Below, one piece after another: positions 1 through 64,000 of a stretch of DNA of 64,000 bases. The DNA is taken from the NCBI GenBank assembly GCA_951813565.1, contig OX638351.1, positions 3,616,001 through 3,680,000 on the forward strand, in the 5' to 3' direction. The notes under the pieces are model-generated. The model did no database searches. It saw only the letters and a list, made by a program, of their open reading frames with translations, and had not been told where the DNA came from. The DNA is from an uncultured Poribacteria bacterium. Lineage in GTDB: Bacteria > Poribacteria > WGA-4E > WGA-3G. Each line of letters begins with the position of its first letter. Position 1 is the stretch's first letter. A program made the translations under genes and the position numbers.

Positions 1-314
1 CGCATCCGTGTAATTTCATTTAGCATTTCTGCTCCCCTTACAACAGGGATTTGTGCAGAAATTGCGGCTTTCAGCTCTGGATTGTTCTCAGGAATGGCTG
101 GCGACATGACGACTACGTCTGCCCCGTTAACTTGGGAGGCTGCATGACCGTACCAAATTTTAGCACCACAAGTTTTGAGATGTTCAGTTGTTGCTGACTT
201 TTGTATGTCTGAACCAGTAACGTCAAAATCAAGGTTAAGAAGGACCTCTGCAATTCCGCTTAAGCCAGCTCCACCTATGCCTATAATATGGATATGTTGT
301 ATTTTACCAAACAA
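1..314 (-). CDS. murC: UDP-N-acetylmuramate--L-alanine ligase, N-terminal part (runs off the window start)
   Basis: Manual translation from TTG at 314 (GGAGG SD at 321-325): MFGKIQHIHIIGIGGAGLSGIAEVLLNLDFDVTGSDIQKS...VVMSPAIPENNPEL; follows murG in the dcw cluster. Confidence 0.93.
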   Translation of the reverse strand, partial: MFGKIQHIHIIGIGGAGLSGIAEVLLNLDFDVTGSDIQKSATTEHLKTCGAKIWYGHAASQVNGADVVVMSPAIPENNPELKAAISAQIPVVRGAEMLNEITRM

Positions 315-364
315 CGCCAACCTCCAGCACAAAACCAAATTAAATCAGGAATACGTTTGTTTTT

Positions 365-1603
365 TTATATTTCTGTAGCAGATGCAAGTTTAAAAATTGA
401 CTCTGCAATTGTATCGCTCGCATAAGGACGACCAAGTTCCTTGCTTGCCACCTTCATTTGTCCATAGATTTTTTCATCTGTAATTATACGAATTAATTCT
501 TTCACAAGAATCTCAGGGTTTAATTCTTCCTGCTCAAGAACGACAGCAGCACCTGCATTAGCAACTGTTTCTGCATTGCGAACTTGATTATTACCTACGG
601 CAGCAGGTAAAGGAATAAAGATTGCCGGAATACCGCAAGCGGTAACTTCAGACACTGTCATTCCGCCTGCCCGACAAATCATCACATCCGCAATACTATA
701 TATTTCTTCAATCGGATCAAAGAACGGTTGAACATGATGTGGTATGCCGTGCTGTGCGTAAGCTGCATGTACTTGTTCCACATCTGTTTTTCCTGTTTGA
801 TGTACGATTTGGAGTACGAACGTGCTAAAATCATCAAGTTTGACAGGACTTACGCCTTCTGTTTCTGGTAAAAGAGACCCGGCAAATTTTGCTATTAATG
901 GGCTTGCATCTATCATCGCTTGATTAACTGCACGAGCACCTTGACTACCTCCCATCACAAACACCGTTTTACGATTTGCACATAATTTATATTTTTGGTA
1001 GGTTTCGTCAGCACGCGGATAATCTGTTATGCCAAGACGAATCGGGTTACCTGCTACCTCTACAATATGATTAGGAAATCGTTGGGTATCCGGTGGTAAT
1101 GCAAGGTACGCTGCTTTAGCACAACGTGCCAGCATGCTGTTTGTCAAACCAGGAGATACGTTCTGTTCCTGTATCGCTATCGGAATTCTGAGCATCCACG
1201 CGGCAAATAGGACAGGCCCAGACACATATCCGCCTGTTCCAATAACGACGTCTGGCCGGAATTTTCTAAGATATTTCAACGACTGGACAAGCCCTTGAAA
1301 GACTTTTATGAGAACCGGAAACCATTTCCGCGTCAAGCTGCGTGGAAATCCTTCAACGGAAATGGGTAGAAACCGAAAACCCTGTTGTGGAACAAGTGTT
1401 GATTCTAAACGATCTCGTCCACCAATAAAAACAATATCTACCTCTGGATTAAAACGTTGAAGCGCCTGGGCAATACCAATGGCGGGATAGATATGCCCGC
1501 CTGTGCCACCTCCGGCGAGGACGAATCGCTTCTCGTTTTTTCCACGATTAATGTATTCTCTGGCAACGTCTTTCCGATTGTGTCGTATCTTTTGCTTTTT
1601 CAC
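365..1603 (-). CDS. murG: Undecaprenyl-PP-MurNAc-pentapeptide GlcNAc transferase
   Basis: GGGTGGHIYP, GTGGYVSGP, GNPIR, GGSQGA, CRAGGMT motifs; GTG start at 1603 chosen just after the ftsW stop (ORF track opens at 1645). Confidence 0.95.
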   Translation of the reverse strand: MKKQKIRHNRKDVAREYINRGKNEKRFVLAGGGTGGHIYPAIGIAQALQRFNPEVDIVFIGGRDRLESTLVPQQGFRFLPISVEGFPRSLTRKWFPVLIKVFQGLVQSLKYLRKFRPDVVIGTGGYVSGPVLFAAWMLRIPIAIQEQNVSPGLTNSMLARCAKAAYLALPPDTQRFPNHIVEVAGNPIRLGITDYPRADETYQKYKLCANRKTVFVMGGSQGARAVNQAMIDASPLIAKFAGSLLPETEGVSPVKLDDFSTFVLQIVHQTGKTDVEQVHAAYAQHGIPHHVQPFFDPIEEIYSIADVMICRAGGMTVSEVTACGIPAIFIPLPAAVGNNQVRNAETVANAGAAVVLEQEELNPEILVKELIRIITDEKIYGQMKVASKELGRPYASDTIAESIFKLASATEI

Positions 1604-1610
1604 ATTCAAC

Positions 1611-2810
1611 TTATTCCACTGTTTTTGGAGGTGACCGTGTGGCACTTCGAGAAATGTTCAAAAGCATACCCACACTTACCAAACTGATTACAAGAGATGA
1701 ACCACCATAACTGAGAAAGGGAAGGGTGATACCTTTTGTCGGTAGTACCCCTGTTACAACACCGATATTGATGAATGCTTGTAGTCCGATTATTATCGTA
1801 AGTCCGGTTGCAAACAGCGCGCCGAACCGGTTTTCTGTGCGTCTTGCGATTGAAATGCCACGCCATACAAATATCATTATTATTATTGTAACACTTGCCG
1901 TGCCGACGAATCCGAACTCTTCACCCAATACTGAAAAGATAAAATCTGTATGTGGATAGGGCAGGTAATTTATTTTCGCTACGCTGTCATCAATTCCAAC
2001 TCCAAATAAGCCGCCCCATTTAAGTGCATCAAGTGAACGTCCCAACTGAAAACTGGTGGCTTCTGGAGATTGCAAGGATGCCCAATAATCGGTTAACCGC
2101 GTTAATCGGTACGGATCTCTGATAATAAATCCTGTCAATAATGCACCCCCAATTCCTATTAACATAAATGTGTGCGATAAACGAATTCCTCCTATGAACA
2201 GGAGGCTGCCTGCTGTTGCAGCTAATAGGACAGCTGAACCAAAATCTGGTTGTTTGGCAACTAATCCAAACATCAATCCGATAATCAGGATATTTGGTAG
2301 AACTCCATTGAAGAGATTTTTAATACGTTCCGGGTTCCGTGCCAAAAAATGTGCCGTATGAATAATTAAGGCGATCTTTGCAAACTCAACTGGCTGGAAT
2401 TGAACACCTGCTACGGCGATCCATCGGCTAAACCTACCACCTTCCGCTCCTTGCACACTGGTACCTAACGGTGTAAAAACCAAGATCAGCAGGCCAAAAG
2501 CCAGAAATAGTAGTATGTTACTATACTTCTCATAAAACCGATACGGGATATATGAAGTAATACCCATTCCGACTAAACCTATCACACAAGCAATCGCTTG
2601 GATTTTTAAGTAATGGTAACTGTGTCCATACTGTTTGGCAGACAACACATGCCCAGCACTATAGACCATCAAGATACCAATTCCAACCAAGCAGAGCGTA
2701 ACAGCAAGTAAACCGGTGTCTACTCTGCCAAGACCCGTAATTTGAGACTGTTCCTGATCAGATGGAAGAATGGTCGGATTCGCGTAGTTAAGGGTGTTTT
2801 GATTTTGCAT
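1611..2810 (-). CDS. ftsW: SEDS peptidoglycan polymerase FtsW
   Basis: Multi-TM; FQPVEFAK, QPDFGS, YLPYPHTDFIFSVLGEEFG, LPTKGITLPFLSYGGSS; lies between murD and murG. Confidence 0.95.
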   Translation of the reverse strand: MQNQNTLNYANPTILPSDQEQSQITGLGRVDTGLLAVTLCLVGIGILMVYSAGHVLSAKQYGHSYHYLKIQAIACVIGLVGMGITSYIPYRFYEKYSNILLFLAFGLLILVFTPLGTSVQGAEGGRFSRWIAVAGVQFQPVEFAKIALIIHTAHFLARNPERIKNLFNGVLPNILIIGLMFGLVAKQPDFGSAVLLAATAGSLLFIGGIRLSHTFMLIGIGGALLTGFIIRDPYRLTRLTDYWASLQSPEATSFQLGRSLDALKWGGLFGVGIDDSVAKINYLPYPHTDFIFSVLGEEFGFVGTASVTIIIMIFVWRGISIARRTENRFGALFATGLTIIIGLQAFINIGVVTGVLPTKGITLPFLSYGGSSLVISLVSVGMLLNISRSATRSPPKTVE

Positions 2811-2883
2811 AAGTCGTCAAAAATGTGGGATATACTCATTAAGCAAGTAATTCCCAAATAAACAGTATAATTCGGAAACAGTA

Positions 2884-4392
2884 TTATCTGTCACAGGTAG
2901 ATTTTTCTTGATCTGATGATTTATAAGATTTGAGCGAATTTACAGCGTTTTTAAATGCCTCTCCGCGTTCTTTGTAATCCGTGTACATATCAAAACTTGC
3001 ATTTGATGGTGATAAAAGGACGATGTCCCCTGACGTAGCATGTGTATAAGCAAACTCAACTGCCGCTTCCATTGTTGCAGTATGATGCATATCGGCACAA
3101 CCAGCGAACGTTTTTTGAATGTTGTGCGTATGTTCTCCGAGCATTACTAAACTTTTAACTTTCGTGCGAACAAGTTCAATAAGTGGCCCATAGTCGTTTC
3201 CTTTATCAAATCCACCTATGATTAAAAAAACTCGTTTGGGGTCTTTGCCATGTTCGGCCGTTTTTTCCACTGATTCAAGGGCAGCACATGTTGCTAGGAC
3301 GTTTGTAGCCTTAGAATCGTTTACATAATCTACACCGTTGACAACACTCACCTTTTCAAAAGCGTGTTCAAAAGCAGGATGTATCCGATTAAATTTGAGA
3401 ATAGCCTTACACATATCCGCAGGCGTTACGTCGAAGATAGTTCCAACAACTACAGCTGCAAGCACGTTGCGGATATTATGTGCCCCTGCTAACGGTATAT
3501 CTGTCGTATTACAAATCCAATGTTCTTGATTGTTTTTATAGGTATAAATACCAATGTTGTTTGCGTTGTTTTGTAATCTTGCTCCTGCTCCGTTGTCTAA
3601 TTTACGGGACAACACTTCCGAGTTCTCATCTTTATTAGAAAGATTATCTGTAAAAAATGCTTTTTTTGCTGCGGTGGCATGCGCGAAACACTTAGCAGTC
3701 GCGTCGTCGGCATTTAGCACTATCCATTCCGAATTCGTCTGGTTTACACATATTTTTAGTTTCGCATTTAAATACGATTCCATCGTGCCGTGGCGATCAA
3801 GATGGTCACGAGAAAAATTCAGCATTACACTAACTACTGGCTGAAAAGTAAAGGTGCTCTCCAATTGGAAACTACTTGCCTCTACCACTGCAACATCCTT
3901 ACGGGTTAATGTTGCTACATTACTTGCTAACGGAACACCGATGTTTCCTGCCACGACCACATCAGAAAAAAGGTTACTTGCTTCTAAAATTGCCGCAGTC
4001 AAAAGCGTTGTTGTTGACTTGCCTTTTGTGCCTGTAATTGCTACGATGCGTCCATCACATAGACTTGCCGAAACTTCTAATTCACCTAAAATTGGAATGC
4101 TTCTGTTTTTCGCCTCAACTAATATAGGAATGTCCAAGGGTACCCCAGGTGAAACAACAACTAATTCCGTATTAGCAATACAGGATTCTTCATGTCCGCC
4201 AAGGTAAAACTGAATCTGCATCCCATCTAATTGCGAGATTTCGGCAGACAAAACGTCTGCATCGCGTGTATCTGTAAGAGAGATGCTTGCACCGAGATCA
4301 TAAAGTAACTTTGCAATTGCGATACCACTTCGATTTGCGCCAAAAATGGTGATCCGTTTGCCAGAAAAGCGGTTCAAATTCGAACGTTTCAA
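2884..4392 (-). CDS. murD: UDP-MurNAc-L-Ala--D-glutamate ligase
   Basis: VVVSPGVP, ITGTKGKSTTT, EASSFQL, DHLDRHG, NDSKATN, LLSPSNASFDMY. Confidence 0.96.
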   Translation of the reverse strand: MKRSNLNRFSGKRITIFGANRSGIAIAKLLYDLGASISLTDTRDADVLSAEISQLDGMQIQFYLGGHEESCIANTELVVVSPGVPLDIPILVEAKNRSIPILGELEVSASLCDGRIVAITGTKGKSTTTLLTAAILEASNLFSDVVVAGNIGVPLASNVATLTRKDVAVVEASSFQLESTFTFQPVVSVMLNFSRDHLDRHGTMESYLNAKLKICVNQTNSEWIVLNADDATAKCFAHATAAKKAFFTDNLSNKDENSEVLSRKLDNGAGARLQNNANNIGIYTYKNNQEHWICNTTDIPLAGAHNIRNVLAAVVVGTIFDVTPADMCKAILKFNRIHPAFEHAFEKVSVVNGVDYVNDSKATNVLATCAALESVEKTAEHGKDPKRVFLIIGGFDKGNDYGPLIELVRTKVKSLVMLGEHTHNIQKTFAGCADMHHTATMEAAVEFAYTHATSGDIVLLSPSNASFDMYTDYKERGEAFKNAVNSLKSYKSSDQEKSTCDR

Positions 4393-4448
4393 ACATTTAC
4401 CTCAACCGAAGGATTTAAAGATCAGGACATTTTGCGCGGCAGACACAC

Positions 4449-5567
4449 CTATCCCAGTCTTAGCGTACTTAATGCTATTAACATTAAAATAAGCGCAACA
4501 ATCCAAAAACGTATAACTACTTTCGATTCTTTCCAACCGGAAAGTAGGAAATGATAATGGAGGGGCGACATCTTGATAACCCGTTTTCCAAAAGTTCTAT
4601 ATGACCAAACTTGTACAATGACAGACAATGTTTCTGCCACAAAAATACCGCCAACAATGATAAGGAGAAATTCCTGTTTTATTAACAGGGCACAAGTTCC
4701 AAGCGTTGCACCAAGCGGCAAAGAACCGGTATCTCCCATAAACAGTTGGGCAGGATGCCCATTGTACCATAAAAAACCCAATCCTGCTCCTACTAACGAT
4801 GCACAGAAAATCGCTGTAACTTCTCCACCGACTGGGAGGTGAAAAAGGTTAAGATGTTCCGCTATGACAGTATGGCTTGTCATATACCCCAGTGCTCCAA
4901 TAGTACCTGCTACGAATAGCGTACAACCGATTGCTAAGCCGTCCATACCGTCCGTTAGATTCACAGCATTTGAAGTGCCGACAAGTACTAAAGTTGCAAA
5001 AGGAATAAAGAAAATTCCCAAATTGGGTTGTACGTTTTTGAAAAATGGAAGATTTAGGGCAGTACGGGTTGTCGTATCATTTGCTTCAATAGGTCCCCAT
5101 TGGTAAAGATAACATGCAATCGCCAAGGCACCGACAGTTTGCAGCACAATTTTCTGCCAACCTCGAAGACCAAGTGACTGTTTTTTGCTAATTTTACACA
5201 TATCATCTAAAAAACCGAGCCCCCCAAACCAGAGTGTCGTGAAGATCATTAGATAAATATAGGGTTGATCAAACTTCGCCCAAAAAACAATGGATATAAG
5301 TACCGCAACGATAATAAGGATACCACCCATTGTTGGGGTGCCTGCTTTGCTTTGATCTTCATTATGCTGCTGCGCTTTTTCTACCTCTTCTTGAATATGT
5401 TCACCTATTCGCAACTGCTTCAACCGCTTTATCATAAACGGTCCTAAAACAAGTGAAATGGCGAGGGCTGTAGCTGTTGCATAGACTGCACGAAAACTAA
5501 TTGAACTAAAAATACTGAAGGGCTGAAATATGCTAACAAGATTTTCAAAAAACAGATGATAAAACAT
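4449..5567 (-). CDS. mraY: Phospho-N-acetylmuramoyl-pentapeptide transferase
   Basis: KAGTPTMGG, GFLDD, NAVNLTDGMDGLA, FMGDTGS, PLHYHF. Confidence 0.96.
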   Translation of the reverse strand: MFYHLFFENLVSIFQPFSIFSSISFRAVYATATALAISLVLGPFMIKRLKQLRIGEHIQEEVEKAQQHNEDQSKAGTPTMGGILIIVAVLISIVFWAKFDQPYIYLMIFTTLWFGGLGFLDDMCKISKKQSLGLRGWQKIVLQTVGALAIACYLYQWGPIEANDTTTRTALNLPFFKNVQPNLGIFFIPFATLVLVGTSNAVNLTDGMDGLAIGCTLFVAGTIGALGYMTSHTVIAEHLNLFHLPVGGEVTAIFCASLVGAGLGFLWYNGHPAQLFMGDTGSLPLGATLGTCALLIKQEFLLIIVGGIFVAETLSVIVQVWSYRTFGKRVIKMSPLHYHFLLSGWKESKVVIRFWIVALILMLIALSTLRLG

Positions 5568-5704
5568 TTTCTATGCTTCTTTGCTATATTCCGTAGGATG
5601 GTGCATGTTATTGCTGAGCTGTAATCAAAAACCTGAATAAATGATATGGGAATAGTTGAATGCTGCTATTGTGACCACCCAATTATAAAAAGTATCAAGC
5701 AAAC

Positions 5705-6919
5705 TTACCCAGTTTCCTCTGATTCTAAATTGTCGGTTTTCAATTTTGCAAAACTTGCCCCTGCTTGACTTAACAAATTTGTTGAATAAGAATAGATTAA
5801 GCGATTTTTCTCATGGTGCGTTTCTAATGCAAGGTCAACCAATTGCGACACTAATTCTGGGAATGGAATTCCGGCCGGTTCCCATAAGTAGAAACTGAAA
5901 GAACCAGGGATAGTGTTGATCTCATTCACGTATACCTGCTCTTCATCACTCACCAAGAAATCTATTCGGGCAATCCCCGCACAGTCAAGCACTTGAAAAG
6001 CCAAGGTAGCAAGGTTTTGAATATGTAACGTCAATTCTTCTGGAATGGGTGCAGGAATTTCACGCTGTGCTCCCGCCATACCAGAGGAGACATCAGGAGC
6101 ATCTTCACTTTCCGAATTTTGATGGATATATTTATCGTCAAAACTGAGGAAATCCGTACTGGCGATCGGTTGTTCGCAGACCGAGGGGGTCGGCGTATGT
6201 GTTCCCATCACCGAGCAATTTATTTCAAAACCGTTTTCAATACCCTGCTCAACGACGATACGTCGGTAATACCGGCATGCAAGTTCAATCGCATCCCGAA
6301 GTTCGTCCTCATCTCTCGCTTGACTGACACCGATACTTGACCCACTCACTGCCGGTTTAACGTATACTGGAAAGGACATCTTTTCCTTAATTATTGCAAG
6401 AACGTCGTTGCTTGCTGAATCCCAATTGTGTTTCGTGAACGGAACGTAAGGCAGGATCGGAAGCTCATTCTCACTGAGAACTGCTTTCATCATGATTTTG
6501 TCCATGCCGACACCAGAGCCGACAACACTCGCGCCAACGTAAGGTATATCCATCAGCTCAAGAAACCCTTGAAGAGAACCATCTTCGCCATGTACACCGT
6601 GAATTGCGGGAAACACGACATCAATAGGAAGTTCCTTCTTTTTGCTGAACAAACCGCTACGTTTTGGTAGAACACTAAATTTTGCATGTGTTTCAAATTC
6701 AACGCTAACTGTGTCAAAATCAGATGTACGCGGTAAATTTCCTTCGGTGAATGTGTTCAGTTCCTTGAGTTTATCGCCTGTTAACCATGCGCCCTCTTTT
6801 GTTATATAAATTGGGATAACTTCGTGCGTTTCTGCTAATGCAGCGTTAACCTGATGTGCAGTAACGATGGATACTTCGTGTTCAGGCGATCTACCACCGA
6901 ATATCAAAGCTACGTTCAT
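5705..6919 (-). CDS. ddl: D-alanine--D-alanine ligase
   Basis: FGGRSPEHEVSI, HGVHGEDGSLQG, GSSIGV, NEINTIPGS; start at ATG 6919 chosen from the AAGGA SD. Confidence 0.92.
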   Translation of the reverse strand: MNVALIFGGRSPEHEVSIVTAHQVNAALAETHEVIPIYITKEGAWLTGDKLKELNTFTEGNLPRTSDFDTVSVEFETHAKFSVLPKRSGLFSKKKELPIDVVFPAIHGVHGEDGSLQGFLELMDIPYVGASVVGSGVGMDKIMMKAVLSENELPILPYVPFTKHNWDSASNDVLAIIKEKMSFPVYVKPAVSGSSIGVSQARDEDELRDAIELACRYYRRIVVEQGIENGFEINCSVMGTHTPTPSVCEQPIASTDFLSFDDKYIHQNSESEDAPDVSSGMAGAQREIPAPIPEELTLHIQNLATLAFQVLDCAGIARIDFLVSDEEQVYVNEINTIPGSFSFYLWEPAGIPFPELVSQLVDLALETHHEKNRLIYSYSTNLLSQAGASFAKLKTDNLESEETG

Positions 6920-7066
6920 GTTCATTTCCTTGTAAAGAGCATAAATTGACACCCGCTCTAAGGCAAAGGTGTTATTTATGTTATAATGTTGAAAATCCAA
7001 TATCCTTATTACTATTACAATTTGTCAAAAAATTTACGACAAGATGCTGACCTTTATTCAGGTGTG

Positions 7067-8716
7067 TTAGAAAACTTCATTATAATTGTCTGGTAAATCA
7101 TTCTCAAAAAGGACTACATCACCCGGTTTCAAATGTTTTGCAAGTTGTTGCTGTGCTTCAGCGAGGTCCTTCGCAACATAAACCTGTTGTTCAGGATAGT
7201 TTGCGGTTTTGAGTCCATCTAAAATCGGAGCAGTTCTTGCCGGACCAACAAGGATAACGAAGTCACATACCTTAGCTGCTTCCGAGCCGAACTGCATGTT
7301 TTCATCGTATTCGCGTTCGCCAAGTTCCACCATACCTGGCGTAACTAAAACCTTTTTCCCATCTTTATCGCTTACAAAATCAGTGAGCACCTCAAGTGCC
7401 GCTTTCGCCCCTTCAGGATTTGCGTTGAAACTGTCGTCAATTACAGTTACACCGGAGCCTCCAGCTATCAGCTGCAAACGGTGTGGAACTGGTTCTAATG
7501 CTTCAAGTGCTTCTCGAATTTCGTTCAATGTCATCCCACATTGCAGTGAGACACCAATAGCAGCGAGGATATTTGAGACATTATGCTTTCCAAGGAGTCG
7601 GGTTGTGATTTCGGTTGTGCCCGCCACCTCGTCAATTACAGCAAAAGTCAGTCCTCTATCACTCTGTTTAATATTGTGTGCTCTCAACCTCAAAGATGAT
7701 GTATTCTCAACTCCATTTGATTCTACACCGTATCGTATAACAGGGACACTATCGGTTTTGTCTGCCAACGCTGCACAAATTTCATTGTCCGTATTAATAA
7801 CTGCAAGACCATTCGGAGGTAACGCTTCGATTAACTCATACTTTGCGCGGGCAGTATTTTCAATACTTTTGAACCGTTCTAAATGTTGGGGACCCACAGC
7901 AGTGAGTATCCCTACTTCCGGTGGCGCAAGATGACATAGTTCGCGAATATCGCCACGTTTATACGCGCCCATTTCAACGATAAAATATTCATGTTTCGGC
8001 AATAAATCTCCTCTGATGACCTTACAAATACCCATCGGCGTATTATAACTATCTGGAGTCATTAACGTGTTATATTTTTTTGATAAAATCTGATGGAGAA
8101 TATATTTGGTGCTTGTTTTTCCGTAGCTTCCAGTAATTCCGATGATTTTTGGCTGAAGGGTTTTGATACGTTTCCGTGCGTCGCGTAAATAGACTCCGTT
8201 TATTAATTGCTCTAATGGCCAAATTAAAAAACTGCTCACTATAAGAATAGGTACCGTGAGTTCACTAAACAGAAATAGGCTTATACGCCATCGGTTTTCT
8301 CCTACAGAAAACACGAGTACTGCCGCAAGGACAGCAAGTAATGCAAGTGCCAATCCAAAAAGTCGTTTTGCGCGGGCAGTATAAACAAGTGGTTTTTTTG
8401 CTGCAGACTTCTTACGCCATACAATCTTATAAACTTGGAACGCTATCCAGATTGAACAAGCAGCGAGAAAAAACCAATTGGTCTGAATATTAGAAAAAAC
8501 AGACGCAATCGTTAGGAAACCCACGATCACAACTACCTCTATGATTTCAAAGCAGTTTTTAATGTGTGTCAAAACCCATTTCAGGTAACGTCCGGGTTTA
8601 TAACCATCAAGTTGTAGTATATGTAGTCCGCGGCTTGTCCGAATAACAGCTCTAATAAAACAAGCGACAATAAGAATATAAAAAAGGACTATGCTAACCA
8701 TTTCTAACATGTTCAT
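7067..8716 (-). CDS. murF: MurF-family ligase with an N-terminal multi-pass membrane domain
   Basis: About 170 aa hydrophobic N-terminus, then GITGSYGKTSTK, YNTPMG, VEMGA, DDSFNANPEG, TPGMVELG, LFENDLPD. Confidence 0.85.
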   Translation of the reverse strand: MNMLEMVSIVLFYILIVACFIRAVIRTSRGLHILQLDGYKPGRYLKWVLTHIKNCFEIIEVVVIVGFLTIASVFSNIQTNWFFLAACSIWIAFQVYKIVWRKKSAAKKPLVYTARAKRLFGLALALLAVLAAVLVFSVGENRWRISLFLFSELTVPILIVSSFLIWPLEQLINGVYLRDARKRIKTLQPKIIGITGSYGKTSTKYILHQILSKKYNTLMTPDSYNTPMGICKVIRGDLLPKHEYFIVEMGAYKRGDIRELCHLAPPEVGILTAVGPQHLERFKSIENTARAKYELIEALPPNGLAVINTDNEICAALADKTDSVPVIRYGVESNGVENTSSLRLRAHNIKQSDRGLTFAVIDEVAGTTEITTRLLGKHNVSNILAAIGVSLQCGMTLNEIREALEALEPVPHRLQLIAGGSGVTVIDDSFNANPEGAKAALEVLTDFVSDKDGKKVLVTPGMVELGEREYDENMQFGSEAAKVCDFVILVGPARTAPILDGLKTANYPEQQVYVAKDLAEAQQQLAKHLKPGDVVLFENDLPDNYNEVF

Positions 8717-8766
8717 AATCTCTCATAAATCATTTATTTATACAGCGGATAGTAAATAGCAAAAAC

Positions 8767-8818
8767 GCAATGAATCTTGCTGCTACGAAATACTTTTAGC
8801 AGCGACATTATTCATTGC
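8767..8818. repeat. Imperfect inverted repeat (hairpin) upstream of murF
   Basis: GCAATGAAT...GCTGCTA / TAGCAGC...ATTCATTGC arms. Confidence 0.6.
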
Positions 8819-8933
8819 GCCATCACATGCAATTTAGATTGAACAACTACGGGTGTGTAAATATTTGGTTACATAGGTTCAATTTGCAATGATTACGCGG
8901 CGTTTTCCACTGTAGAGCGGGGTCCCTGTGCCT

Positions 8934-9204
8934 CATAGCCGTCAATTTAAGGATATACCCTCTTGTGGGAGTGAATCAACGCAGCATGCGCGTCCGGCAT
9001 GCTGCCAAATCAACGCCAAATGCGCTTTTTGGCATTTGTCCAAATCAACGCAGCATGCGCGTCCGGCATGCTGCCAAATCAACGCCAAATGCGCTTTTTG
9101 GCATTTGTCGGGTTTTCAACCCCGATAAATACATATAAATCGGGCTTATAAAGCCCTCCCACAAGAGGCAATCTGGTAATTGTGTGCTTAAATTGACGCC
9201 TATG
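8934..9204. mobile_element. Nested MITE with IS4/IS231-like TIRs
   Basis: CATAGCCGTCAATTTAAG (8934-8951) vs CTTAAATTGACGCCTATG (9187-9204), 17/18 match; flanked by 18-bp near-direct repeats AGCGGGGTCCCTGTGCCT / GGCGGGGTCCCTGTGCCC. Confidence 0.8.
8974..9109 (+). repeat. Tandem array of four 34-35 nt CAAATCAACG-hairpin micro-elements (order A-B-A-B)
   Basis: Units 8974-9005 (5'-truncated), 9006-9040, 9041-9074, 9075-9109. Confidence 0.9.
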
Positions 9205-9260
9205 GGCGGGGTCCCTGTGCCCCGCCACTACGCAGGACGTGCCATGCAACGGGCAGGCAC

Positions 9261-9390
9261 CAAATCAAGAAATCAACGGTATGAACCATGGCGAATGCCA
9301 TACGGGGAATGCCAGCAGGCATTCATACCGTTGATTTGGCGCATTCGTCTTTAGTCATTCACCGGGTCCGAATGCCTTTTGGCATTCCCC
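9261..9390 (+). repeat. Composite CAAATCAA...ATTCCCC element inserted in a REP-like arm, with a 35-nt element nested in reverse orientation at 9304-9338
   Basis: Near-identical to 15451-15545 except for the exact 35-nt extra segment. Confidence 0.88.
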
Positions 9391-9522
9391 GGAGACCCGC
9401 CCCTACAATAGGAGTTGTGCGGATTTCTACAAAAACTTTACACACCCAACAACTACAGAATCTGATATTCCGTTCTCAGTCAGATTATTTTTTTGGCAAA
9501 ACTTGCCATCGGTTCCAGTTGT

Positions 9523-10269
9523 TCATGCTAAAAAGTTACCCACAATTTCACAAAACTGCGGCAATTGGTCAAGGTATGAGAAATGTCCAGCATCCTTGAG
9601 AATCACTAGTCCAGCGTCAGGTATCTCTTCCTCCATTATTCTCCCATACGATATAGGTGTATCTGTATCGTTCTCTCCCCAGATCAATAGCGTAGAAGCC
9701 TGAATCTTCGGTAATAGTGGACGCAAATTTTGATTTACGGATTTCACCATCGTTGCCCTCATCGGCCCTGCTTCCCTATAATCTTTTGAACCTACCCGCT
9801 GCGCTATACCGTCTGCCAGTCTGTCACCGAGTGTTCCACAATGTCGCATCAAATGTCCGATCTTCGCGAGACTAATCCGCATATAGTATTTCGCAGTTCG
9901 GGGTGGGATAATGCCAGCACTATCCACTAAAATCAGTTTATCTACCTTTTCCGGTTCTTCGGCTGCCATTACTATAGAGATTCTTCCTCCATAAGAGTGT
10001 CCAATCAGGTGTGCTTTGTTAATGTTGCGTTCGTAAAAAAAAGCAGAGACAAATTTAGCGTAATCTGAGGCATCCCACGCAGTCGGTGGTATCTCGCTTA
10101 GCCCGAATCCTGGAAGATCAAGTGCATAGACTTGGTGAGAACGTGATAGCTTATCAAAGACAGGTCTAAAACTATTTGCTTCACCACCCCATCCGTGTAG
10201 GAGAACAACGGGAGTGCCGGTTCCTTCAACCTGATAGGCAATTTTTAGATTATCTATTTCTGTGAACAT
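9523..10269 (-). CDS. Alpha/beta-fold hydrolase
   Basis: LLHGWG, DLPGFG, GHSYGG nucleophile elbow, WGENDTDTP, AGHFSY. Confidence 0.92.
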   Translation of the reverse strand: MFTEIDNLKIAYQVEGTGTPVVLLHGWGGEANSFRPVFDKLSRSHQVYALDLPGFGLSEIPPTAWDASDYAKFVSAFFYERNINKAHLIGHSYGGRISIVMAAEEPEKVDKLILVDSAGIIPPRTAKYYMRISLAKIGHLMRHCGTLGDRLADGIAQRVGSKDYREAGPMRATMVKSVNQNLRPLLPKIQASTLLIWGENDTDTPISYGRIMEEEIPDAGLVILKDAGHFSYLDQLPQFCEIVGNFLA

Positions 10270-10287
10270 TTCAATTCGTGAATTCGT

Positions 10288-11856
10288 CTACCGGACAACT
10301 GGCTGCTGTGACTGGACAAGTAACTGTTGTAATATTTTCGAGGCAACTTCGCGATCATCAAACGGAAATCTTTCACCGCGAATTTCTTGATAATTTTCAT
10401 GCCCTTTACCGGCAATCACGACGACATCACCTGGATGTGCATCCATGATAGCATGCCGAATTGCTTCACGTCGCTCCGGAATACACAAATATGCTGCATC
10501 ATGTGGTAAATTTGACACAATTTCTGAGATGATTTCATCGGGACTTTCCGTACGTGGATTGTCAGATGTAATTACGCTCACATCAGCAAGTTGAGTGGAA
10601 ATCGCACCCATTTTTGGACGTTTACCCCTATCACGGTCACCTCCACAACCAAACACAGAAATTAGTCGCCCTTCCGCGACCCCTCGAGCTGCAGTTAGGA
10701 CATTTTCCAGACCATCAGGGGTGTGGGCATAATCAACAATGACAGCAAAATCCTCATCTTGTTCAGATGGTGGATTAACTCGTTCAAAACGCCCAGGAAC
10801 AACAGTCGTAGCAAGTCCCTTGCGAATAGCTGCAGCACTGCACTTATAGCGGAGTCCTACCCCAATTGCAGCAAGAGCGTTGTAAACATTATATGCCCCT
10901 AACAAGTGGATTTTTGCCTCAATCTCCTGAAATAATGGTGTTGAAGTGTTGATGTTGCTATTACCTTTCGCCACTGTTGTAAAGGCTAACTGTTTTAGTG
11001 AAATTTCTACGTCTTGTGCCTTCAAATCTGCTTCTTTTTTAATTCCGTATGTTAGTATGTTTCCGTGGGACGCGATATGCTTAACGATGCAAGCCGTAGT
11101 TGGAGAATCTGCGTTCAATATCGCCACTCCTTGCGGACTCAACTGTTCAAATAGCATCAATTTCGCAGCAAGATAATTCTCCATCGTGCCGTGGTAGTCC
11201 AGATGGTCCTGTGTCAAATTGGTAAAAACAGCGGTATCGTAGGTGAGGCCAGTCAGTCGGTGTTGTGCCAGTCCTTGGGAAGAGGTTTCCATGATGACAT
11301 GTTCTATTCCTGCGTCAGCGATTTGCTTTAACATAGCATGGAGTTCAAACGCGTCAGGGGTCGTTAGAAGTGCGGGAATCTCAATTTTTGATGGACAGTT
11401 TCCGTTTGAGGTTGGATCTTTCGCATCAAATGTATGTCCCACTGTTCCTAAAACAGCGGTCTTCAACCCTTGCGCCTTCAGAATTCCATCTGTCAAATGT
11501 GCAGTAGATGTTTTGCCATTTGTGCCGGTAATACCAGTTAATTTCAGTCGTTTCGCTGGGTTACCGTGCCAATTGGCAGCACTTAAGGCTTGTGCTTTTC
11601 GTCCGTTAGAGGTGATTACGCCAGTTACATCATTGGGTAATTCAGATGTTCGTTTTTCTGAGATAATTGCTATTGCGCCGTTTTGGATAGCACCATCAAT
11701 AAAAGAGTGTCCATCAACGTTCAGTCCTTGGTAACAAACGAAGGCATACCCTGGCTTGACTTTTCGGTGGTCACTGACAACACCCTTAATTTCGGGATTT
11801 CGATCACCCGTGACTTCGGTGATTTCGATTCCATCCAGAAGGTTTTGGAGTCTCAT
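10288..11856 (-). CDS. murE: UDP-MurNAc-dipeptide--meso-DAP ligase
   Basis: GITGTNGKTST, TNLTQDHLDYH, VDYAHTPDG, GCGGDRD, DNPR (meso-DAP-type motif), AGKGHE. Confidence 0.96.
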   Translation of the reverse strand: MRLQNLLDGIEITEVTGDRNPEIKGVVSDHRKVKPGYAFVCYQGLNVDGHSFIDGAIQNGAIAIISEKRTSELPNDVTGVITSNGRKAQALSAANWHGNPAKRLKLTGITGTNGKTSTAHLTDGILKAQGLKTAVLGTVGHTFDAKDPTSNGNCPSKIEIPALLTTPDAFELHAMLKQIADAGIEHVIMETSSQGLAQHRLTGLTYDTAVFTNLTQDHLDYHGTMENYLAAKLMLFEQLSPQGVAILNADSPTTACIVKHIASHGNILTYGIKKEADLKAQDVEISLKQLAFTTVAKGNSNINTSTPLFQEIEAKIHLLGAYNVYNALAAIGVGLRYKCSAAAIRKGLATTVVPGRFERVNPPSEQDEDFAVIVDYAHTPDGLENVLTAARGVAEGRLISVFGCGGDRDRGKRPKMGAISTQLADVSVITSDNPRTESPDEIISEIVSNLPHDAAYLCIPERREAIRHAIMDAHPGDVVVIAGKGHENYQEIRGERFPFDDREVASKILQQLLVQSQQPVVR

Positions 11857-13787
11857 AACCCCTCTCCCTTCCTTACTAAAGTGTCGTCAGAAATTGGTGT
11901 GTGTTTAATTAGCGAATGACCCGTTTTGCCTGTCTTCCCTTTTTTGGGGAGAGAAGTATTAATTTTATTGGGCGGTTGATTTGATAACTGTGTGTTAGCA
12001 ATCCGCGTAACCGTTCCGTTTCCGTCGACATATTTATGGTCAGAAGTACTTTTCCGCTTTGGTGTTGAGTCGAAAAAATGTGTTTGCTCAATATGTTTAA
12101 GAGTTTGCTTGGCAATCCGTTTGAAAATAGGCGCTACGATCCGACCACTAAATCTTTCACCGGTGGGTTCATCCAATGTGACAATAATGGCAATTTTAGG
12201 TGCGTCAGCGGGAAGAAATCCCATAAAGGACATGACCTCTTTACCTGCAGCATAGCCCTTGCCTTTTTCAGCTTTCTGCGCTGTTCCGGTTTTGCCAGCG
12301 ATACTAATACCTTCTATTTTGGCTTTCATGCCACTTCCTTTTTCAACCACACCGACAAGAATATCTGTCATCTGCTTGGCAATTTCCGGACGCAAAACCC
12401 GTCTTATCTTAGCAGGACGGTTCTTTTTAATTAGGTTTCCTTGCGCATCTCGGATTTCTTTAGTGATATAAGGTCGGTGTAAGATACCTCCATTGGCAAT
12501 GACAGCCAAAGCGTTAACCATCTGTAACGGTGTAACAGAGATGCCCTGCCCAAATGGTACAGCACCAAGAGAGTTCGTGTCCCACCGCCTCAGTGCGTAT
12601 AAGTTACCACGCTGTTCATACGGCAGATCAATACCAGTCTTTTCTCCAAAGCCGTATCTATCTACATACGTTTCAAAAAGCTCAGGTCCTAACTCCTGAA
12701 CAATTTTTATCATTCCGATATTGCTTGATTTTTGTATAACTTGTTCAAGTGATAACCATCCTTTTCCTGAGACATCTTTTATAACGCGTCGCTTACCAAT
12801 GCGGTAACGTCCATTATGACAAAAGACCGTTGATTCAGGTGTCATAATGCTTTCATTTAGAACTGCGGAAGAGGCAATAATTTTGAAGATAGACCCCGGT
12901 TCAAACAGGTACCAAATGCCAAGGTTACGTTTTGCTTCTTCATCAGCGTTTGTTTGGCAATTAATATCGTAAGTCGGATAACTTGCCATCGCCAATATTT
13001 CTGAAGTTTCTACTGCAAGGACAATGGCAGTACCTTTCGGAGCGTTCCAATCTTTACATCCTTCCGCCAGTTCCTTTTCGACAATGTCTTGAATCACTTG
13101 ATCAAGGGTTAGAACTACGTTACATCCACTGTTTCCAAGTGTTTCGGTAGTAGATTGTGTTTGAAGACCGGCAGATGTTAACGCCGCGCTCCTCTGATAT
13201 TGCGGTGAATGTAGTTTTTCAAGGTACGTGTTATACTGATACTCAATTCCTTCGCCCGCATTTAAATCGTTAAGGTAGCCGATGACCTGTGCTGCAAGAG
13301 TCTTCTTCGGATAGACCCGGTTCGGTTCAACCTCAACTTTAAGTCCTCTATGTTTTTTAGTGATGTCTCGAATAGCATCTAACTTGTCATAGTCCACACT
13401 TTTTTTAAGATAGACAAATTCAACGTACTCTCCATTTCGCTTCCGTTTTAGCTGCGCTAATAGTTCCGAATTGGTGGTATTCAATAACGGGGCTAATTCG
13501 GCCGCAACGATGTGCGCATTAGATTTCCTGTTGAAGGTTTTGGGATCTGCGCAAACTGCAAGCTGGTCTTGGCTAATCGCTAACACGCTTCCGTAACGAT
13601 CAAGAATCTTACCACGTTTGACCTCGTGCTTTGATCGAGAACGCCAATCCTTTCGGGACTTCATCGGGGTATCCTCGTTCGGATATTGAAGCAGGAAAAG
13701 TTTGGCTATCAATACCAAGAAGCCTAACTGTAAAACTATTAGGGTGAAAACAAGTCTGCGAATTGAGAGATAACTGTTATTTTTCAT
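11853..13787 (-). CDS. ftsI: Class B penicillin-binding protein (PBP3/FtsI type)
   Basis: N-terminal TM, RGKILDR, EPGSIFK (SxxK), KSSNIG (SxN), KTGTAQ (KTG); dcw position. Confidence 0.9.
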   Translation of the reverse strand: MKNNSYLSIRRLVFTLIVLQLGFLVLIAKLFLLQYPNEDTPMKSRKDWRSRSKHEVKRGKILDRYGSVLAISQDQLAVCADPKTFNRKSNAHIVAAELAPLLNTTNSELLAQLKRKRNGEYVEFVYLKKSVDYDKLDAIRDITKKHRGLKVEVEPNRVYPKKTLAAQVIGYLNDLNAGEGIEYQYNTYLEKLHSPQYQRSAALTSAGLQTQSTTETLGNSGCNVVLTLDQVIQDIVEKELAEGCKDWNAPKGTAIVLAVETSEILAMASYPTYDINCQTNADEEAKRNLGIWYLFEPGSIFKIIASSAVLNESIMTPESTVFCHNGRYRIGKRRVIKDVSGKGWLSLEQVIQKSSNIGMIKIVQELGPELFETYVDRYGFGEKTGIDLPYEQRGNLYALRRWDTNSLGAVPFGQGISVTPLQMVNALAVIANGGILHRPYITKEIRDAQGNLIKKNRPAKIRRVLRPEIAKQMTDILVGVVEKGSGMKAKIEGISIAGKTGTAQKAEKGKGYAAGKEVMSFMGFLPADAPKIAIIVTLDEPTGERFSGRIVAPIFKRIAKQTLKHIEQTHFFDSTPKRKSTSDHKYVDGNGTVTRIANTQLSNQPPNKINTSLPKKGKTGKTGHSLIKHTPISDDTLVRKGEGL

Positions 13788-13902
13788 AATCCCATTGTGC
13801 CTTTCTGGAATACTATGGCAAGATGCATTATTCACATCAAATTAACTACACACCGTTAGAACAGATTACACGATTCTATTCCGGACTGTTTACCTACTCA
13901 CA

Positions 13903-14199
13903 CTACCTTTCCCAGATATCTATTGATTTTGTTGTAGGTTCAACTAATCCTAATTCCTTAATGAGCGAACGGACCCTTTCAACATCAGTTAATGCGCTTT
14001 CTTCTAATTCAAGTTTAAGAATTTCGTTCTGAATTTTCTCCGCCTGTCCCCTAAAGAGAGGTTTATGTCGTAAGTGAACGTTTTTCGCATAAGACGAAAA
14101 CCAAACGCTTGCAGCAAAAACACATAAAGATAATGCTAAAACAAAATATACAAAAAACATTGCAACTTTAGGCTTCGATTCCGATTTTTGTCTAAACAT
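13903..14199 (-). CDS. ftsL: Probable cell division protein FtsL (single TM plus coiled coil)
   Basis: 98 aa, TM followed by leucine heptads, ends ELGL; located between rsmH and ftsI. Confidence 0.65.
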   Translation of the reverse strand: MFRQKSESKPKVAMFFVYFVLALSLCVFAASVWFSSYAKNVHLRHKPLFRGQAEKIQNEILKLELEESALTDVERVRSLIKELGLVEPTTKSIDIWER

Positions 14200-14293
14200 T
14201 GTTAAGTAAGTACTTCTTGAGATTCCGCATTTTATAGTATACGATAGATTTCAAATTTTAGATACAATTTTTTCTAAGTATTAGCTGAATCGT

Positions 14294-15262
14294 TTACACT
14301 CTGATTGCCACCCGTAATTTTGCACTGCGCGCACGCGGATTTGCTGCAATTTCGCTTGCCGATGGTAAAACAGGCCTGTTTGTTACAACCTGTAAGACTT
14401 GTTGATGTTCACAGATACAGATAGGGGTTTTCGGCGGGCAAATACAAGTTTTTGCCAACTGCCGAAATTGTCTTTTTACTATCCGATCTTCAAGTGAGTG
14501 AAAACTTATAACGCAGAGACATCCACCTGGTTTCAAGACAGAGACAGCAGCGTCTAATCCAAGTGCGAGATTGTCAAGTTCGGCGTTGACCTCAATTCGC
14601 AATGCCTGAAAAACGCGGGTGGAAGGGTGAATCTCTCTCCTCTTTTGTCTGTTCTGCGCGGAGGCTTTTGAACGCTTAGCTTTGATAGAATAGGCATTCT
14701 CAACGATTTCGGAAAGTTGGAATGTTGTCGTTATCGGTTTTTTCGCTCGTGCCGCCACAATGTTTTGAGCGATCCGTTTCGCATAACGTTCTTCACCGTA
14801 TTCTTTGAATATCTTAATCAATTTGTCGGGTGTACTGTCGTTGACAATATGTGTCGCTGACGTAGGCATTTTCACATCCATACGCATATCCAAGGGGCCT
14901 GAATATTGAAAACTAAATCCTCTATTAGATGTATCCAGTTGTAATGAGGACACTCCAAGGTCCAACAATACACCGTCTACTTGATGGATACCATCCGTTT
15001 CCAATATCTCCTGAAGTTGGACAAAATTCCCATGGTTCAGGCTGAGCCTTTCTTTGAACGCTTGTAACCTTTTGTTGGCTATAGCAAGCGCATCTGCATC
15101 CATGTCAATCCCGATGAGCTGACCGGTTGGGTGAGATTTTTTTAAAATCCAAAGACTATGCCCACCTAATCCAATTGTGGCATCTACATAAATTCCTCCC
15201 GATTTCGGTTTGAGAAAATCGAGTACTTCATTACGTAAAACTGGAATATGCGTTTCCGACAT
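14294..15262 (-). CDS. rsmH: 16S rRNA m4C1402 methyltransferase
   Basis: HIPVL, DATIGLGGHS, DLGVSSLQLD, FQALRIEVN, SFHSLEDRIVK, NPRARSAKLR; ATG 15262 with GAGG SD. Confidence 0.96.
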   Translation of the reverse strand: MSETHIPVLRNEVLDFLKPKSGGIYVDATIGLGGHSLWILKKSHPTGQLIGIDMDADALAIANKRLQAFKERLSLNHGNFVQLQEILETDGIHQVDGVLLDLGVSSLQLDTSNRGFSFQYSGPLDMRMDVKMPTSATHIVNDSTPDKLIKIFKEYGEERYAKRIAQNIVAARAKKPITTTFQLSEIVENAYSIKAKRSKASAQNRQKRREIHPSTRVFQALRIEVNAELDNLALGLDAAVSVLKPGGCLCVISFHSLEDRIVKRQFRQLAKTCICPPKTPICICEHQQVLQVVTNRPVLPSASEIAANPRARSAKLRVAIRV

Positions 15263-15290
15263 AAGTGTTACCTCTTTTATGTTAGATTCT

Positions 15291-15307
15291 AGCAAGAATT
15301 GTGCCAA
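15291..15307 (-). promoter_or_regulatory. Putative sigma-54 (-24/-12) promoter of the dcw cluster
   Basis: Minus strand reads TTGGCACAATTCTTGCT (GG-N10-GC), about 30 nt upstream of the rsmH ATG. Confidence 0.65.
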
Positions 15308-15333
15308 TTTTTAAGGTAATTTTAAATTAAATC

Positions 15334-15584
15334 TACAGTCTATCTCATAAATCGTTAAATACGTTTCCTTACACAGGTTCTACATTCATCGTAGGGGCGG
15401 GTCCCTGTGCCCGCCCATTGTTTACACTTATGAGAGAGATGGCGAGGCACCAAATCAAGAAATCAACGGTATGAATCATGGCGAATGCCATATGCGCATT
15501 CGTCTTTAGTCATTCACCGGGTCCGAATGCCTTATGGCATTCCCCGGGACCTCGCCCTACAAATGATTTATGAGATACGCTCTA
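15334..15584. mobile_element. MITE with TA(C/G)AG..TATCTCATAAATC TIRs carrying a GTAGGGGCG...CGCCCTAC REP-like pair and a micro-element composite (15451-15545)
   Basis: TACAGTCTATCTCATAAATC vs GATTTATGAGATACGCTCTA (17/20); same ends at 52376-52556 and a single end at 34569. Confidence 0.8.
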
Positions 15585-15818
15585 AAAATAATTTTGACAC
15601 AGGGTATGTAAAGTTTTTGTCAAGTTAACAACAAAAAGTGAGCTTTGGGTTTCGCTCTACCCTACGATAGAAACTTATGAGTAACACGCATCAACTGATA
15701 ATTCTTAAAACTAAACAACCGTGCTCTCGTCTTAAGGATAGTCACGACCTTCAGTTAAAGCCATGTTTTACTAAAGAAAATTGCCCGCTATATTCATAAC
15801 AATTGGTATCTAACCCTA

Positions 15819-15877
15819 TTTTTGTTGCCATTTGTTTATGTTTTTTGTTGCCATTTGTTTAAAAGTTACGTTACAAT
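15819..15877 (+). promoter_or_regulatory. 20-bp direct repeat overlapping a candidate sigma-70 promoter of slt
   Basis: TTTTTGTTGCCATTTGTTTA at 15819 and 15842; TTGCCA-18-TACAAT. Confidence 0.4.
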
Positions 15878-15957
15878 TAATCATTTATGAGGAAAGTTTA
15901 TTCCTGCATCGCTTTTATACTAATTCTTGTCATTCAACTCTATTCTCGTGATTTTAA

Positions 15958-18258
15958 ATGAGGAGGATAAAAAGCGTATATCTACGCTTATCATTTATAA
16001 AAATGGAAACCGTACAGTCTTTTGCTAAAACTCACATCACTAAAATTCGAAAATTTCTAATAGGTTCATTTGCTCTTGTCCTATGCTGGTTCATATCTGG
16101 AACGCTGGTTTCCGCGGAACAAAGGCATAGTCCAATATGGGAAGCTGCTTTTGCAGCTATTGATAAGGGTAATCGTAAACTTGCCGTCTCAAAATTAGAA
16201 AGTTTACTACAGACTGATCTGTCCGAATCGGAAAAACTGGAAATACACCATGCACTTGGTTACAACTATGAGAAGCTGCGAAATCGTCCACAAGCAGTTC
16301 GGCATTACGTAAGGGCTGTCACACGTAATTACCCTCTCGCGGATAGTGCAGCGTATCGTCTTGCCAAGCTTTATGAAGGTATGAATAACGACATAAAAGC
16401 AATAAAATGGTATACGCAGCTCGTAAAGGACTATCCGACAAGCGCATATCTCACCGATGCAAAATGGACACTTGCTCAACTACATTTAAAACATAAGCAG
16501 TATAAAGAAGCAAAATCATTATTAGTTGAGATTATAGACAGACAACGTTATATACGAAAGGCAACTTATGCGTTAGGGCGTTGTGAAGAAGGATTAGGCA
16601 ACTTTTCAAAGGCGTTTCAAATACATCAAAAACTTATTGTTGAAAAGCATTCAGATTCAGTGGCAGAAGATGCTGTCGGCAAGTTAAAAATGCTTGCACG
16701 AGATCGTAAATCGCTTGTGTTGACTGTTAATGACCGTTTGAATTGCGGATTAGTGCATTATTACAATGGAAATTGGAAATCGGCAATCACAGCACTTACG
16801 ACACTTACGAAAAGATCAGACCTGAAACTGAGAGGTCGTGCCCTCTATTATATCGGACAAAGTTATCAAGGACGGAAATGGTATAATACAGCAATTAAAC
16901 AATACAATGCCGTTATCGCTCTGGGTACCAAAACAGATTATTTAACCCGTGCACACTACCAAATCGCACAGTGCTATAGAAAAAAAGGAAACCTAACAAC
17001 CGCTGTAAACCGCCTTGAAAGTTTTGTGAAAACCTATCCGTGGAGCCAATTGATAGATGAGGCACTATACGATATTGCAAGTATTCATGAAAAACGGGAG
17101 AAGTCAGAATTAGCACTCAATGCCTATTCAAGGTTAATAAAAGTAGCTCCTGGTAGCGAATATGCCGATTGGGCAGCGTGGCGAATTGGATGGCGACGGT
17201 TTGACGAAAAACGTTATGAAGAAAGTTACAAAGCGTTCAAAGGCTTAAAAGAGAACTTTCCCGGTAACCGATATGCGATGGGGGCACATTTTTGGATGGC
17301 GAAGATACGAGAACGCCAAAACAAACCGCAACTTGCTAAAGAAATATATACTGAGGTAGCGAAGGCACGATACTGGTATTACAGTGCAAGAGCAAAGGCG
17401 ATTCTTAGAATCACTGCTTCCGAGTTAGAACCGAAGGCGATACCAGATGCCAAATTGCCATCACAAAAAACGTGTCCTGAGCATCTGCCAATATTGATGC
17501 AGCTAAGACTCTATGAAGACGCTGTGTATCAGCTTACCCGTTACATTAACGCGACACCAAACGCTGCACAGGAATGTTTCTATGCTTTAATTACCTGTTA
17601 TGAAAATTTGTCTATGTATGACAAAGCACGTGAGGTGGCAGATAAGGCACTCATCAGTCCATCATTTGATAATCTTGCGAGTACAGATTTAGCCAAGTTT
17701 CGTCAATGGCTCTATCCACTGCACTATGAACAATTGGTTAAGAAGTACGCTAAGCAGTATAATGTAGATACTGCCTTAATTTACGCGATGATCTTAGAAG
17801 AGAGTAGATATCGGAAAGACGCGATTAGTTGGGCAGGTGCGATTGGTCTGATGCAGATTATGCCCGCGACTGGAAGGCAACTTGCACGGGAACTCAAAAT
17901 TCGTCGATTCCGCACCTCAATGTTAAAGGACCCTGAAATTAATATCCGAATGGGAACCAAATATATCGGTTATCTCAACTCAATTTTTGATGATAATGCA
18001 ATGCTGGTGACCGGTGCATACAATGGAGGTCCAGGACGCATGCGGCGGTGGTTGGATTCGAAAAATATCAAGGACCTTGATGAATTTGTTGAAAAGATTA
18101 CCATCCGAGAAACACGGCTACACATCAAAAAGGTTATCAACAGTTATGATAATTATGTTGAGATCTATGGACAACCAGAGGTGCCAGCAGTAAATTCTGC
18201 TTTTGATGCTCCAAAAGAGCAGCTTAATACGCCTATTCTTGGGAAACTGAGTGAATGA
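15958..18258 (+). CDS. slt: TPR-repeat soluble lytic transglycosylase (Slt70-like)
   Basis: Signal/TM segment, many TPRs, C-terminal SLT domain (ILEES, GAIGLMQIMPATG, AYNGGPG, ETRLHIKKV); start may be 16003. Confidence 0.88.
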   Translation: MRRIKSVYLRLSFIKMETVQSFAKTHITKIRKFLIGSFALVLCWFISGTLVSAEQRHSPIWEAAFAAIDKGNRKLAVSKLESLLQTDLSESEKLEIHHALGYNYEKLRNRPQAVRHYVRAVTRNYPLADSAAYRLAKLYEGMNNDIKAIKWYTQLVKDYPTSAYLTDAKWTLAQLHLKHKQYKEAKSLLVEIIDRQRYIRKATYALGRCEEGLGNFSKAFQIHQKLIVEKHSDSVAEDAVGKLKMLARDRKSLVLTVNDRLNCGLVHYYNGNWKSAITALTTLTKRSDLKLRGRALYYIGQSYQGRKWYNTAIKQYNAVIALGTKTDYLTRAHYQIAQCYRKKGNLTTAVNRLESFVKTYPWSQLIDEALYDIASIHEKREKSELALNAYSRLIKVAPGSEYADWAAWRIGWRRFDEKRYEESYKAFKGLKENFPGNRYAMGAHFWMAKIRERQNKPQLAKEIYTEVAKARYWYYSARAKAILRITASELEPKAIPDAKLPSQKTCPEHLPILMQLRLYEDAVYQLTRYINATPNAAQECFYALITCYENLSMYDKAREVADKALISPSFDNLASTDLAKFRQWLYPLHYEQLVKKYAKQYNVDTALIYAMILEESRYRKDAISWAGAIGLMQIMPATGRQLARELKIRRFRTSMLKDPEINIRMGTKYIGYLNSIFDDNAMLVTGAYNGGPGRMRRWLDSKNIKDLDEFVEKITIRETRLHIKKVINSYDNYVEIYGQPEVPAVNSAFDAPKEQLNTPILGKLSE

Positions 18259-18406
18259 ATACAGTAAACCCAAAAAGTTGGAATTTTTGAAACTTAGAAT
18301 GTAATACATACGTAATTCAGTGTAGTTAGTGGATATGATGTCCTTATTACGAATTATATTCTCTGCATAGGGAATTCAAGAATGAATAATCGAAACGTTA
18401 ATACCA

Positions 18407-18565
18407 ACGTGAGTTTGATAATTAACTGGACAGGCAAAAATTGAACAGAGAACGGGCATATTTGCTGAAAAAATCGTTATTTTGGTGTTTTTAACCCCTA
18501 AATCCCCCTTATCAGAGGACTTTAAGAGGAAATGTAGAAATCCTAACTATTTATCAAACTCACGT
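18407..18565. mobile_element. MITE with 15-bp perfect TIR and 8-bp TSD (IS982-like ends)
   Basis: ACGTGAGTTTGATAA / TTATCAAACTCACGT; TAATACCA duplicated at 18399-18406 and 18566-18573. Confidence 0.88.
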
Positions 18566-18890
18566 TAATACCACAATTCAAAAAGTGAACACATCAGGCA
18601 CCGGTTACCTCAGCAAGATTTGCCCATGTTTAATCCTTGATGGATGTGTTTTAACTATTAGTTACTACCCCCCCTACTTCACATTCGTTAATTTTACAAG
18701 TTTATAAGGTCGTATCGCAGACGTCAAAGACTGCGATATTTTCGCGCCCGCAGGCGCATTTCGTTTTTACGGAATGTCTCGCCGCGGGCTTTTGTTGTTG
18801 CATTGTAGACATCTACAATGCTTTGCTTCCTTATTTCGTAAGCGCACATATAGGATGGGTGCAAGAAATAAGAGAAGTTCTAATTTATTG

Positions 18891-18933
18891 TTTACACACA
18901 ATCAGGAGACGTGCTATAATAAATACGTCTCCT
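18891..18933 (+). promoter_or_regulatory. Sigma-70-like promoter with the -10 box enclosed in a palindrome
   Basis: TTTACA-18-TATAAT with extended TG; AGGAGACGT...ACGTCTCCT arms at 18904-18933. Confidence 0.55.
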
Positions 18934-18971
18934 CGTATCATTTATTATGTTTGAAAAGGAGACTTTAAGAA

Positions 18972-19559
18972 ATGTCAAAAGTCAAATTAAGCCTCGTTGC
19001 AATAGCAATGGTTTGTTACTTATTTGTGAGCGGAAGTGGGCACGTGTTCGCGCATTGTCCTGCTGAGGGACTTCTTGCTTGGGGGACGCAATATATTGAC
19101 CCCGATGATCCGATGGATCCTGGCATCAGCGGTTCTGTTTATGCAGGTAATCTAACCTATTGGCCTCGAACGGGTGAACAACCCTTCTGGCTCGCCTACA
19201 TTTCAAGTGACCATTCTGTCTATGCACATCACTACTATGAAGATGAGGACTTTACGCTTTATTGGTCATTCAGGCTTTCCGTGGATAAGCATCCGAATAC
19301 TTATCAGTCGAATCCGAAATATTCCGGTTCTCTGGGTTTATATGTCCCAGACACACAAGCTATGCCTGATTCTATCTCAGAAAGCGAAACGCTATGGGTA
19401 GATGTAACAAATCTACCGGCAGCTGCAAACGGTAGACTCTACCACATGTCTGCATATACGCGTTTGGATGCGTGGAGCGACGAAGCAGCTGGGAAGTTCT
19501 CTTGGAAGGACTGTCAAAACGGCATCTCGTTTTTACACACTCCTCCGCCTCGTAACTAA
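18972..19559 (+). CDS. Secreted hypothetical protein
   Basis: AAGGAG SD, signal peptide ending VFA; no family recognised. Confidence 0.7.
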   Translation: MSKVKLSLVAIAMVCYLFVSGSGHVFAHCPAEGLLAWGTQYIDPDDPMDPGISGSVYAGNLTYWPRTGEQPFWLAYISSDHSVYAHHYYEDEDFTLYWSFRLSVDKHPNTYQSNPKYSGSLGLYVPDTQAMPDSISESETLWVDVTNLPAAANGRLYHMSAYTRLDAWSDEAAGKFSWKDCQNGISFLHTPPPRN

Positions 19560-19655
19560 CATTAAGAAGGTTTCATGACCTTTTCCAAAGGCACGTGTCT
19601 CTCTTTACATTCCTATGTAGCAGGAAGCACGTGCCTTTCTATAAGGAGCAACAGA

Positions 19656-20630
19656 ATGCGCAAACTTTTTATTTTTAGCATGCTCTTCTTTAGTATTGTT
19701 ACTATTGCCAGCGCAAAAATCGTGTGGATGTCCGATTGGGAAATATTTGTGATGGAAGATGATGGCAGCAAAAGGCAAAGGCTGACATACAATAAGGTCT
19801 ATGATGGAACCCCTCGCTGGTCCCCCAATGGAAAATTCATCGCCTTCGATCGCGCACAAGAAAGGGTAACGAATGAACAGAATCATGACCTGTTTATTAT
19901 GAATAGAGATGGTACACAGGAACGGCAGCTTACGGCCTATTCGGGGCTGGATGTAAATCCAAGCTGGTCCTCCGATGGACAATATTTATCCTTTACAAGC
20001 ACACGTGGGGAGGCAACGAATATTTATATTATTGATATTGAGACGCAAGCGGTGCGAGAACTTAGGCGCAACATGAACGGGCACACTTCGGGGCAATCAG
20101 CGTGGTCACCGGACGGGAGGCATATTGCCTACGTATCGAAACGGCGAAATCCCTACGAAGAATCCATTTACATTGTAGATACGGAAGGTCAAAACCGACG
20201 CCTCTTTGCCAAACCAATGGTTGCAAACTATGCTTCTCTGCGCTGGTCGCCAGACGGTAAACAGCTACTGTATTGCGAGACAAAATACGGCAATAACAAT
20301 GATATACTTTCAAATAAGATCGTTATTCGGACGCTGGATGGGCTTTTGGTAAAAGAACTTGAAATACCGATCGCTAAGTGGCAGATACTAACTGCATGCT
20401 GGATGGGGATGCATCATGTGCTTATTGACGCTACGGAAGACTATAAAGCGCCGGATGGCGGGCAGAGTGATATTCATCGGTATAACATCATCACAGATGA
20501 GATTGTCAACCTGACAAACTCACCGAGAGATAACGACGGGTTCCCAGACTGGATAGATGATAAAGCCTTAGCTGTGGTTCCTGTGGGTAAACTTACAATA
20601 CGGTGGGCAGAACTTAAACAAACAAATTGA
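19656..20630 (+). CDS. Secreted TolB-like (PD40) beta-propeller protein with C-terminal V.P.GKL..W..LK motif
   Basis: AAGGAG SD, signal peptide, repeated P.WSPDG motifs, ends LAVVPVGKLTIRWAELKQTN. Confidence 0.85.
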   Translation: MRKLFIFSMLFFSIVTIASAKIVWMSDWEIFVMEDDGSKRQRLTYNKVYDGTPRWSPNGKFIAFDRAQERVTNEQNHDLFIMNRDGTQERQLTAYSGLDVNPSWSSDGQYLSFTSTRGEATNIYIIDIETQAVRELRRNMNGHTSGQSAWSPDGRHIAYVSKRRNPYEESIYIVDTEGQNRRLFAKPMVANYASLRWSPDGKQLLYCETKYGNNNDILSNKIVIRTLDGLLVKELEIPIAKWQILTACWMGMHHVLIDATEDYKAPDGGQSDIHRYNIITDEIVNLTNSPRDNDGFPDWIDDKALAVVPVGKLTIRWAELKQTN

Positions 20631-20672
20631 ATTGTTCTCATATTTCATTGTTCAAAAGGATTAGTGAATAGT

Positions 20673-22364
20673 TTATAGTTTCACAATTGCAGGGTCATTA
20701 TCTCTGGTCATGATGATGCGTTTCAACCACTCAGTATCATCATGTTCGGGGAAGTCAGCGCGGTAGTGTCCACCGCGGCTTTCCGTCCGAATGAGTGCTG
20801 CTTGTGTTATTATCCACGCGACGTTAAGCATATTGAGTGTTTCGCATAGTTCAAAATCAGTTGTTTGAAGAGATGCCGGTGAATAGGGACAAAGGTCAAT
20901 CTCTGTCCCTATTTCTTCTAAATCATAAAGTGTCTGTTCTAAGCCCTCACTGTCACGTTCAATCCCAACATTTTCCCAGAGTGTCTCGCGAATAGCACCC
21001 TTTGCAGCTAATATAGAATTCTCATCTAATCCAGAAGCCTTTTCTTCAGTGATCGGAATTTGAATATTGGGCGGGGCCTGCAATGTTTGGGATGATGCAT
21101 AAGCTGCAGCGTTGTTTCCAGCACGCACACCAAAGACGAGACACTCTAATAGGGAATTGCTTGCCAAACGATTGGCACCGTGCACGCCAGTGCACGCTAC
21201 TTCACCACATGCATACAACCCTTTCAGGTTTGTTTCTGTATCGGCGTTGGTGCGGATTCCTCCCATCATAAAATGTGCGCCAGGGCGAACAGGTATTAAA
21301 TCAATGTTTATATCTAAGCCGTAACGTTTGGTGGTGTCAGAGATTGTAGGAAATCGTTCCTGAATAAAATCAGCGGATTTATGTGTAATATCAAGATAGA
21401 CGCATGGAAATCCGGTGAGGGACATCTCATTTTGGATAGCACGACTTACAACATCGCGAGGTGCAAGCTCACCTTTTTCGTGATATTTATCCATGAATTG
21501 CTCTCCGCGAATGTTAACAAGTTTTCCGCCTTCTCCCCGCACTGCCTCGGATATTAGAAAGCTGGGGGCACCGTCAAGATAGAGCGTCGTTGGGTGGAAC
21601 TGGACGAATTCCATATCTACCATCTTGCATCCTGCGCGCCATGCTGCTGCAAAACCATCACCAGTTGCTACTTCTGGATTGGAGGTGCAAGGATACAAAC
21701 GTCCCAACCCACCTGTTGCAAGAATTGTTGCTTTGGCATATAGAGATACCAGTTTACCCTCCACGATGGCAGTAACACCGTAACATGTGGTATCGTGCTT
21801 TTCCTGTGCTGCTTCTGCATCTGTAAGCAGGTCTATTGCAAAAGCATTGGATAGAATATGTATGCGTTCTGTGTTCAACACTCGCTGGACGAGAACGTCT
21901 GTTGTTTCACGTCCAGTTGCATCACCTTTATGAACGATACGCCGCCGGCTGTGTGCTGCTTCTTGCGTAAAACGTGGAAGCGTTCCTTCCCAATCAAAAT
22001 TTGCACCCCAATCTAACAATTCAGTTACGCGCGAAATGCCTTCAGAAACCATTGTCTCAACGGCATCTACATTGCATAAACCGCATCCAGCACTACATGT
22101 GTCCTCTACGTGTAGGTCTATTGTGTCATCAATGTTCATTGCGACTGCGATGCCGCCTTGTGCATAAAGTGTGTTGCTTTCTTTGAGAGTTGTTTTCGTA
22201 ATTAAGGTGACATCAGCGCGCTCACTTGCGGCGAGTGCAGCACGCAATCCAGCAGCACCACTACCAATTATTAGGACATCTGTATCCCAGCCTGAACGCG
22301 CTTCTGAATTCAGAACAGAAGAATCTGTTTCGGTATTCATATATTCTTGCAAGCCTTTCGGCAT
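20673..22364 (-). CDS. nadB: L-aspartate oxidase
   Basis: IIGSGAAGL, AQGGIA, EAAHSRRRI, MEFVQFHPT, LAPRDVV, GVHGANRLASNSLLE, ESRGGHYR. Confidence 0.95.
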   Translation of the reverse strand: MPKGLQEYMNTETDSSVLNSEARSGWDTDVLIIGSGAAGLRAALAASERADVTLITKTTLKESNTLYAQGGIAVAMNIDDTIDLHVEDTCSAGCGLCNVDAVETMVSEGISRVTELLDWGANFDWEGTLPRFTQEAAHSRRRIVHKGDATGRETTDVLVQRVLNTERIHILSNAFAIDLLTDAEAAQEKHDTTCYGVTAIVEGKLVSLYAKATILATGGLGRLYPCTSNPEVATGDGFAAAWRAGCKMVDMEFVQFHPTTLYLDGAPSFLISEAVRGEGGKLVNIRGEQFMDKYHEKGELAPRDVVSRAIQNEMSLTGFPCVYLDITHKSADFIQERFPTISDTTKRYGLDINIDLIPVRPGAHFMMGGIRTNADTETNLKGLYACGEVACTGVHGANRLASNSLLECLVFGVRAGNNAAAYASSQTLQAPPNIQIPITEEKASGLDENSILAAKGAIRETLWENVGIERDSEGLEQTLYDLEEIGTEIDLCPYSPASLQTTDFELCETLNMLNVAWIITQAALIRTESRGGHYRADFPEHDDTEWLKRIIMTRDNDPAIVKL

Positions 22365-22370
22365 CCTATT

Positions 22371-22802
22371 CTATTGAGTTGGAGGCGTAGGCGTATAACT
22401 TTCATCAACCGGCATTACTTTACCGGTGCCTGTAGCGATAAGGGTGTCATCACTGAGCTTTACTTCTGCTTTTGCCTCTACTAAACGCCGTGAAACCTTA
22501 GTACGTACTGCAAAAACAAGCAGTTTCACTCCTGTTGGCGCAGGCTTCCGAAAACGGACTTCAAGTTGCGCTGTAACAGCGGGACCATCAAAAGTGCCTA
22601 TTCCAACGTGGGTTATCGCCTCGTCTAATAGGGTACTAATTATACCACCATGTAGAATGTTTGCCCACCCTTGCATGTGTTGAGGTGGTGTGCATTCTAT
22701 GTGGACTTCTGCGCCTGCATCTCTGATTTTTGGTTCCACTTGCAAGCCATACGGATTATTCGTACCGCAAACAAAACATCGGTTGTTATTTTCAATTGCC
22801 AT
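22371..22802 (-). CDS. PaaI-family (hotdog) thioesterase
   Basis: CFVCG..NP.GL, HGGIISTLLDE, VTAQLEVRFRKP. Confidence 0.88.
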   Translation of the reverse strand: MAIENNNRCFVCGTNNPYGLQVEPKIRDAGAEVHIECTPPQHMQGWANILHGGIISTLLDEAITHVGIGTFDGPAVTAQLEVRFRKPAPTGVKLLVFAVRTKVSRRLVEAKAEVKLSDDTLIATGTGKVMPVDESYTPTPPTQ

Positions 22803-22876
22803 TTTTTATAGTCGTTTGTCCGAAAATATAAATTGTTTGTGGTTGATCAGCACGTTTGCAAATTGCACCTACAGTC

Positions 22877-25537
22877 TTACGAAGAAGTAAGCATTGTAAG
22901 ACTACGTGCTAATTTTTCTTTTTCAACCAACAAACGTTCAAGTAGTTCACGTTTTTGAGCAACCACATTTTCTGGGGCCCGCTCAATAAAATTAGGATTT
23001 TCTAACGTTTTTTGCGCCGCCGCAACGTCTTTGACTGTCTGATCGTGGCGTTTCGTTAGTCGTGCTTTTTCTGCTTCAAAGTCAATTACCCCTGCCAACG
23101 GTATATAGATAGCGAGGTCTCCAATGACAGCTTCCGCTGAGGCGGGAGGTTTCGATAAAGACTCCGCTATAGTAATATCTGACACGCGTGTAAATGCTGG
23201 TAAGTACTGTTTGAGATAAGTTTCAAGCCGATTCCGAACTTCAGCGTTTGGCGATTGAATGTGAACTTCCACGGATGCTCCGATCGGAACGTTCAACTCA
23301 CCGCGTATGCTTCTGATATTATCAATAACTTCCATTACATTTATCATTGTGGCTTCTGCTTTTGGATCTTCTTTAGTCAGTTCTGGCCAAGGTGCAACAG
23401 TCACAGATGCGTTATCGTCAGCAGTGGAATTATTACCGCCATGCGGAAGTTGTTGCCAAATTTCTTCTGTTAAGAAAGGCATTAACGGGTGTAGGAGCCG
23501 CATTATCTGTTCTAATACATCCGCAGCAACCCACAACGCCTCAGGTTCATCTTTTGATAGACGTTGCTTGGCAAATTCCAGATACCAATCGCAGAATTCA
23601 TGCCAAAGAAAAGCATAGAGAGTTTGCGCCACTTCGTGGAACCTGAAGTTTTCGAGAGCATCGGTTGCGGTTTTGATCGTATGGCTTAGACGACTCCGTA
23701 TCCATTGAATTTCTAATAACTCTTGTCCTGATGCAATCTCTTCATTTTCTGTTGGAACAGGAAACTTCTCTAAATTCATGAGAATGAATCGCGCTGCATT
23801 CCAAACTTTGTTAGTAAACCGTTTACCAGCCTCTATCTGTGATTCCAGTAGTGGGACATAAGGGTTCGGTGTGCTTGTATTTGCGAGTGCAAACCGGAAG
23901 GCATCGGTACCGTAGGTGGCAATCGTCTCCAATGGATCGATGCTATTTCCTTTTGATTTGCTCATCTTTTGCCCTTTTTCGTCAGCAACAAGCCCGTGCA
24001 AATAGACCTTACGGAATGGCACTTCATCCATACATCCGAGTCCTAACATAATCATCCTTGCTACCCAGAAGAAAAGAATATCCCACCCAGTGACAAGCAC
24101 AGATGTGGGATAAAACGTTTTCAACTCAGCTGTTTCTTCGGGCCATCCCATCGTTGAGAAGGGCCATAATCCTGAACTAAACCATGTGTCCAACACATCT
24201 TCATCCTGATGAAAGTCAGTAGCACCGCATTCACACTGTTGTGGTGTATCCATTGCAGCAGTGACTTTTTCACAAGCACTACAATACCATATTGGGAGTC
24301 GGTGTCCCCACCATCTTTGGCGTGAAATCGGCCACGGTTCAATGTTCTCCATCCAGTGAAAAAAACGCGTCGTTTCGCGTTCAGGGATAAATGTCACTTC
24401 ACCTTTTTTTGTTGCTTCTATTGCGCGTTGTGCAAGAGGCTTAACATTCATGAACCATTGTGGTGATATAGTAGGTTCTACTACTGTATCGCACCTATCA
24501 TGGTGTCCAACAGCATGTCTGTGTGGCACAATTTTGACAAGAAAGTCTTCTTTCTCCAAATCTTCAACGACCTTTTTCCGGCAGTCCCATCGGGATAAGC
24601 TAACGTATTTTTTAGGGGCATTTTCGTTGATATGCCCATCTTGGGTGAAGATAGTTCGTTGTTCAAGGTTATGTCTCAAACCGATTTCATAGTCATTTAC
24701 ATCGTGTGCAGGGGTAACTTTCAATGCCCCAGTCCCAAATTCGGTATCCACATAGTCATCAGCAATTATCGGAATCTCTCTGTCGCAAAGTGGGAGGAGG
24801 ACTTTTTTACCGATCAGGTGTTGATAACGTTCATCATCAGGATGCACTGCCACCGCAGTATCACCCAACATCGTTTCAGGACGTGTTGTGGCAATTTCAA
24901 GCACTACTTCACTGTCTATAACAGGATAACGGATATGATAAAAGTTACCATCAATTTCAATCGGTTCCACTTCAAGGTTACTCACAGCGGTACTGCACTG
25001 TGGACACCAATTCACCATATAGGTATCACGATAGATAAGCTCCTGATTGTAAAGTTTGACAAAGGCGGTGCGAACCGCTTCTGATAACCCGTCATCAAGC
25101 GTAAATCGTTCACGCTCCCAATCGCAGGAACAGCCAAGTTGTTGAAGCTGCCAGACAATATACCCAGCGGACTCGGCCTTCCACTGCCACATGCGTTCTA
25201 TAAATTTTTCGCGACCGAGCGCGTTTCTACTTGTGCCTTCTTCAGCCAGTTTTCGCTCCATGATGAGTTCAGTTACAATGCCAGCGTGGTCTGTTCCGGG
25301 CATCCATAGCACATTATAACCCTGCATGCGTTTCCATCGGATAAGACAATCCTGGAGTGTGTTATCAAGTGCATGCCCAATGTGTAAACTACCGGTAATG
25401 TTTGGGGGTGGGATCACAATTGCGTAGGAAGGTTTGTCGGATGTTGCTTCAGCATGAAAGAAGCCGTTACTCTGCCAAAATTCGTACCATTTCCCCTCAA
25501 TTTCCTGAGGGTCGTAAATCTTTGGAAGACTTGTCAT
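22877..25537 (-). CDS. valS: Valine--tRNA ligase
   Basis: PPPNITGSLHIGH, DHAGI, WPISRQRWWGH, DTWFSSGLWP, KMSKS, C-terminal coiled coil. Confidence 0.97.
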   Translation of the reverse strand: MTSLPKIYDPQEIEGKWYEFWQSNGFFHAEATSDKPSYAIVIPPPNITGSLHIGHALDNTLQDCLIRWKRMQGYNVLWMPGTDHAGIVTELIMERKLAEEGTSRNALGREKFIERMWQWKAESAGYIVWQLQQLGCSCDWERERFTLDDGLSEAVRTAFVKLYNQELIYRDTYMVNWCPQCSTAVSNLEVEPIEIDGNFYHIRYPVIDSEVVLEIATTRPETMLGDTAVAVHPDDERYQHLIGKKVLLPLCDREIPIIADDYVDTEFGTGALKVTPAHDVNDYEIGLRHNLEQRTIFTQDGHINENAPKKYVSLSRWDCRKKVVEDLEKEDFLVKIVPHRHAVGHHDRCDTVVEPTISPQWFMNVKPLAQRAIEATKKGEVTFIPERETTRFFHWMENIEPWPISRQRWWGHRLPIWYCSACEKVTAAMDTPQQCECGATDFHQDEDVLDTWFSSGLWPFSTMGWPEETAELKTFYPTSVLVTGWDILFFWVARMIMLGLGCMDEVPFRKVYLHGLVADEKGQKMSKSKGNSIDPLETIATYGTDAFRFALANTSTPNPYVPLLESQIEAGKRFTNKVWNAARFILMNLEKFPVPTENEEIASGQELLEIQWIRSRLSHTIKTATDALENFRFHEVAQTLYAFLWHEFCDWYLEFAKQRLSKDEPEALWVAADVLEQIMRLLHPLMPFLTEEIWQQLPHGGNNSTADDNASVTVAPWPELTKEDPKAEATMINVMEVIDNIRSIRGELNVPIGASVEVHIQSPNAEVRNRLETYLKQYLPAFTRVSDITIAESLSKPPASAEAVIGDLAIYIPLAGVIDFEAEKARLTKRHDQTVKDVAAAQKTLENPNFIERAPENVVAQKRELLERLLVEKEKLARSLTMLTSS

Positions 25538-25648
25538 ATTTTTACCTGAAAACAGTTCAAAACTATTATAGATAGAATCATTTTACCACATATACAACTT
25601 TTTTTCAAAAAAACTTGCGCAAAAAATTTAATATTAAGGAGAACTGAC

Positions 25649-26482
25649 ATGTCTAAAAAACTGATATGGGGACTCAGTGTCCTCATATTCCTCCTGATTG
25701 TAGGTGCTTTCGTGTTTCTGACTGTCAAAAATCAGGCAGAGATACGGCAACTTGAAAGAGAAGCCGCCGCAGTCCAAAAGCAGCTGCAGCACCGTAACGC
25801 GCAACAAGTGCCACAGGAGGAACACCCTACATAGGGGCACTTTCACGATGATGGCACTTTTCACGAAGGTGCCCCTGAAAATCCTATAGAGACAGAACCA
25901 TCACAAGCGTCACAAGTGTCACGAGATTTCACCCCCGCACAAGTGAAAATACCAGAAGGGATTACCGATCCCGATGTGCTTGCTGCGTGGGAACGCGTTG
26001 ACTACATCGCAAAGAATATATGGGAATGGGGCGGTGTGCCATCACAACGTACCGAAGAACTGATCGCCCAACTGATGCCACCGCCTGATGGGTTTTCAGG
26101 ACCCACTGGACACAGCGATGCCGAAGAAACTATAGACCTACTCGGAAGCCTCGATCCGAATGACCCACGCTCTGCAGAAGTTATGGCGACTTATCTATGT
26201 GAAGGTCTTGTTGGGGGGCGGGGTCCGAAAAATGCGTTGGTAAAGATGGGGGTGCCTGCGGTGCCATACCTCATCCCCTATATGCTTGACATGGAGTTGA
26301 TGCCATTATTACGAAGTAGAGCCATTGAGGTATTAGGTCAGATTGCCGAAAAGCATCGGGAGGATTTAGGTGGTATTGTGGAACACATCATCATTCCACG
26401 ACTGGAAGCTGTCCTGTCGGAAGAAAAACCGGATTACCATGAAGGAAAAGATGCGAGAGAAGCCCTTGCGCGTCTGAAATAA
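25649..26482 (+). pseudogene. Membrane-anchored His-motif/HEAT-like repeat protein interrupted by an in-frame TAG at 25832-25834
   Basis: ORFs 25649-25834 and 25916-26482 are in the same frame; reading through gives EEHPT*GHFHDDGTFHEGAPENP...; AAGGAG SD at the start. Confidence 0.75.
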
Positions 26483-26513
26483 CGAAAATCTATCTATAAA
26501 AGGAGTTTATGTC

Positions 26514-26702
26514 ATGAAAGTTAAATATGTTTTATCCAGTCTTTTATTTTTTGTTTGTGTGTTTGTTCCATTTCATCAGAGTTATACCGAAATTTCTATT
26601 TTATACACAACGCCTTGTGTTCAATTAGGTGCGTGGACGGTCGGCCAGAGTTCAGGTAATTATGGTGAGACAACTCGACCGATAAACGTAAGTTCATTGT
26701 AG
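26514..26702 (+). CDS. Small secreted hypothetical protein, possibly truncated or frameshifted
   Basis: AAGGAG SD and signal-peptide-like N-terminus; another frame continues as ...FIVDEVGYYCGEYSPDGGHSFGP* to 26764. Confidence 0.45.
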   Translation: MKVKYVLSSLLFFVCVFVPFHQSYTEISILYTTPCVQLGAWTVGQSSGNYGETTRPINVSSL

Positions 26703-26792
26703 ATGAAGTCGGCTATTATTGTGGTGAATATAGTCCAGACGGCGGCCACTCCTTCGGCCCGTAGCTGCTGCAGCATCACACAACCTTTTAAC

Positions 26793-26824
26793 AGGCAGGT
26801 ATCCGTTTTGGGTGCTGCCTTTTT
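26793..26824 (+). terminator. Rho-independent terminator
   Basis: AGGCAG...CTGCCT stem followed by a T tract. Confidence 0.6.
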
Positions 26825-26886
26825 CCTCTAATGTGTGGTCTGTCCGTTGGGTAGAGCGAAGCGAAACCGACATGTATCATATTTTG

Positions 26887-27066
26887 TCTGAACCAAGATT
26901 CACAGGATTATAGGATTATGTATCCAACTCAAATAACAAGCGTCTTTTTTTCATATTGTGGATTTGACACTAAGCCTGAGAATAGAAATGTCCCAATGAA
27001 GTCCAACAATCCTGTAAATCTTGTCCATCTTGGTTCAGAAAAGAGGCGCGATTTGAAATCGCGCCT
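26887..27066. repeat. Inverted-repeat-bounded MITE-like element followed by a REP-like perfect palindrome
   Basis: TCTGAACCAAGAT (26887) / ATCTTGGTTCAGA (27027-27039); AGGCGCGATTT-G-AAATCGCGCCT at 27044-27066. Confidence 0.7.
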
Positions 27067-27121
27067 ACCGAGGATATTCACATCTTTAACATTTTACAAT
27101 AATATTCGGTATCCGAGAGTG

Positions 27122-27679
27122 TTACGTAAAAGATGGTTCTATCCAACCATAAGCCCCATCATCGGATTGATAAAGCAGATTCACCTGTCGTGTTTCAGAG
27201 TTTAAAAACATCAGTAGTGATTCACCTGAAGTATGAAGTTCAGCTGCCGCTTCGTTAACTGTGAGCGGTTTTGCGGCAAACTTCTCTGATACTGGAACGA
27301 TAACCGGAGGATCTGTAGAATCTACATCTACCGGAATTTCTGGCACTTCTGGATTCAATTGGGCTACCACCTCGCGATGTGGCACATTATGCCGCCTATC
27401 TTTCACACGTTCTTTATGTTTACGAATCTGGCTCATAACCTTGTCTGCTGCACCGTCTATAGCAGATATGAGTTCGTGGGTATCATTTTTTGCATAGAAC
27501 GATACCCGTGGTGCAGTAACTATTATCTCAGCTTCAAAACGATGCTTTTCTGCTTTCAAAATAACATTAAACTCTTGCATCTGTCCGAAACGAGACTCTA
27601 TTTTCTCAGCACGTTTTAGGATATAATCGTGTATATCATCAGTAATTTTGATGTGATGCCCAGAATATGTAATTTTCAT
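27122..27679 (-). CDS. hpf: Ribosome hibernation promoting factor (long HPF/RaiA)
   Basis: MKITYSGHHIKITD..., AIDGAADK..QIRKHK, C-terminal KPLTVNEA...F.NSET..VN.LY; downstream of rpoN. Confidence 0.9.
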   Translation of the reverse strand: MKITYSGHHIKITDDIHDYILKRAEKIESRFGQMQEFNVILKAEKHRFEAEIIVTAPRVSFYAKNDTHELISAIDGAADKVMSQIRKHKERVKDRRHNVPHREVVAQLNPEVPEIPVDVDSTDPPVIVPVSEKFAAKPLTVNEAAAELHTSGESLLMFLNSETRQVNLLYQSDDGAYGWIEPSFT

Positions 27680-27796
27680 GATGTGCCTCCCATAAATATC
27701 TAAAGTTTGAAATATTTCTTTGGCGGATTATATTGAAATTATAAGTCTATAATAATTGCATTGGCGAAAAATATATGTGTGAGCGGATATTTTAAT

Positions 27797-29593
27797 TTAA
27801 GTTTTTTTTCTTTGACGGGAAGAGAGAATACCAAGTTCTTCACGATATTTTTGAACAGTCCGTCTTGCAACAACAATACCGCTTTTTTTCAATGATTCAC
27901 TTACTGCTTGATCGCTTAAAGGTTTTGCTGGACTTTCCTTACTTATCAAATCTTTAATTTCGGCTTTAACATGTTCAGCAGATACCGAATTGCCTTGCGT
28001 TGTTGACAATTGATTACTGAAGAAGAACTTCAATGGGTAAGTACCAAGAGGTGTTTGAACATATTTGTTACTCGTGACACGACTCACAGTTGATTCATGG
28101 ACACCTGCCATATCAGCCACGGTTTTTAATGTCAAAGGTTTGATGCTTTGCGGGCCTTGTGTTAAGAAGTCAGCTTGAACTTTGAAAATAGCCGTCGTTA
28201 CCCGTTCAATAGTACGACCTCGCTGTGCTATACTGCTAAGCAGATCCTCGGCATCATTATATTTCTTTTGAATCCATTTTTTTGTTTCTGAATCTAACAC
28301 TTTACTATCATCGCGCATCAGGCTAATATAGTAAGGATTCATACGCAAACGTGGAATATAATTATCGATCGGGAAAATATAATAATATTCATCAATTTCC
28401 ACAATCTGTACATCAGGTGTGATCCCTTGAATTGTTTCTGGCGATTTAACCAAGTCCTTTACAGATGGATCAGAAAAGTAGCGTCCTGGATATGGTGACA
28501 AGGTGCCGATCCATTGTGATGCTTTAAGAATTTCATCTCTGCCTACTTCAAGTGTCTGAGAAATAGCTGCTACTCGGCTGTTCAATAGATCCTCTAAATG
28601 ATGTTCTACAATTTCTTTGGCAAGTTGAAAGGAAACATCGCTATCATGCGGCATTACCCCGTTTTGCTTATAATGCTGCATTTCATAGTGTCGAATCTGT
28701 ATGCACAGTGTTTCTGTAAGGTCACGATAAGCGATGCCTGCGGGTTCAAATGTCTCTTGTATTGTGTGTAGAACTCTCTCTACATCGGATACAGCACATC
28801 CGACTTCTAACGCGATATCTTCTAAAGTAAGTTCGTATAGGTTGAGTTCAGTCCCTTCGTGTTTAACTGTATATCTCTTTTTGCTAACTGTATCAACGAT
28901 TTGCCAGCTTTTGATTTCACCAATGCTTTCAGAATTTCCAAGTTCTGAAACTATAGGATTGATCTCAAAAAATAGTTTTTTGACTTCTTCTTTTGATTTT
29001 TTGCCATTATTCGTTGTGTCGCTGAGGTTTTTGGATAATATTATCTGTAATTCTTCTGATAAACACGCATTTTCAAAATCAGCAACGAATTCAATAGGGA
29101 GAGGAAACAACTTCAACTTGAGTTGGCCATCATCGTTTAGATTTCCAATAATCAATTCCCCGATAGCACGTTCTGTTTCGGCGAAAGGTGCTAATTCAAG
29201 TTGTTGATTAAGATAGTTCTGGAGAGACTGTGCTTCAGCAATATCTGGTTCGGGCGTATCTGGATCATCATATTGTTCATTTACTGTTGTACCAGGTACT
29301 CGCATGTCATCAAACACGGAATGCCAGTCAATATCAACGGAAGTGTCCACGTGATTGATATTTTCTTCAGGTTTGCTCCATTCGGGTTCTGGATCATAAT
29401 CTTCCATAGACAGTGCTGTTTCAGGCTCTTCCTCAATTTCTAAGAGTGGATTTTGGTTTAACTCTTGCTCTATAAACTGCTTTAACTCAAGCTGTGGCAT
29501 CATAAGCACCTTAATTGCTTGTTGCAACTTTGGTGTCATGATGATTTTTTGTTGTTGAGTCTGAGTCTGAACAAGTTTCGGTTGTATTTTCAT
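27797..29593 (-). CDS. rpoN: RNA polymerase sigma-54 factor (contains a ~95 aa insertion)
   Basis: Q-rich region I (MTPKLQQAI), HESTVSRV HTH, RpoN box ARRTVQKYRE. Confidence 0.95.
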   Translation of the reverse strand: MKIQPKLVQTQTQQQKIIMTPKLQQAIKVLMMPQLELKQFIEQELNQNPLLEIEEEPETALSMEDYDPEPEWSKPEENINHVDTSVDIDWHSVFDDMRVPGTTVNEQYDDPDTPEPDIAEAQSLQNYLNQQLELAPFAETERAIGELIIGNLNDDGQLKLKLFPLPIEFVADFENACLSEELQIILSKNLSDTTNNGKKSKEEVKKLFFEINPIVSELGNSESIGEIKSWQIVDTVSKKRYTVKHEGTELNLYELTLEDIALEVGCAVSDVERVLHTIQETFEPAGIAYRDLTETLCIQIRHYEMQHYKQNGVMPHDSDVSFQLAKEIVEHHLEDLLNSRVAAISQTLEVGRDEILKASQWIGTLSPYPGRYFSDPSVKDLVKSPETIQGITPDVQIVEIDEYYYIFPIDNYIPRLRMNPYYISLMRDDSKVLDSETKKWIQKKYNDAEDLLSSIAQRGRTIERVTTAIFKVQADFLTQGPQSIKPLTLKTVADMAGVHESTVSRVTSNKYVQTPLGTYPLKFFFSNQLSTTQGNSVSAEHVKAEIKDLISKESPAKPLSDQAVSESLKKSGIVVARRTVQKYREELGILSSRQRKKT

Positions 29594-29694
29594 CACGCGG
29601 CACTCCAAAAAATCCCTTTTGAACGTTAGCGTGTTGTGCCAGCAAACGTCTTAAGATAAGTAGTTCTCAAGCGATAACCGATGCTAAAGTTCCT

Positions 29695-30471
29695 CTATGA
29701 GTTGTTCTCCCCTTTTGCATAATGAAAGTTATGACCAAAATAAAGTTCTCTGGCAACATCGCTATTGAGAAGTTCTTCAGGCGTGCCTGATAGTGTAATT
29801 TTTCCATCAGCTATAAGGTATGCACGATCAACAATATTGAGGGTTTCAACAGCATTATGGTCTGTGATAAGGATACCAAGATTCCTATTTCGCAAATGTA
29901 AAATGAGCTGTTTAATGTCAGCAACAGCAATCGGGTCAATCCCCGAAAGCGGTTCATCTAATAAAATGAACTCTGGTTGTGCTGCAAGTGCACGGGCAAT
30001 TTCCGCACGACGACATTCACCTCCCGAAAGCGTATATGCCTTGCGATTTAAGAGATTAGAAATACCGAGTTCATCGGTGAATTCCTGTATGCGCGTTTCT
30101 CGATCATCCTTCGGCAGCCCGCGTGCTTCTAAAATCGCTTCAATGTTTTGTTTCACCGTTAATTTACGGAAAATTGATGTCTCCTGTGAAAGATAACCGA
30201 TACCGAGACGAGCACGTTTGTACATCGGTAGGAATGTTATATCCCTATCTCCATAAGTGATCCGACCAGCATTTGGACGGATAAGACCGACTACCATGTA
30301 AAATGTCGTTGATTTTCCCGCGCCGTTTGGCCCCAACAAACCTACTATTTCGCCTTGCTGCACCGACAAACTCACTTCGTTGACGACTATTGGACCCCGT
30401 CGTGTATATCTTTTAACGAGATTATGTGTTTGTAGTTCTGTTGCCACGTTATTGCTACCTGTGTTCTCCAT
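29695..30471 (-). CDS. lptB: LPS export ABC ATPase
   Basis: GLLGPNGAGKSTTFYM, LSGGE.RR.EIAR, ILITDHNA.ETL; sits upstream of rpoN. Confidence 0.95.
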   Translation of the reverse strand: MENTGSNNVATELQTHNLVKRYTRRGPIVVNEVSLSVQQGEIVGLLGPNGAGKSTTFYMVVGLIRPNAGRITYGDRDITFLPMYKRARLGIGYLSQETSIFRKLTVKQNIEAILEARGLPKDDRETRIQEFTDELGISNLLNRKAYTLSGGECRRAEIARALAAQPEFILLDEPLSGIDPIAVADIKQLILHLRNRNLGILITDHNAVETLNIVDRAYLIADGKITLSGTPEELLNSDVARELYFGHNFHYAKGENNS

Positions 30472-30557
30472 TTACTTGTATTTGGCGTCCTGCCTATTGG
30501 AAGGTGTGCCGATTAATGTTAAAATGTTCGGAGCAGAAAGTATTCGGAAACCAACAA

Positions 30558-31553
30558 CTATTGTTCTTCCTTTGGTTTTTCTGCTTCATCAGCTTCTTCT
30601 TCTGATTCGGTAGGTTCAGTCTCTTCAGATTCAGCTGGCTCAGTCTCTTCAGATTCAGCTGGTTCGGTCTCTTTTTCAGATTTAGATTCTGCGTCTTTCT
30701 CTCCCTTTTCAGTTTCGGGAGGTGTGGTTTTTTCTTCAATATCCGCTTTGCCAGAGTCAGCGTTAGGTCCCTTTTCAGTCTCTTTTTCTGTCTCAGGAGA
30801 GTCAGCATTTTCGTCAGTATTGCTCGGCGTTGCAGAGGTGTCCTTACTATCAGAGCTGCCTTCCTCTGATTCCTCTGCTGTTGGTGTTGCTTGCGTAACG
30901 GTTACGCTGAATTTAACGTCCCCTACTCCGGTCTGTTTACCTGTTGTTCTATTGAAAGTGAAGAGTTTTGTTTCAAGTCTATCTTTCTTTTGTAAAACAA
31001 CAACGTTATCTTTTAGAACAATGATATTTGTCAAATTGTTCATGGTTGCATGATCACATGTCGCAAAGATTTCTTGATCACGTATTTCTACATTGCCCTC
31101 AGCGACAATTTCTGTTGTCTCACCGGTTTCTGGATTAGCCTTGAGGGTAATTTTATCAGCATTGAGAAACCCGATTTCAACGCCTTGCTCGTTATGTCTT
31201 TTGGTTTTTGCATTTCCGATCAGGATTGTAATCCCTGTTTTCTCATACCGTTCCATTTCATCTGCGGTACCGGTGATTACTTCTTTAGTCGGTTCAGTCG
31301 AGGTATCATTATTATCAGATTTTTTTTCTGTATTATTGCTTTCGGTTGGTTTAACTTGCGTTTCTGGATTCTCTTCTACCTGCGTTACAACTTCATCATC
31401 CTTTTTTTCTGAGTCAGGTGTTTCCGCTGCCCATATAGGAAAGGCTGTCAGACAGATAACTACCCCGAAAAAGATTGGCCAAATTCCAACGAATTTCGAT
31501 AATCTCCGAGACACCTTCATATTCAACTTACAGATGATTTTCATGCTATTCAT
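30558..31553 (-). CDS. lptA: LptA/OstA-family LPS transport protein with acidic low-complexity tail
   Basis: Signal peptide, beta-jellyroll-like core (AEGNVEI..., VVVLQKKDRL), located between lptC and lptB. Confidence 0.75.
   Translation of the reverse strand: MNSMKIICKLNMKVSRRLSKFVGIWPIFFGVVICLTAFPIWAAETPDSEKKDDEVVTQVEENPETQVKPTESNNTEKKSDNNDTSTEPTKEVITGTADEMERYEKTGITILIGNAKTKRHNEQGVEIGFLNADKITLKANPETGETTEIVAEGNVEIRDQEIFATCDHATMNNLTNIIVLKDNVVVLQKKDRLETKLFTFNRTTGKQTGVGDVKFSVTVTQATPTAEESEEGSSDSKDTSATPSNTDENADSPETEKETEKGPNADSGKADIEEKTTPPETEKGEKDAESKSEKETEPAESEETEPAESEETEPTESEEEADEAEKPKEEQ
30595..30672 (-). repeat. 24-bp intragenic tandem repeat (ETEPAESE x3)
   Basis: Protein tail KETEPAESEETEPAESEETEPTESEE. 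Confidence 0.8.
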
Positions 31554-32112
31554 TTGTTTCCTCATCTTTAGGATAAAGTTTAAATTGATTTTTTGACATC
31601 TTTACGGTTTCAAGATTTGGATTGGCAACCATTTCGGTTCCATACCATGTAGAATCTCCACGCACGATCTTGACTTCAGTTGGTGAGTAGAGCGTTCCAT
31701 CTTTGTTTTTCCACTGGAGTTCTTCTGTATACAACGATCCTTTTTCGTTAACGCCGACTACTTCACCATAAAGAAATAGATTTTCCCTTTCGGGCCCAGT
31801 GCTAAAAAACTTTCCTGTTTTTGCCGTTAACGTGAGAGAAACTTTTCCCTCTTCAAAAATTTGGACCTTCGGATTCTGGATGACAACTTTGTTTCCTCGT
31901 TCTTGTGGTGAGTCACCGACCGTTGTTGAAGTATCTCCGACCAGCGTCCATTTCAGAATTCCTGCTTTTCTGTGCTGCATGGAAAACGTTTCAAGCTGCT
32001 GAGTCGGTGTTGGTTCTGCTGGTTGGTTTTCTTCTTCACGTTCACAACCTATAACGACAAGACAAAGACTCATAAAAAAAACAAGGCATGTATTATTCCA
32101 AAACGTTAGCAT
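31546..32112 (-). CDS. lptC: LPS export periplasmic protein LptC
   Basis: Lipoprotein-like N-terminus (VVIGC), LYTEELQW, G.EM.AN motifs; upstream of lptA-lptB. Confidence 0.75.
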   Translation of the reverse strand: MLTFWNNTCLVFFMSLCLVVIGCEREEENQPAEPTPTQQLETFSMQHRKAGILKWTLVGDTSTTVGDSPQERGNKVVIQNPKVQIFEEGKVSLTLTAKTGKFFSTGPERENLFLYGEVVGVNEKGSLYTEELQWKNKDGTLYSPTEVKIVRGDSTWYGTEMVANPNLETVKMSKNQFKLYPKDEETNE

Positions 32113-33004
32113 ACTTATTCGTTTTACAGGCTTCAGGACGGGTTTTCCACCGTTTATGCATCCAAATCCACTGTTCTGGGTATTTTCGGATGTAAGATTC
32201 AATGATTTTGGTGAATTTTTGTGTGTTGATAACAAGTTCTTTCTCTTTTACATCGCACCGTTCTAACGCCAACGGAGGTTCAATTATCGCCCGATGTTTA
32301 CCATCAGGTTGCCGAATAATAAAAGATGGTAATATCGCAGCCCCAGTTTTGAGCGCAAAAGCAACTGGACTGTAGGGCGTATAAGCAGGTTTACCAAAAA
32401 AGTCTACAAAAACACCTTTCACAGTGGTGTCTACGTCAGCAACAATGCCGAGAAGTTCATTGCGTTTTAGACATCGGAGTGCTTGTCGGACACCGGTATT
32501 TCTATCTATGGTAGAATATCCCGCTTTTTCTCGATAATGACTGACCAACGCGTTTAGCCGAGGTGAACGCAATTCCCGCACAATTGGACTCAACGGTGCC
32601 ACTGTGGCGCTAATACTTGCCGCCAGAAGTTCCCAGTTCCCAAAATGCCCGGTTAATATTATTGCTCCCTTTCCCTTTGCTAAGGCATCTTCCACATGCT
32701 GAATACCTTCAAAACTGACGGACTTTTGGATCTGCTCCGGATTTATGCGTGGAAACTGCATGAACTCTACCACAGTTTTCCCTAAATTTTCGAAGCATTT
32801 CTTTGCTACTGTTTTGACGCTGCGTTCGTCCGCAATATCCAAACGCTGTCTTATGTGCTCACATGCTAATCTTCTTTGCTGTGATGCGAACCAGAAACCA
32901 AGGAGACCCAACCATCCGCCGAGAACCAGTGATACCGAACGCGGAAGACAAGACACACAGAATCCGATCAGTTTGGCGGTAAATCCATAACACCAATCTT
33001 TCAT
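32093..33004 (-). CDS. lpxL: Lipid A / lysophospholipid acyltransferase (HtrB/LpxL family)
   Basis: TGHFGNWE, VDFFG, PEQWIWMHKRWKT. Confidence 0.88.
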   Translation of the reverse strand: MKDWCYGFTAKLIGFCVSCLPRSVSLVLGGWLGLLGFWFASQQRRLACEHIRQRLDIADERSVKTVAKKCFENLGKTVVEFMQFPRINPEQIQKSVSFEGIQHVEDALAKGKGAIILTGHFGNWELLAASISATVAPLSPIVRELRSPRLNALVSHYREKAGYSTIDRNTGVRQALRCLKRNELLGIVADVDTTVKGVFVDFFGKPAYTPYSPVAFALKTGAAILPSFIIRQPDGKHRAIIEPPLALERCDVKEKELVINTQKFTKIIESYIRKYPEQWIWMHKRWKTRPEACKTNKYANVLE

Positions 33005-33214
33005 TAGGAATATAGTATACCAAATTTCTTGCAAAATTACAAAGAAAAATGTAGCGCGGATAATTCAACCATATATAGATTGTACATAACAGTTTGTTGC
33101 ATTATCTACAGATTTTCTTTGTAAATTTTTGAGACACAACGTTTTATTTTCCTTCAACACAACTTGATTTTTCATTGTAATTTCAGGTAAACTCTAAAAT
33201 AGAATGGAATCCTT

Positions 33215-34525
33215 ATGCAGAAACCTGAAAACATCAACAAACAGATAATTCGGCTCACTATTCCGAACACCATCAGCAATTTCTCTATCCCGCTGCTTGG
33301 TGCAGTGGATACTGCTTTGATGGGACGTTTGGAATCTGAACACTATCTCGGTGCAGTCGGCATCGGAGGTATTATCTTCAGTTTTATCTATTGGGGATTT
33401 GGGTTTCTCAGGATGGCGACGACAGGATTGACCGCGCAGGCTTATGGAGAAAGTAATAGGGAAAAATGCGGCCTCTTGCTACAACGCGCTTTATCCATTG
33501 GTATTATTGGGAGTCTTCTGCTGTTAATCTTCCAGTGGGTTCTTGCAGATGTAAGTTTTGCACTGATTGCAACAAGTTCAGAGGTGGATCAACTTGCCCG
33601 TACCTATTTCCACATCCGCATCTATGCTGCTCCTGCGACGCTTTGCTTACATGCTTTCCACGGTGTGTTTTTGGGTTTACAGAATGCCCATTATCCGATG
33701 CTGTTGACAATCCTCGTCAACTTTATAAACATTGTGCTGAATCTGATATTTGTTAATGTGCTTGGCATGAAGGTGGAAGGTGTTGCTTTAGCGACTGTTA
33801 TAGCGCAGTATGTTGGACTCATTCTGGCAGGTGTGCTCTTTTTGGCACGTTATCGTAGTCTCCTAACAACGTGGGATTTTCGAATAATCCTTGCATTTTC
33901 TAAACTAAAGCGATTTCTCAGTATCAGTAGCGATATTTTCATTCGCACGCTTTGCCTCGTGTTTAGCCATGCCTTTTTCACAGCGAAATCCGCTGCTTTG
34001 AGCGACACTTTCTTGGCGATTAACACTATTCTGCTCCAATATATCAATCTTATGTCTTATGCGATTGATGGGTTCGCTTTTGCTGCAGAGAGTATGGTTG
34101 GCAAATACAAAGGCGCGCAGGATATGCAGAACTTAAAGCGGACAACGCGCCATATTTTTCTGTGGGCGTTTCTGTTCAGTGGCACGATTATGTTAGTTTT
34201 TGGTCTTTTTGGAGAGCAACTACTTCGTTTCTTTACGGATCAACACAATCTCATTAGACAAGCAAAACCTTATCTCATTTGGATAATCGTTGCACCTGTT
34301 GTGAACGTCGCTGCCTATATTTGGGATGGAATATATCTCGGCGCGACTGCCTCAAAAGCGTTACGAAATTCTATGATTGTCGCCATGCTGCTCTTTTTAG
34401 GTGCTGTGTATCTGTTGATGCCTTTTGGGAATCATGGGCTTTGGGCTGCATTGACGCTGCTTTTGATTGCGCGTGGTGTGTTGTTGACAGTGTTGGCACC
34501 GAAGCATCTGTTTAGTTTAGCGTGA
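33215..34525 (+). CDS. MATE family efflux transporter (DinF-like)
   Basis: PLLGAVDTALMGRL, FGFLRMATTGLTAQA, DGFAFAAE, GNHGLW; about 12 TM. Confidence 0.92.
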   Translation: MQKPENINKQIIRLTIPNTISNFSIPLLGAVDTALMGRLESEHYLGAVGIGGIIFSFIYWGFGFLRMATTGLTAQAYGESNREKCGLLLQRALSIGIIGSLLLLIFQWVLADVSFALIATSSEVDQLARTYFHIRIYAAPATLCLHAFHGVFLGLQNAHYPMLLTILVNFINIVLNLIFVNVLGMKVEGVALATVIAQYVGLILAGVLFLARYRSLLTTWDFRIILAFSKLKRFLSISSDIFIRTLCLVFSHAFFTAKSAALSDTFLAINTILLQYINLMSYAIDGFAFAAESMVGKYKGAQDMQNLKRTTRHIFLWAFLFSGTIMLVFGLFGEQLLRFFTDQHNLIRQAKPYLIWIIVAPVVNVAAYIWDGIYLGATASKALRNSMIVAMLLFLGAVYLLMPFGNHGLWAALTLLLIARGVLLTVLAPKHLFSLA

Positions 34526-34633
34526 GAAGCAATACTGTAGGTGTCCTTACTACAACAACTGACAACACTACAGCGTATCTCATAAATATTTTAATTGCAT
34601 GCGTATACATGCAAGCATCACAAAACCTAATAC

Positions 34634-35209
34634 AACAGGACTTACGCATTTTTATAATTGGTATGCGTCAATGAAAGTCATCAAAGCGATTGAAAAACTT
34701 TCCAAGATTTACTATGTGCCTCTCAAGCGTAATCGTCTTGTCAATGATACGGATGGTGTTGAACAACACCAACAAGTCCAAGATTTATGTTGGACCCAAA
34801 CAGAAGGACGACAAGGAAAACGAGTGCACATCAATAAGTTTCCAAAAGGACATCAAGTGAAGTTGTTCCGGATAGCGTCCTCTAACGGACACACGGTATA
34901 TATCGCTACAAACGATTTATCTCAATCAGATGCGGATGCCACAATCCAAGAATGTCCAGTGCGTTGGAAGATTGAGCAATTTCATCGTGAGATCAAACAA
35001 GTCACTGGTATTGGTAAATGTCAATGTCGCAAGTTGCGTGCGCAAAGAAATCATATTGCGTGTTGTTTTCAAGTATGGGTCTGTTTGGCACGCACTGCCC
35101 GTGCAGTTGGTAGAACAATTTATGAGCTTAAAGATAGCTTATTGGACGATTATTTACGACATCAACTCTCAAATCCTTCAATAATCTTCAAGACTGCGTA
35201 AGTCCTGTT
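34634..35209 (+). mobile_element. Internally deleted IS701-family element (C-terminal transposase part between both TIRs)
   Basis: 15-bp perfect TIR AACAGGACTTACGCA / TGCGTAAGTCCTGTT; ORF has NWYA, LKRNR, ATND, RWKIEQFHREIKQVTGIGKCQCRK.RAQRNHI. Confidence 0.85.
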
Positions 35210-35394
35210 AGATTAGATCCTAATGCTCCAGCTACATACTATCAGCGGGGTTGTTGAGATCCAAAATAGGTAGAACGCACGAAGCAGTGTTCGCTCTGGA
35301 AAAAGCATTGGAAATAGCCCAGGCTATTGGAAATAAGGAAATGATATCGCACATTCAGAAGATACTTCGTGAATTTAAATTTGATATTTGTTGA
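35210..35394 (+). pseudogene. C-terminal remnant of a TPR protein, truncated by the IS701 end and frameshifted
   Basis: RLDPNAPATYYQR(G)/LLRSKIGRTHEAVFALEKALEIAQAIGNKEMISHIQKIL...* with a 1-nt shift near 35250. Confidence 0.6.
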
Positions 35395-35460
35395 GAATCC
35401 AGGTGCCAGCCGAGCAATACGGCGCATTAGCGAGTTGCTAATGTTTTTCAGGGTTCGTAG

Positions 35461-35613
35461 CGCCGCACCTGTGGTTTCATTGAAGATAGAGACGTTAATG
35501 CTGCTATCAATCTAAAACTTCTCGCGTTTAGGTGGGACGAGAGTCAAAACGCCTATGGAGATTCTATAAGACCCACGATGGTAGTCTGGAATCAAGGAAG
35601 CAGGAAGGGTTGA
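35461..35613 (+). pseudogene. tnpB: TnpB (IS200/IS605/IS607) C-terminal remnant
   Basis: RRTCGFIEDRDVNAAINLKLLA...SQNAYG (zinc-finger end plus RuvC-III DRDxNAAxN), followed by GAAGCAGGAA. Confidence 0.75.
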
Positions 35614-35624
35614 ACTGAACAGAT

Positions 35625-36670
35625 TAGACATTATAATGAATTAGTTTTAAATTTTGTTAACCTCTGTTATACTGACTTATTATCGGACGATAGGAGGTTA
35701 GCTCATGACCAATTTTCAAGATCTCAAAGACAGACCTGATGCGTTTCTGTCCCTCACCGGATATACATTAGTAGAGTTTACAGAACTATTACCTCATTTT
35801 TCTTGTTGTTTTTTAGAATATATGCAAACACATACCCTTGATGGCAAACCACGCAGAAATCGGAGATATAAACCGTATAAAAATAGTCGTTTTGCTTCCC
35901 ATGAAGATATGTTGCTATTTATCTTGATTTACCTTCGTGATGCTCCGAAACAAGTTCTATTGGGTGAGCTCTTTGATATGTCTCAACCACTTGCGAATAA
36001 ATGGATACACTTGCTTTTACCGATATTGAACAAAGCATTAGCAAAACTTGAAGAGCTGCCATCTCGGGAAACAGACCCCGCACCTATGTGCGATACTGGT
36101 GAGGTGTCAACTCAAAGTCAAGAAGTAGAACATTTTTTTTTCATGATGGCACGGAGCGTCTAATACAGCGTCCAAAAGACCCATCAACTCAAAAGGCGTA
36201 TTATAGTGGTAAAAAGAAATGCCATACAGTGAAAAATAATCTGATTATCAATGCGACCTGCAAAGTCGTCCTATTGACACCCTCTTTTGAAGGGAGACAC
36301 CATGACAAACACATAGCCGATAAGGTGGGCTATTGTGTGCCACAGGGAAGCACCTTGTATCAAGATACCGGTTTTCAGGGTTTTGTCCTTCCTGATATAA
36401 ATATCATTCAACCGAAGAAAAAGCCGAAAGGTGGAGAACTGACAGATCAAGAAAAAGAGATCAATAGAAAAATAGCGTCTATACGCATCCGTGTTGAACA
36501 TGCGATTAGTGGTGTCAAAAGATACCGCATTGTAAAAGACAAGTTGCGTAACTGGAAGAAAGGGTTCAGCGACTTAGTCATGGAAACTTGTTGTGGTTTA
36601 CACAACTTTCGACTAAACTTTAGACCCTGGCATTATGAAACCCCTGTTATTTAATTCATTATAATGTCTA
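35625..36670 (+). mobile_element. Complete IS5-family (ISL2-like) insertion sequence
   Basis: 19-bp perfect TIR TAGACATTATAATGAATTA / TAATTCATTATAATGTCTA (terminal TA may be the TSD) enclosing a two-ORF transposase. Confidence 0.9.
35705..36654 (+). CDS. Transposase (HTH + DDE) expressed through a -1 shift at the T9 run 36133-36141
   Basis: ORF1 ends EHFFFMMARSV*; the -1 frame reads FHDGTERLIQRP...YYSGKKKCHTVKN...QDTGFQG...RIRVEHAISGVKR. Confidence 0.85.
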
Positions 36671-36698
36671 TTATAGAAGATTTTGCTATATTAGAGTA

Positions 36699-36850
36699 AC
36701 CCAAGTTGCTACCTATATCGCGAATGCTCTTGTAGGAGGGGTTTCTAACCCCGATTTAGAAAAGAAAGCATAAGAATTAGCTGGAAATCCTTGTTTTTCA
36801 GTAAAAAGCAATGTCTGCAAGCTTGAAATCTTGTCCGTAGCAACTTAGGT
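36699..36850. mobile_element. MITE with ACC(C/T)AAGTTGCTAC TIRs, 7-bp TSD and REP-like cargo
   Basis: ACCCAAGTTGCTAC / GTAGCAACTTAGGT; TAGAGTA duplicated at 36692-36698 and 36851-36857; internal GTAGGAGGGGTTTCTAACCCCG. Confidence 0.85.
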
Positions 36851-37104
36851 TAGAGTAGGTTACCCACAGCGCCGCGGCTCAAGATCGTTGCATTCGTTGT
36901 TGACTTCGCTTTCTTGCTGGCATTTGCGCCAAGATGAACCGCTGTTATAAGCTCATAATCAATATGAGCATGAAGATTTTCGCGGTTCATATTGAAAATG
37001 TCCTCACCAGTATAGTCCATACGGTTTCAAGCGGATATGAAAATCGGCTCAAACCAAGTTATTACTGGATTCAAGCCGATTTAGAAAATGTCCGATATTT
37101 GCGC

Positions 37105-37803
37105 TTATCGGACGTTTTTGATGCTTCCCCATGTGGTTGTGAGCTTGGCTTTAGGGTCTACGGCAGTAGCACTATCATCGCCGAAGTACTCAATTTCGCC
37201 AATTTGAAAGTACGCCCCAGCCGGGTTCGATGCGGTGTCAAAAGTAACATGCCGAAAAAACCGATACCCGGTTTTTTGAACGTCGAAATCTTCCCCTGCC
37301 TCAAAAAGGACGACTTGCAGTCGCTGATCCCAAAAGCTATCCCCGTCGTGAGAAAAGATGGCAGTAAAATCTTCGCCGTCGTTCGACCCCTGAATCTCCC
37401 ACACTGTTGGGTCCCTTGCAGGAACATCGTTCGCTGAAGATACGGTGAAGTGTGTCAATATGTACGACTCCTCAAACTCAGCTGTCACGTGTAGACCTTC
37501 TTCCGGAATGCCGCCCCCACGTCCGCAGCACCATTTGGCATTGCCGCCGCCAAGGACGTTATCAAAGACGTTAAACGAAAATTCCCCGCCCCCGAATCCG
37601 GGTTCTTCATTGGCTGAGAAAATGGCGTTGTAACCCTCATCTGCATCAGGAGCACCATCGTCTTCTGGGTCGGTTAGGTCTCCTCCCAGCAGTGCCCCCG
37701 TTCCTGTTCCCAAGACTTCCTCCGCCTGTGCCATGCCGCTCGTGCTGATAATACAATAGGCTATCATCAACACAAATCCTGCTAATACCAACATAATCTT
37801 CAT
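37105..37803 (-). CDS. Secreted discoidin/F5-8-type-like protein with C-terminal AVDPKAKLTTTWGSIK motif
   Basis: Signal peptide; SANDVPARDPTVWEIQGSNDG...YRFFR...FQIGEIE pattern; AGGAG SD. Confidence 0.75.
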   Translation of the reverse strand: MKIMLVLAGFVLMIAYCIISTSGMAQAEEVLGTGTGALLGGDLTDPEDDGAPDADEGYNAIFSANEEPGFGGGEFSFNVFDNVLGGGNAKWCCGRGGGIPEEGLHVTAEFEESYILTHFTVSSANDVPARDPTVWEIQGSNDGEDFTAIFSHDGDSFWDQRLQVVLFEAGEDFDVQKTGYRFFRHVTFDTASNPAGAYFQIGEIEYFGDDSATAVDPKAKLTTTWGSIKNVR

Positions 37804-37948
37804 ACTGTTCAAACTCCTATAGAAATGAATCTCACTTTTACGTGAGTTTCGCGTTAAGTAGGTGAGTTTGAATAAACTGCACCCATTTTACCATACCAAT
37901 CTTTACTAATCTGTGTTCCATAATAACATATTATTTCATATTAGTATA

Positions 37949-38245
37949 ACCTAAGTTGCCATCTATGTAGCACAATCTATATGAAGATTAGCTTATTCTT
38001 TCGGTAATTTTCTGTCCGCACGAGGCAGATGTGCCCGCTGCTGGCGAGGTTTCCTAACCCGGCTAAATTACCGATTTATTTTTTTAATCTTCATTTAGAT
38101 TGTGTCTGTGAGGACGCAACTGACAGTTTGCGCTACGAAATCTTAAGAAAAATGAAGAATTTTCTATTAAAAACGGTGTTGAACGTCTAAAATCTTGTAG
38201 GTAGCAACTTGAGTTAAATTACCGAATTAATAACTTAATCTTCAT
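37949..38245. mobile_element. Second ACCTAAGTTGC-type MITE with a nested ATGAAGATTA...TAATCTTCAT element and an orphan extra end
   Basis: ACCTAAGTTGCCAT (37949) / GTAGCAACTTGAGT (38201-38214); inner IR 37981-38010 vs 38065-38094; third copy of that end at 38216-38245. Confidence 0.7.
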
Positions 38246-38515
38246 ACAAGTGGTTTTCACATGTTCCAAGTATTATACCTTTCTGTAATTTTTTTGTCAA
38301 GTTTTTTTGCTAATTTATCAAAAAGGTGTTGAGATTGCCTTATATCGCATTTTTCCTGCCATCTGGTTTATAATCATAAGGTTTTTACAGTTTCGGGTAG
38401 TAAAAACGATACGGAATGCAGGTAGTTTATCAGATTAGACGCGCAGGAGGGCTGTATTTATATTGACACATTCAAGTTGATATGTTAATATTTATCTAAA
38501 CTTTATACCCATCCT

Positions 38516-40126
38516 GTGGAATACATTTTGAATTTTGTGAAACGTTACCGATATTGGCTCGCTGCAAGTTCAGGAATAATCCTGTTTTGTAGTTTTCCCA
38601 ACGTTAATTTCTTCCCACTTGCATGGGTTGCGTTAGTCCCCTTATTGGTAGCACTTGAACCAGTCGAGAGTTGGAAATCAGCATTTCGTGTAGGGTATGT
38701 ATCAGGATTTCTGTTTTTCGCAGGTCTACTTTTAGCGATCGTTCTCTTATATCCTTATGCGAATATATTTGTTACACTACTCGGTTATCTGCTTTTGGTT
38801 GGATATACAGCACTCTATTTTGCTGTGTTTGCAGTATTAGTATATCAGTTGCCCTGGCAATCAGGGATATTATATCCATTAGGCGCTGCTTCTATCTGGG
38901 TTACATTAGAATGGATACGTAGTTGGTTGCTAACAGGGTTTCCGTGGGGAAACATCGGTTATTCACAGTGGAACTATCTACAAGGAATTCAAATCGCATC
39001 AATAACAGGAGTTTACGGTGTAAGTTTTATTATTGTCTTTTTCAATGCGGGAATTGCGACATTAATTCGTCGTAGACATGAATGGCAGAGAGAATTGGTG
39101 GCGGTAATCGTTCCCTGCTTGTTAGCAATGATATGTCTTATCTATGGATATACTGCAATAGCGAGAAGTGAAAATACTCCACAAAATAGCATGAAAGTGG
39201 CACTTATCCCAGGAAATATATCACAAATTGAAAAATGGCAATCAAAAAATATTGAAAAGATCATAAAAAAATACCTCAATTTGACACGAAAAGCCGCAGT
39301 TGAAAACCCAGACGTAATTGTTTGGCCCGAAACGACAGTTAGAGGGCAAGTCTTATCTGGGGAGTGGATAGTACAAGTATCATCTAATAATTTTAGGAGA
39401 TTTCATAACTTATTCAAGCAGACGTTTGGAGAAATCGGTGGCATTCCAATGCTTATAGGTGCTACTGATACTGATGCCTTTGGGGATATTTACAACCGGG
39501 TTATATCAGTTTCATCAGAGGGAGAAATACTTGGTAAGTACACCAAGATGCACCTTGTGCCGTTTGGAGAATATGTACCTTTGGCGAATTTTCTACCCAA
39601 TTTTGTCCAATTTCAACCGTTTGAACATGGAAAAACAGTAAACCTTTTACCGATTACAAACGTTGAAGCAATGCAAACTAACAATCAGACAATAGAAGTC
39701 GGGACATCAATTTGCTTTGAGTCCGCATTTCCAAGCCATTTTCGGCAGTTTGTAAAAAAAGGGGCAGATGCGATGGGCATTCTCACGAACGATGCATGGT
39801 TTGCTGGAACCGCTTTTCCTGAGTTACATCTGGCGATGGTGCCTTTGCGTGCTGTTGAGAACCGAATTGCTGTTTTCCGCTGCGCGAATGGCGGATACTC
39901 ATGCGTTGTCGACAATTTCGGACGGATAACAACACCTTTTGTCACGCCGCAACCTACAGAAGAATTCTTGATTGCAGAGGTGCCGCTTTCTGAAGGAAAC
40001 CTGACTTTCTACACCCGTTATGGGGATTGGTTGTCTATTCTTTGCTTAGTGATTAGCCTCACATGTATTGCTTACGGAATTGTGGTCCGGCATTCAAACA
40101 CAAAACCTACAACCATAGATAATTGA
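38516..40126 (+). CDS. lnt: Apolipoprotein N-acyltransferase
   Basis: LTGFPW, VWPET, KMHLVPFGEYVP, ICFES, TNDAWF, RAVEN, TFYTRYGD. Confidence 0.95.
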   Translation: MEYILNFVKRYRYWLAASSGIILFCSFPNVNFFPLAWVALVPLLVALEPVESWKSAFRVGYVSGFLFFAGLLLAIVLLYPYANIFVTLLGYLLLVGYTALYFAVFAVLVYQLPWQSGILYPLGAASIWVTLEWIRSWLLTGFPWGNIGYSQWNYLQGIQIASITGVYGVSFIIVFFNAGIATLIRRRHEWQRELVAVIVPCLLAMICLIYGYTAIARSENTPQNSMKVALIPGNISQIEKWQSKNIEKIIKKYLNLTRKAAVENPDVIVWPETTVRGQVLSGEWIVQVSSNNFRRFHNLFKQTFGEIGGIPMLIGATDTDAFGDIYNRVISVSSEGEILGKYTKMHLVPFGEYVPLANFLPNFVQFQPFEHGKTVNLLPITNVEAMQTNNQTIEVGTSICFESAFPSHFRQFVKKGADAMGILTNDAWFAGTAFPELHLAMVPLRAVENRIAVFRCANGGYSCVVDNFGRITTPFVTPQPTEEFLIAEVPLSEGNLTFYTRYGDWLSILCLVISLTCIAYGIVVRHSNTKPTTIDN

Positions 40127-40136
40127 AAGGATATAC

Positions 40137-41280
40137 ATGCTAACAGATTTAAAAACAGAAGTTGATACGGTAGCAAACCGACTCCACGAACTCAGGGGGT
40201 ATCTTTGACCAGCCCACAAAAGAAAAAGAATTAGGAGAACTCGAAAAAGAGGCAATGGCACCCGATTTTTGGGGAAACTCGCAGCGCGTCCAAACAGTAA
40301 ATCAACGTATCGCCGCACTCAAGGATGAAATTGATGAATATGAAAAAATAAATAGTGCTGTTGACGATCTGCAGATTTTGATTGAACTTGCTATTGAAGA
40401 AAATGATAACAGTTTGGAACAAGAGATTCAGAATGGTGTAGCAACAGTTACAACGCAGTTAGAGAAAATGGAACTGCGGTTAATGTTAAATGGGGAATTT
40501 GATGAGAACAATGCTATTCTTACCATTCATCCTGGAGCAGGAGGTGTTGACGCACAGGATTGGGCAGGTATGTTGATGCGAATGTATCTGCGGTGGTGCG
40601 ACCAGCACAACTACACGACTGAAATCGCTGATCTTACGCCCGGAGATGAAGCTGGTATTAAAGGGGCAACGATTTTTGTCAAAGGCACATCTGCTTATGG
40701 ATACCTGCAAGCAGAATCCGGCGTGCATCGTCTCGTTCGTCTATCCCCGTTTGATTTTAACAAAAGACGCCATACCTCATTTGCTGCTGTGCACGTTACG
40801 CCCGAAATTGACGATAGTGTTGATGTTGAAATCAATGCTGAAGACCTTCGGATTGATACTTATAGAGCCAGCGGTGCTGGTGGACAACATGTTAATGTTA
40901 CTGACTCAGCAGTCCGAATTAACCATATTCCGACAGGTATTATGGTACAGTGTCAGAATGAACGTTCCCAGCATAAAAACCGAGAAATCGCTATGAAGGA
41001 ATTGCGCTCTCGATTGTATATCCATTTTAGAGCGCAACGTGACGAAGAGATTGCAAAACTACAACCCGAAAGACGAGATATTGACTTCGGAAGCCAAATC
41101 CGATCTTATGTTCTACACCCGTATCAACGGGTAAAGGACACAAGAACAAACGTTGAGACAGGCAACGTTGATGCTGTCTTGAATGGTGATATAGATACGT
41201 TCATTGAGAGTTTTCTGAAAATGAAACCTGCGAAAAAAAGTAACTACCGTAGGACAGGAGGAAGACATGTCCAAATATAG
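40137..41280 (+). CDS. prfB: Peptide chain release factor 2 (programmed +1 frameshift at CTT-TGA-C, 40203-40209)
   Basis: MLTDLKTEVDTVANRLHELRGYL, then AGGGGG-TAT-CTT-TGA-C; the downstream frame has SPF and GAGGQ. Confidence 0.96.
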
Positions 41281-42661
41281 ATGTTATGTATACCTCTCAA
41301 TCATTCTAAGTTTACTTTGTGTCAACACCTATGTATTCGCAGCAATGATTCATGTGCCTGCGGATCAACCTAATATTCAATCAGGTATTGATGCTGCAAA
41401 CGATGGAGACACGGTTTTAGTTGCTGATGGAATTTACAAAGGTAAAGGAAATGTCAATATAGATTTTAAGGGAAAACAGATTACTGTTAAGTCACTGAAT
41501 GGTGCAAAGGCAGCAATTATCGACTGTGAAAGAATTGCAGAAACAAGAGGCTTCACATTCCATAACAAAGAGACCAATGACTCGATATTGGATGGATTTA
41601 CGATTAGAAACGGTCTGCATGAAAAAGGCGGTGGTATCTATTGCGACTTTGCCTCACCAACAATTAAAAACTGTGTTATCACCGAAAACCAAGCAGGTGA
41701 TCCTGCAGACTACAGTGGGTATGGTGGTGGAATTTATTTTTATAATTCTTCTGCAATCATAGAAAAATGTATGATAACGAACAACCTTGTTGGGTCACGG
41801 TTTGGTGGTGGAGGCGTTTATTTAACAGGAGAGTGGGTCGGGCAAAACGACATATCTAAACCGAACTTTATAAATTGCACTATTTCAGAAAATACCGGTA
41901 CTGGTATTTCCAGCAGATGGCGTGTAGTTGTTGCTATTAGAGGCTGTACGGTATCAAAAAACAGTCTACGTGGGGTGGTATGTAGTGAATTTTCACCGGG
42001 TATTAACCTCATTACCAATTCTCATATTGAGCAAAACAGGGACGGTGGTGTTGAAGTTTCAGGAAGTACCAATTTAAAGATTACTGAGTCTATTATTAGA
42101 CAAAACACAGCCAAATCTGGCGCTGGAATTGCCTGCAGTAGAACATCAACTATTGACGTCTCCGAATGTATTATTGCAGAAAATACAGCGACTGCATGGG
42201 GTGGTGGATTTGATATTGAATCTTGGTCCGGAAAAGCTACTATTACACATTGTACGATAACACAGAATACTTCAGGTAAAATGGGAGGCGGAATCTATTT
42301 TAGTTCTACGCCATCACCCAGAACCACTTTAACGTTAACCAATTCAATTGTTTGGGGTAATAAATCGGACGGTGCGTTTGCTGAGCTTGCATTAGGAGGG
42401 AATAAAATAGTTATCAGGTCTTGCGATATCGGGGATGGACTTAAAGGCATTGGTCGTGAAGTAGATGAGGATCGGTTAATCTATCAGGATAACATTGATG
42501 CGGACCCGCTCTTCGTTAATGCTGATAGAGGAGACTACAGGCTTAAACCTAACAGTCCTGCTGCTGCAATGGGTGTGCAATCATTGTCTGTTAGGGAAGC
42601 ACTTAGTGTAACTTCAGTCGGGAAACGGTTGGTAAAGTGGGCTGAACTGAAACGAAAATAA
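41267..42661 (+). CDS. Secreted right-handed parallel beta-helix protein with C-terminal V.S.GK....W..LK motif
   Basis: Signal peptide, VPADQPNIQSGID, repeated GGGI..N.A turns, DPLF...DYRL..NSP, ends LSVTSVGKRLVKWAELKRK. Confidence 0.85.
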   Translation: MSKYRCYVYLSIILSLLCVNTYVFAAMIHVPADQPNIQSGIDAANDGDTVLVADGIYKGKGNVNIDFKGKQITVKSLNGAKAAIIDCERIAETRGFTFHNKETNDSILDGFTIRNGLHEKGGGIYCDFASPTIKNCVITENQAGDPADYSGYGGGIYFYNSSAIIEKCMITNNLVGSRFGGGGVYLTGEWVGQNDISKPNFINCTISENTGTGISSRWRVVVAIRGCTVSKNSLRGVVCSEFSPGINLITNSHIEQNRDGGVEVSGSTNLKITESIIRQNTAKSGAGIACSRTSTIDVSECIIAENTATAWGGGFDIESWSGKATITHCTITQNTSGKMGGGIYFSSTPSPRTTLTLTNSIVWGNKSDGAFAELALGGNKIVIRSCDIGDGLKGIGREVDEDRLIYQDNIDADPLFVNADRGDYRLKPNSPAAAMGVQSLSVREALSVTSVGKRLVKWAELKRK

Positions 42662-42775
42662 TTAGCCGCTTTGACAGATTCAATCTGCTGCTAAGATATC
42701 TCAATTTGGCTTACGATGTCGTGGTTTGAGACACGGAAAATCAGTGGTTCTGAGGTTTTTGGAACAGATAGACTC

Positions 42776-42804
42776 TTGACTTCTAAACCACTATGTAATA
42801 TACT
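42776..42804 (+). promoter_or_regulatory. Sigma-70-like promoter of the Uma2 gene
   Basis: TTGACT-17-TATACT. Confidence 0.6.
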
Positions 42805-42852
42805 TTAAAACAATACGTTCAATCCTTAAACTTGATGCTGGGAGATAGAACT

Positions 42853-43602
42853 ATGCAGAAAAAAATACAGTCTGCGCCGACAATAGTCTATCCGGAATCA
42901 GACGGTAAGCCTATGGCAGAAACAGATGTACACCGAAAGTTGATGATGGATTCTATTTCAATACTTGAAAACCATTTCAAGTATCAGAATGACGTTTATG
43001 TATCGGGCAACCTACTAATGTATTATGAAAAAGGGGATCCAAGGAAATCTATATCCCCTGATGTGTTCGTGGTTTTCGGGGTTGAAAAGAAACTACGGAA
43101 CACTTATCTGACGTGGGCAGAAGCAAACACACCTGATTTTGTGCTGGAAGTCGCAAGTCCGAGTACGTTTCAGAAAGATATAGGAGAAAAAAAAGAACTT
43201 TACGCGTCTGTGCTACGGGTGAACGAGTATTATATCTACGATCCACTTGGTCAGATTGCAACGAGTTTTATCGGGTACCGGCTTATTGATGGTGTATATC
43301 AAGAAATAGAATTCGTAAACAATCGTCTGCCATCAGTTGTATTAGGCTTGGAATTAGGGGAGCGTGATGGTGAGTTGCGTCTCTATAACCCAAACATATC
43401 ACAGTGGTTGCAAACGCCGTCCGAACAGGCAGAAGATGCCGAGGCACGTGCTGAAAACGCTGAAGAACGCGCACAACAGGAAGCTAACGCTCGGCAAAAT
43501 GCTGAAGAACGCGCACAACAGGAAATAATCGCACGCCAAAACGCTGAAGCAGAGCTTGCTAACGCATTAGCAGAAATTGAACGTCTTCGCGCCGAAAGAT
43601 AA
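42853..43602 (+). CDS. Uma2-family (PD-(D/E)XK) putative endonuclease with coiled-coil repeat tail
   Basis: YPESDGKPMAET..H, SPDVFVVFG, PDFVLEVASPST, EYYIYDP; tail (NAEERAQQE..ARQ)x2. Confidence 0.9.
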   Translation: MQKKIQSAPTIVYPESDGKPMAETDVHRKLMMDSISILENHFKYQNDVYVSGNLLMYYEKGDPRKSISPDVFVVFGVEKKLRNTYLTWAEANTPDFVLEVASPSTFQKDIGEKKELYASVLRVNEYYIYDPLGQIATSFIGYRLIDGVYQEIEFVNNRLPSVVLGLELGERDGELRLYNPNISQWLQTPSEQAEDAEARAENAEERAQQEANARQNAEERAQQEIIARQNAEAELANALAEIERLRAER

Positions 43603-43756
43603 TGAGTAACATCGGAATAATAAGGAAGACATAGAGTAAACATAAATCAAAGTGATCGCTTGTTTGACATAATAGTCAAATTGTTTTGGTGTTGCATTGA
43701 ACATAAGATAAAAGGTATAATTAAAATGGTCATCAGACAGAAAGGAGGGTAGACGT

Positions 43757-45229
43757 ATGGAAGAAACAAATGACTTAATGCGACAACGGAAAGAAAAATT
43801 AAATGAAATCCGCGAAGCAGGTATTGACCCTTATCCGCATCAATACGCCCCAACACATACAACATCAGCAATTCATAAAGAATTTGAAGATGTCGATGAA
43901 ACACCTGATGACACACACCGAGTTACTATCGCTGGTAGGATTATGACCAAACGCGATCATGGCAAGAGTAGTTTTGCGCATTTGCAGGATAGTACCGGAC
44001 AAATCCAAATTTACGTGCGTCGAGACGATGTTGGAGTAGACTCTTATCGAATCTATCGCCGATTTGATGTTGGTGATATTATCGGTGCAAGCGGTATCGT
44101 TTTCCGTACACGCACTAGTGAATTAACAATCCTCGTTGATGCGGTGGAACTACTCTCCAAATCTATCCGCCCCCTCCCCGAAAAATGGCACGGTTTACAA
44201 GATAAACAGACTCGCTACAGACAACGATATGCCGATCTTATCATGAATCCCGAAGTGAAGGAAGTTTTTGTCAAGAGGACACAAATTGTCCAAGCTATTC
44301 GGGATATGCTCAATGAACAAAATTTTATTGAAGTAGAAACGCCTGTGTTGCAACCAATCTACGGTGGTGCAAGTGCCCGCCCCTTCACAACCTATCATAA
44401 CACCTTAGACCAACCGCTATATCTTAGAATTGCAAACGAACTCTATCTAAAACGTCTCATAGTAGGAGGATTTGATCGGGTATACGAATTCTCGCGCGAT
44501 TTCCGCAACGAAGGTATGGATAGAGACCATAGTCCAGAATTTACGATGCTTGAACTCTATCTGGCTTACGCAGATTACCTTGAGGTAATGGAACTAACAG
44601 AAATTCTGATTGCGCAAACGGTGGAGAAACTTCACGGCACAACAAAAATTACCTATCAGGATCAGGAAATAGATTTTACACCCCCGTGGCAAAGAATGAC
44701 AATGATAGAGTCAATTCAGGAATATAGCGATTTTGATCCCGATACACTTTCTGCTCATGAACTCTATACAAAGGCAGCAAACGCAGGCGTTGAATTAGCA
44801 GGAGATGAATCAAAAGGCGAAATTATTGCAGAACTATTTGATGTTTATGTAGAGTCTAAACTAACTCAACCAACGTTTATCTACGACTACCCCATTGAAG
44901 TATCCCCGTTTGCCAAAAAGAAACCTGAGAATCCTGAACTCGTAGAACGGTTTGAATTTTTTATTAGCGGTATGGAAGTTGGCAACGCCTTTAGTGAGCT
45001 TAATGACCCGATTGACCAACGGCAGCGCTTTATGGAACAAGCAAGCAATTTAGCAAAAGGTGATGAAGAAGCGTTCATGGTTGACGAAGATTATTTGCGT
45101 GCGTTGGAATACGGAATGCCGCCCACGGGTGGACTCGGTATCGGAATCGACAGATTGACGATGTTATTGACGGATCAATATTCTATTCGGGATGTAATCC
45201 TATTTCCGCAGATGCGTCCAGAAAATTAA
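43757..45229 (+). CDS. lysS: Lysine--tRNA ligase (class II)
   Basis: LPEKWHGL, RYRQRY.DL, LYLKRLIVGG, FRNEG, EYGMPPTGGLGIGIDRL. Confidence 0.97.
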   Translation: MEETNDLMRQRKEKLNEIREAGIDPYPHQYAPTHTTSAIHKEFEDVDETPDDTHRVTIAGRIMTKRDHGKSSFAHLQDSTGQIQIYVRRDDVGVDSYRIYRRFDVGDIIGASGIVFRTRTSELTILVDAVELLSKSIRPLPEKWHGLQDKQTRYRQRYADLIMNPEVKEVFVKRTQIVQAIRDMLNEQNFIEVETPVLQPIYGGASARPFTTYHNTLDQPLYLRIANELYLKRLIVGGFDRVYEFSRDFRNEGMDRDHSPEFTMLELYLAYADYLEVMELTEILIAQTVEKLHGTTKITYQDQEIDFTPPWQRMTMIESIQEYSDFDPDTLSAHELYTKAANAGVELAGDESKGEIIAELFDVYVESKLTQPTFIYDYPIEVSPFAKKKPENPELVERFEFFISGMEVGNAFSELNDPIDQRQRFMEQASNLAKGDEEAFMVDEDYLRALEYGMPPTGGLGIGIDRLTMLLTDQYSIRDVILFPQMRPEN

Positions 45230-45230
45230 A

Positions 45231-45780
45231 ATGAAAACCGCTCCAACACTATACACAGAAAGGTTGATACTTCGTTCTTTTACACTTGAAGATGTCGTTG
45301 ATGTGCAAAGACTTACAGATGATCCTGATATGGCATCAACAACTTATCATATAGAATATCCATACAAAGATGGTATGGCAGAGGAGGATTGGATGGTATA
45401 ACCAACAATTTGAAAAAGGCAAAGGTATTTATTTTGCGATTGCGTTTGCAAAAGACGAAACCTTGATTGGTGAAGTGGACTTAACATTCCGGACTCACCT
45501 TCCTTACAAAGACGCATCACTGAACTATTGGATAGGGAAATCGTATTGGAATTGTGGGTATTGCACTGAGGCAGCAAAAGCTGTTGTTGCTTATGGATTG
45601 CGAGAACATGACATTGAGTTAATTTTCGCCGAGCACTTCAAACGAAATCCCGCCTCTGGCAGGGTGATGCAAAAAATAGGGATGCGCTACAAAGATTTTT
45701 TTCCTAAAGACCCAGAAAACGATGCTTCTGAGGATACGCTCCTGTACATTATTAAAAAGGATGAATTTGAAGGAAAATGA
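45231..45780 (+). pseudogene. RimJ/RimL GNAT acetyltransferase, frameshifted paralogue of the next gene
   Basis: ATG 45231 gives MKTAPTLYTERLILRSFTLED...YKDGMAEE, then a shift near 45386 into IGWYNQQFEKG...YWIGKSYWNCGYCTEAA. Confidence 0.8.
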
Positions 45781-46337
45781 TAACCGCACCAACACTACAC
45801 ACAGAAAGGTTGGTACTTCGTCCATTTAAACTTGAAGATGCACCAGATGTACAACGTTTCGCAGGTGATCGTGATGTGGCATCAACTACATGTGCAATCC
45901 CACATCCTTATGAAGATGGAATGGCAGAAGAGTGGATTAGTACCCATCAACCAGATTTTGAGAAAGGAACAGGAATCAATCTGGCGATAACGTTTAAAGA
46001 TACTGAAAAAACGGAAGACACAATTCTGATTGGTGCAATTGGTTTAGGAATTGATCTTACTGAAAAGATTGGAGAACTCGGTTATTGGGTCGGTAAACCG
46101 TATTGGAATAGCGGGTATTGTACAGAGGCTGCGAAGGCTATCTTAACCTATGCTTTTGACGTTTTAGAGTTGACGAGTATTCACGCTTTTTATTTCAAAC
46201 GAAATCCGGCATCGGGTCGTGTCTTGGAAAAGATTGGCATGCAATTTGAGGAATGCTTCCCTAAGGGAGTAGAAAAATGGGGCGTACTTGAAGATTTAGT
46301 AAAATACAGCATACAAAATAAAACAGATAATTCTTAA
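45777..46337 (+). CDS. RimJ/RimL-family GNAT N-acetyltransferase
   Basis: LHTERLVLRPF, ELGYWVGKPYWNSGYCTEAA, NPASGRVLEKIGM. Confidence 0.9.
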   Translation: MITAPTLHTERLVLRPFKLEDAPDVQRFAGDRDVASTTCAIPHPYEDGMAEEWISTHQPDFEKGTGINLAITFKDTEKTEDTILIGAIGLGIDLTEKIGELGYWVGKPYWNSGYCTEAAKAILTYAFDVLELTSIHAFYFKRNPASGRVLEKIGMQFEECFPKGVEKWGVLEDLVKYSIQNKTDNS

Positions 46338-46411
46338 TCGGGTAAAAAACAGTATTAGTTTCAGGAGGCTACAGATGCCTTTGATAATCTGTTCTAAACA
46401 GCATTTTTAAT

Positions 46412-48046
46412 ATGAAATTTGAATGGTTCGTAGCCTCGCGGTATCTGCTTTCACGGAGAAAACAATCGTTTATCTCAGTTATTAGCATTATCTCCATTGC
46501 AGGGGTTGGTCTCGGCGTTGCAACTGTGATTTTAGTAATTGCCGTTTTAGATGGTGTAGAACATGGACTCAAAGAGCGATTTCTTGCGAATGACGCACAC
46601 GTGATTCTAAGATTGATTGACAACGGGTACTTTAAGAATTACCAAGATAAAATTGAAGCCATTAAGAAAGTTGAGGGGGTAGTCGCCGCATCGCCTGTTG
46701 TTTATTCACAACTCGCTGTTTTTCGAGAAGGTGCCGAACAGATCGAAGATGTAATTATCATCAAAGGAATTGAACCAGAAGTTGAGGATAAAGTTACAGG
46801 TTTCACAAAGTTTGTGAATGGCTCATACGATTTCCAAAATGATGATTTAATCGACAAAGCAAGATTTTTAAATGATGAAACGATTACTGGTGGAATTGTG
46901 CTTGGCTCACGATTAGCAAAACGTCTCATTGTAAACAAGGGTGATATCCTACGTCTTGTCGTAAAATTGGTGAATGACGGGACGACAGTAGACGCGTTTA
47001 CGCCGTTAATCAGGAATTTTGTTGTAATAGGGTTTTACGAATCGGAATTGGCAGTTTATGACAACCGAACGGCTTTTATACATTTAGAAACTGCACAAAA
47101 AATATATCAAGTAGATGATAAAGTAAATTTTATTTTGATTCGATTGGAAGATGCCGAACTTGCCCCGAAAATGGGAGAAAAAATAGAAGCAGCAGCAGAT
47201 TTTGATTTTCTTGAGATGCCGGGAACAACAACATGGTTGGAAACACACGCGCCGTTGTTCACCGCATTGAAATTGGAAAAGATCGCTACGGTTATCATTG
47301 AAGCACTCATTATTTTGGTTGCTGCCTTTAATATCGCAAGCACATTGATAATGACGGTCATGGAAAAAACACGAGACGTTGGAATGCTACGTACACTTGG
47401 AGCATCGCGTGGTCACATTATGAGTATTTTCATGATTAAAGGGAGTGTGATTGGCATGTTAGGAACGATAGTTGGAACGACTCTGGGACTTTATATGTGT
47501 TGGTTGCTGAGCACAAATGTAGTAAGGCCCTCACCTTGGTATGCAGTTGAAGTTATTGGAATAGTAAGTTTATACCAGGTCGCAATTGCGTCCCGCCGTA
47601 TTGATATTGCAGGCATTCTGCTCCTCATCTTTGTGCCAATACAAAGCATAGGTTGGCTTGTTCTAAAGGTATTACCTGCAATGAGTTGGCAAATTCCGTC
47701 TGTGATACTACTTCTAATTAAGGGTATAGGTATAGGGTTGTTAATCTTCTCTATTTTTGCTATGATAAAATCATGGTCGAAGTTGTCTTCAAAATGGAAG
47801 TTGACTTTCTTACTTTTTTGGACTATAGTATTTGGTTTTGTGCTTTTCTCGATTGTTGAACCTATTTCTTTGGAAAAATTGGGCTTGAGTGCGATTTACC
47901 AAATGAATCAACTACCGATAAAAGTGAATTGGTTTTTTGTCGGTTTTATAAACGTGCTCTCATTCGCTATTTGTTGGTTTGCGACAATATATCCAGCGTG
48001 GCAAGCATCAAATTTGAAACCAATAGAGGCGTTGCAATATGAATAA
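46412..48046 (+). CDS. lolC: Lipoprotein-releasing ABC transporter permease LolC/E (with extra TM insertion)
   Basis: RYLLSRRKQSFISVISIISIAG, VAAFNI.STL.M.V.EK, YPAWQAS.LKPIEALQYE; adjacent to lolD. Confidence 0.85.
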   Translation: MKFEWFVASRYLLSRRKQSFISVISIISIAGVGLGVATVILVIAVLDGVEHGLKERFLANDAHVILRLIDNGYFKNYQDKIEAIKKVEGVVAASPVVYSQLAVFREGAEQIEDVIIIKGIEPEVEDKVTGFTKFVNGSYDFQNDDLIDKARFLNDETITGGIVLGSRLAKRLIVNKGDILRLVVKLVNDGTTVDAFTPLIRNFVVIGFYESELAVYDNRTAFIHLETAQKIYQVDDKVNFILIRLEDAELAPKMGEKIEAAADFDFLEMPGTTTWLETHAPLFTALKLEKIATVIIEALIILVAAFNIASTLIMTVMEKTRDVGMLRTLGASRGHIMSIFMIKGSVIGMLGTIVGTTLGLYMCWLLSTNVVRPSPWYAVEVIGIVSLYQVAIASRRIDIAGILLLIFVPIQSIGWLVLKVLPAMSWQIPSVILLLIKGIGIGLLIFSIFAMIKSWSKLSSKWKLTFLLFWTIVFGFVLFSIVEPISLEKLGLSAIYQMNQLPIKVNWFFVGFINVLSFAICWFATIYPAWQASNLKPIEALQYE

Positions 48047-48056
48047 AGCCAAATTA

Positions 48057-48187
48057 TAGTGAATTATAAAAATATGTTGACACCCTTCTGTAGGAGCGAT
48101 CTCCGAATCGCGATTAAACACAATGATAGTCGGGAATCGGAGTTCCCTCCTACCCTAAAAATGTTAAAGTAATTCTTAAATCCACTA
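48057..48187. mobile_element. MITE-like element (TAGTG...CACTA ends) with GTAGGAG...CTCCTAC REP-like cargo
   Basis: TAGTGAATTATAAAAATATGTTGACA vs TGTTAAAGTAATTCTTAAATCCACTA, imperfect IR. Confidence 0.6.
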
Positions 48188-48215
48188 AAAGCTAACCCTA
48201 ATACTGTGTACTTCA

Positions 48216-48920
48216 ATGGATAAACTAATAAGAATTGACAACTTATATAAATCCTTTTATGATGGTGACACAGAGCTGCAAATACTTAAAGGTGTCAACC
48301 TTAATGTTCACAAATCAGAGATGCTCGCTATAATGGGAGCATCAGGTGTTGGAAAAAGCACTTTATTACATATCATTGGAACACTGGACCGCCCTACGGG
48401 CGGAAACATTTTTTACGAGGACGAGGACATCACGGTTTTTTCTGAACGCGAATTGACTCAATTTAGAAATGACGCAATCGGTTTTGTGTTTCAGTTTCAC
48501 CAATTACTGCCAGAATTTACCGCGTTAGAAAACGTTGCAATGAGTAGATTAATTAGAAATAAAAAAAATGCAGCGGACAAAGATGGGAACCGCTATAGCA
48601 GCGATGCTTATGAAAATGCAGAAATTCTTCTTGAAAATGTCGGACTCTCCGAACGTCTTGAACATTTTCCGAGCCAACTTTCTGGAGGGGAACGCCAACG
48701 CGTAGCAATTGCAAGAGCATTGATCAATCAACCTAAAGTCGTTCTCGCCGATGAACCGACAGGCAACATTGACGACAAAACAAGTGAAGCGGTACTTGAT
48801 GTTTTACAAGATATAAATGAGCGACTCAACCAAACATTTATTATCGTAACACACGACTCGCGGCTATCCAAGCGCGCAAATCGGACAGTTCACCTTGTTG
48901 ATGGCAAAATCGCTGACTAA
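48216..48920 (+). CDS. lolD: Lipoprotein-releasing ABC ATPase
   Basis: GASGVGKSTLLH, GFVFQFHQLLPEFTALENV, LSGGERQRVAIARAL, ADEPTGN. Confidence 0.92.
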   Translation: MDKLIRIDNLYKSFYDGDTELQILKGVNLNVHKSEMLAIMGASGVGKSTLLHIIGTLDRPTGGNIFYEDEDITVFSERELTQFRNDAIGFVFQFHQLLPEFTALENVAMSRLIRNKKNAADKDGNRYSSDAYENAEILLENVGLSERLEHFPSQLSGGERQRVAIARALINQPKVVLADEPTGNIDDKTSEAVLDVLQDINERLNQTFIIVTHDSRLSKRANRTVHLVDGKIAD

Positions 48921-48959
48921 CAACAATATGAGAAATTTGTACATAGGAAGGTATAGGTA

Positions 48960-49841
48960 ATGTTGATTTATCTCGACGGAGAATTTTTACCGCGTGAGGA
49001 GGCAAAAATTTCCGTGTTTGACCATGGATTACTCTATGGTGATGGTGTTTTTGAAGGTATCCGTTGCTATAATGGGTTCGTCTTTAAACTGGATGAACAC
49101 TTAGAAAGGCTTTACGATTCTGCAAAGTCGCTTATGCTACAAATCCCAATTTCGATTGACGTGATGAAGCAAAACGTGCTTGAAACGCTCCGTCAAAATC
49201 AACTCCGCGAGGGATATATCAGATTGATTGTAACCCGCGGCGTAGGCGACTTAGGACTCGACCCCGATAAATGCCAGAATCCATCAGTAATTATTATTGC
49301 AGATAAAATTGCATTATACCCACAAAATTTTTATGAAAATGGGTTGGAAATTGTCACGGTATCGGTTCGCAGGAATTATCCTGAAGCAATCAACCCACGG
49401 ATTAAATCGTTAAATTACCTAAACAATATTCTTGCGAAAATAGAGGCGAAACAATCAGGTGCTGTGGAAGCATTGATGCTCAACAATGACGGCTATGTTG
49501 TGGAGTGCAGCGGAGATAATATATTTTGGATTAAAAATGAGATAATTGTTACGCCACCACCTCATATCGGTATTTTGGAAGGTGTAACTCGGAATAGTGT
49601 AATCGCGCTTGCACGCGAGGCAGGATTTCAAGTTGAAGAGCGCGTTTTTACCCGACATGATCTATATATTGCAGATGAATGCTTCCTTACAGGGACAGCA
49701 GCGGAAGTGATTCCTGTTGTAAAACTTGACCAACGTGTTATTGGAAATGGAAAACCGGGAAAAGTTACGCAAAAACTTATTGCTGCATTCCGACATCTGG
49801 CGAATAACTTTGGAACCCCTATCTGTTCTGAGGACGCCTGA
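48960..49841 (+). CDS. ilvE: Branched-chain amino acid aminotransferase
   Basis: DHGLLYGDGVFEGIR, KSLNYLNNILAK, ILEGVTR, FLTGTAAEV. Confidence 0.94.
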   Translation: MLIYLDGEFLPREEAKISVFDHGLLYGDGVFEGIRCYNGFVFKLDEHLERLYDSAKSLMLQIPISIDVMKQNVLETLRQNQLREGYIRLIVTRGVGDLGLDPDKCQNPSVIIIADKIALYPQNFYENGLEIVTVSVRRNYPEAINPRIKSLNYLNNILAKIEAKQSGAVEALMLNNDGYVVECSGDNIFWIKNEIIVTPPPHIGILEGVTRNSVIALAREAGFQVEERVFTRHDLYIADECFLTGTAAEVIPVVKLDQRVIGNGKPGKVTQKLIAAFRHLANNFGTPICSEDA

Positions 49842-49902
49842 AGATGACAGTATCGGAGAGCAAAAAGCATAACTACACGCAATGAAAAGGAGAAACTCAA
49901 CC

Positions 49903-52341
49903 ATGAATGGGATCAAAAATTCTGCACTGACTTTTATTTTTACTTTCGTAGGCATTTCAATCTTATCTTTTATATTCAGTTTTACTGTTAGGGCAGGTCA
50001 GTCTACAGATACAACCTTTGGCCCCAAACCTGCCGAAGAAACGCAACCCGCTGAAACTGCTGTAGAGGAAGAAGAAAAACCACGAGTTGATGAGACGTTT
50101 ATGGTTAAAAAAATTGAGTTCAAAGGTGTACAAACACTCCGAAAGGAGATGCTGCAAACTCTCATTCAAACACAAGTTGGCCAAGAAATTTCGGATGAAC
50201 TGCTGACAAAAGACATTGAAAGTCTTTACAAAGACACTGGATTTTTCTATGATATAGTTGTAGATGTACGAAATAGTGAAGGTGGCGGTTTTGAGGTTAC
50301 CTATATACTTAAGGAAAGCCCAAAAGTGGAAGGGATTAACATCATTGGAAATGACGAGTTGGACACCGGAAAACTGATGGACAGGGTCACTTTACGGCGT
50401 TCAGAAATTTATAATGATCGTCTTCGTTGGGAAAGCGAACGTGCAATCCGCAAGTTATATCACGAAAAAGGTTATTATCTCGTAAATATACAAGTGCATG
50501 TTGATCAAGATGAAGAGAAGAACACTAATCAGATAACTTTTGAGATAGATGAGGGACCGCGCGTCAGAATCACTGAAATCAACTTTATCGGAAATGATCA
50601 GGTTGATGCCAAAAAACTACAAAAAAAGATGAAGACGCGCGTAGGAAAACATTTTGATGAAATCCTGTTTGAAGAAGAGGATTTAGGTCTGAATCTCCGT
50701 AATTACTATCAAGACTTGGGGTTTGCACAAGTTAAGATTTCAGGGCACACCAAACGTTTTACCGAAGACAAAACAGGGCTGATGCTTGATGTTACGGTTG
50801 ATGAAGGCGCGCAATTTGCTGTAGGTACATATACCGTTCAGATTGAAGCAGGAGAGAAAATAGTTTTTTCTGAACAAAAGGTCCAAGAGATGTTGGACCC
50901 CGCAGAAGGTGAAATCTTCAACCGCGCCACTTTTGATGAATCAATTACGAAGTTGGAGCAAACATATTATGACAAAGGCTACCTTCTTGCCAATGTAAAT
51001 CCGATGCCGTTTTTTGATGAAGTAAACGCTCTGGTGAACATCAACTTGAAAATCGACCAAGGTGATGTTATAATTATTGACGATGTGCCGATTACAGGTT
51101 TAGAAAAAACGAAGGATTATATAATTAGGCGCGAACTGGATTGGTTGAATATCAAATCGGATGAATTGCTCGATGTTAAAGTTCTCCGCAAAGCGCGGCA
51201 ACGCCTTTTCCAGATGGGTCCATTTATTCGCGCTGTTGATTTTGTTCCCAGCGATACCGAAAAGGATAGCCGAAAGGACCTTGTCGTAAATATCGCAGAA
51301 TCACCAACGACCGGAACACTTAGTGTAGGTGGCGGATACGGTAGCGAAGGCGGTATCTTTGGAACGGCAGAAGTGGGACAGCACAATCTATTTGGAAGGG
51401 CTTACCGTGTATACCTAAAAGGTGAGTTAGGCACACGCGACCATCATACAGCAGAAGCACGTTTTGGAACACCGTGGATATTTGGCACACCGACACGACT
51501 TAATGCAAGTATTTACAACAAACGCCGTTTTCGCCGATATTACAGTACGGTCGGTGCCGCCCTAAATCAAGGTTATTTGGCTGACCGATATGTTTGGGAT
51601 ACACGAGGTGCATCTGTGTCTGTCGGACGACCAATTGGTTTCGATATTGACGCATCGGTCAGGTTTCGTAACGAACTTGTTAAAGCAAATACACCAGATA
51701 GAGAAGTATTTAATCGTTCAACTCGAAGCATCTTATTTGCTATCGGGCGCGATACGCGTGATTACCGTACATCGCTTTATGACCCGATGGGTGGAAGTTC
51801 AAGCAGCATCTCTTATGAATACTCTGGTGGCTTCTTAGGCGCAGACAACGAGTTCCAAAAATATACTGCAGATACAAGTTGGTTTTTTCGTCCTTGGTGG
51901 AACCACGTCTTTGCTATCCATGCCCGTGCAGGCTATATGCGAAGCAGGAGTGGCGACCGCAGAGAACTTTTCTATGAGCGGTTTTATTTGGGTGGTGTAG
52001 ATACAATCCGCGGTTATGAGGACTGGGAAATTTATCCTGATCCTATTAATTCTGAAGTTCCTAATCCCTATGGTGGCAACAAGGTATTCTTCACCAACTT
52101 GGAGTATCGTATTCCGGTTTCACCACAACTCACAACGGCCCTCTTCTTCGATTTTGGACAGGTGTGGGATGAAAGCATACCGAATGTTTTTAATCAAATT
52201 AACCTGAAGCGCGGTGCTGGTGTTGAGGCACGCCTACAGATGTTAGGTATGTTAGCACGTTTCGGTTGGGGATACGGGTTTGATCGTCAAAATCGACAAC
52301 CACAAGGCAGGTTCTACTTTACAATCGGTCCTGGTTTTTAA
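49903..52341 (+). CDS. bamA: Outer membrane protein assembly factor BamA
   Basis: POTRA repeats, FYLGG..TIRGY, terminal YFTIGPGF beta-signal; followed by skp and lpxD. Confidence 0.93.
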   Translation: MNGIKNSALTFIFTFVGISILSFIFSFTVRAGQSTDTTFGPKPAEETQPAETAVEEEEKPRVDETFMVKKIEFKGVQTLRKEMLQTLIQTQVGQEISDELLTKDIESLYKDTGFFYDIVVDVRNSEGGGFEVTYILKESPKVEGINIIGNDELDTGKLMDRVTLRRSEIYNDRLRWESERAIRKLYHEKGYYLVNIQVHVDQDEEKNTNQITFEIDEGPRVRITEINFIGNDQVDAKKLQKKMKTRVGKHFDEILFEEEDLGLNLRNYYQDLGFAQVKISGHTKRFTEDKTGLMLDVTVDEGAQFAVGTYTVQIEAGEKIVFSEQKVQEMLDPAEGEIFNRATFDESITKLEQTYYDKGYLLANVNPMPFFDEVNALVNINLKIDQGDVIIIDDVPITGLEKTKDYIIRRELDWLNIKSDELLDVKVLRKARQRLFQMGPFIRAVDFVPSDTEKDSRKDLVVNIAESPTTGTLSVGGGYGSEGGIFGTAEVGQHNLFGRAYRVYLKGELGTRDHHTAEARFGTPWIFGTPTRLNASIYNKRRFRRYYSTVGAALNQGYLADRYVWDTRGASVSVGRPIGFDIDASVRFRNELVKANTPDREVFNRSTRSILFAIGRDTRDYRTSLYDPMGGSSSSISYEYSGGFLGADNEFQKYTADTSWFFRPWWNHVFAIHARAGYMRSRSGDRRELFYERFYLGGVDTIRGYEDWEIYPDPINSEVPNPYGGNKVFFTNLEYRIPVSPQLTTALFFDFGQVWDESIPNVFNQINLKRGAGVEARLQMLGMLARFGWGYGFDRQNRQPQGRFYFTIGPGF

Positions 52342-52375
52342 TGTACTAATCATAAATTGTTTCTGAATAGAATAC

Positions 52376-52556
52376 TACAACCTATCTCATAAATCGTGGG
52401 AGGGCTTTGTAAACGCGATCTTCAAGAAATGTTTACTTCAGTAGAAACGCGTTTGTAGTCGCGCAATTTATTGCGCCTCGGACATTTGCATTAGTATTTT
52501 ACGGCTTGGATTGAGCGTAGTGAAACAACAAATTCCGATTTATGAGATGCACTCTA
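52376..52556. mobile_element. Second copy of the TATCTCATAAATC-TIR MITE with different REP-like cargo
   Basis: TACAACCTATCTCATAAATC / GATTTATGAGATGCACTCTA; internal GTGGGAGGGCTT, GTAGTCGCGCAATTTATTGCGC. Confidence 0.75.
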
Positions 52557-52626
52557 ATAATCTGATCATATCAATGACTGGGCAACACGAATCAGATAAA
52601 TTTTGTTTGCCTGAAAAGGATAAATT

Positions 52627-53202
52627 ATGAAAAAGCTGGTTTTAGTTATATTTTCAATGGCGCTGTTCGGCTTAATGGCAGGCAGTATCGGTCAAGAGAC
52701 GTTCAAATTTGGCATAATTGATAGCAACCGGGTTCTGCTAAACTACCAAAAAGCAATTGAAGCTGACAAGGAACTCAAAGCTGGAGAGCAAAAATTGAAA
52801 GAAAATCTTGATAATATTGCTGCCGAAATAAGAACGAAGCAAGAGAAAAAAACAAAAACTGAACTTTTTGTTGAAGAAGCTGAAACTGCTGGTTTAGAGA
52901 AAGAAATTGAAGACCTAAAGTTGAACCATCAGCAAATGTTTGAACGAGGTAGACAAGTTCTCTTGGAAAGGAACCAAGAACTGATGGGACCAATTTTCAA
53001 GGAACTTGAAGAACTTATCATTAAAGTTGGCAAAGAAGAAAATTACGATCTGATTATTGACAGACAGGCTGTACTCTACTTTAATGAGAAACACGATATA
53101 ACCGATAAATTTATTAAATTAATTAATGCTGGTGCCGAAAAGACTGAACCAAAAAAAGAAAATGCCGAAAAACCACAGCCTTCAACCGGAGATGCGAAAT
53201 AA
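52627..53202 (+). CDS. skp: OmpH/Skp periplasmic chaperone
   Basis: Signal peptide, KFGIID, long coiled coil, YDLIID...VLY...DIT; between bamA and lpxD. Confidence 0.88.
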   Translation: MKKLVLVIFSMALFGLMAGSIGQETFKFGIIDSNRVLLNYQKAIEADKELKAGEQKLKENLDNIAAEIRTKQEKKTKTELFVEEAETAGLEKEIEDLKLNHQQMFERGRQVLLERNQELMGPIFKELEELIIKVGKEENYDLIIDRQAVLYFNEKHDITDKFIKLINAGAEKTEPKKENAEKPQPSTGDAK

Positions 53203-53295
53203 ATCCTATTCATACCAACAAGGTATGAGGTTATAGCTTAAAACCAATTCTCGGATTTAGTTGCACTGTGGCTCGCCTTAATGAGGAATATGCGT

Positions 53296-54342
53296 ATGAA
53301 ACTGAAGGACATTTGTGAACACTTAGGTGGTGAGCTCTCTGGTGATGGTGAGATAGAAATTACTGGTGTTTCTGGCATCAAAGAAGCTGTCCCGAGTCAG
53401 ATTACCTTTGTCGCGAATTCGAAATATCTTGGTGCTATAGCTACTACGCAAGCATCGGCAATCATCATCGGGCGCGGTGTATCTGGAAATGGAAAAGCGA
53501 CTATTTGTGTTGACAATCCGTATTGGGCCTTCGTCAAAGTTTTGGAATTATTTGCTTGGGATACAGGGCAACAGACACAATCGGGCATCCATAAAACTGC
53601 CATTATAGGTGAGAACGTCACACTCGGAGAAGGTGTTGCAATACAGGCACACAGTGTAATCGGTGACAATGTTGAGATCGGTAGTGATACTGTCATTATG
53701 CCGCTTGTCTATATCGGGTCTGGCAGCAGAATTGGAAACGGTGGGTTAATCTACTCTCACGTTAGTATCCGTGAAAACATAACTATCGGAGATCGTGTTA
53801 TTATCCACTGTGGTGCGGTTATTGGAAGCGATGGCTTCGGTTTTATGCCTGATCCTGCCAACCATAGCCAATACAAAATTCCACAAATCGGCACAGTTAT
53901 TATTGAGGACGATGTTGAAATTGGCGCCAATACTACAATTGATAGAGCAACGCTTGCTGAAACGCTTATTAAAAGTGGGACAAAACTTGATAACCTTGTT
54001 CAAATCGCTCACAATGTGGTTATCGGGAAAGATTGTTGTTTGGCTGCACAGTCTGGTATTGCGGGGAGTGCCACTCTGGGCGATCGGATAAACATTGCTG
54101 GGCAATCTGGTGTAGTTGGACATTTAACACTTGGCGAAAACAGTGTGCTTTACGCTAAATCCGCAATAACCAAAGATGTCCCTCCTGGAAGTCAACTCTC
54201 AGGATTTCCTGCCCGTCCACATAAACAGGAATTGCGGCTTCAAGCTTCCACCCGAAAATTACCTGCGCTACTCCAAGAGTTTACCCAACTCCAGAAACGT
54301 GTTGAGGAATTAGAAGCGAAACTGCAAGAATTGGAAGACTAA
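53296..54342 (+). CDS. lpxD: UDP-3-O-acyl-glucosamine N-acyltransferase
   Basis: Hexapeptide repeats, VIGSDGFG, KIPQIG, GANTTIDR, KLDNLVQIAHNV. Confidence 0.96.
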   Translation: MKLKDICEHLGGELSGDGEIEITGVSGIKEAVPSQITFVANSKYLGAIATTQASAIIIGRGVSGNGKATICVDNPYWAFVKVLELFAWDTGQQTQSGIHKTAIIGENVTLGEGVAIQAHSVIGDNVEIGSDTVIMPLVYIGSGSRIGNGGLIYSHVSIRENITIGDRVIIHCGAVIGSDGFGFMPDPANHSQYKIPQIGTVIIEDDVEIGANTTIDRATLAETLIKSGTKLDNLVQIAHNVVIGKDCCLAAQSGIAGSATLGDRINIAGQSGVVGHLTLGENSVLYAKSAITKDVPPGSQLSGFPARPHKQELRLQASTRKLPALLQEFTQLQKRVEELEAKLQELED

Positions 54343-54429
54343 CGAGTTGTACTAAATAACCATTTGTAGAACTTTATTTCACAAAAGAAAATGTTTGTAA
54401 GTCATTATCATATATTTATATGTTCTTCA

Positions 54430-54692
54430 GTCCCGACAAATGCCATAAGCGCATTTGGCGTTGATTTGGTAGGGACGGTATGTTTATAGAAAATGATTGG
54501 ACGAGCACTCTTTAGTCCCGACAAATGCCGGACGGGGAATGCCAAAAGGCATTCATACCCGGTGAATGACTAAAGACGAATGCGCTTGGTAGAATACGCT
54601 TTTGGTATTCTACATGATTCGCCATGATTCATACCGTTGATTTCTTGATTTGGCGCATTTGGCGTTGATTTTGTAGGGACGATATGTTTATA
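54430..54692 (-). repeat. Two GTCCC^GTAGGGAC palindromes, each interrupted by CAAATCAACG-hairpin micro-elements (the second one multiply nested)
   Basis: Insertions 54435-54468 and 54520-54672 (inner composite 54534-54652, innermost hairpin 54589-54613). Confidence 0.85.
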
Positions 54693-54800
54693 GCACAAAT
54701 GCAAATATATGTGAAAACCAACAAAACAAAATGTTAACTGGCACAAGTCGTAAGACTAATAATTGCCTTTTATAAACATACGATTGATCGGGATTAACAA

Positions 54801-55409
54801 ATGGTATTTGATAATAAACCGATATCTGAAATCACTGATCAAGATTTGAAAAAACTAATCGGTAGACAAGAAGAAAATTTATGGATTGATTTTAAGGAGG
54901 AGCACTACCAAGGATACAAAACTCACCATGAGATATATATATATAGACGTGAGATATGCAAAGATGTTACTGCAATGGCTAATGCTGAAGGTGGATATAT
55001 CCTTATTGGTGTTGATTAAAAAAACAAGATCGCAAAAGAATTTGTTGATATCCTTGATGCAGATGGAAAAGCAGATAGTATCTATAAAACTTGCCAACAA
55101 CATATAGTTACACGAATCGTAAAATTAAAAGTAAAACCATATAAATTGAGATTGTCGGCTCGAGAAGTTAACCTTATAATTATTCATATTCCTTTTAGTG
55201 AAAATCGTCCTCACGGTTTTAATTCGAATGGGACACTCAATTTTGTAAAGCGGTATGGAGATACTACAAAAGAATTTCAGATAGAAGAGTTCAGGCACGA
55301 ACTTTTAGCACGACATCATTTGCCATTCATGGATGACATTAGAGGGCAGTTGGATAGGATTGAAAGTCACACCACAATTATTTTAAAGGAAATCGGAGAG
55401 AACAAGTGA
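54801..55409 (+). pseudogene. AlbA_2/Schlafen-domain protein with an in-frame TAA at 55017-55019
   Basis: QEENLWIDFKE, KDVTAMANAEGGYILIGVD*KNKIA...IIHIPFSENRPH...FVKRYG; ORFs 54801 and 55146 share a frame and the segment between them is open. Confidence 0.8.
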
Positions 55410-56113
55410 ATTCGCTTTCGGCAAGATGCAATTCTTTTGTTAAAGTTATATCCGACCAACCCTATTATCACATCTTCGCGTTACCAAACGAATCCAATGG
55501 AAAAGTTGTACCTACCGAAGATCAACGTATACGCGATATTTTGCATAATCCACCGAACAAACGTTGGGCAGGTTTTGGTGTTACAGGACTATTGGAACGG
55601 GACGAGCATCAATGGGAAGAGGGCATAGAAGGAAACAATGTAACCGGAGGGCAAATTACCTTACTAAAGAATGGATATTTTGAAGTTATATGTCCTATCA
55701 ATATCCAGTTTCAAAGAGGATGGAATTCCCCTCAATTTGCAATTCCTAAATCTGTAAAATGGCTGTACCCGTATGTAGTCATTGAGTTTCCTGTCTCATT
55801 CATGCGATTAGTGAAGGCGATTTACGGTAAGTCTGATATTGACTCTGGTGTAACCATAGAACAGTACTACCATAATATCACAGGATATGCTTTGCCAGAG
55901 GGACCACCTACCTATCCTACGTTTGGGGCATTTCTGGATGAGAGAGGTGTGTACGAAGGGACATCCTCTATTCACTCTGTGCAACAGGTTCTCAATAATT
56001 TTATCCCTGACCATGTAGCTTACGATCTGGTGGTAGACGTGTACGCCAAATTTGGATTAGGTGCTAAAACAATTCCAGCGTTTGATGAAAACAAAAAATT
56101 TATTTTAGAATAG
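55406..56113 (+). CDS. Hypothetical protein translationally coupled to the AlbA_2 gene
   Basis: 235 aa ORF, GTGA overlap with the upstream stop, GGAG SD. Confidence 0.7.
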   Translation: MNSLSARCNSFVKVISDQPYYHIFALPNESNGKVVPTEDQRIRDILHNPPNKRWAGFGVTGLLERDEHQWEEGIEGNNVTGGQITLLKNGYFEVICPINIQFQRGWNSPQFAIPKSVKWLYPYVVIEFPVSFMRLVKAIYGKSDIDSGVTIEQYYHNITGYALPEGPPTYPTFGAFLDERGVYEGTSSIHSVQQVLNNFIPDHVAYDLVVDVYAKFGLGAKTIPAFDENKKFILE

Positions 56114-56332
56114 CTATTTGAATTAACGGATCCGCACCAAATTTAACTTTAAGTATAATTCGCCAAGTCTCATTTAATGATGTCTTGTGCAGGAACCGGC
56201 GATTGATTAACAAAACACTATAAATTCCCTCTCATAATTCGTTCTGTTCCCAACTCTTCCATTCCATTACTTAAAAAACTTGCGGATTTCTTATTCCGTT
56301 TTATACCATAAGTTGAAAATATCGGATTGACA

Positions 56333-57187
56333 ATGAAAACGTTGTTAGCGTATGTTGAACTTGCCCGTCCACTTAATGGAATCATTGCTTTTATCTCAGC
56401 GTGGTTGGGTGGTATGTTTGCAAGCGGTAAACCATTGGAACTCTTCACTGATGTAAAACTGATATATGTTTCTATTGCTGCCCTCCTTTTACTTTCCGCT
56501 GGAAATGCAATAAATGATTACTGCGATTATAACATTGATAAGATCAACAGATCTCAACGTCCACTTCCTTCTGGACGTATGCCGCAGCGAAACGCACTAA
56601 TTTTTGCACTTATTCTAATAGCAATCGGAATTGGACTCGGCACACTGATTAATATATATGCGGTGTACATAGCGGTTCTTGTTTCAGCACTGCTTGTGAG
56701 TTATGCTATCTGGCTAAAACGCACCCCATTCGTTGGAAATTTAGTTGTTGGCAGTTTGACCAGTTTAACTTTTATTTCTGGTGGTATAGCGATCAGTTCT
56801 GTGCAAGGCACTATTATCCCAGCAATTTTTGCTTTTTTGTTCACAACTGCAAGAGAAATTGTTAAAGACCTTGAGGATACAGAAGGGGATCTAAAAGACA
56901 ATGTGAAGACACTTGCGATTCTCAACCCACGACTCGCAGTGGCGATAGCATTGAGTTTTATGGTGTCGGTTATAATATTTAGTCCAATGCCATATCTATA
57001 CGGGTGGTATACTTGGCACTATTTAGTTGCTATTGTAATAGGTGTTGACCTTGTGCTAATCGGTTTAGGAATTCAACTCTCAAGAGATTTTTCAAAAGCA
57101 AGCTGTGCGTTCATCCAACGTTGGATGAAGTGGGACATATTTGTGGGATTAGGTGCAATCTATCTTGGAACTATTTTTCAAAGGTAA
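56333..57187 (+). CDS. UbiA-superfamily prenyltransferase, digeranylgeranylglyceryl-phosphate (DGGGP) synthase-like
   Basis: ELARPLN, AGNAINDYCDYNIDKINR..RPLPSG, YAIWLKRTPFVGN, AREIVKDLEDTEGD; multi-TM. Confidence 0.82.
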   Translation: MKTLLAYVELARPLNGIIAFISAWLGGMFASGKPLELFTDVKLIYVSIAALLLLSAGNAINDYCDYNIDKINRSQRPLPSGRMPQRNALIFALILIAIGIGLGTLINIYAVYIAVLVSALLVSYAIWLKRTPFVGNLVVGSLTSLTFISGGIAISSVQGTIIPAIFAFLFTTAREIVKDLEDTEGDLKDNVKTLAILNPRLAVAIALSFMVSVIIFSPMPYLYGWYTWHYLVAIVIGVDLVLIGLGIQLSRDFSKASCAFIQRWMKWDIFVGLGAIYLGTIFQR

Positions 57188-57225
57188 CGAAGAGGCGGTA
57201 ATAGGCCGCCGCCGTAATAACAGCA

Positions 57226-58452
57226 TTGGTAAAATACGATAAGTTAATTGCATTTTTAGAAAAAATAGACCCGAATACTGAAGAAGTGCTTCACTTTAAA
57301 CAAATATACCATTCCTATACTAAGACAGGTGAATGGCAACCTACTTATCAGATTTTTACTTCCGGGTGGCACAATATAGAAGGTGCTATGCTGATGACAT
57401 CGGAGCGTAAATTAGATGCTGATTATCGGGTCTATGTAACTGCTACAACTGAACGGAGTTTAAGAGAACTACTGCTTGCTTTTCCAAGGCGAAGTGTAGG
57501 AATGTTTCGCATGACAGAAAAATGGATAGAAGAAAGGATGCATGACATATTGGAAGGCAATAGTGTACAAACAGATTCAGGGACGTATTATCGCGGTGTT
57601 AAACGGGGGAGTCATGCGGAAGCAGAACAACGAACCGTCTCAAAAAGAAAGGATGCAATCGCATCTCATATCCGTAAATTAGCATCCTTAAAAGGCAAAC
57701 ATGAATATTCACAGTTTATTGTTGAAGGTGAAATGATGGTGGAACGTGCTGTTGCGGATGGGTTACCTGTTGAAACAATTCTCTATACCGCTAATTTCGT
57801 TTCAACATCGGACGGAGTAGATTTCCTAAAACGTGTAGCTGAGGAGAATCTCTCCTGCTATCTGGTTAACGACGGTGTAATGGGGTCAGTCACAACAACA
57901 CGTCCAGTGCCTTCAATAGTCGCTTCGGTGCATCTTAACTATCCACCCTTTTTGGCTGAATCAGGACAACTTAATTTTCACTTCAGCGCAGATTGCACCT
58001 TGCTTATCGTTGAAAATGTTAGTAATCCCGATAATCTTGGGATGACGTTACGTACCGCTGACGCGGCTGGTGTCTCTGCAGTTTTACTGAGCGGAGAAGG
58101 GGCAAGTCCTCTACATAAAAACTGCATTCGTGCCTCGCGCGGTGCTGTTGGTCGCCTACCCATGTTCCACATCCCAACGACTAATTCCGCAATTGAACAA
58201 CTCAAGGAATCAGGGTGGAAAGTTATTGGTGCTACAGCAAGCACAGAATACAATCTTTATACGATAGGATTTATTTCTCCTACTGCGATTGTTGTCGGCA
58301 ATGAAAATAGCGGTTTATCAGAGGAAACGCGTGAATGTTGTACAGAATTAGTTCGTATTCCTATGGCAGCTGGACAGTCCTCCTTAAATGTGGGCGTGGC
58401 AGCTGGTATTTTGCTTTATGAATTAGCGCGACAAAAGTTGACACAATCATGA
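57226..58452 (+). CDS. TrmH/SpoU RNA methyltransferase with ~135 aa N-terminal extension
   Basis: NPDNLGMTLRTADAAG, VVGNENSGLS, IPM....SLNVGVAAGILLYE. Confidence 0.88.
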   Translation: MVKYDKLIAFLEKIDPNTEEVLHFKQIYHSYTKTGEWQPTYQIFTSGWHNIEGAMLMTSERKLDADYRVYVTATTERSLRELLLAFPRRSVGMFRMTEKWIEERMHDILEGNSVQTDSGTYYRGVKRGSHAEAEQRTVSKRKDAIASHIRKLASLKGKHEYSQFIVEGEMMVERAVADGLPVETILYTANFVSTSDGVDFLKRVAEENLSCYLVNDGVMGSVTTTRPVPSIVASVHLNYPPFLAESGQLNFHFSADCTLLIVENVSNPDNLGMTLRTADAAGVSAVLLSGEGASPLHKNCIRASRGAVGRLPMFHIPTTNSAIEQLKESGWKVIGATASTEYNLYTIGFISPTAIVVGNENSGLSEETRECCTELVRIPMAAGQSSLNVGVAAGILLYELARQKLTQS

Positions 58453-58459
58453 CTTCAAT

Positions 58460-58488
58460 TTGACAAATTGATCAGAAGATGGTAAAAT
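58460..58488 (+). promoter_or_regulatory. Near-consensus sigma-70 promoter upstream of GGGP synthase-grpE-dnaJ
   Basis: TTGACA-17-TAAAAT with extended TGn. Confidence 0.7.
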
Positions 58489-58567
58489 TGTTTAGTTTTG
58501 TGAAGAGATGTAGACAAGTTACAGGTTTTATAACTTTAGGCATTAAATAACTAAGGAACGTTCGCAT

Positions 58568-59314
58568 TTGGCATCACGTTGTATTCTAAAATATTTACAC
58601 AAGGTCCTCGAAAAACAGAATGCTGGTTATATCGTTCTGATTGATCCCGAAGGGTGTGAGGTAGAAAAATGCGCTAAACTTGCTTGTGAAGTTGAACGAG
58701 CAGGGGCAGACGCTATTTTGCTTGGTGGTAGTCTGTTGACTACTGACCTGCATCCAATTGCAGCAACCCTAAAATCAGAAACAGCAATACCTATTATTCT
58801 TTTCCCAGGGGATTCGATGCACCTTACACCCCACGCAGATGCTATTCTCTATATGAGCCTAATCAGCGGACGAAATCCAAACTATCTTATTGGTGAACAA
58901 GTCAAAGCAGCACCTTGGATTCAACGGTATGGCTTGCAACCTATCCCCACCGGCTATATGCTTATTGAAGGAGGCAATCGAACCGCAGTTGAATTTATGA
59001 GCGGCACAGTGCCTATCCCTCGCGATAAACCTGACATAGCGGGACCACACGCATTGGCTGCGCAGTATCTCGGAATGCGGTTGGTCTATTTAGAAGCTGG
59101 AAGTGGTGCTGAATTTCCTGTACCTAACATTATGATTTCAAGTGTAAAAGCTCAAATTGAAATTCCACTGATTGTCGGCGGTGGCATACGAACCCCGGAA
59201 ATTGCTGCGGAGAAAGTTAATGCTGGTGCCGATTTTATAGTCACAGGTAATATACTTGAAAAGAGTGGTTCCTTTGAGCTGATGAAGCAGTTTGCAGATG
59301 CTGTTCATGGGTAA
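58568..59314 (+). CDS. Geranylgeranylglyceryl-phosphate (GGGP) synthase, group II type
   Basis: LIDP, GADAILLGGS, PIILFPG, SLISGRNPNYLIGEQ, PTGYMLIEGG, YLEAGSGA, VGGGIR, VTGN. Confidence 0.92.
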   Translation: MASRCILKYLHKVLEKQNAGYIVLIDPEGCEVEKCAKLACEVERAGADAILLGGSLLTTDLHPIAATLKSETAIPIILFPGDSMHLTPHADAILYMSLISGRNPNYLIGEQVKAAPWIQRYGLQPIPTGYMLIEGGNRTAVEFMSGTVPIPRDKPDIAGPHALAAQYLGMRLVYLEAGSGAEFPVPNIMISSVKAQIEIPLIVGGGIRTPEIAAEKVNAGADFIVTGNILEKSGSFELMKQFADAVHG

Positions 59315-59385
59315 CATGTCAGCAATTTTTTTACTGAACGTATGTGAATCAGAGTCCAGTTACAAAGGAAGAGAGGTAACTCAAA

Positions 59386-60117
59386 ATGTCTAAAAATAAT
59401 GAGGTAGTAATAGAAATAGAGACAGAGAAAGAAAACAGTAAGAAACCCGATTTTCTCATTGATGAATCTGAAGAAGATACGGATGCATCTGCAGAAACGG
59501 ATGTTGAAGCAGAAGAACGTACATTAGAGACCCTTGAAACTGAACTTGAGGCACTCAAAGAAGACTTTAAAAAACAACTTGAAGCAGTTGCCGAATCCGA
59601 GCGTGAGCAGTATCAGGAAGAACGCGAACGTTTGTTACGGACCGCTGCTGAAGCCGAAAATATAAAAAAACGGGTGGAAATAGAAGCACAGAAACAACTC
59701 AAGTTTGCTAACAAAAACATTATTGAAGGACTGATTCCGGTATTAGATAGTTTTGAGGCAGCGATTAAAAGCGTTGATGGGAAGGTTGAAACGAACGAGA
59801 CCCCATCAGATTTCCTAAACTTCAGCGAAGGAGTACAGTTAGTTCATAAACAACTCTTAGATGTTCTGAAAATACACGGACTTACTCCTATTGAAGCGTC
59901 CGGTGGTCCGTTTGACCCGAATCAGCATGAAGCGGTCTTTGCGACGGAATCCGATGAAGTTCCAGAGGGAAATGTGATAGAAGAATTCAGATGCGGTTAC
60001 CAATTACACGATCAGATTCTTCGTGCCGCACAGGTCGTGGTTTCTAAAGGAAAATCTGAGCAGCCTCCACCTAAGGAAAATAAGACAGAAGAAACTGAAA
60101 ACACCACCGAAAATTAA
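59386..60117 (+). CDS. grpE: Nucleotide exchange factor GrpE
   Basis: LLRTAAEAEN.KKR, LIPVLDSFE, FDPNQHEAV, GYQLHDQILRAAQVVVS. Confidence 0.95.
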   Translation: MSKNNEVVIEIETEKENSKKPDFLIDESEEDTDASAETDVEAEERTLETLETELEALKEDFKKQLEAVAESEREQYQEERERLLRTAAEAENIKKRVEIEAQKQLKFANKNIIEGLIPVLDSFEAAIKSVDGKVETNETPSDFLNFSEGVQLVHKQLLDVLKIHGLTPIEASGGPFDPNQHEAVFATESDEVPEGNVIEEFRCGYQLHDQILRAAQVVVSKGKSEQPPPKENKTEETENTTEN

Positions 60118-60150
60118 ATGAAATTAAAACTGCAGTGTAGGTAGGAACAG

Positions 60151-61266
60151 ATGTTGCAAAAACGGGATTATTATGAAATTCTTGATGTAAGCCGAGACGC
60201 TGATGAGAACGAAATTAAGAAGGCTTACCGAAAATTAGCGATTAAATATCACCCTGATAAAAATCCTGGTGATGAAGAAGCTGAAGATAAGTTTAAAGAA
60301 GCGACAGAGGCTTATGATGTGTTGCGGACACCTGAAAAAAGGCAGCGTTACGACCAATATGGACATGCGGGACTTGAAGGCACTTCAAGCGGTTTCGATT
60401 TTGGCGTTAACCTTGATGACATTTTCAGTGAAGTTTTCGGAGACGTTTTTGGTGGGTTCGGTAGAACACGGAATAGACCTAAACAGGGACGCAGCCTGCA
60501 ATATAATCTGGAACTTTCACTTGAAGATGCCTTCAACGGTAAAGAGGTAACAATTGAAGTACCGCGTATTGAATCCTGTCCAGAATGTAATGGAAGTGGT
60601 GCAGAAAGAGGTTCAACGGTTGAAACTTGCCCACAGTGTTACGGGCGCGGACAGGTAACCCAATCTCAAGGTTTTTTCACTATGTCCCGTCCTTGCCCGC
60701 GTTGTCGTGGCGAAGGTGAAATAATCCAAAAGCCATGTAGGAATTGTAATGGACAAGGACGCATTAGAGTGGCGCGAGAAATGAAACTGAAAATTGACAA
60801 GGGCGTTGATAGCGGCATTGAATATCGATTGCGAGGAGAAGGTGAAGCCGGAACATTGGGCGGTCCTCCGGGTGATCTACTCGTCGTCGTTCATATCAAA
60901 CCACATCAACGGTTTAGTCGTGAAGGTAACGATCTGATTACTTCCACTAAAATTTCATTCGTTGAGGCATCACTCGGTAGCACGATCCAAATCGATAGTC
61001 TTGCTGGTCCTCAAAAATTGGAGATTCCTGCTGGCACGCAGTACGGTGATAAACTCCGTATACCGGGAAAAGGCATGCCTAAATACAGAAGTTCAAGTTT
61101 CGGGGATCTCATTGTGCAGGTCGGGATTGAAACACCAACAAATCTCAATGAACAACAACACAAACTTTTAGAACAATTTGCTGAGTCACAGGGTAAATCA
61201 GTTGATTCTCGACACAAAGGATTTTGGGACAAACTTTTTCATCACGACGATGAAGACGACGCGTAA
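60151..61266 (+). CDS. dnaJ: Chaperone DnaJ
   Basis: J-domain HPD, G/F region, four CxxCxGxG repeats. Confidence 0.97.
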
Positions 61267-61270
61267 CAAT

Positions 61271-61365
61271 GGGTGTGTAAATATTTGGTTACATAGGTTC
61301 AATTTACAATGATTACGCAGCGTTTTCCACTGTAGGGCGGATTTCTACAAAAACTTTACACACCC
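61271..61365. mobile_element. 95-bp MITE (GGGTGTGTAAA ends, 9-bp TSD)
   Basis: CGTAACAAT duplicated at 61262-61270 and 61366-61374; ends match the 8851-9447 element. Confidence 0.92.
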
Positions 61366-61375
61366 CGTAACAATT

Positions 61376-61535
61376 TATAGTAAGACCTATAATTAATGGG
61401 ACACTTCTGTAGCGCAAACTTTTAGTTTGCGTCTCATAAGGCACAAACTAAAAGTTTGTGCTACAACTTCTATTGTCCATTATCTTTCCAAGACAAGTTT
61501 ATCAAAGTGTCCCAATAATTTCAAAGTTCACTATA
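61376..61535. mobile_element. MITE-like element (TATAGT...ACTATA; GGGACACTT/AAGTGTCCC) with GTAGCGCAAAC...GTTTGTGCTAC REP-like cargo
   Basis: Terminal and subterminal inverted repeats plus internal paired palindromes. Confidence 0.7.
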
Positions 61536-61613
61536 GTTGTCTGGTAGAAGGATAAATACCATACTAACGATAGAATAAAACGGAGCAGAATCCAATCAAT
61601 GCTCCCTTAAATT

Positions 61614-62528
61614 ATGAATTGGGCGCAGATTACCGTAACGGCTTCTCATGATGCATCTGAAGCCGTTGCAAATTACCTATTTGAAATGGACGCTTTCGGG
61701 ATTGAAATGAAAGATGCTACCGATTCAACAACTTCTCTCATCGCATATTATCCACTGGATGACCGTTTAAACACAAGAGTTGGGAAACTAAGAAATTTTC
61801 TCTCTAAACTTCCAACATGGGGACTCCCATCTCATCCAGCAAAAATTGATTTAAAACGTGTTGAATCTAAAGATTGGACAGAAGCGTGGAAGTCATCTTT
61901 CGCGCCGCAGCGGATAGGGAAACGTCTACTTATCGCGCCAACATGGTCCGATATTGCCCCTGATGAGACAGAGATTTTAATCCGCCTTGATCCAGGGATG
62001 GCATTTGGCACCGGTTACCATCCAACTACACGTTTATCATTAGAATTGTTGGAGCAAACGATTGAGCCAGATCAAAACGTTGCCGATATCGGAACGGGTT
62101 CCGGTATACTTGCAATTGCTGCGGTAAAATTAGGTGCTAAATATGTTGATGCTGTTGAGCTTGACCCCACAGCAATACCGGTGGCAGAAACAAACTTTGC
62201 AATTAATGATGCTACAGAAAAAATCAGTTTGTATCAAGGTGATGGAATTAAGACTGTCCAAGGTAAATATCATCTAATAGTTGGAAATATCCTAACAAAG
62301 GTGATTCTTCCTATCATTCCACATTGTCCATCGCGATTGCATCTTGAAGGAAACGTTATTTTTTCTGGTATTTTGGAATCAGAATTGAAGCAAGTTCAGG
62401 AGGTATTGTCAGAAAACGGGTTGCGATGTATTGATGTAACGCACGAAGCAGAAGAGGGAGTAATGTGGGTAGCGCTTAGGGCGCAGCTTGCAAGCCCATA
62501 TTGCGAATCAGCGCGCTTCCTTGGCTAA
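61614..62528 (+). CDS. prmA: Ribosomal protein L11 methyltransferase
   Basis: DWTEAWK, LDPGMAFGTG.HPTT, DIGTGSGILAIAA, FSGIL. Confidence 0.95.
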   Translation: MNWAQITVTASHDASEAVANYLFEMDAFGIEMKDATDSTTSLIAYYPLDDRLNTRVGKLRNFLSKLPTWGLPSHPAKIDLKRVESKDWTEAWKSSFAPQRIGKRLLIAPTWSDIAPDETEILIRLDPGMAFGTGYHPTTRLSLELLEQTIEPDQNVADIGTGSGILAIAAVKLGAKYVDAVELDPTAIPVAETNFAINDATEKISLYQGDGIKTVQGKYHLIVGNILTKVILPIIPHCPSRLHLEGNVIFSGILESELKQVQEVLSENGLRCIDVTHEAEEGVMWVALRAQLASPYCESARFLG

Positions 62529-62765
62529 TCCGTGACAGAGAACGCATCTGCCAAGATTGAGGTGTGGCATTGTCGGTGATTTTTCGTCACCTATTAGGTG
62601 ACATTTTAGACATGCAGCCGCTTCTTCTGATTTTCGATGATCCTCAATGTTTGAACGCGCTGGTGCCGCGTTGAAAAAGAGAATTACCATTACGATAGCA
62701 AAAATAAAACCTATAACGAAAACAATATAAAATAGCACCTTTGGATTGGCTTGTTCGGTTGGCAT
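62508..62765 (-). CDS. Small membrane-anchored diheme c-type cytochrome
   Basis: N-terminal TM, CLKCH and CVLCH motifs, PTMPH. Confidence 0.7.
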   Translation of the reverse strand: MPTEQANPKVLFYIVFVIGFIFAIVMVILFFNAAPARSNIEDHRKSEEAAACLKCHLIGDEKSPTMPHLNLGRCVLCHGLAKEAR

Positions 62766-62856
62766 ATAAGAATAAGTAGACTCCGAATCTATAACACTTT
62801 ATATTCAACTAATAGGATACCTTAAAATCGGCTTTTCTGCAACTGAATTTGCAGCA

Positions 62857-63681
62857 TCATTCAAAAAAAGGAAAAAGGTTCGGCAGATTTTCTGCTGTTA
62901 GTGCTGAACCGTATTCACAGGATTCAAACGCTTCAGCATATTGAATGTTTGCCGCCATCTTTTCTCCATAAAGTTGCACTAAGAGATCACGGTGCTTTTC
63001 TGCTATAGCATTGAAACGATGTCGTAAACGTCCGGCAAGCCATTCGCGCCGTGTTTCGGGACTTTCGGGCACAGCATTTAGGGTGCCACTATTGTAAGGG
63101 AGCCATTCATAAAACTGTGATGTGTGGCAATGAAGCATATCAATTTTCTGCTCCACTACGGTATCAATACCGACAACAACATTTGGTGTAAACAGATAAG
63201 GTTTCATGAATCCATCGCTGAGATAGACAATAACGGGGTTTTTATCTAAATGCGGTGTAAGTGCACATATATTGGGAACGGTCACCATATAGGCTGCATC
63301 CTGCACCAATATTGACGTATAACGATGGTCTGGATGGTAGTCGTTGGGTCGGTGTGTCATGATTAAGTCTGGACGGAATTCGAGAATGGTGCGGATAATC
63401 TGATAGCGATTTTCTAAAGTCGGCATCAGTTCGCCATCGTGATTGTCAAGTAGTTCGTATTCAATACCGATGATTTTCGCGGCGGCTTGTGCTTCTGCAT
63501 TACGCCTTTGTGCTAAAGGACCACCGCCCATCTCATGATGTCCGGCATCACCGTTGGTAACGGAGACGAATTTTACATGGTGTCCTTGTTGGACGTATAG
63601 TGCAGCAATGCCTCCTGCTTTAATATCACAATCGTCGGGATGCGCTCCAAAGACTAATACGCGAATCTGTTTTTCTGCCAT
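62857..63681 (-). CDS. PIG-L/LmbE family deacetylase
   Basis: GAHPDD, TNGDAG, HPDH, YAEAFE. Confidence 0.9.
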   Translation of the reverse strand: MAEKQIRVLVFGAHPDDCDIKAGGIAALYVQQGHHVKFVSVTNGDAGHHEMGGGPLAQRRNAEAQAAAKIIGIEYELLDNHDGELMPTLENRYQIIRTILEFRPDLIMTHRPNDYHPDHRYTSILVQDAAYMVTVPNICALTPHLDKNPVIVYLSDGFMKPYLFTPNVVVGIDTVVEQKIDMLHCHTSQFYEWLPYNSGTLNAVPESPETRREWLAGRLRHRFNAIAEKHRDLLVQLYGEKMAANIQYAEAFESCEYGSALTAENLPNLFPFFE

Positions 63682-63824
63682 TTTATAGTTAAGCCAAAAT
63701 AAATGAGACATTTAGTCTCGATTAGGAATTCAAAGTCAGTAACTGGTAAATATGTTGTATCTGTTTTTGGGCATATACTCTTATATGATTAGGACACATT
63801 TCACCCGCTGGGGTTATTGAATTT

Positions 63825-64000
63825 ATGAAAAACTGGAAAGTTGAAGTTTTCTATAAGCCTGAAGTGCCTGATACTATTGGACAAGGCATTCTTGAAGATA
63901 TTTCTGACCTCGGCATCAGTGGGGTTGAATCTGTCAGGACTGCCACAGTTTATTGGATTGAAGGCAACCTTGACCCACAAACTATTGACCGAATTGGCAC
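63825..64000 (+). CDS. purS: PurS-like N-terminus of phosphoribosylformylglycinamidine synthase (runs off the window end)
   Basis: Manual translation MKNWKVEVFYKPEVPDTIGQGILEDISDLGISGVESVRTATVYWIEG; may be a PurS-PurL fusion. Confidence 0.7.
   Translation, partial: MKNWKVEVFYKPEVPDTIGQGILEDISDLGISGVESVRTATVYWIEGNLDPQTIDRIG

What the first reader, a model, noticed from the sequence alone, without database searches (positions are those of the whole stretch)
8974..9109. Previously unrecognised family of 34-35 nt mobile hairpin micro-elements (CAAATCAACG leader) inserting at C^G
Seen: units consist of a constant 10-nt leader CAAATCAACG plus a 24-25 nt hairpin ending in C, e.g. CAAATCAACGCCAAATGCGCTTTTTGGCATTTGTC, CAAATCAACGCAGCATGCGCGTCCGGCATGCTGC, CAAATCAACGGTATGAATGCCTGCTGGCATTCCCC. 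Removing each insertion at 9261, 9304, 15451, 54435, 54520 and 54534 restores a host sequence joined at C^G with no TSD, in both orientations. Here four units are head-to-tail (A-B-A-B), as expected if each insertion regenerates a CG target at its 3' end; a later 69-bp duplication could also explain it. Known analogues are very small dispersed repeats of cyanobacteria and HUH-mobilised REP/PATE elements. Inference: a trans-mobilised system using a ssDNA hairpin or site-specific recombinase; the enzyme is not in this window.
Basis: partly seen in the sequence, partly recalled or inferred. Interest (0 to 1): 0.85.

Follow-up and report, generated by a model that had tools for sequence, protein, structure and literature searches.

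The report
Tiny self-nesting mobile hairpin, Poribacteria
A 33-36-base piece of DNA, made of a fixed short leader and a hairpin, has been inserted again and again into other repeats, into itself and sometimes in frame into genes of sponge-symbiont Poribacteria, so it is one of the smallest mobile DNAs seen, moved by an enzyme that is still unknown.

Summary
Real and mobile, but not quite as described. The unit is two variable bases, AATCAA, then a 27-29-nt hairpin closed by C..G. G000 holds 668 cores at 402 loci, and 102 of 111 family genomes carry it against one credible hit in 61 others. Orthologous genes are filled in some species and empty in others.

Corrections: the leader is not constant (unit 1 starts TG). 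C^G is only one junction class: in 13 of 24 host-site groups, including 9261 and 15451, a host base is replaced. The hairpin-side junction is exact; the leader side is ragged by 0-3 nt. The A-B-A-B array is best read as local duplication, inside two nested MITEs that also spread copies.

IS110 (0/40 genomes), reverse transcriptase (18/40) and serine recombinase (17/40) do not track the unit. RAYT genes are rarely flanked by it (1/30) and are missing from five genomes with 34-130 copies.

Best model (inferred): a nick in a hairpin repeat primes copying of a donor unit, closed by microhomology. Closest known: Nostocaceae SDRs. The scan has already reported this element on three other windows of this genome and in one other genome.

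The parts
8972..9005 (+). unit 1 (class A hairpin, TG-prefixed leader), inserted in a GTGG-tagged REP
   Evidence: 30 empty host copies in the genome
9006..9040 (+). unit 2 (class B hairpin, CA prefix)
9041..9074 (+). unit 3, same rare A variant as unit 1
   Evidence: 8974-9040 identical to 9043-9109
9075..9110 (+). unit 4 (class B) including the terminal G that closes the hairpin
8965..9162 (.). host REP doublet (GTGG-tagged palindrome split by the array, and its inverted partner at about 9140-9162)
   Evidence: read from the sequence; empty form counted
8938..9200 (.). inner MITE (263 bp, about 14-bp terminal inverted repeats, TA on both sides) carrying the array; IS630-like by its TA duplication (recalled), parent not shown
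   Evidence: 45 pairs, 35 with TA on both sides, 32 hold units
8851..9447 (.). outer MITE (597 bp) with a 9-bp target duplication at 8842-8850 and 9448-9456; shares its ends with a 1.46-kb ISKra4-family element of this genome
   Evidence: NF033572, 241 bits, cut-off 205; absent from the orthologous spacer in 23 of 23 measurable relatives
9261..9391 (+). nested composite: class D unit with a second unit inserted in its own leader, plus further inserts; a host A is replaced at the junction
9287..9349 (+). sister-class insert (CAT plus inverted-loop hairpin) in the stem of a D unit, itself holding the unit at 9304-9338
   Evidence: 88 AATCAT-led hairpins genome-wide
9304..9338 (-). class D unit inserted cleanly at C^G in the loop of another hairpin
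   Evidence: 17 empty copies
15451..15546 (+). nested composite like 9261, in a GTAG REP; a host A is lost
54434..54468 (-). single class B unit, clean C^G insertion
   Evidence: 5 empty copies
54519..54672 (-). class B unit (AA prefix) with a composite (54534-54652) nested in its loop
   Evidence: 15 empty copies of the outer site; 0 of the exact inner join

Best explanation
A non-coding, non-autonomous mobile micro-element of one Poribacteria family. SHOWN: fixed AATCAA leader plus a hairpin with covarying stem; insertion into REP-type palindromes, into its own loop, leader and end, and in frame into genes; one exact junction at the hairpin foot and one ragged junction at the leader; later amplification as cargo of MITEs and by local duplication. 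INFERRED: a single-strand nick in an extruded hairpin or cruciform repeat (often 3' of a C on the strand that reads hairpin-TTGATT) gives a 3' end. That end pairs with the G-run beyond a donor unit's hairpin, copies the hairpin and leader plus 0-3 donor flank bases, and returns to the target at a 1-3-nt microhomology, losing 0-3 host bases. A single HUH-type strand transfer followed by repair of the other end would leave the same scar. The invariant leader is probably a protein recognition site. The protein is not identified and is more likely a conserved host or unannotated protein than one of the patchy transposases tested.
For: 668 cores; 525 are followed by G and 122 by the next unit. 293 of those 525 have an empty host in the same genome. 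They fall into 133 flank clusters, 23 of which hold two or more hairpin classes. 558 of 668 have repeated DNA on both sides and 34 on neither. Orthologous gene 1: filled in G000, G006 and G059, empty in 21 of 24 loci examined, 1 unaligned; +36 nt in frame. Gene 2: filled in G000 and G006, empty in 4 of 5; +33 nt with the host A replaced. Net gain differs among sites (0, +1, +2 nt beyond the core), so the exchange is not conservative. Non-G host bases are replaced in 13 of 24 groups; in 9 of these the replaced base is an A before a G, which reads C^T on the other strand. GG follows the terminal G in 82 of 91 copies from other genomes. The base before a CA prefix is C in 51 of 57 clusters. A.C exceeds G.T on the leader strand 70:38 among distinct variants and 12:3 among multi-copy variants, a weak hint that the opposite strand is the folded one.
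Against: No enzyme, intermediate or de novo event was seen. Empty REP copies are today's family members, not the true pre-insertion alleles, so some 'replaced' bases may be rare host variants or later gene conversion. The 24 groups are not fully independent: one host gives three rows, one row is a point mutant, and the parse takes the smallest loss plus gain. In G023 many copies are followed by CC, not GG, so the '3-prime C' rule is not universal. Eight groups are perfectly clean C^G insertions, which a cut-and-paste enzyme explains equally well. The wobble counts are of related variants and are not independent.
Confidence: 0.47

Rival explanations
1. Clean peel-and-paste by a Y1 HUH enzyme (a RAYT or IS200/IS605 TnpA acting in trans) through a single-strand circle, cutting 3' of C; ragged junctions are later edits.
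For: The genome has 10 Y1 matches, with two intact RAYTs over the cut-off, and both have a unit within about 150 bp upstream. Targets are GTAG REPs. C^T and C^A breaks and an obligatory 3' C match RAYT chemistry in PMC8266576 (passages read). Y1 is present in 105 of 112 genomes.
Against: The unit has no GT(A/G)G tag. Only 1 of 30 RAYT loci holds a unit. No RAYT match in G023 (1 contig, 92% complete, 130 units), G001 (72), G010 (96), G013 (91) or G024 (34), and no PF01797 match in four of these five. Median copy number is 82 with and 72 without a RAYT over the cut-off, p=0.11. Host bases are lost at junctions. IS605 ends here do not resemble the unit.
Confidence: 0.2
2. No dedicated mechanism: a few old insertions were spread only as cargo of MITEs and REP composites and by slippage, gene conversion and recombination between units.
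For: 57 and 72 cores lie inside the two MITE families (sets may overlap). The five largest flank clusters hold 174 of 525 copies. Arrays repeat identical variants. Chimeric flanks and head-to-head collapses are common. This explains much of the copy number and the array at this locus.
Against: 133 flank clusters in one genome, lineage-specific sites in G023, insertions in single-copy genes, repeated re-insertion in the leader, an invariant leader (386-394 of 395 per position) and one fixed junction all need a repeatable process.
Confidence: 0.14
3. RNA intermediate: a processed leader-hairpin RNA is reverse-transcribed at a DNA end (an RNA route was proposed for the SDRs; recalled).
For: One exact and one ragged end is typical of target-primed reverse transcription (established knowledge). 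G000 has a CRISPR-linked RT and a solitary RT.
Against: No PF00078 match in 22 of 40 genus genomes, including those with 444, 340, 290, 281 and 225 units; medians 64 with and 84 without. No G.U excess on the leader strand. No Rfam match at gathering score. CRISPR repeats differ from the unit.
Confidence: 0.1
4. Conservative site-specific recombinase (IS110, serine, or integron-like tyrosine; the leader resembles the attC inverse core, recalled).
For: No target duplication; clean C^G class; hairpin substrate ending in G.
Against: IS110 0/40 with controls ringing; resolvase domain 17/40 and absent from several high-copy genomes; variable net gain at junctions; a unit circle could not pair leader with tail as attC needs. 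Tyrosine recombinases were not searched.
Confidence: 0.07

Closest known systems
Small dispersed repeats (SDR1-8) of Nostocaceae, Elhai et al. 2008
   Same: Tiny, structured, lineage-confined repeats. One inserts in a short palindrome (HIP1) and none was found outside Nostocaceae (PMC5861425, one passage read). Self-nesting and unknown enzyme are recalled; the paper itself was not held.
   Different: Longer (33-36 vs 21-27 nt, recalled), fixed AATCAA leader, targets GTAG REPs and itself, one ragged junction, different phylum. No sequence comparison with SDRs could be run.
REP / REPIN / BIME with RAYT (TnpA-REP)
   Same: 20-50-nt hairpin with a conserved 5' motif, hundreds of intergenic copies, occasional in-frame insertion in genes (PMC8266576 abstract, introduction and passages; PMC6006769 passages).
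   Different: No GT(A/G)G tag; moves as a single hairpin, whereas REPIN doublets are the proposed replicative unit (PMC3116915 passages); does not flank RAYT genes; lives inside REPs.
IS200/IS605 non-autonomous derivatives (PATE-like; name recalled)
   Same: Hairpin-based, no terminal inverted repeats, no target duplication.
   Different: One hairpin rather than two ends; no fixed 4-5-nt target; the IS605 ends of this genome are unrelated; host bases are lost.

Membership tests
REP/RAYT system | GT(A/G)G tetranucleotide 5' of the hairpin | tested here: not met
   leader is AATCAA(C) in 386-394 of 395 per position
REP/RAYT system | repeat flanks its RAYT gene | tested here: not met
   1 of 30 RAYT loci; the 7 printed show GTAG repeats instead or nothing unit-like; 2 G000 RAYTs have a nearby unit
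REP/RAYT system | abundance tracks RAYT presence | tested here: inconclusive
   medians 82 vs 72, p=0.11 over 40 related genomes; five genomes with units lack any match; loss after spread is possible
REP/RAYT system | cleavage by the RAYT at C^T | not testable with these tools
   9 of 13 replaced-base groups read C^T on the reverse strand; needs an assay
IS200/IS605 derivative | ends shared with an autonomous IS and a fixed target tetranucleotide | tested here: not met
   IS605/TnpB ends; variable flanks
IS200/IS605 derivative | no target duplication and no target loss | tested here: not met
   no duplication, but host bases replaced in 13 of 24 groups
IS110-mobilised element | IS110 recombinase in the host genomes | tested here: not met
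   0 of 40, controls rang in 6 of 14
IS91/ISCR (Y2) | Y2 transposase in the host genomes | tested here: inconclusive
   0 of 40, but no control genome rang
MITE | terminal inverted repeats and target duplication | tested here: not met
   the unit has neither; its carriers do
Retro-mobilised element | reverse transcriptase in genomes with many copies | tested here: not met
   18 of 40; absent from five of the genomes with 225 or more copies
SDR-like very small mobile repeats | under 40 nt, conserved structure, nesting, filled and empty sites, lineage-confined | tested here: met
   the SDR definition is partly recalled
SDR-like very small mobile repeats | homology or shared mechanism with SDR1-8 | not tested
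   paper not held
Integron cassette / attC | paired core and inverse-core sites and an integron integrase | not tested
   only the leader resembles the inverse core (recalled); tyrosine recombinases not searched

The most novel reading that the evidence does not exclude
A new class of minimal mobile DNA: a single 33-36-nt leader-hairpin that needs no transposase of a known mobile-element family, is copied into nicks in other hairpin repeats by a conserved host or undescribed enzyme that reads the AATCAA/TTGATT leader, lives as a parasite of REPs and MITEs, and adds 11-12-residue inserts to proteins.
Probability: 0.3. Interest if true: 0.85.

Novelty: new variant of a known kind. Interest (0 to 1): 0.62.

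Why it matters
[quoted passage not shown] This unit gives what those systems mostly lack: many filled and empty pairs with readable junctions, insertions in single-copy genes, 100 or more genomes with 0-450 copies for profiling, and a fixed 6-7-nt leader that can serve as bait for the enzyme. It also shows layered parasitism (unit in REP in MITE in MITE) and a route to in-frame protein inserts.

Tried and rejected
Assembly artefact: rejected; the unit is in 102 of 111 independently assembled family genomes, and the reversed-pattern control gave 3 hits in 173 genomes. Fragment of one larger repeat: rejected; 133 flank clusters.

'AACG guide pairs with a C^G target', my first idea: dropped, because the G is in the stem, covaries as A-T in over 20 copies, and many sites are not C^G.

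A master locus beside the only copy in single-copy genomes: 10 loci read, most copies in REP-like repeats, no shared neighbour gene. Neighbours of the 34 solitary copies in G000: no common gene by eye; one is a RAYT, and about 2 of the 34 are false cores. Dense cluster in G023 (100 kb read): no obvious mobiliser by eye, not scanned against libraries.

Phage carriage: 1 hit in viral contigs, not examined. Rfam: nothing at gathering score. CRISPR repeats unlike the unit. No leading- or lagging-strand bias (363 of 668, with a doubtful skew-based origin). A slight antisense excess between co-directional genes (187 vs 237, p=0.017, copies not independent) was not used.

Reads: 4 runs laid, all assembled contigs that break at the repeats; the joints come from other loci, so there is no verdict on within-species polymorphism or circles. 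Gene 3 (N-terminal insert) is filled in 5 of 5 relatives and so uninformative. Two rows (9261, 15451) had their ends one base off and were redone.

Literature: searches found no paper on this element or on Poribacteria repeats; the library lacks most subscription papers, and no supplements were read.

Full report
Observation. The four units are present at 8972-9109, and so are the other inserts named. The leader 10-mer occurs 550 times in the 5.43-Mb genome against about 32 expected. A parser found 668 intact leader-hairpin cores, a few of them false, at 402 loci spread evenly over the genome. A degenerate pattern hits 102 of 111 other genomes of the family (up to 456 copies) and 5 of 61 genomes outside it, once each; only one of those five looks like a true unit.

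Anatomy. The invariant part is AATCAAC (386-394 of 395 per position), and the two bases before it vary. Folding pairs the leader's last C with the G after the stem, so the hairpin is 27-29 nt and ends in G. That outer pair does not covary (CG 268, CC 113 in tandem arrays, others 7). Inner pairs do among 149 distinct variants: position 1 GC 126/AT 7, position 3 CG 84/TA 24/AT 14, position 4 AT 80/GC 55, position 8 GC 107/AT 23. The parser demanded partial pairing, and strand switching can also symmetrise palindromes, so this shows a maintained hairpin, not its function. A sister class, CAT plus a hairpin with inverted loop (88 copies), sits in the stems of other units.

Mobility. Of 525 cores followed by G, 293 have an empty host elsewhere in the genome. 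They form 133 flank clusters, and 558 of 668 cores have repeated DNA on both sides. Twelve cores lie in predicted ORFs of 150 aa or more, several only in doubtful N-terminal extensions. In a gene that looks like a lipoate ligase (name recalled from its motifs), a 36-nt in-frame unit is present in G000, G006 and G059 and absent in 21 of 24 orthologous loci, 1 unaligned. Three of the empty alleles show the exact C^G site; the others differ at that third codon position. In a PstA-like gene (name recalled), a 33-nt insert is in G000 and G006 and absent in 4 of 5, all four with an A that the filled alleles replace. A third gene is filled in 5 of 5.

Junctions. It fails for 9261 and 15451, where the genome's empty hosts have an A, and for unit 1, which has a TG prefix at G^G. 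Among 24 host-site groups with at least 3 empty copies (tandem junctions left out), 8 are clean, 3 lose nothing but gain the G, and 13 lose 1-3 host bases including a non-G. The groups are not fully independent, and present-day REPs stand in for the true ancestors. The hairpin-foot junction is always at the same base; the leader junction varies by 0-3 nt, and the added bases match flanks seen at other filled sites. GG follows the terminal G in 82 of 91 copies from other genomes, but CC is common in G023. In 9 of the 13 replaced-base groups the break reads C^T on the opposite strand. That is the RAYT cleavage site (PMC8266576, abstract, introduction and passages read), but AGG is abundant in GTAG REPs anyway.

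This locus. The spacer is 806 bp in G000 and 145-359 bp, without the block or any unit, in 23 measurable relatives; 6 more of the 29 loci could not be measured. The block is a 597-bp MITE with a 9-bp duplication whose ends match a 1.46-kb ISKra4-family element. Inside it lies a 263-bp TA-flanked MITE, then a REP doublet, then the array. The same A-B composite recurs in about 34 of the 63 multi-unit arrays. Fifteen of 16 arrays of three or more units repeat an identical variant (null mean 2.1, maximum 8).

Enzyme. No mobiliser is among the nine window ORFs scanned, seven of which are housekeeping families. IS110 is in 0 of 40 genus genomes. The resolvase domain is in 17 of 40. RT is in 18 of 40 and absent from five genomes with 225-444 copies. 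Y2 is in 0 of 40, but no control rang. RAYT is over the cut-off in 77 of 112 genomes, absent in five with 34-130 copies, and flanked by a unit in 1 of 30 loci; medians are 82 vs 72, p=0.11, from counts I transcribed. In favour of RAYT, both intact G000 RAYTs have a unit just upstream, and an enzyme can be lost after a burst. IS605/TnpB ends and CRISPR repeats do not resemble the unit. Tyrosine recombinases and unannotated proteins were not tested.

Mechanism. Shown: insertion, nesting, asymmetric junctions, carrier amplification. Inferred (0.47): nick-primed copy-in, or single-end strand transfer, closed by microhomology. Rivals: clean Y1 peel-and-paste 0.2, passive spread only 0.14, RNA route 0.1, conservative recombinase 0.07. 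That the unit is a genuine mobile element I put above 0.9.

Known context. It works like a REP-targeting, SDR-like micro-element. It fails the membership tests for REP/RAYT, IS200/IS605 derivatives and MITEs. The SDR paper could not be read; one passage about it was (PMC5861425), and the rest is recalled. PMC6006769 and PMC3116915 were read as passages. Five searches found no paper on this element. The scan's own notes list it on three other windows of this genome and in another genome, there already with 'one precise and one ragged junction'; I had noted that asymmetry before looking. Verdict: real, a new variant of a poorly understood kind, interest 0.62.

Noticed in passing
G000:C1:4478-5936 (L263) and window 8851-9447: An ISKra4-family element (439-aa transposase, 26-member ORF cluster) with 68 end pairs, many of them 94-665-bp MITEs with 8-9-bp target duplications that carry REPs and units.
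   Followed up: partly
window 8938-9200: A second MITE family with TA on both sides (45 pairs, mostly 124-400 bp); its parent transposase was not found.
   Followed up: partly
G000:C1:3912536-3913327, also near 4876794 and 3110735: An ISAs1-like transposase (label recalled) carries the unit in frame in 3 copies, so an IS has moved with the insert; no empty copy in this genome.
   Followed up: partly
G000:C1:1402782-1403963 and others: About 29 TnpB-only or TnpA-TnpB IS605 elements with conserved hairpin ends and TTAG/TTAA targets.
   Followed up: partly
G000:C1:3988991-3995500 and 811749-813284: An RT gene beside a cas1-like gene and a long CRISPR array, and a solitary RT that looks Abi- or retron-like (labels from protein appearance).
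   Followed up: no
G023:C1:4351000-4440000 (L228-L232): A region of about 90 kb with far higher unit density than the rest of that genome, with repeated re-insertion in the leader; G000 has no such hotspot.
   Followed up: partly
window about 8765-8820; L011-L040: A conserved imperfect palindrome upstream of the Mur-ligase gene is kept in nearly all genus genomes even where the spacer has diverged; a possible regulatory RNA or operator.
   Followed up: no
G000:C1:1460149, 4309389, 1377901 and others: Fully palindromic leader-hairpin-inverted leader forms with unrelated flanks, probably collapses of two facing units.
   Followed up: partly
window 54769-55410: What looks like a gene broken by a stop or frameshift near 55020, next to the unit cluster at 54434-54672; not identified.
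   Followed up: no
G153:C13:7959-7993: The only credible unit outside the family; it could be transfer or bin contamination.
   Followed up: no
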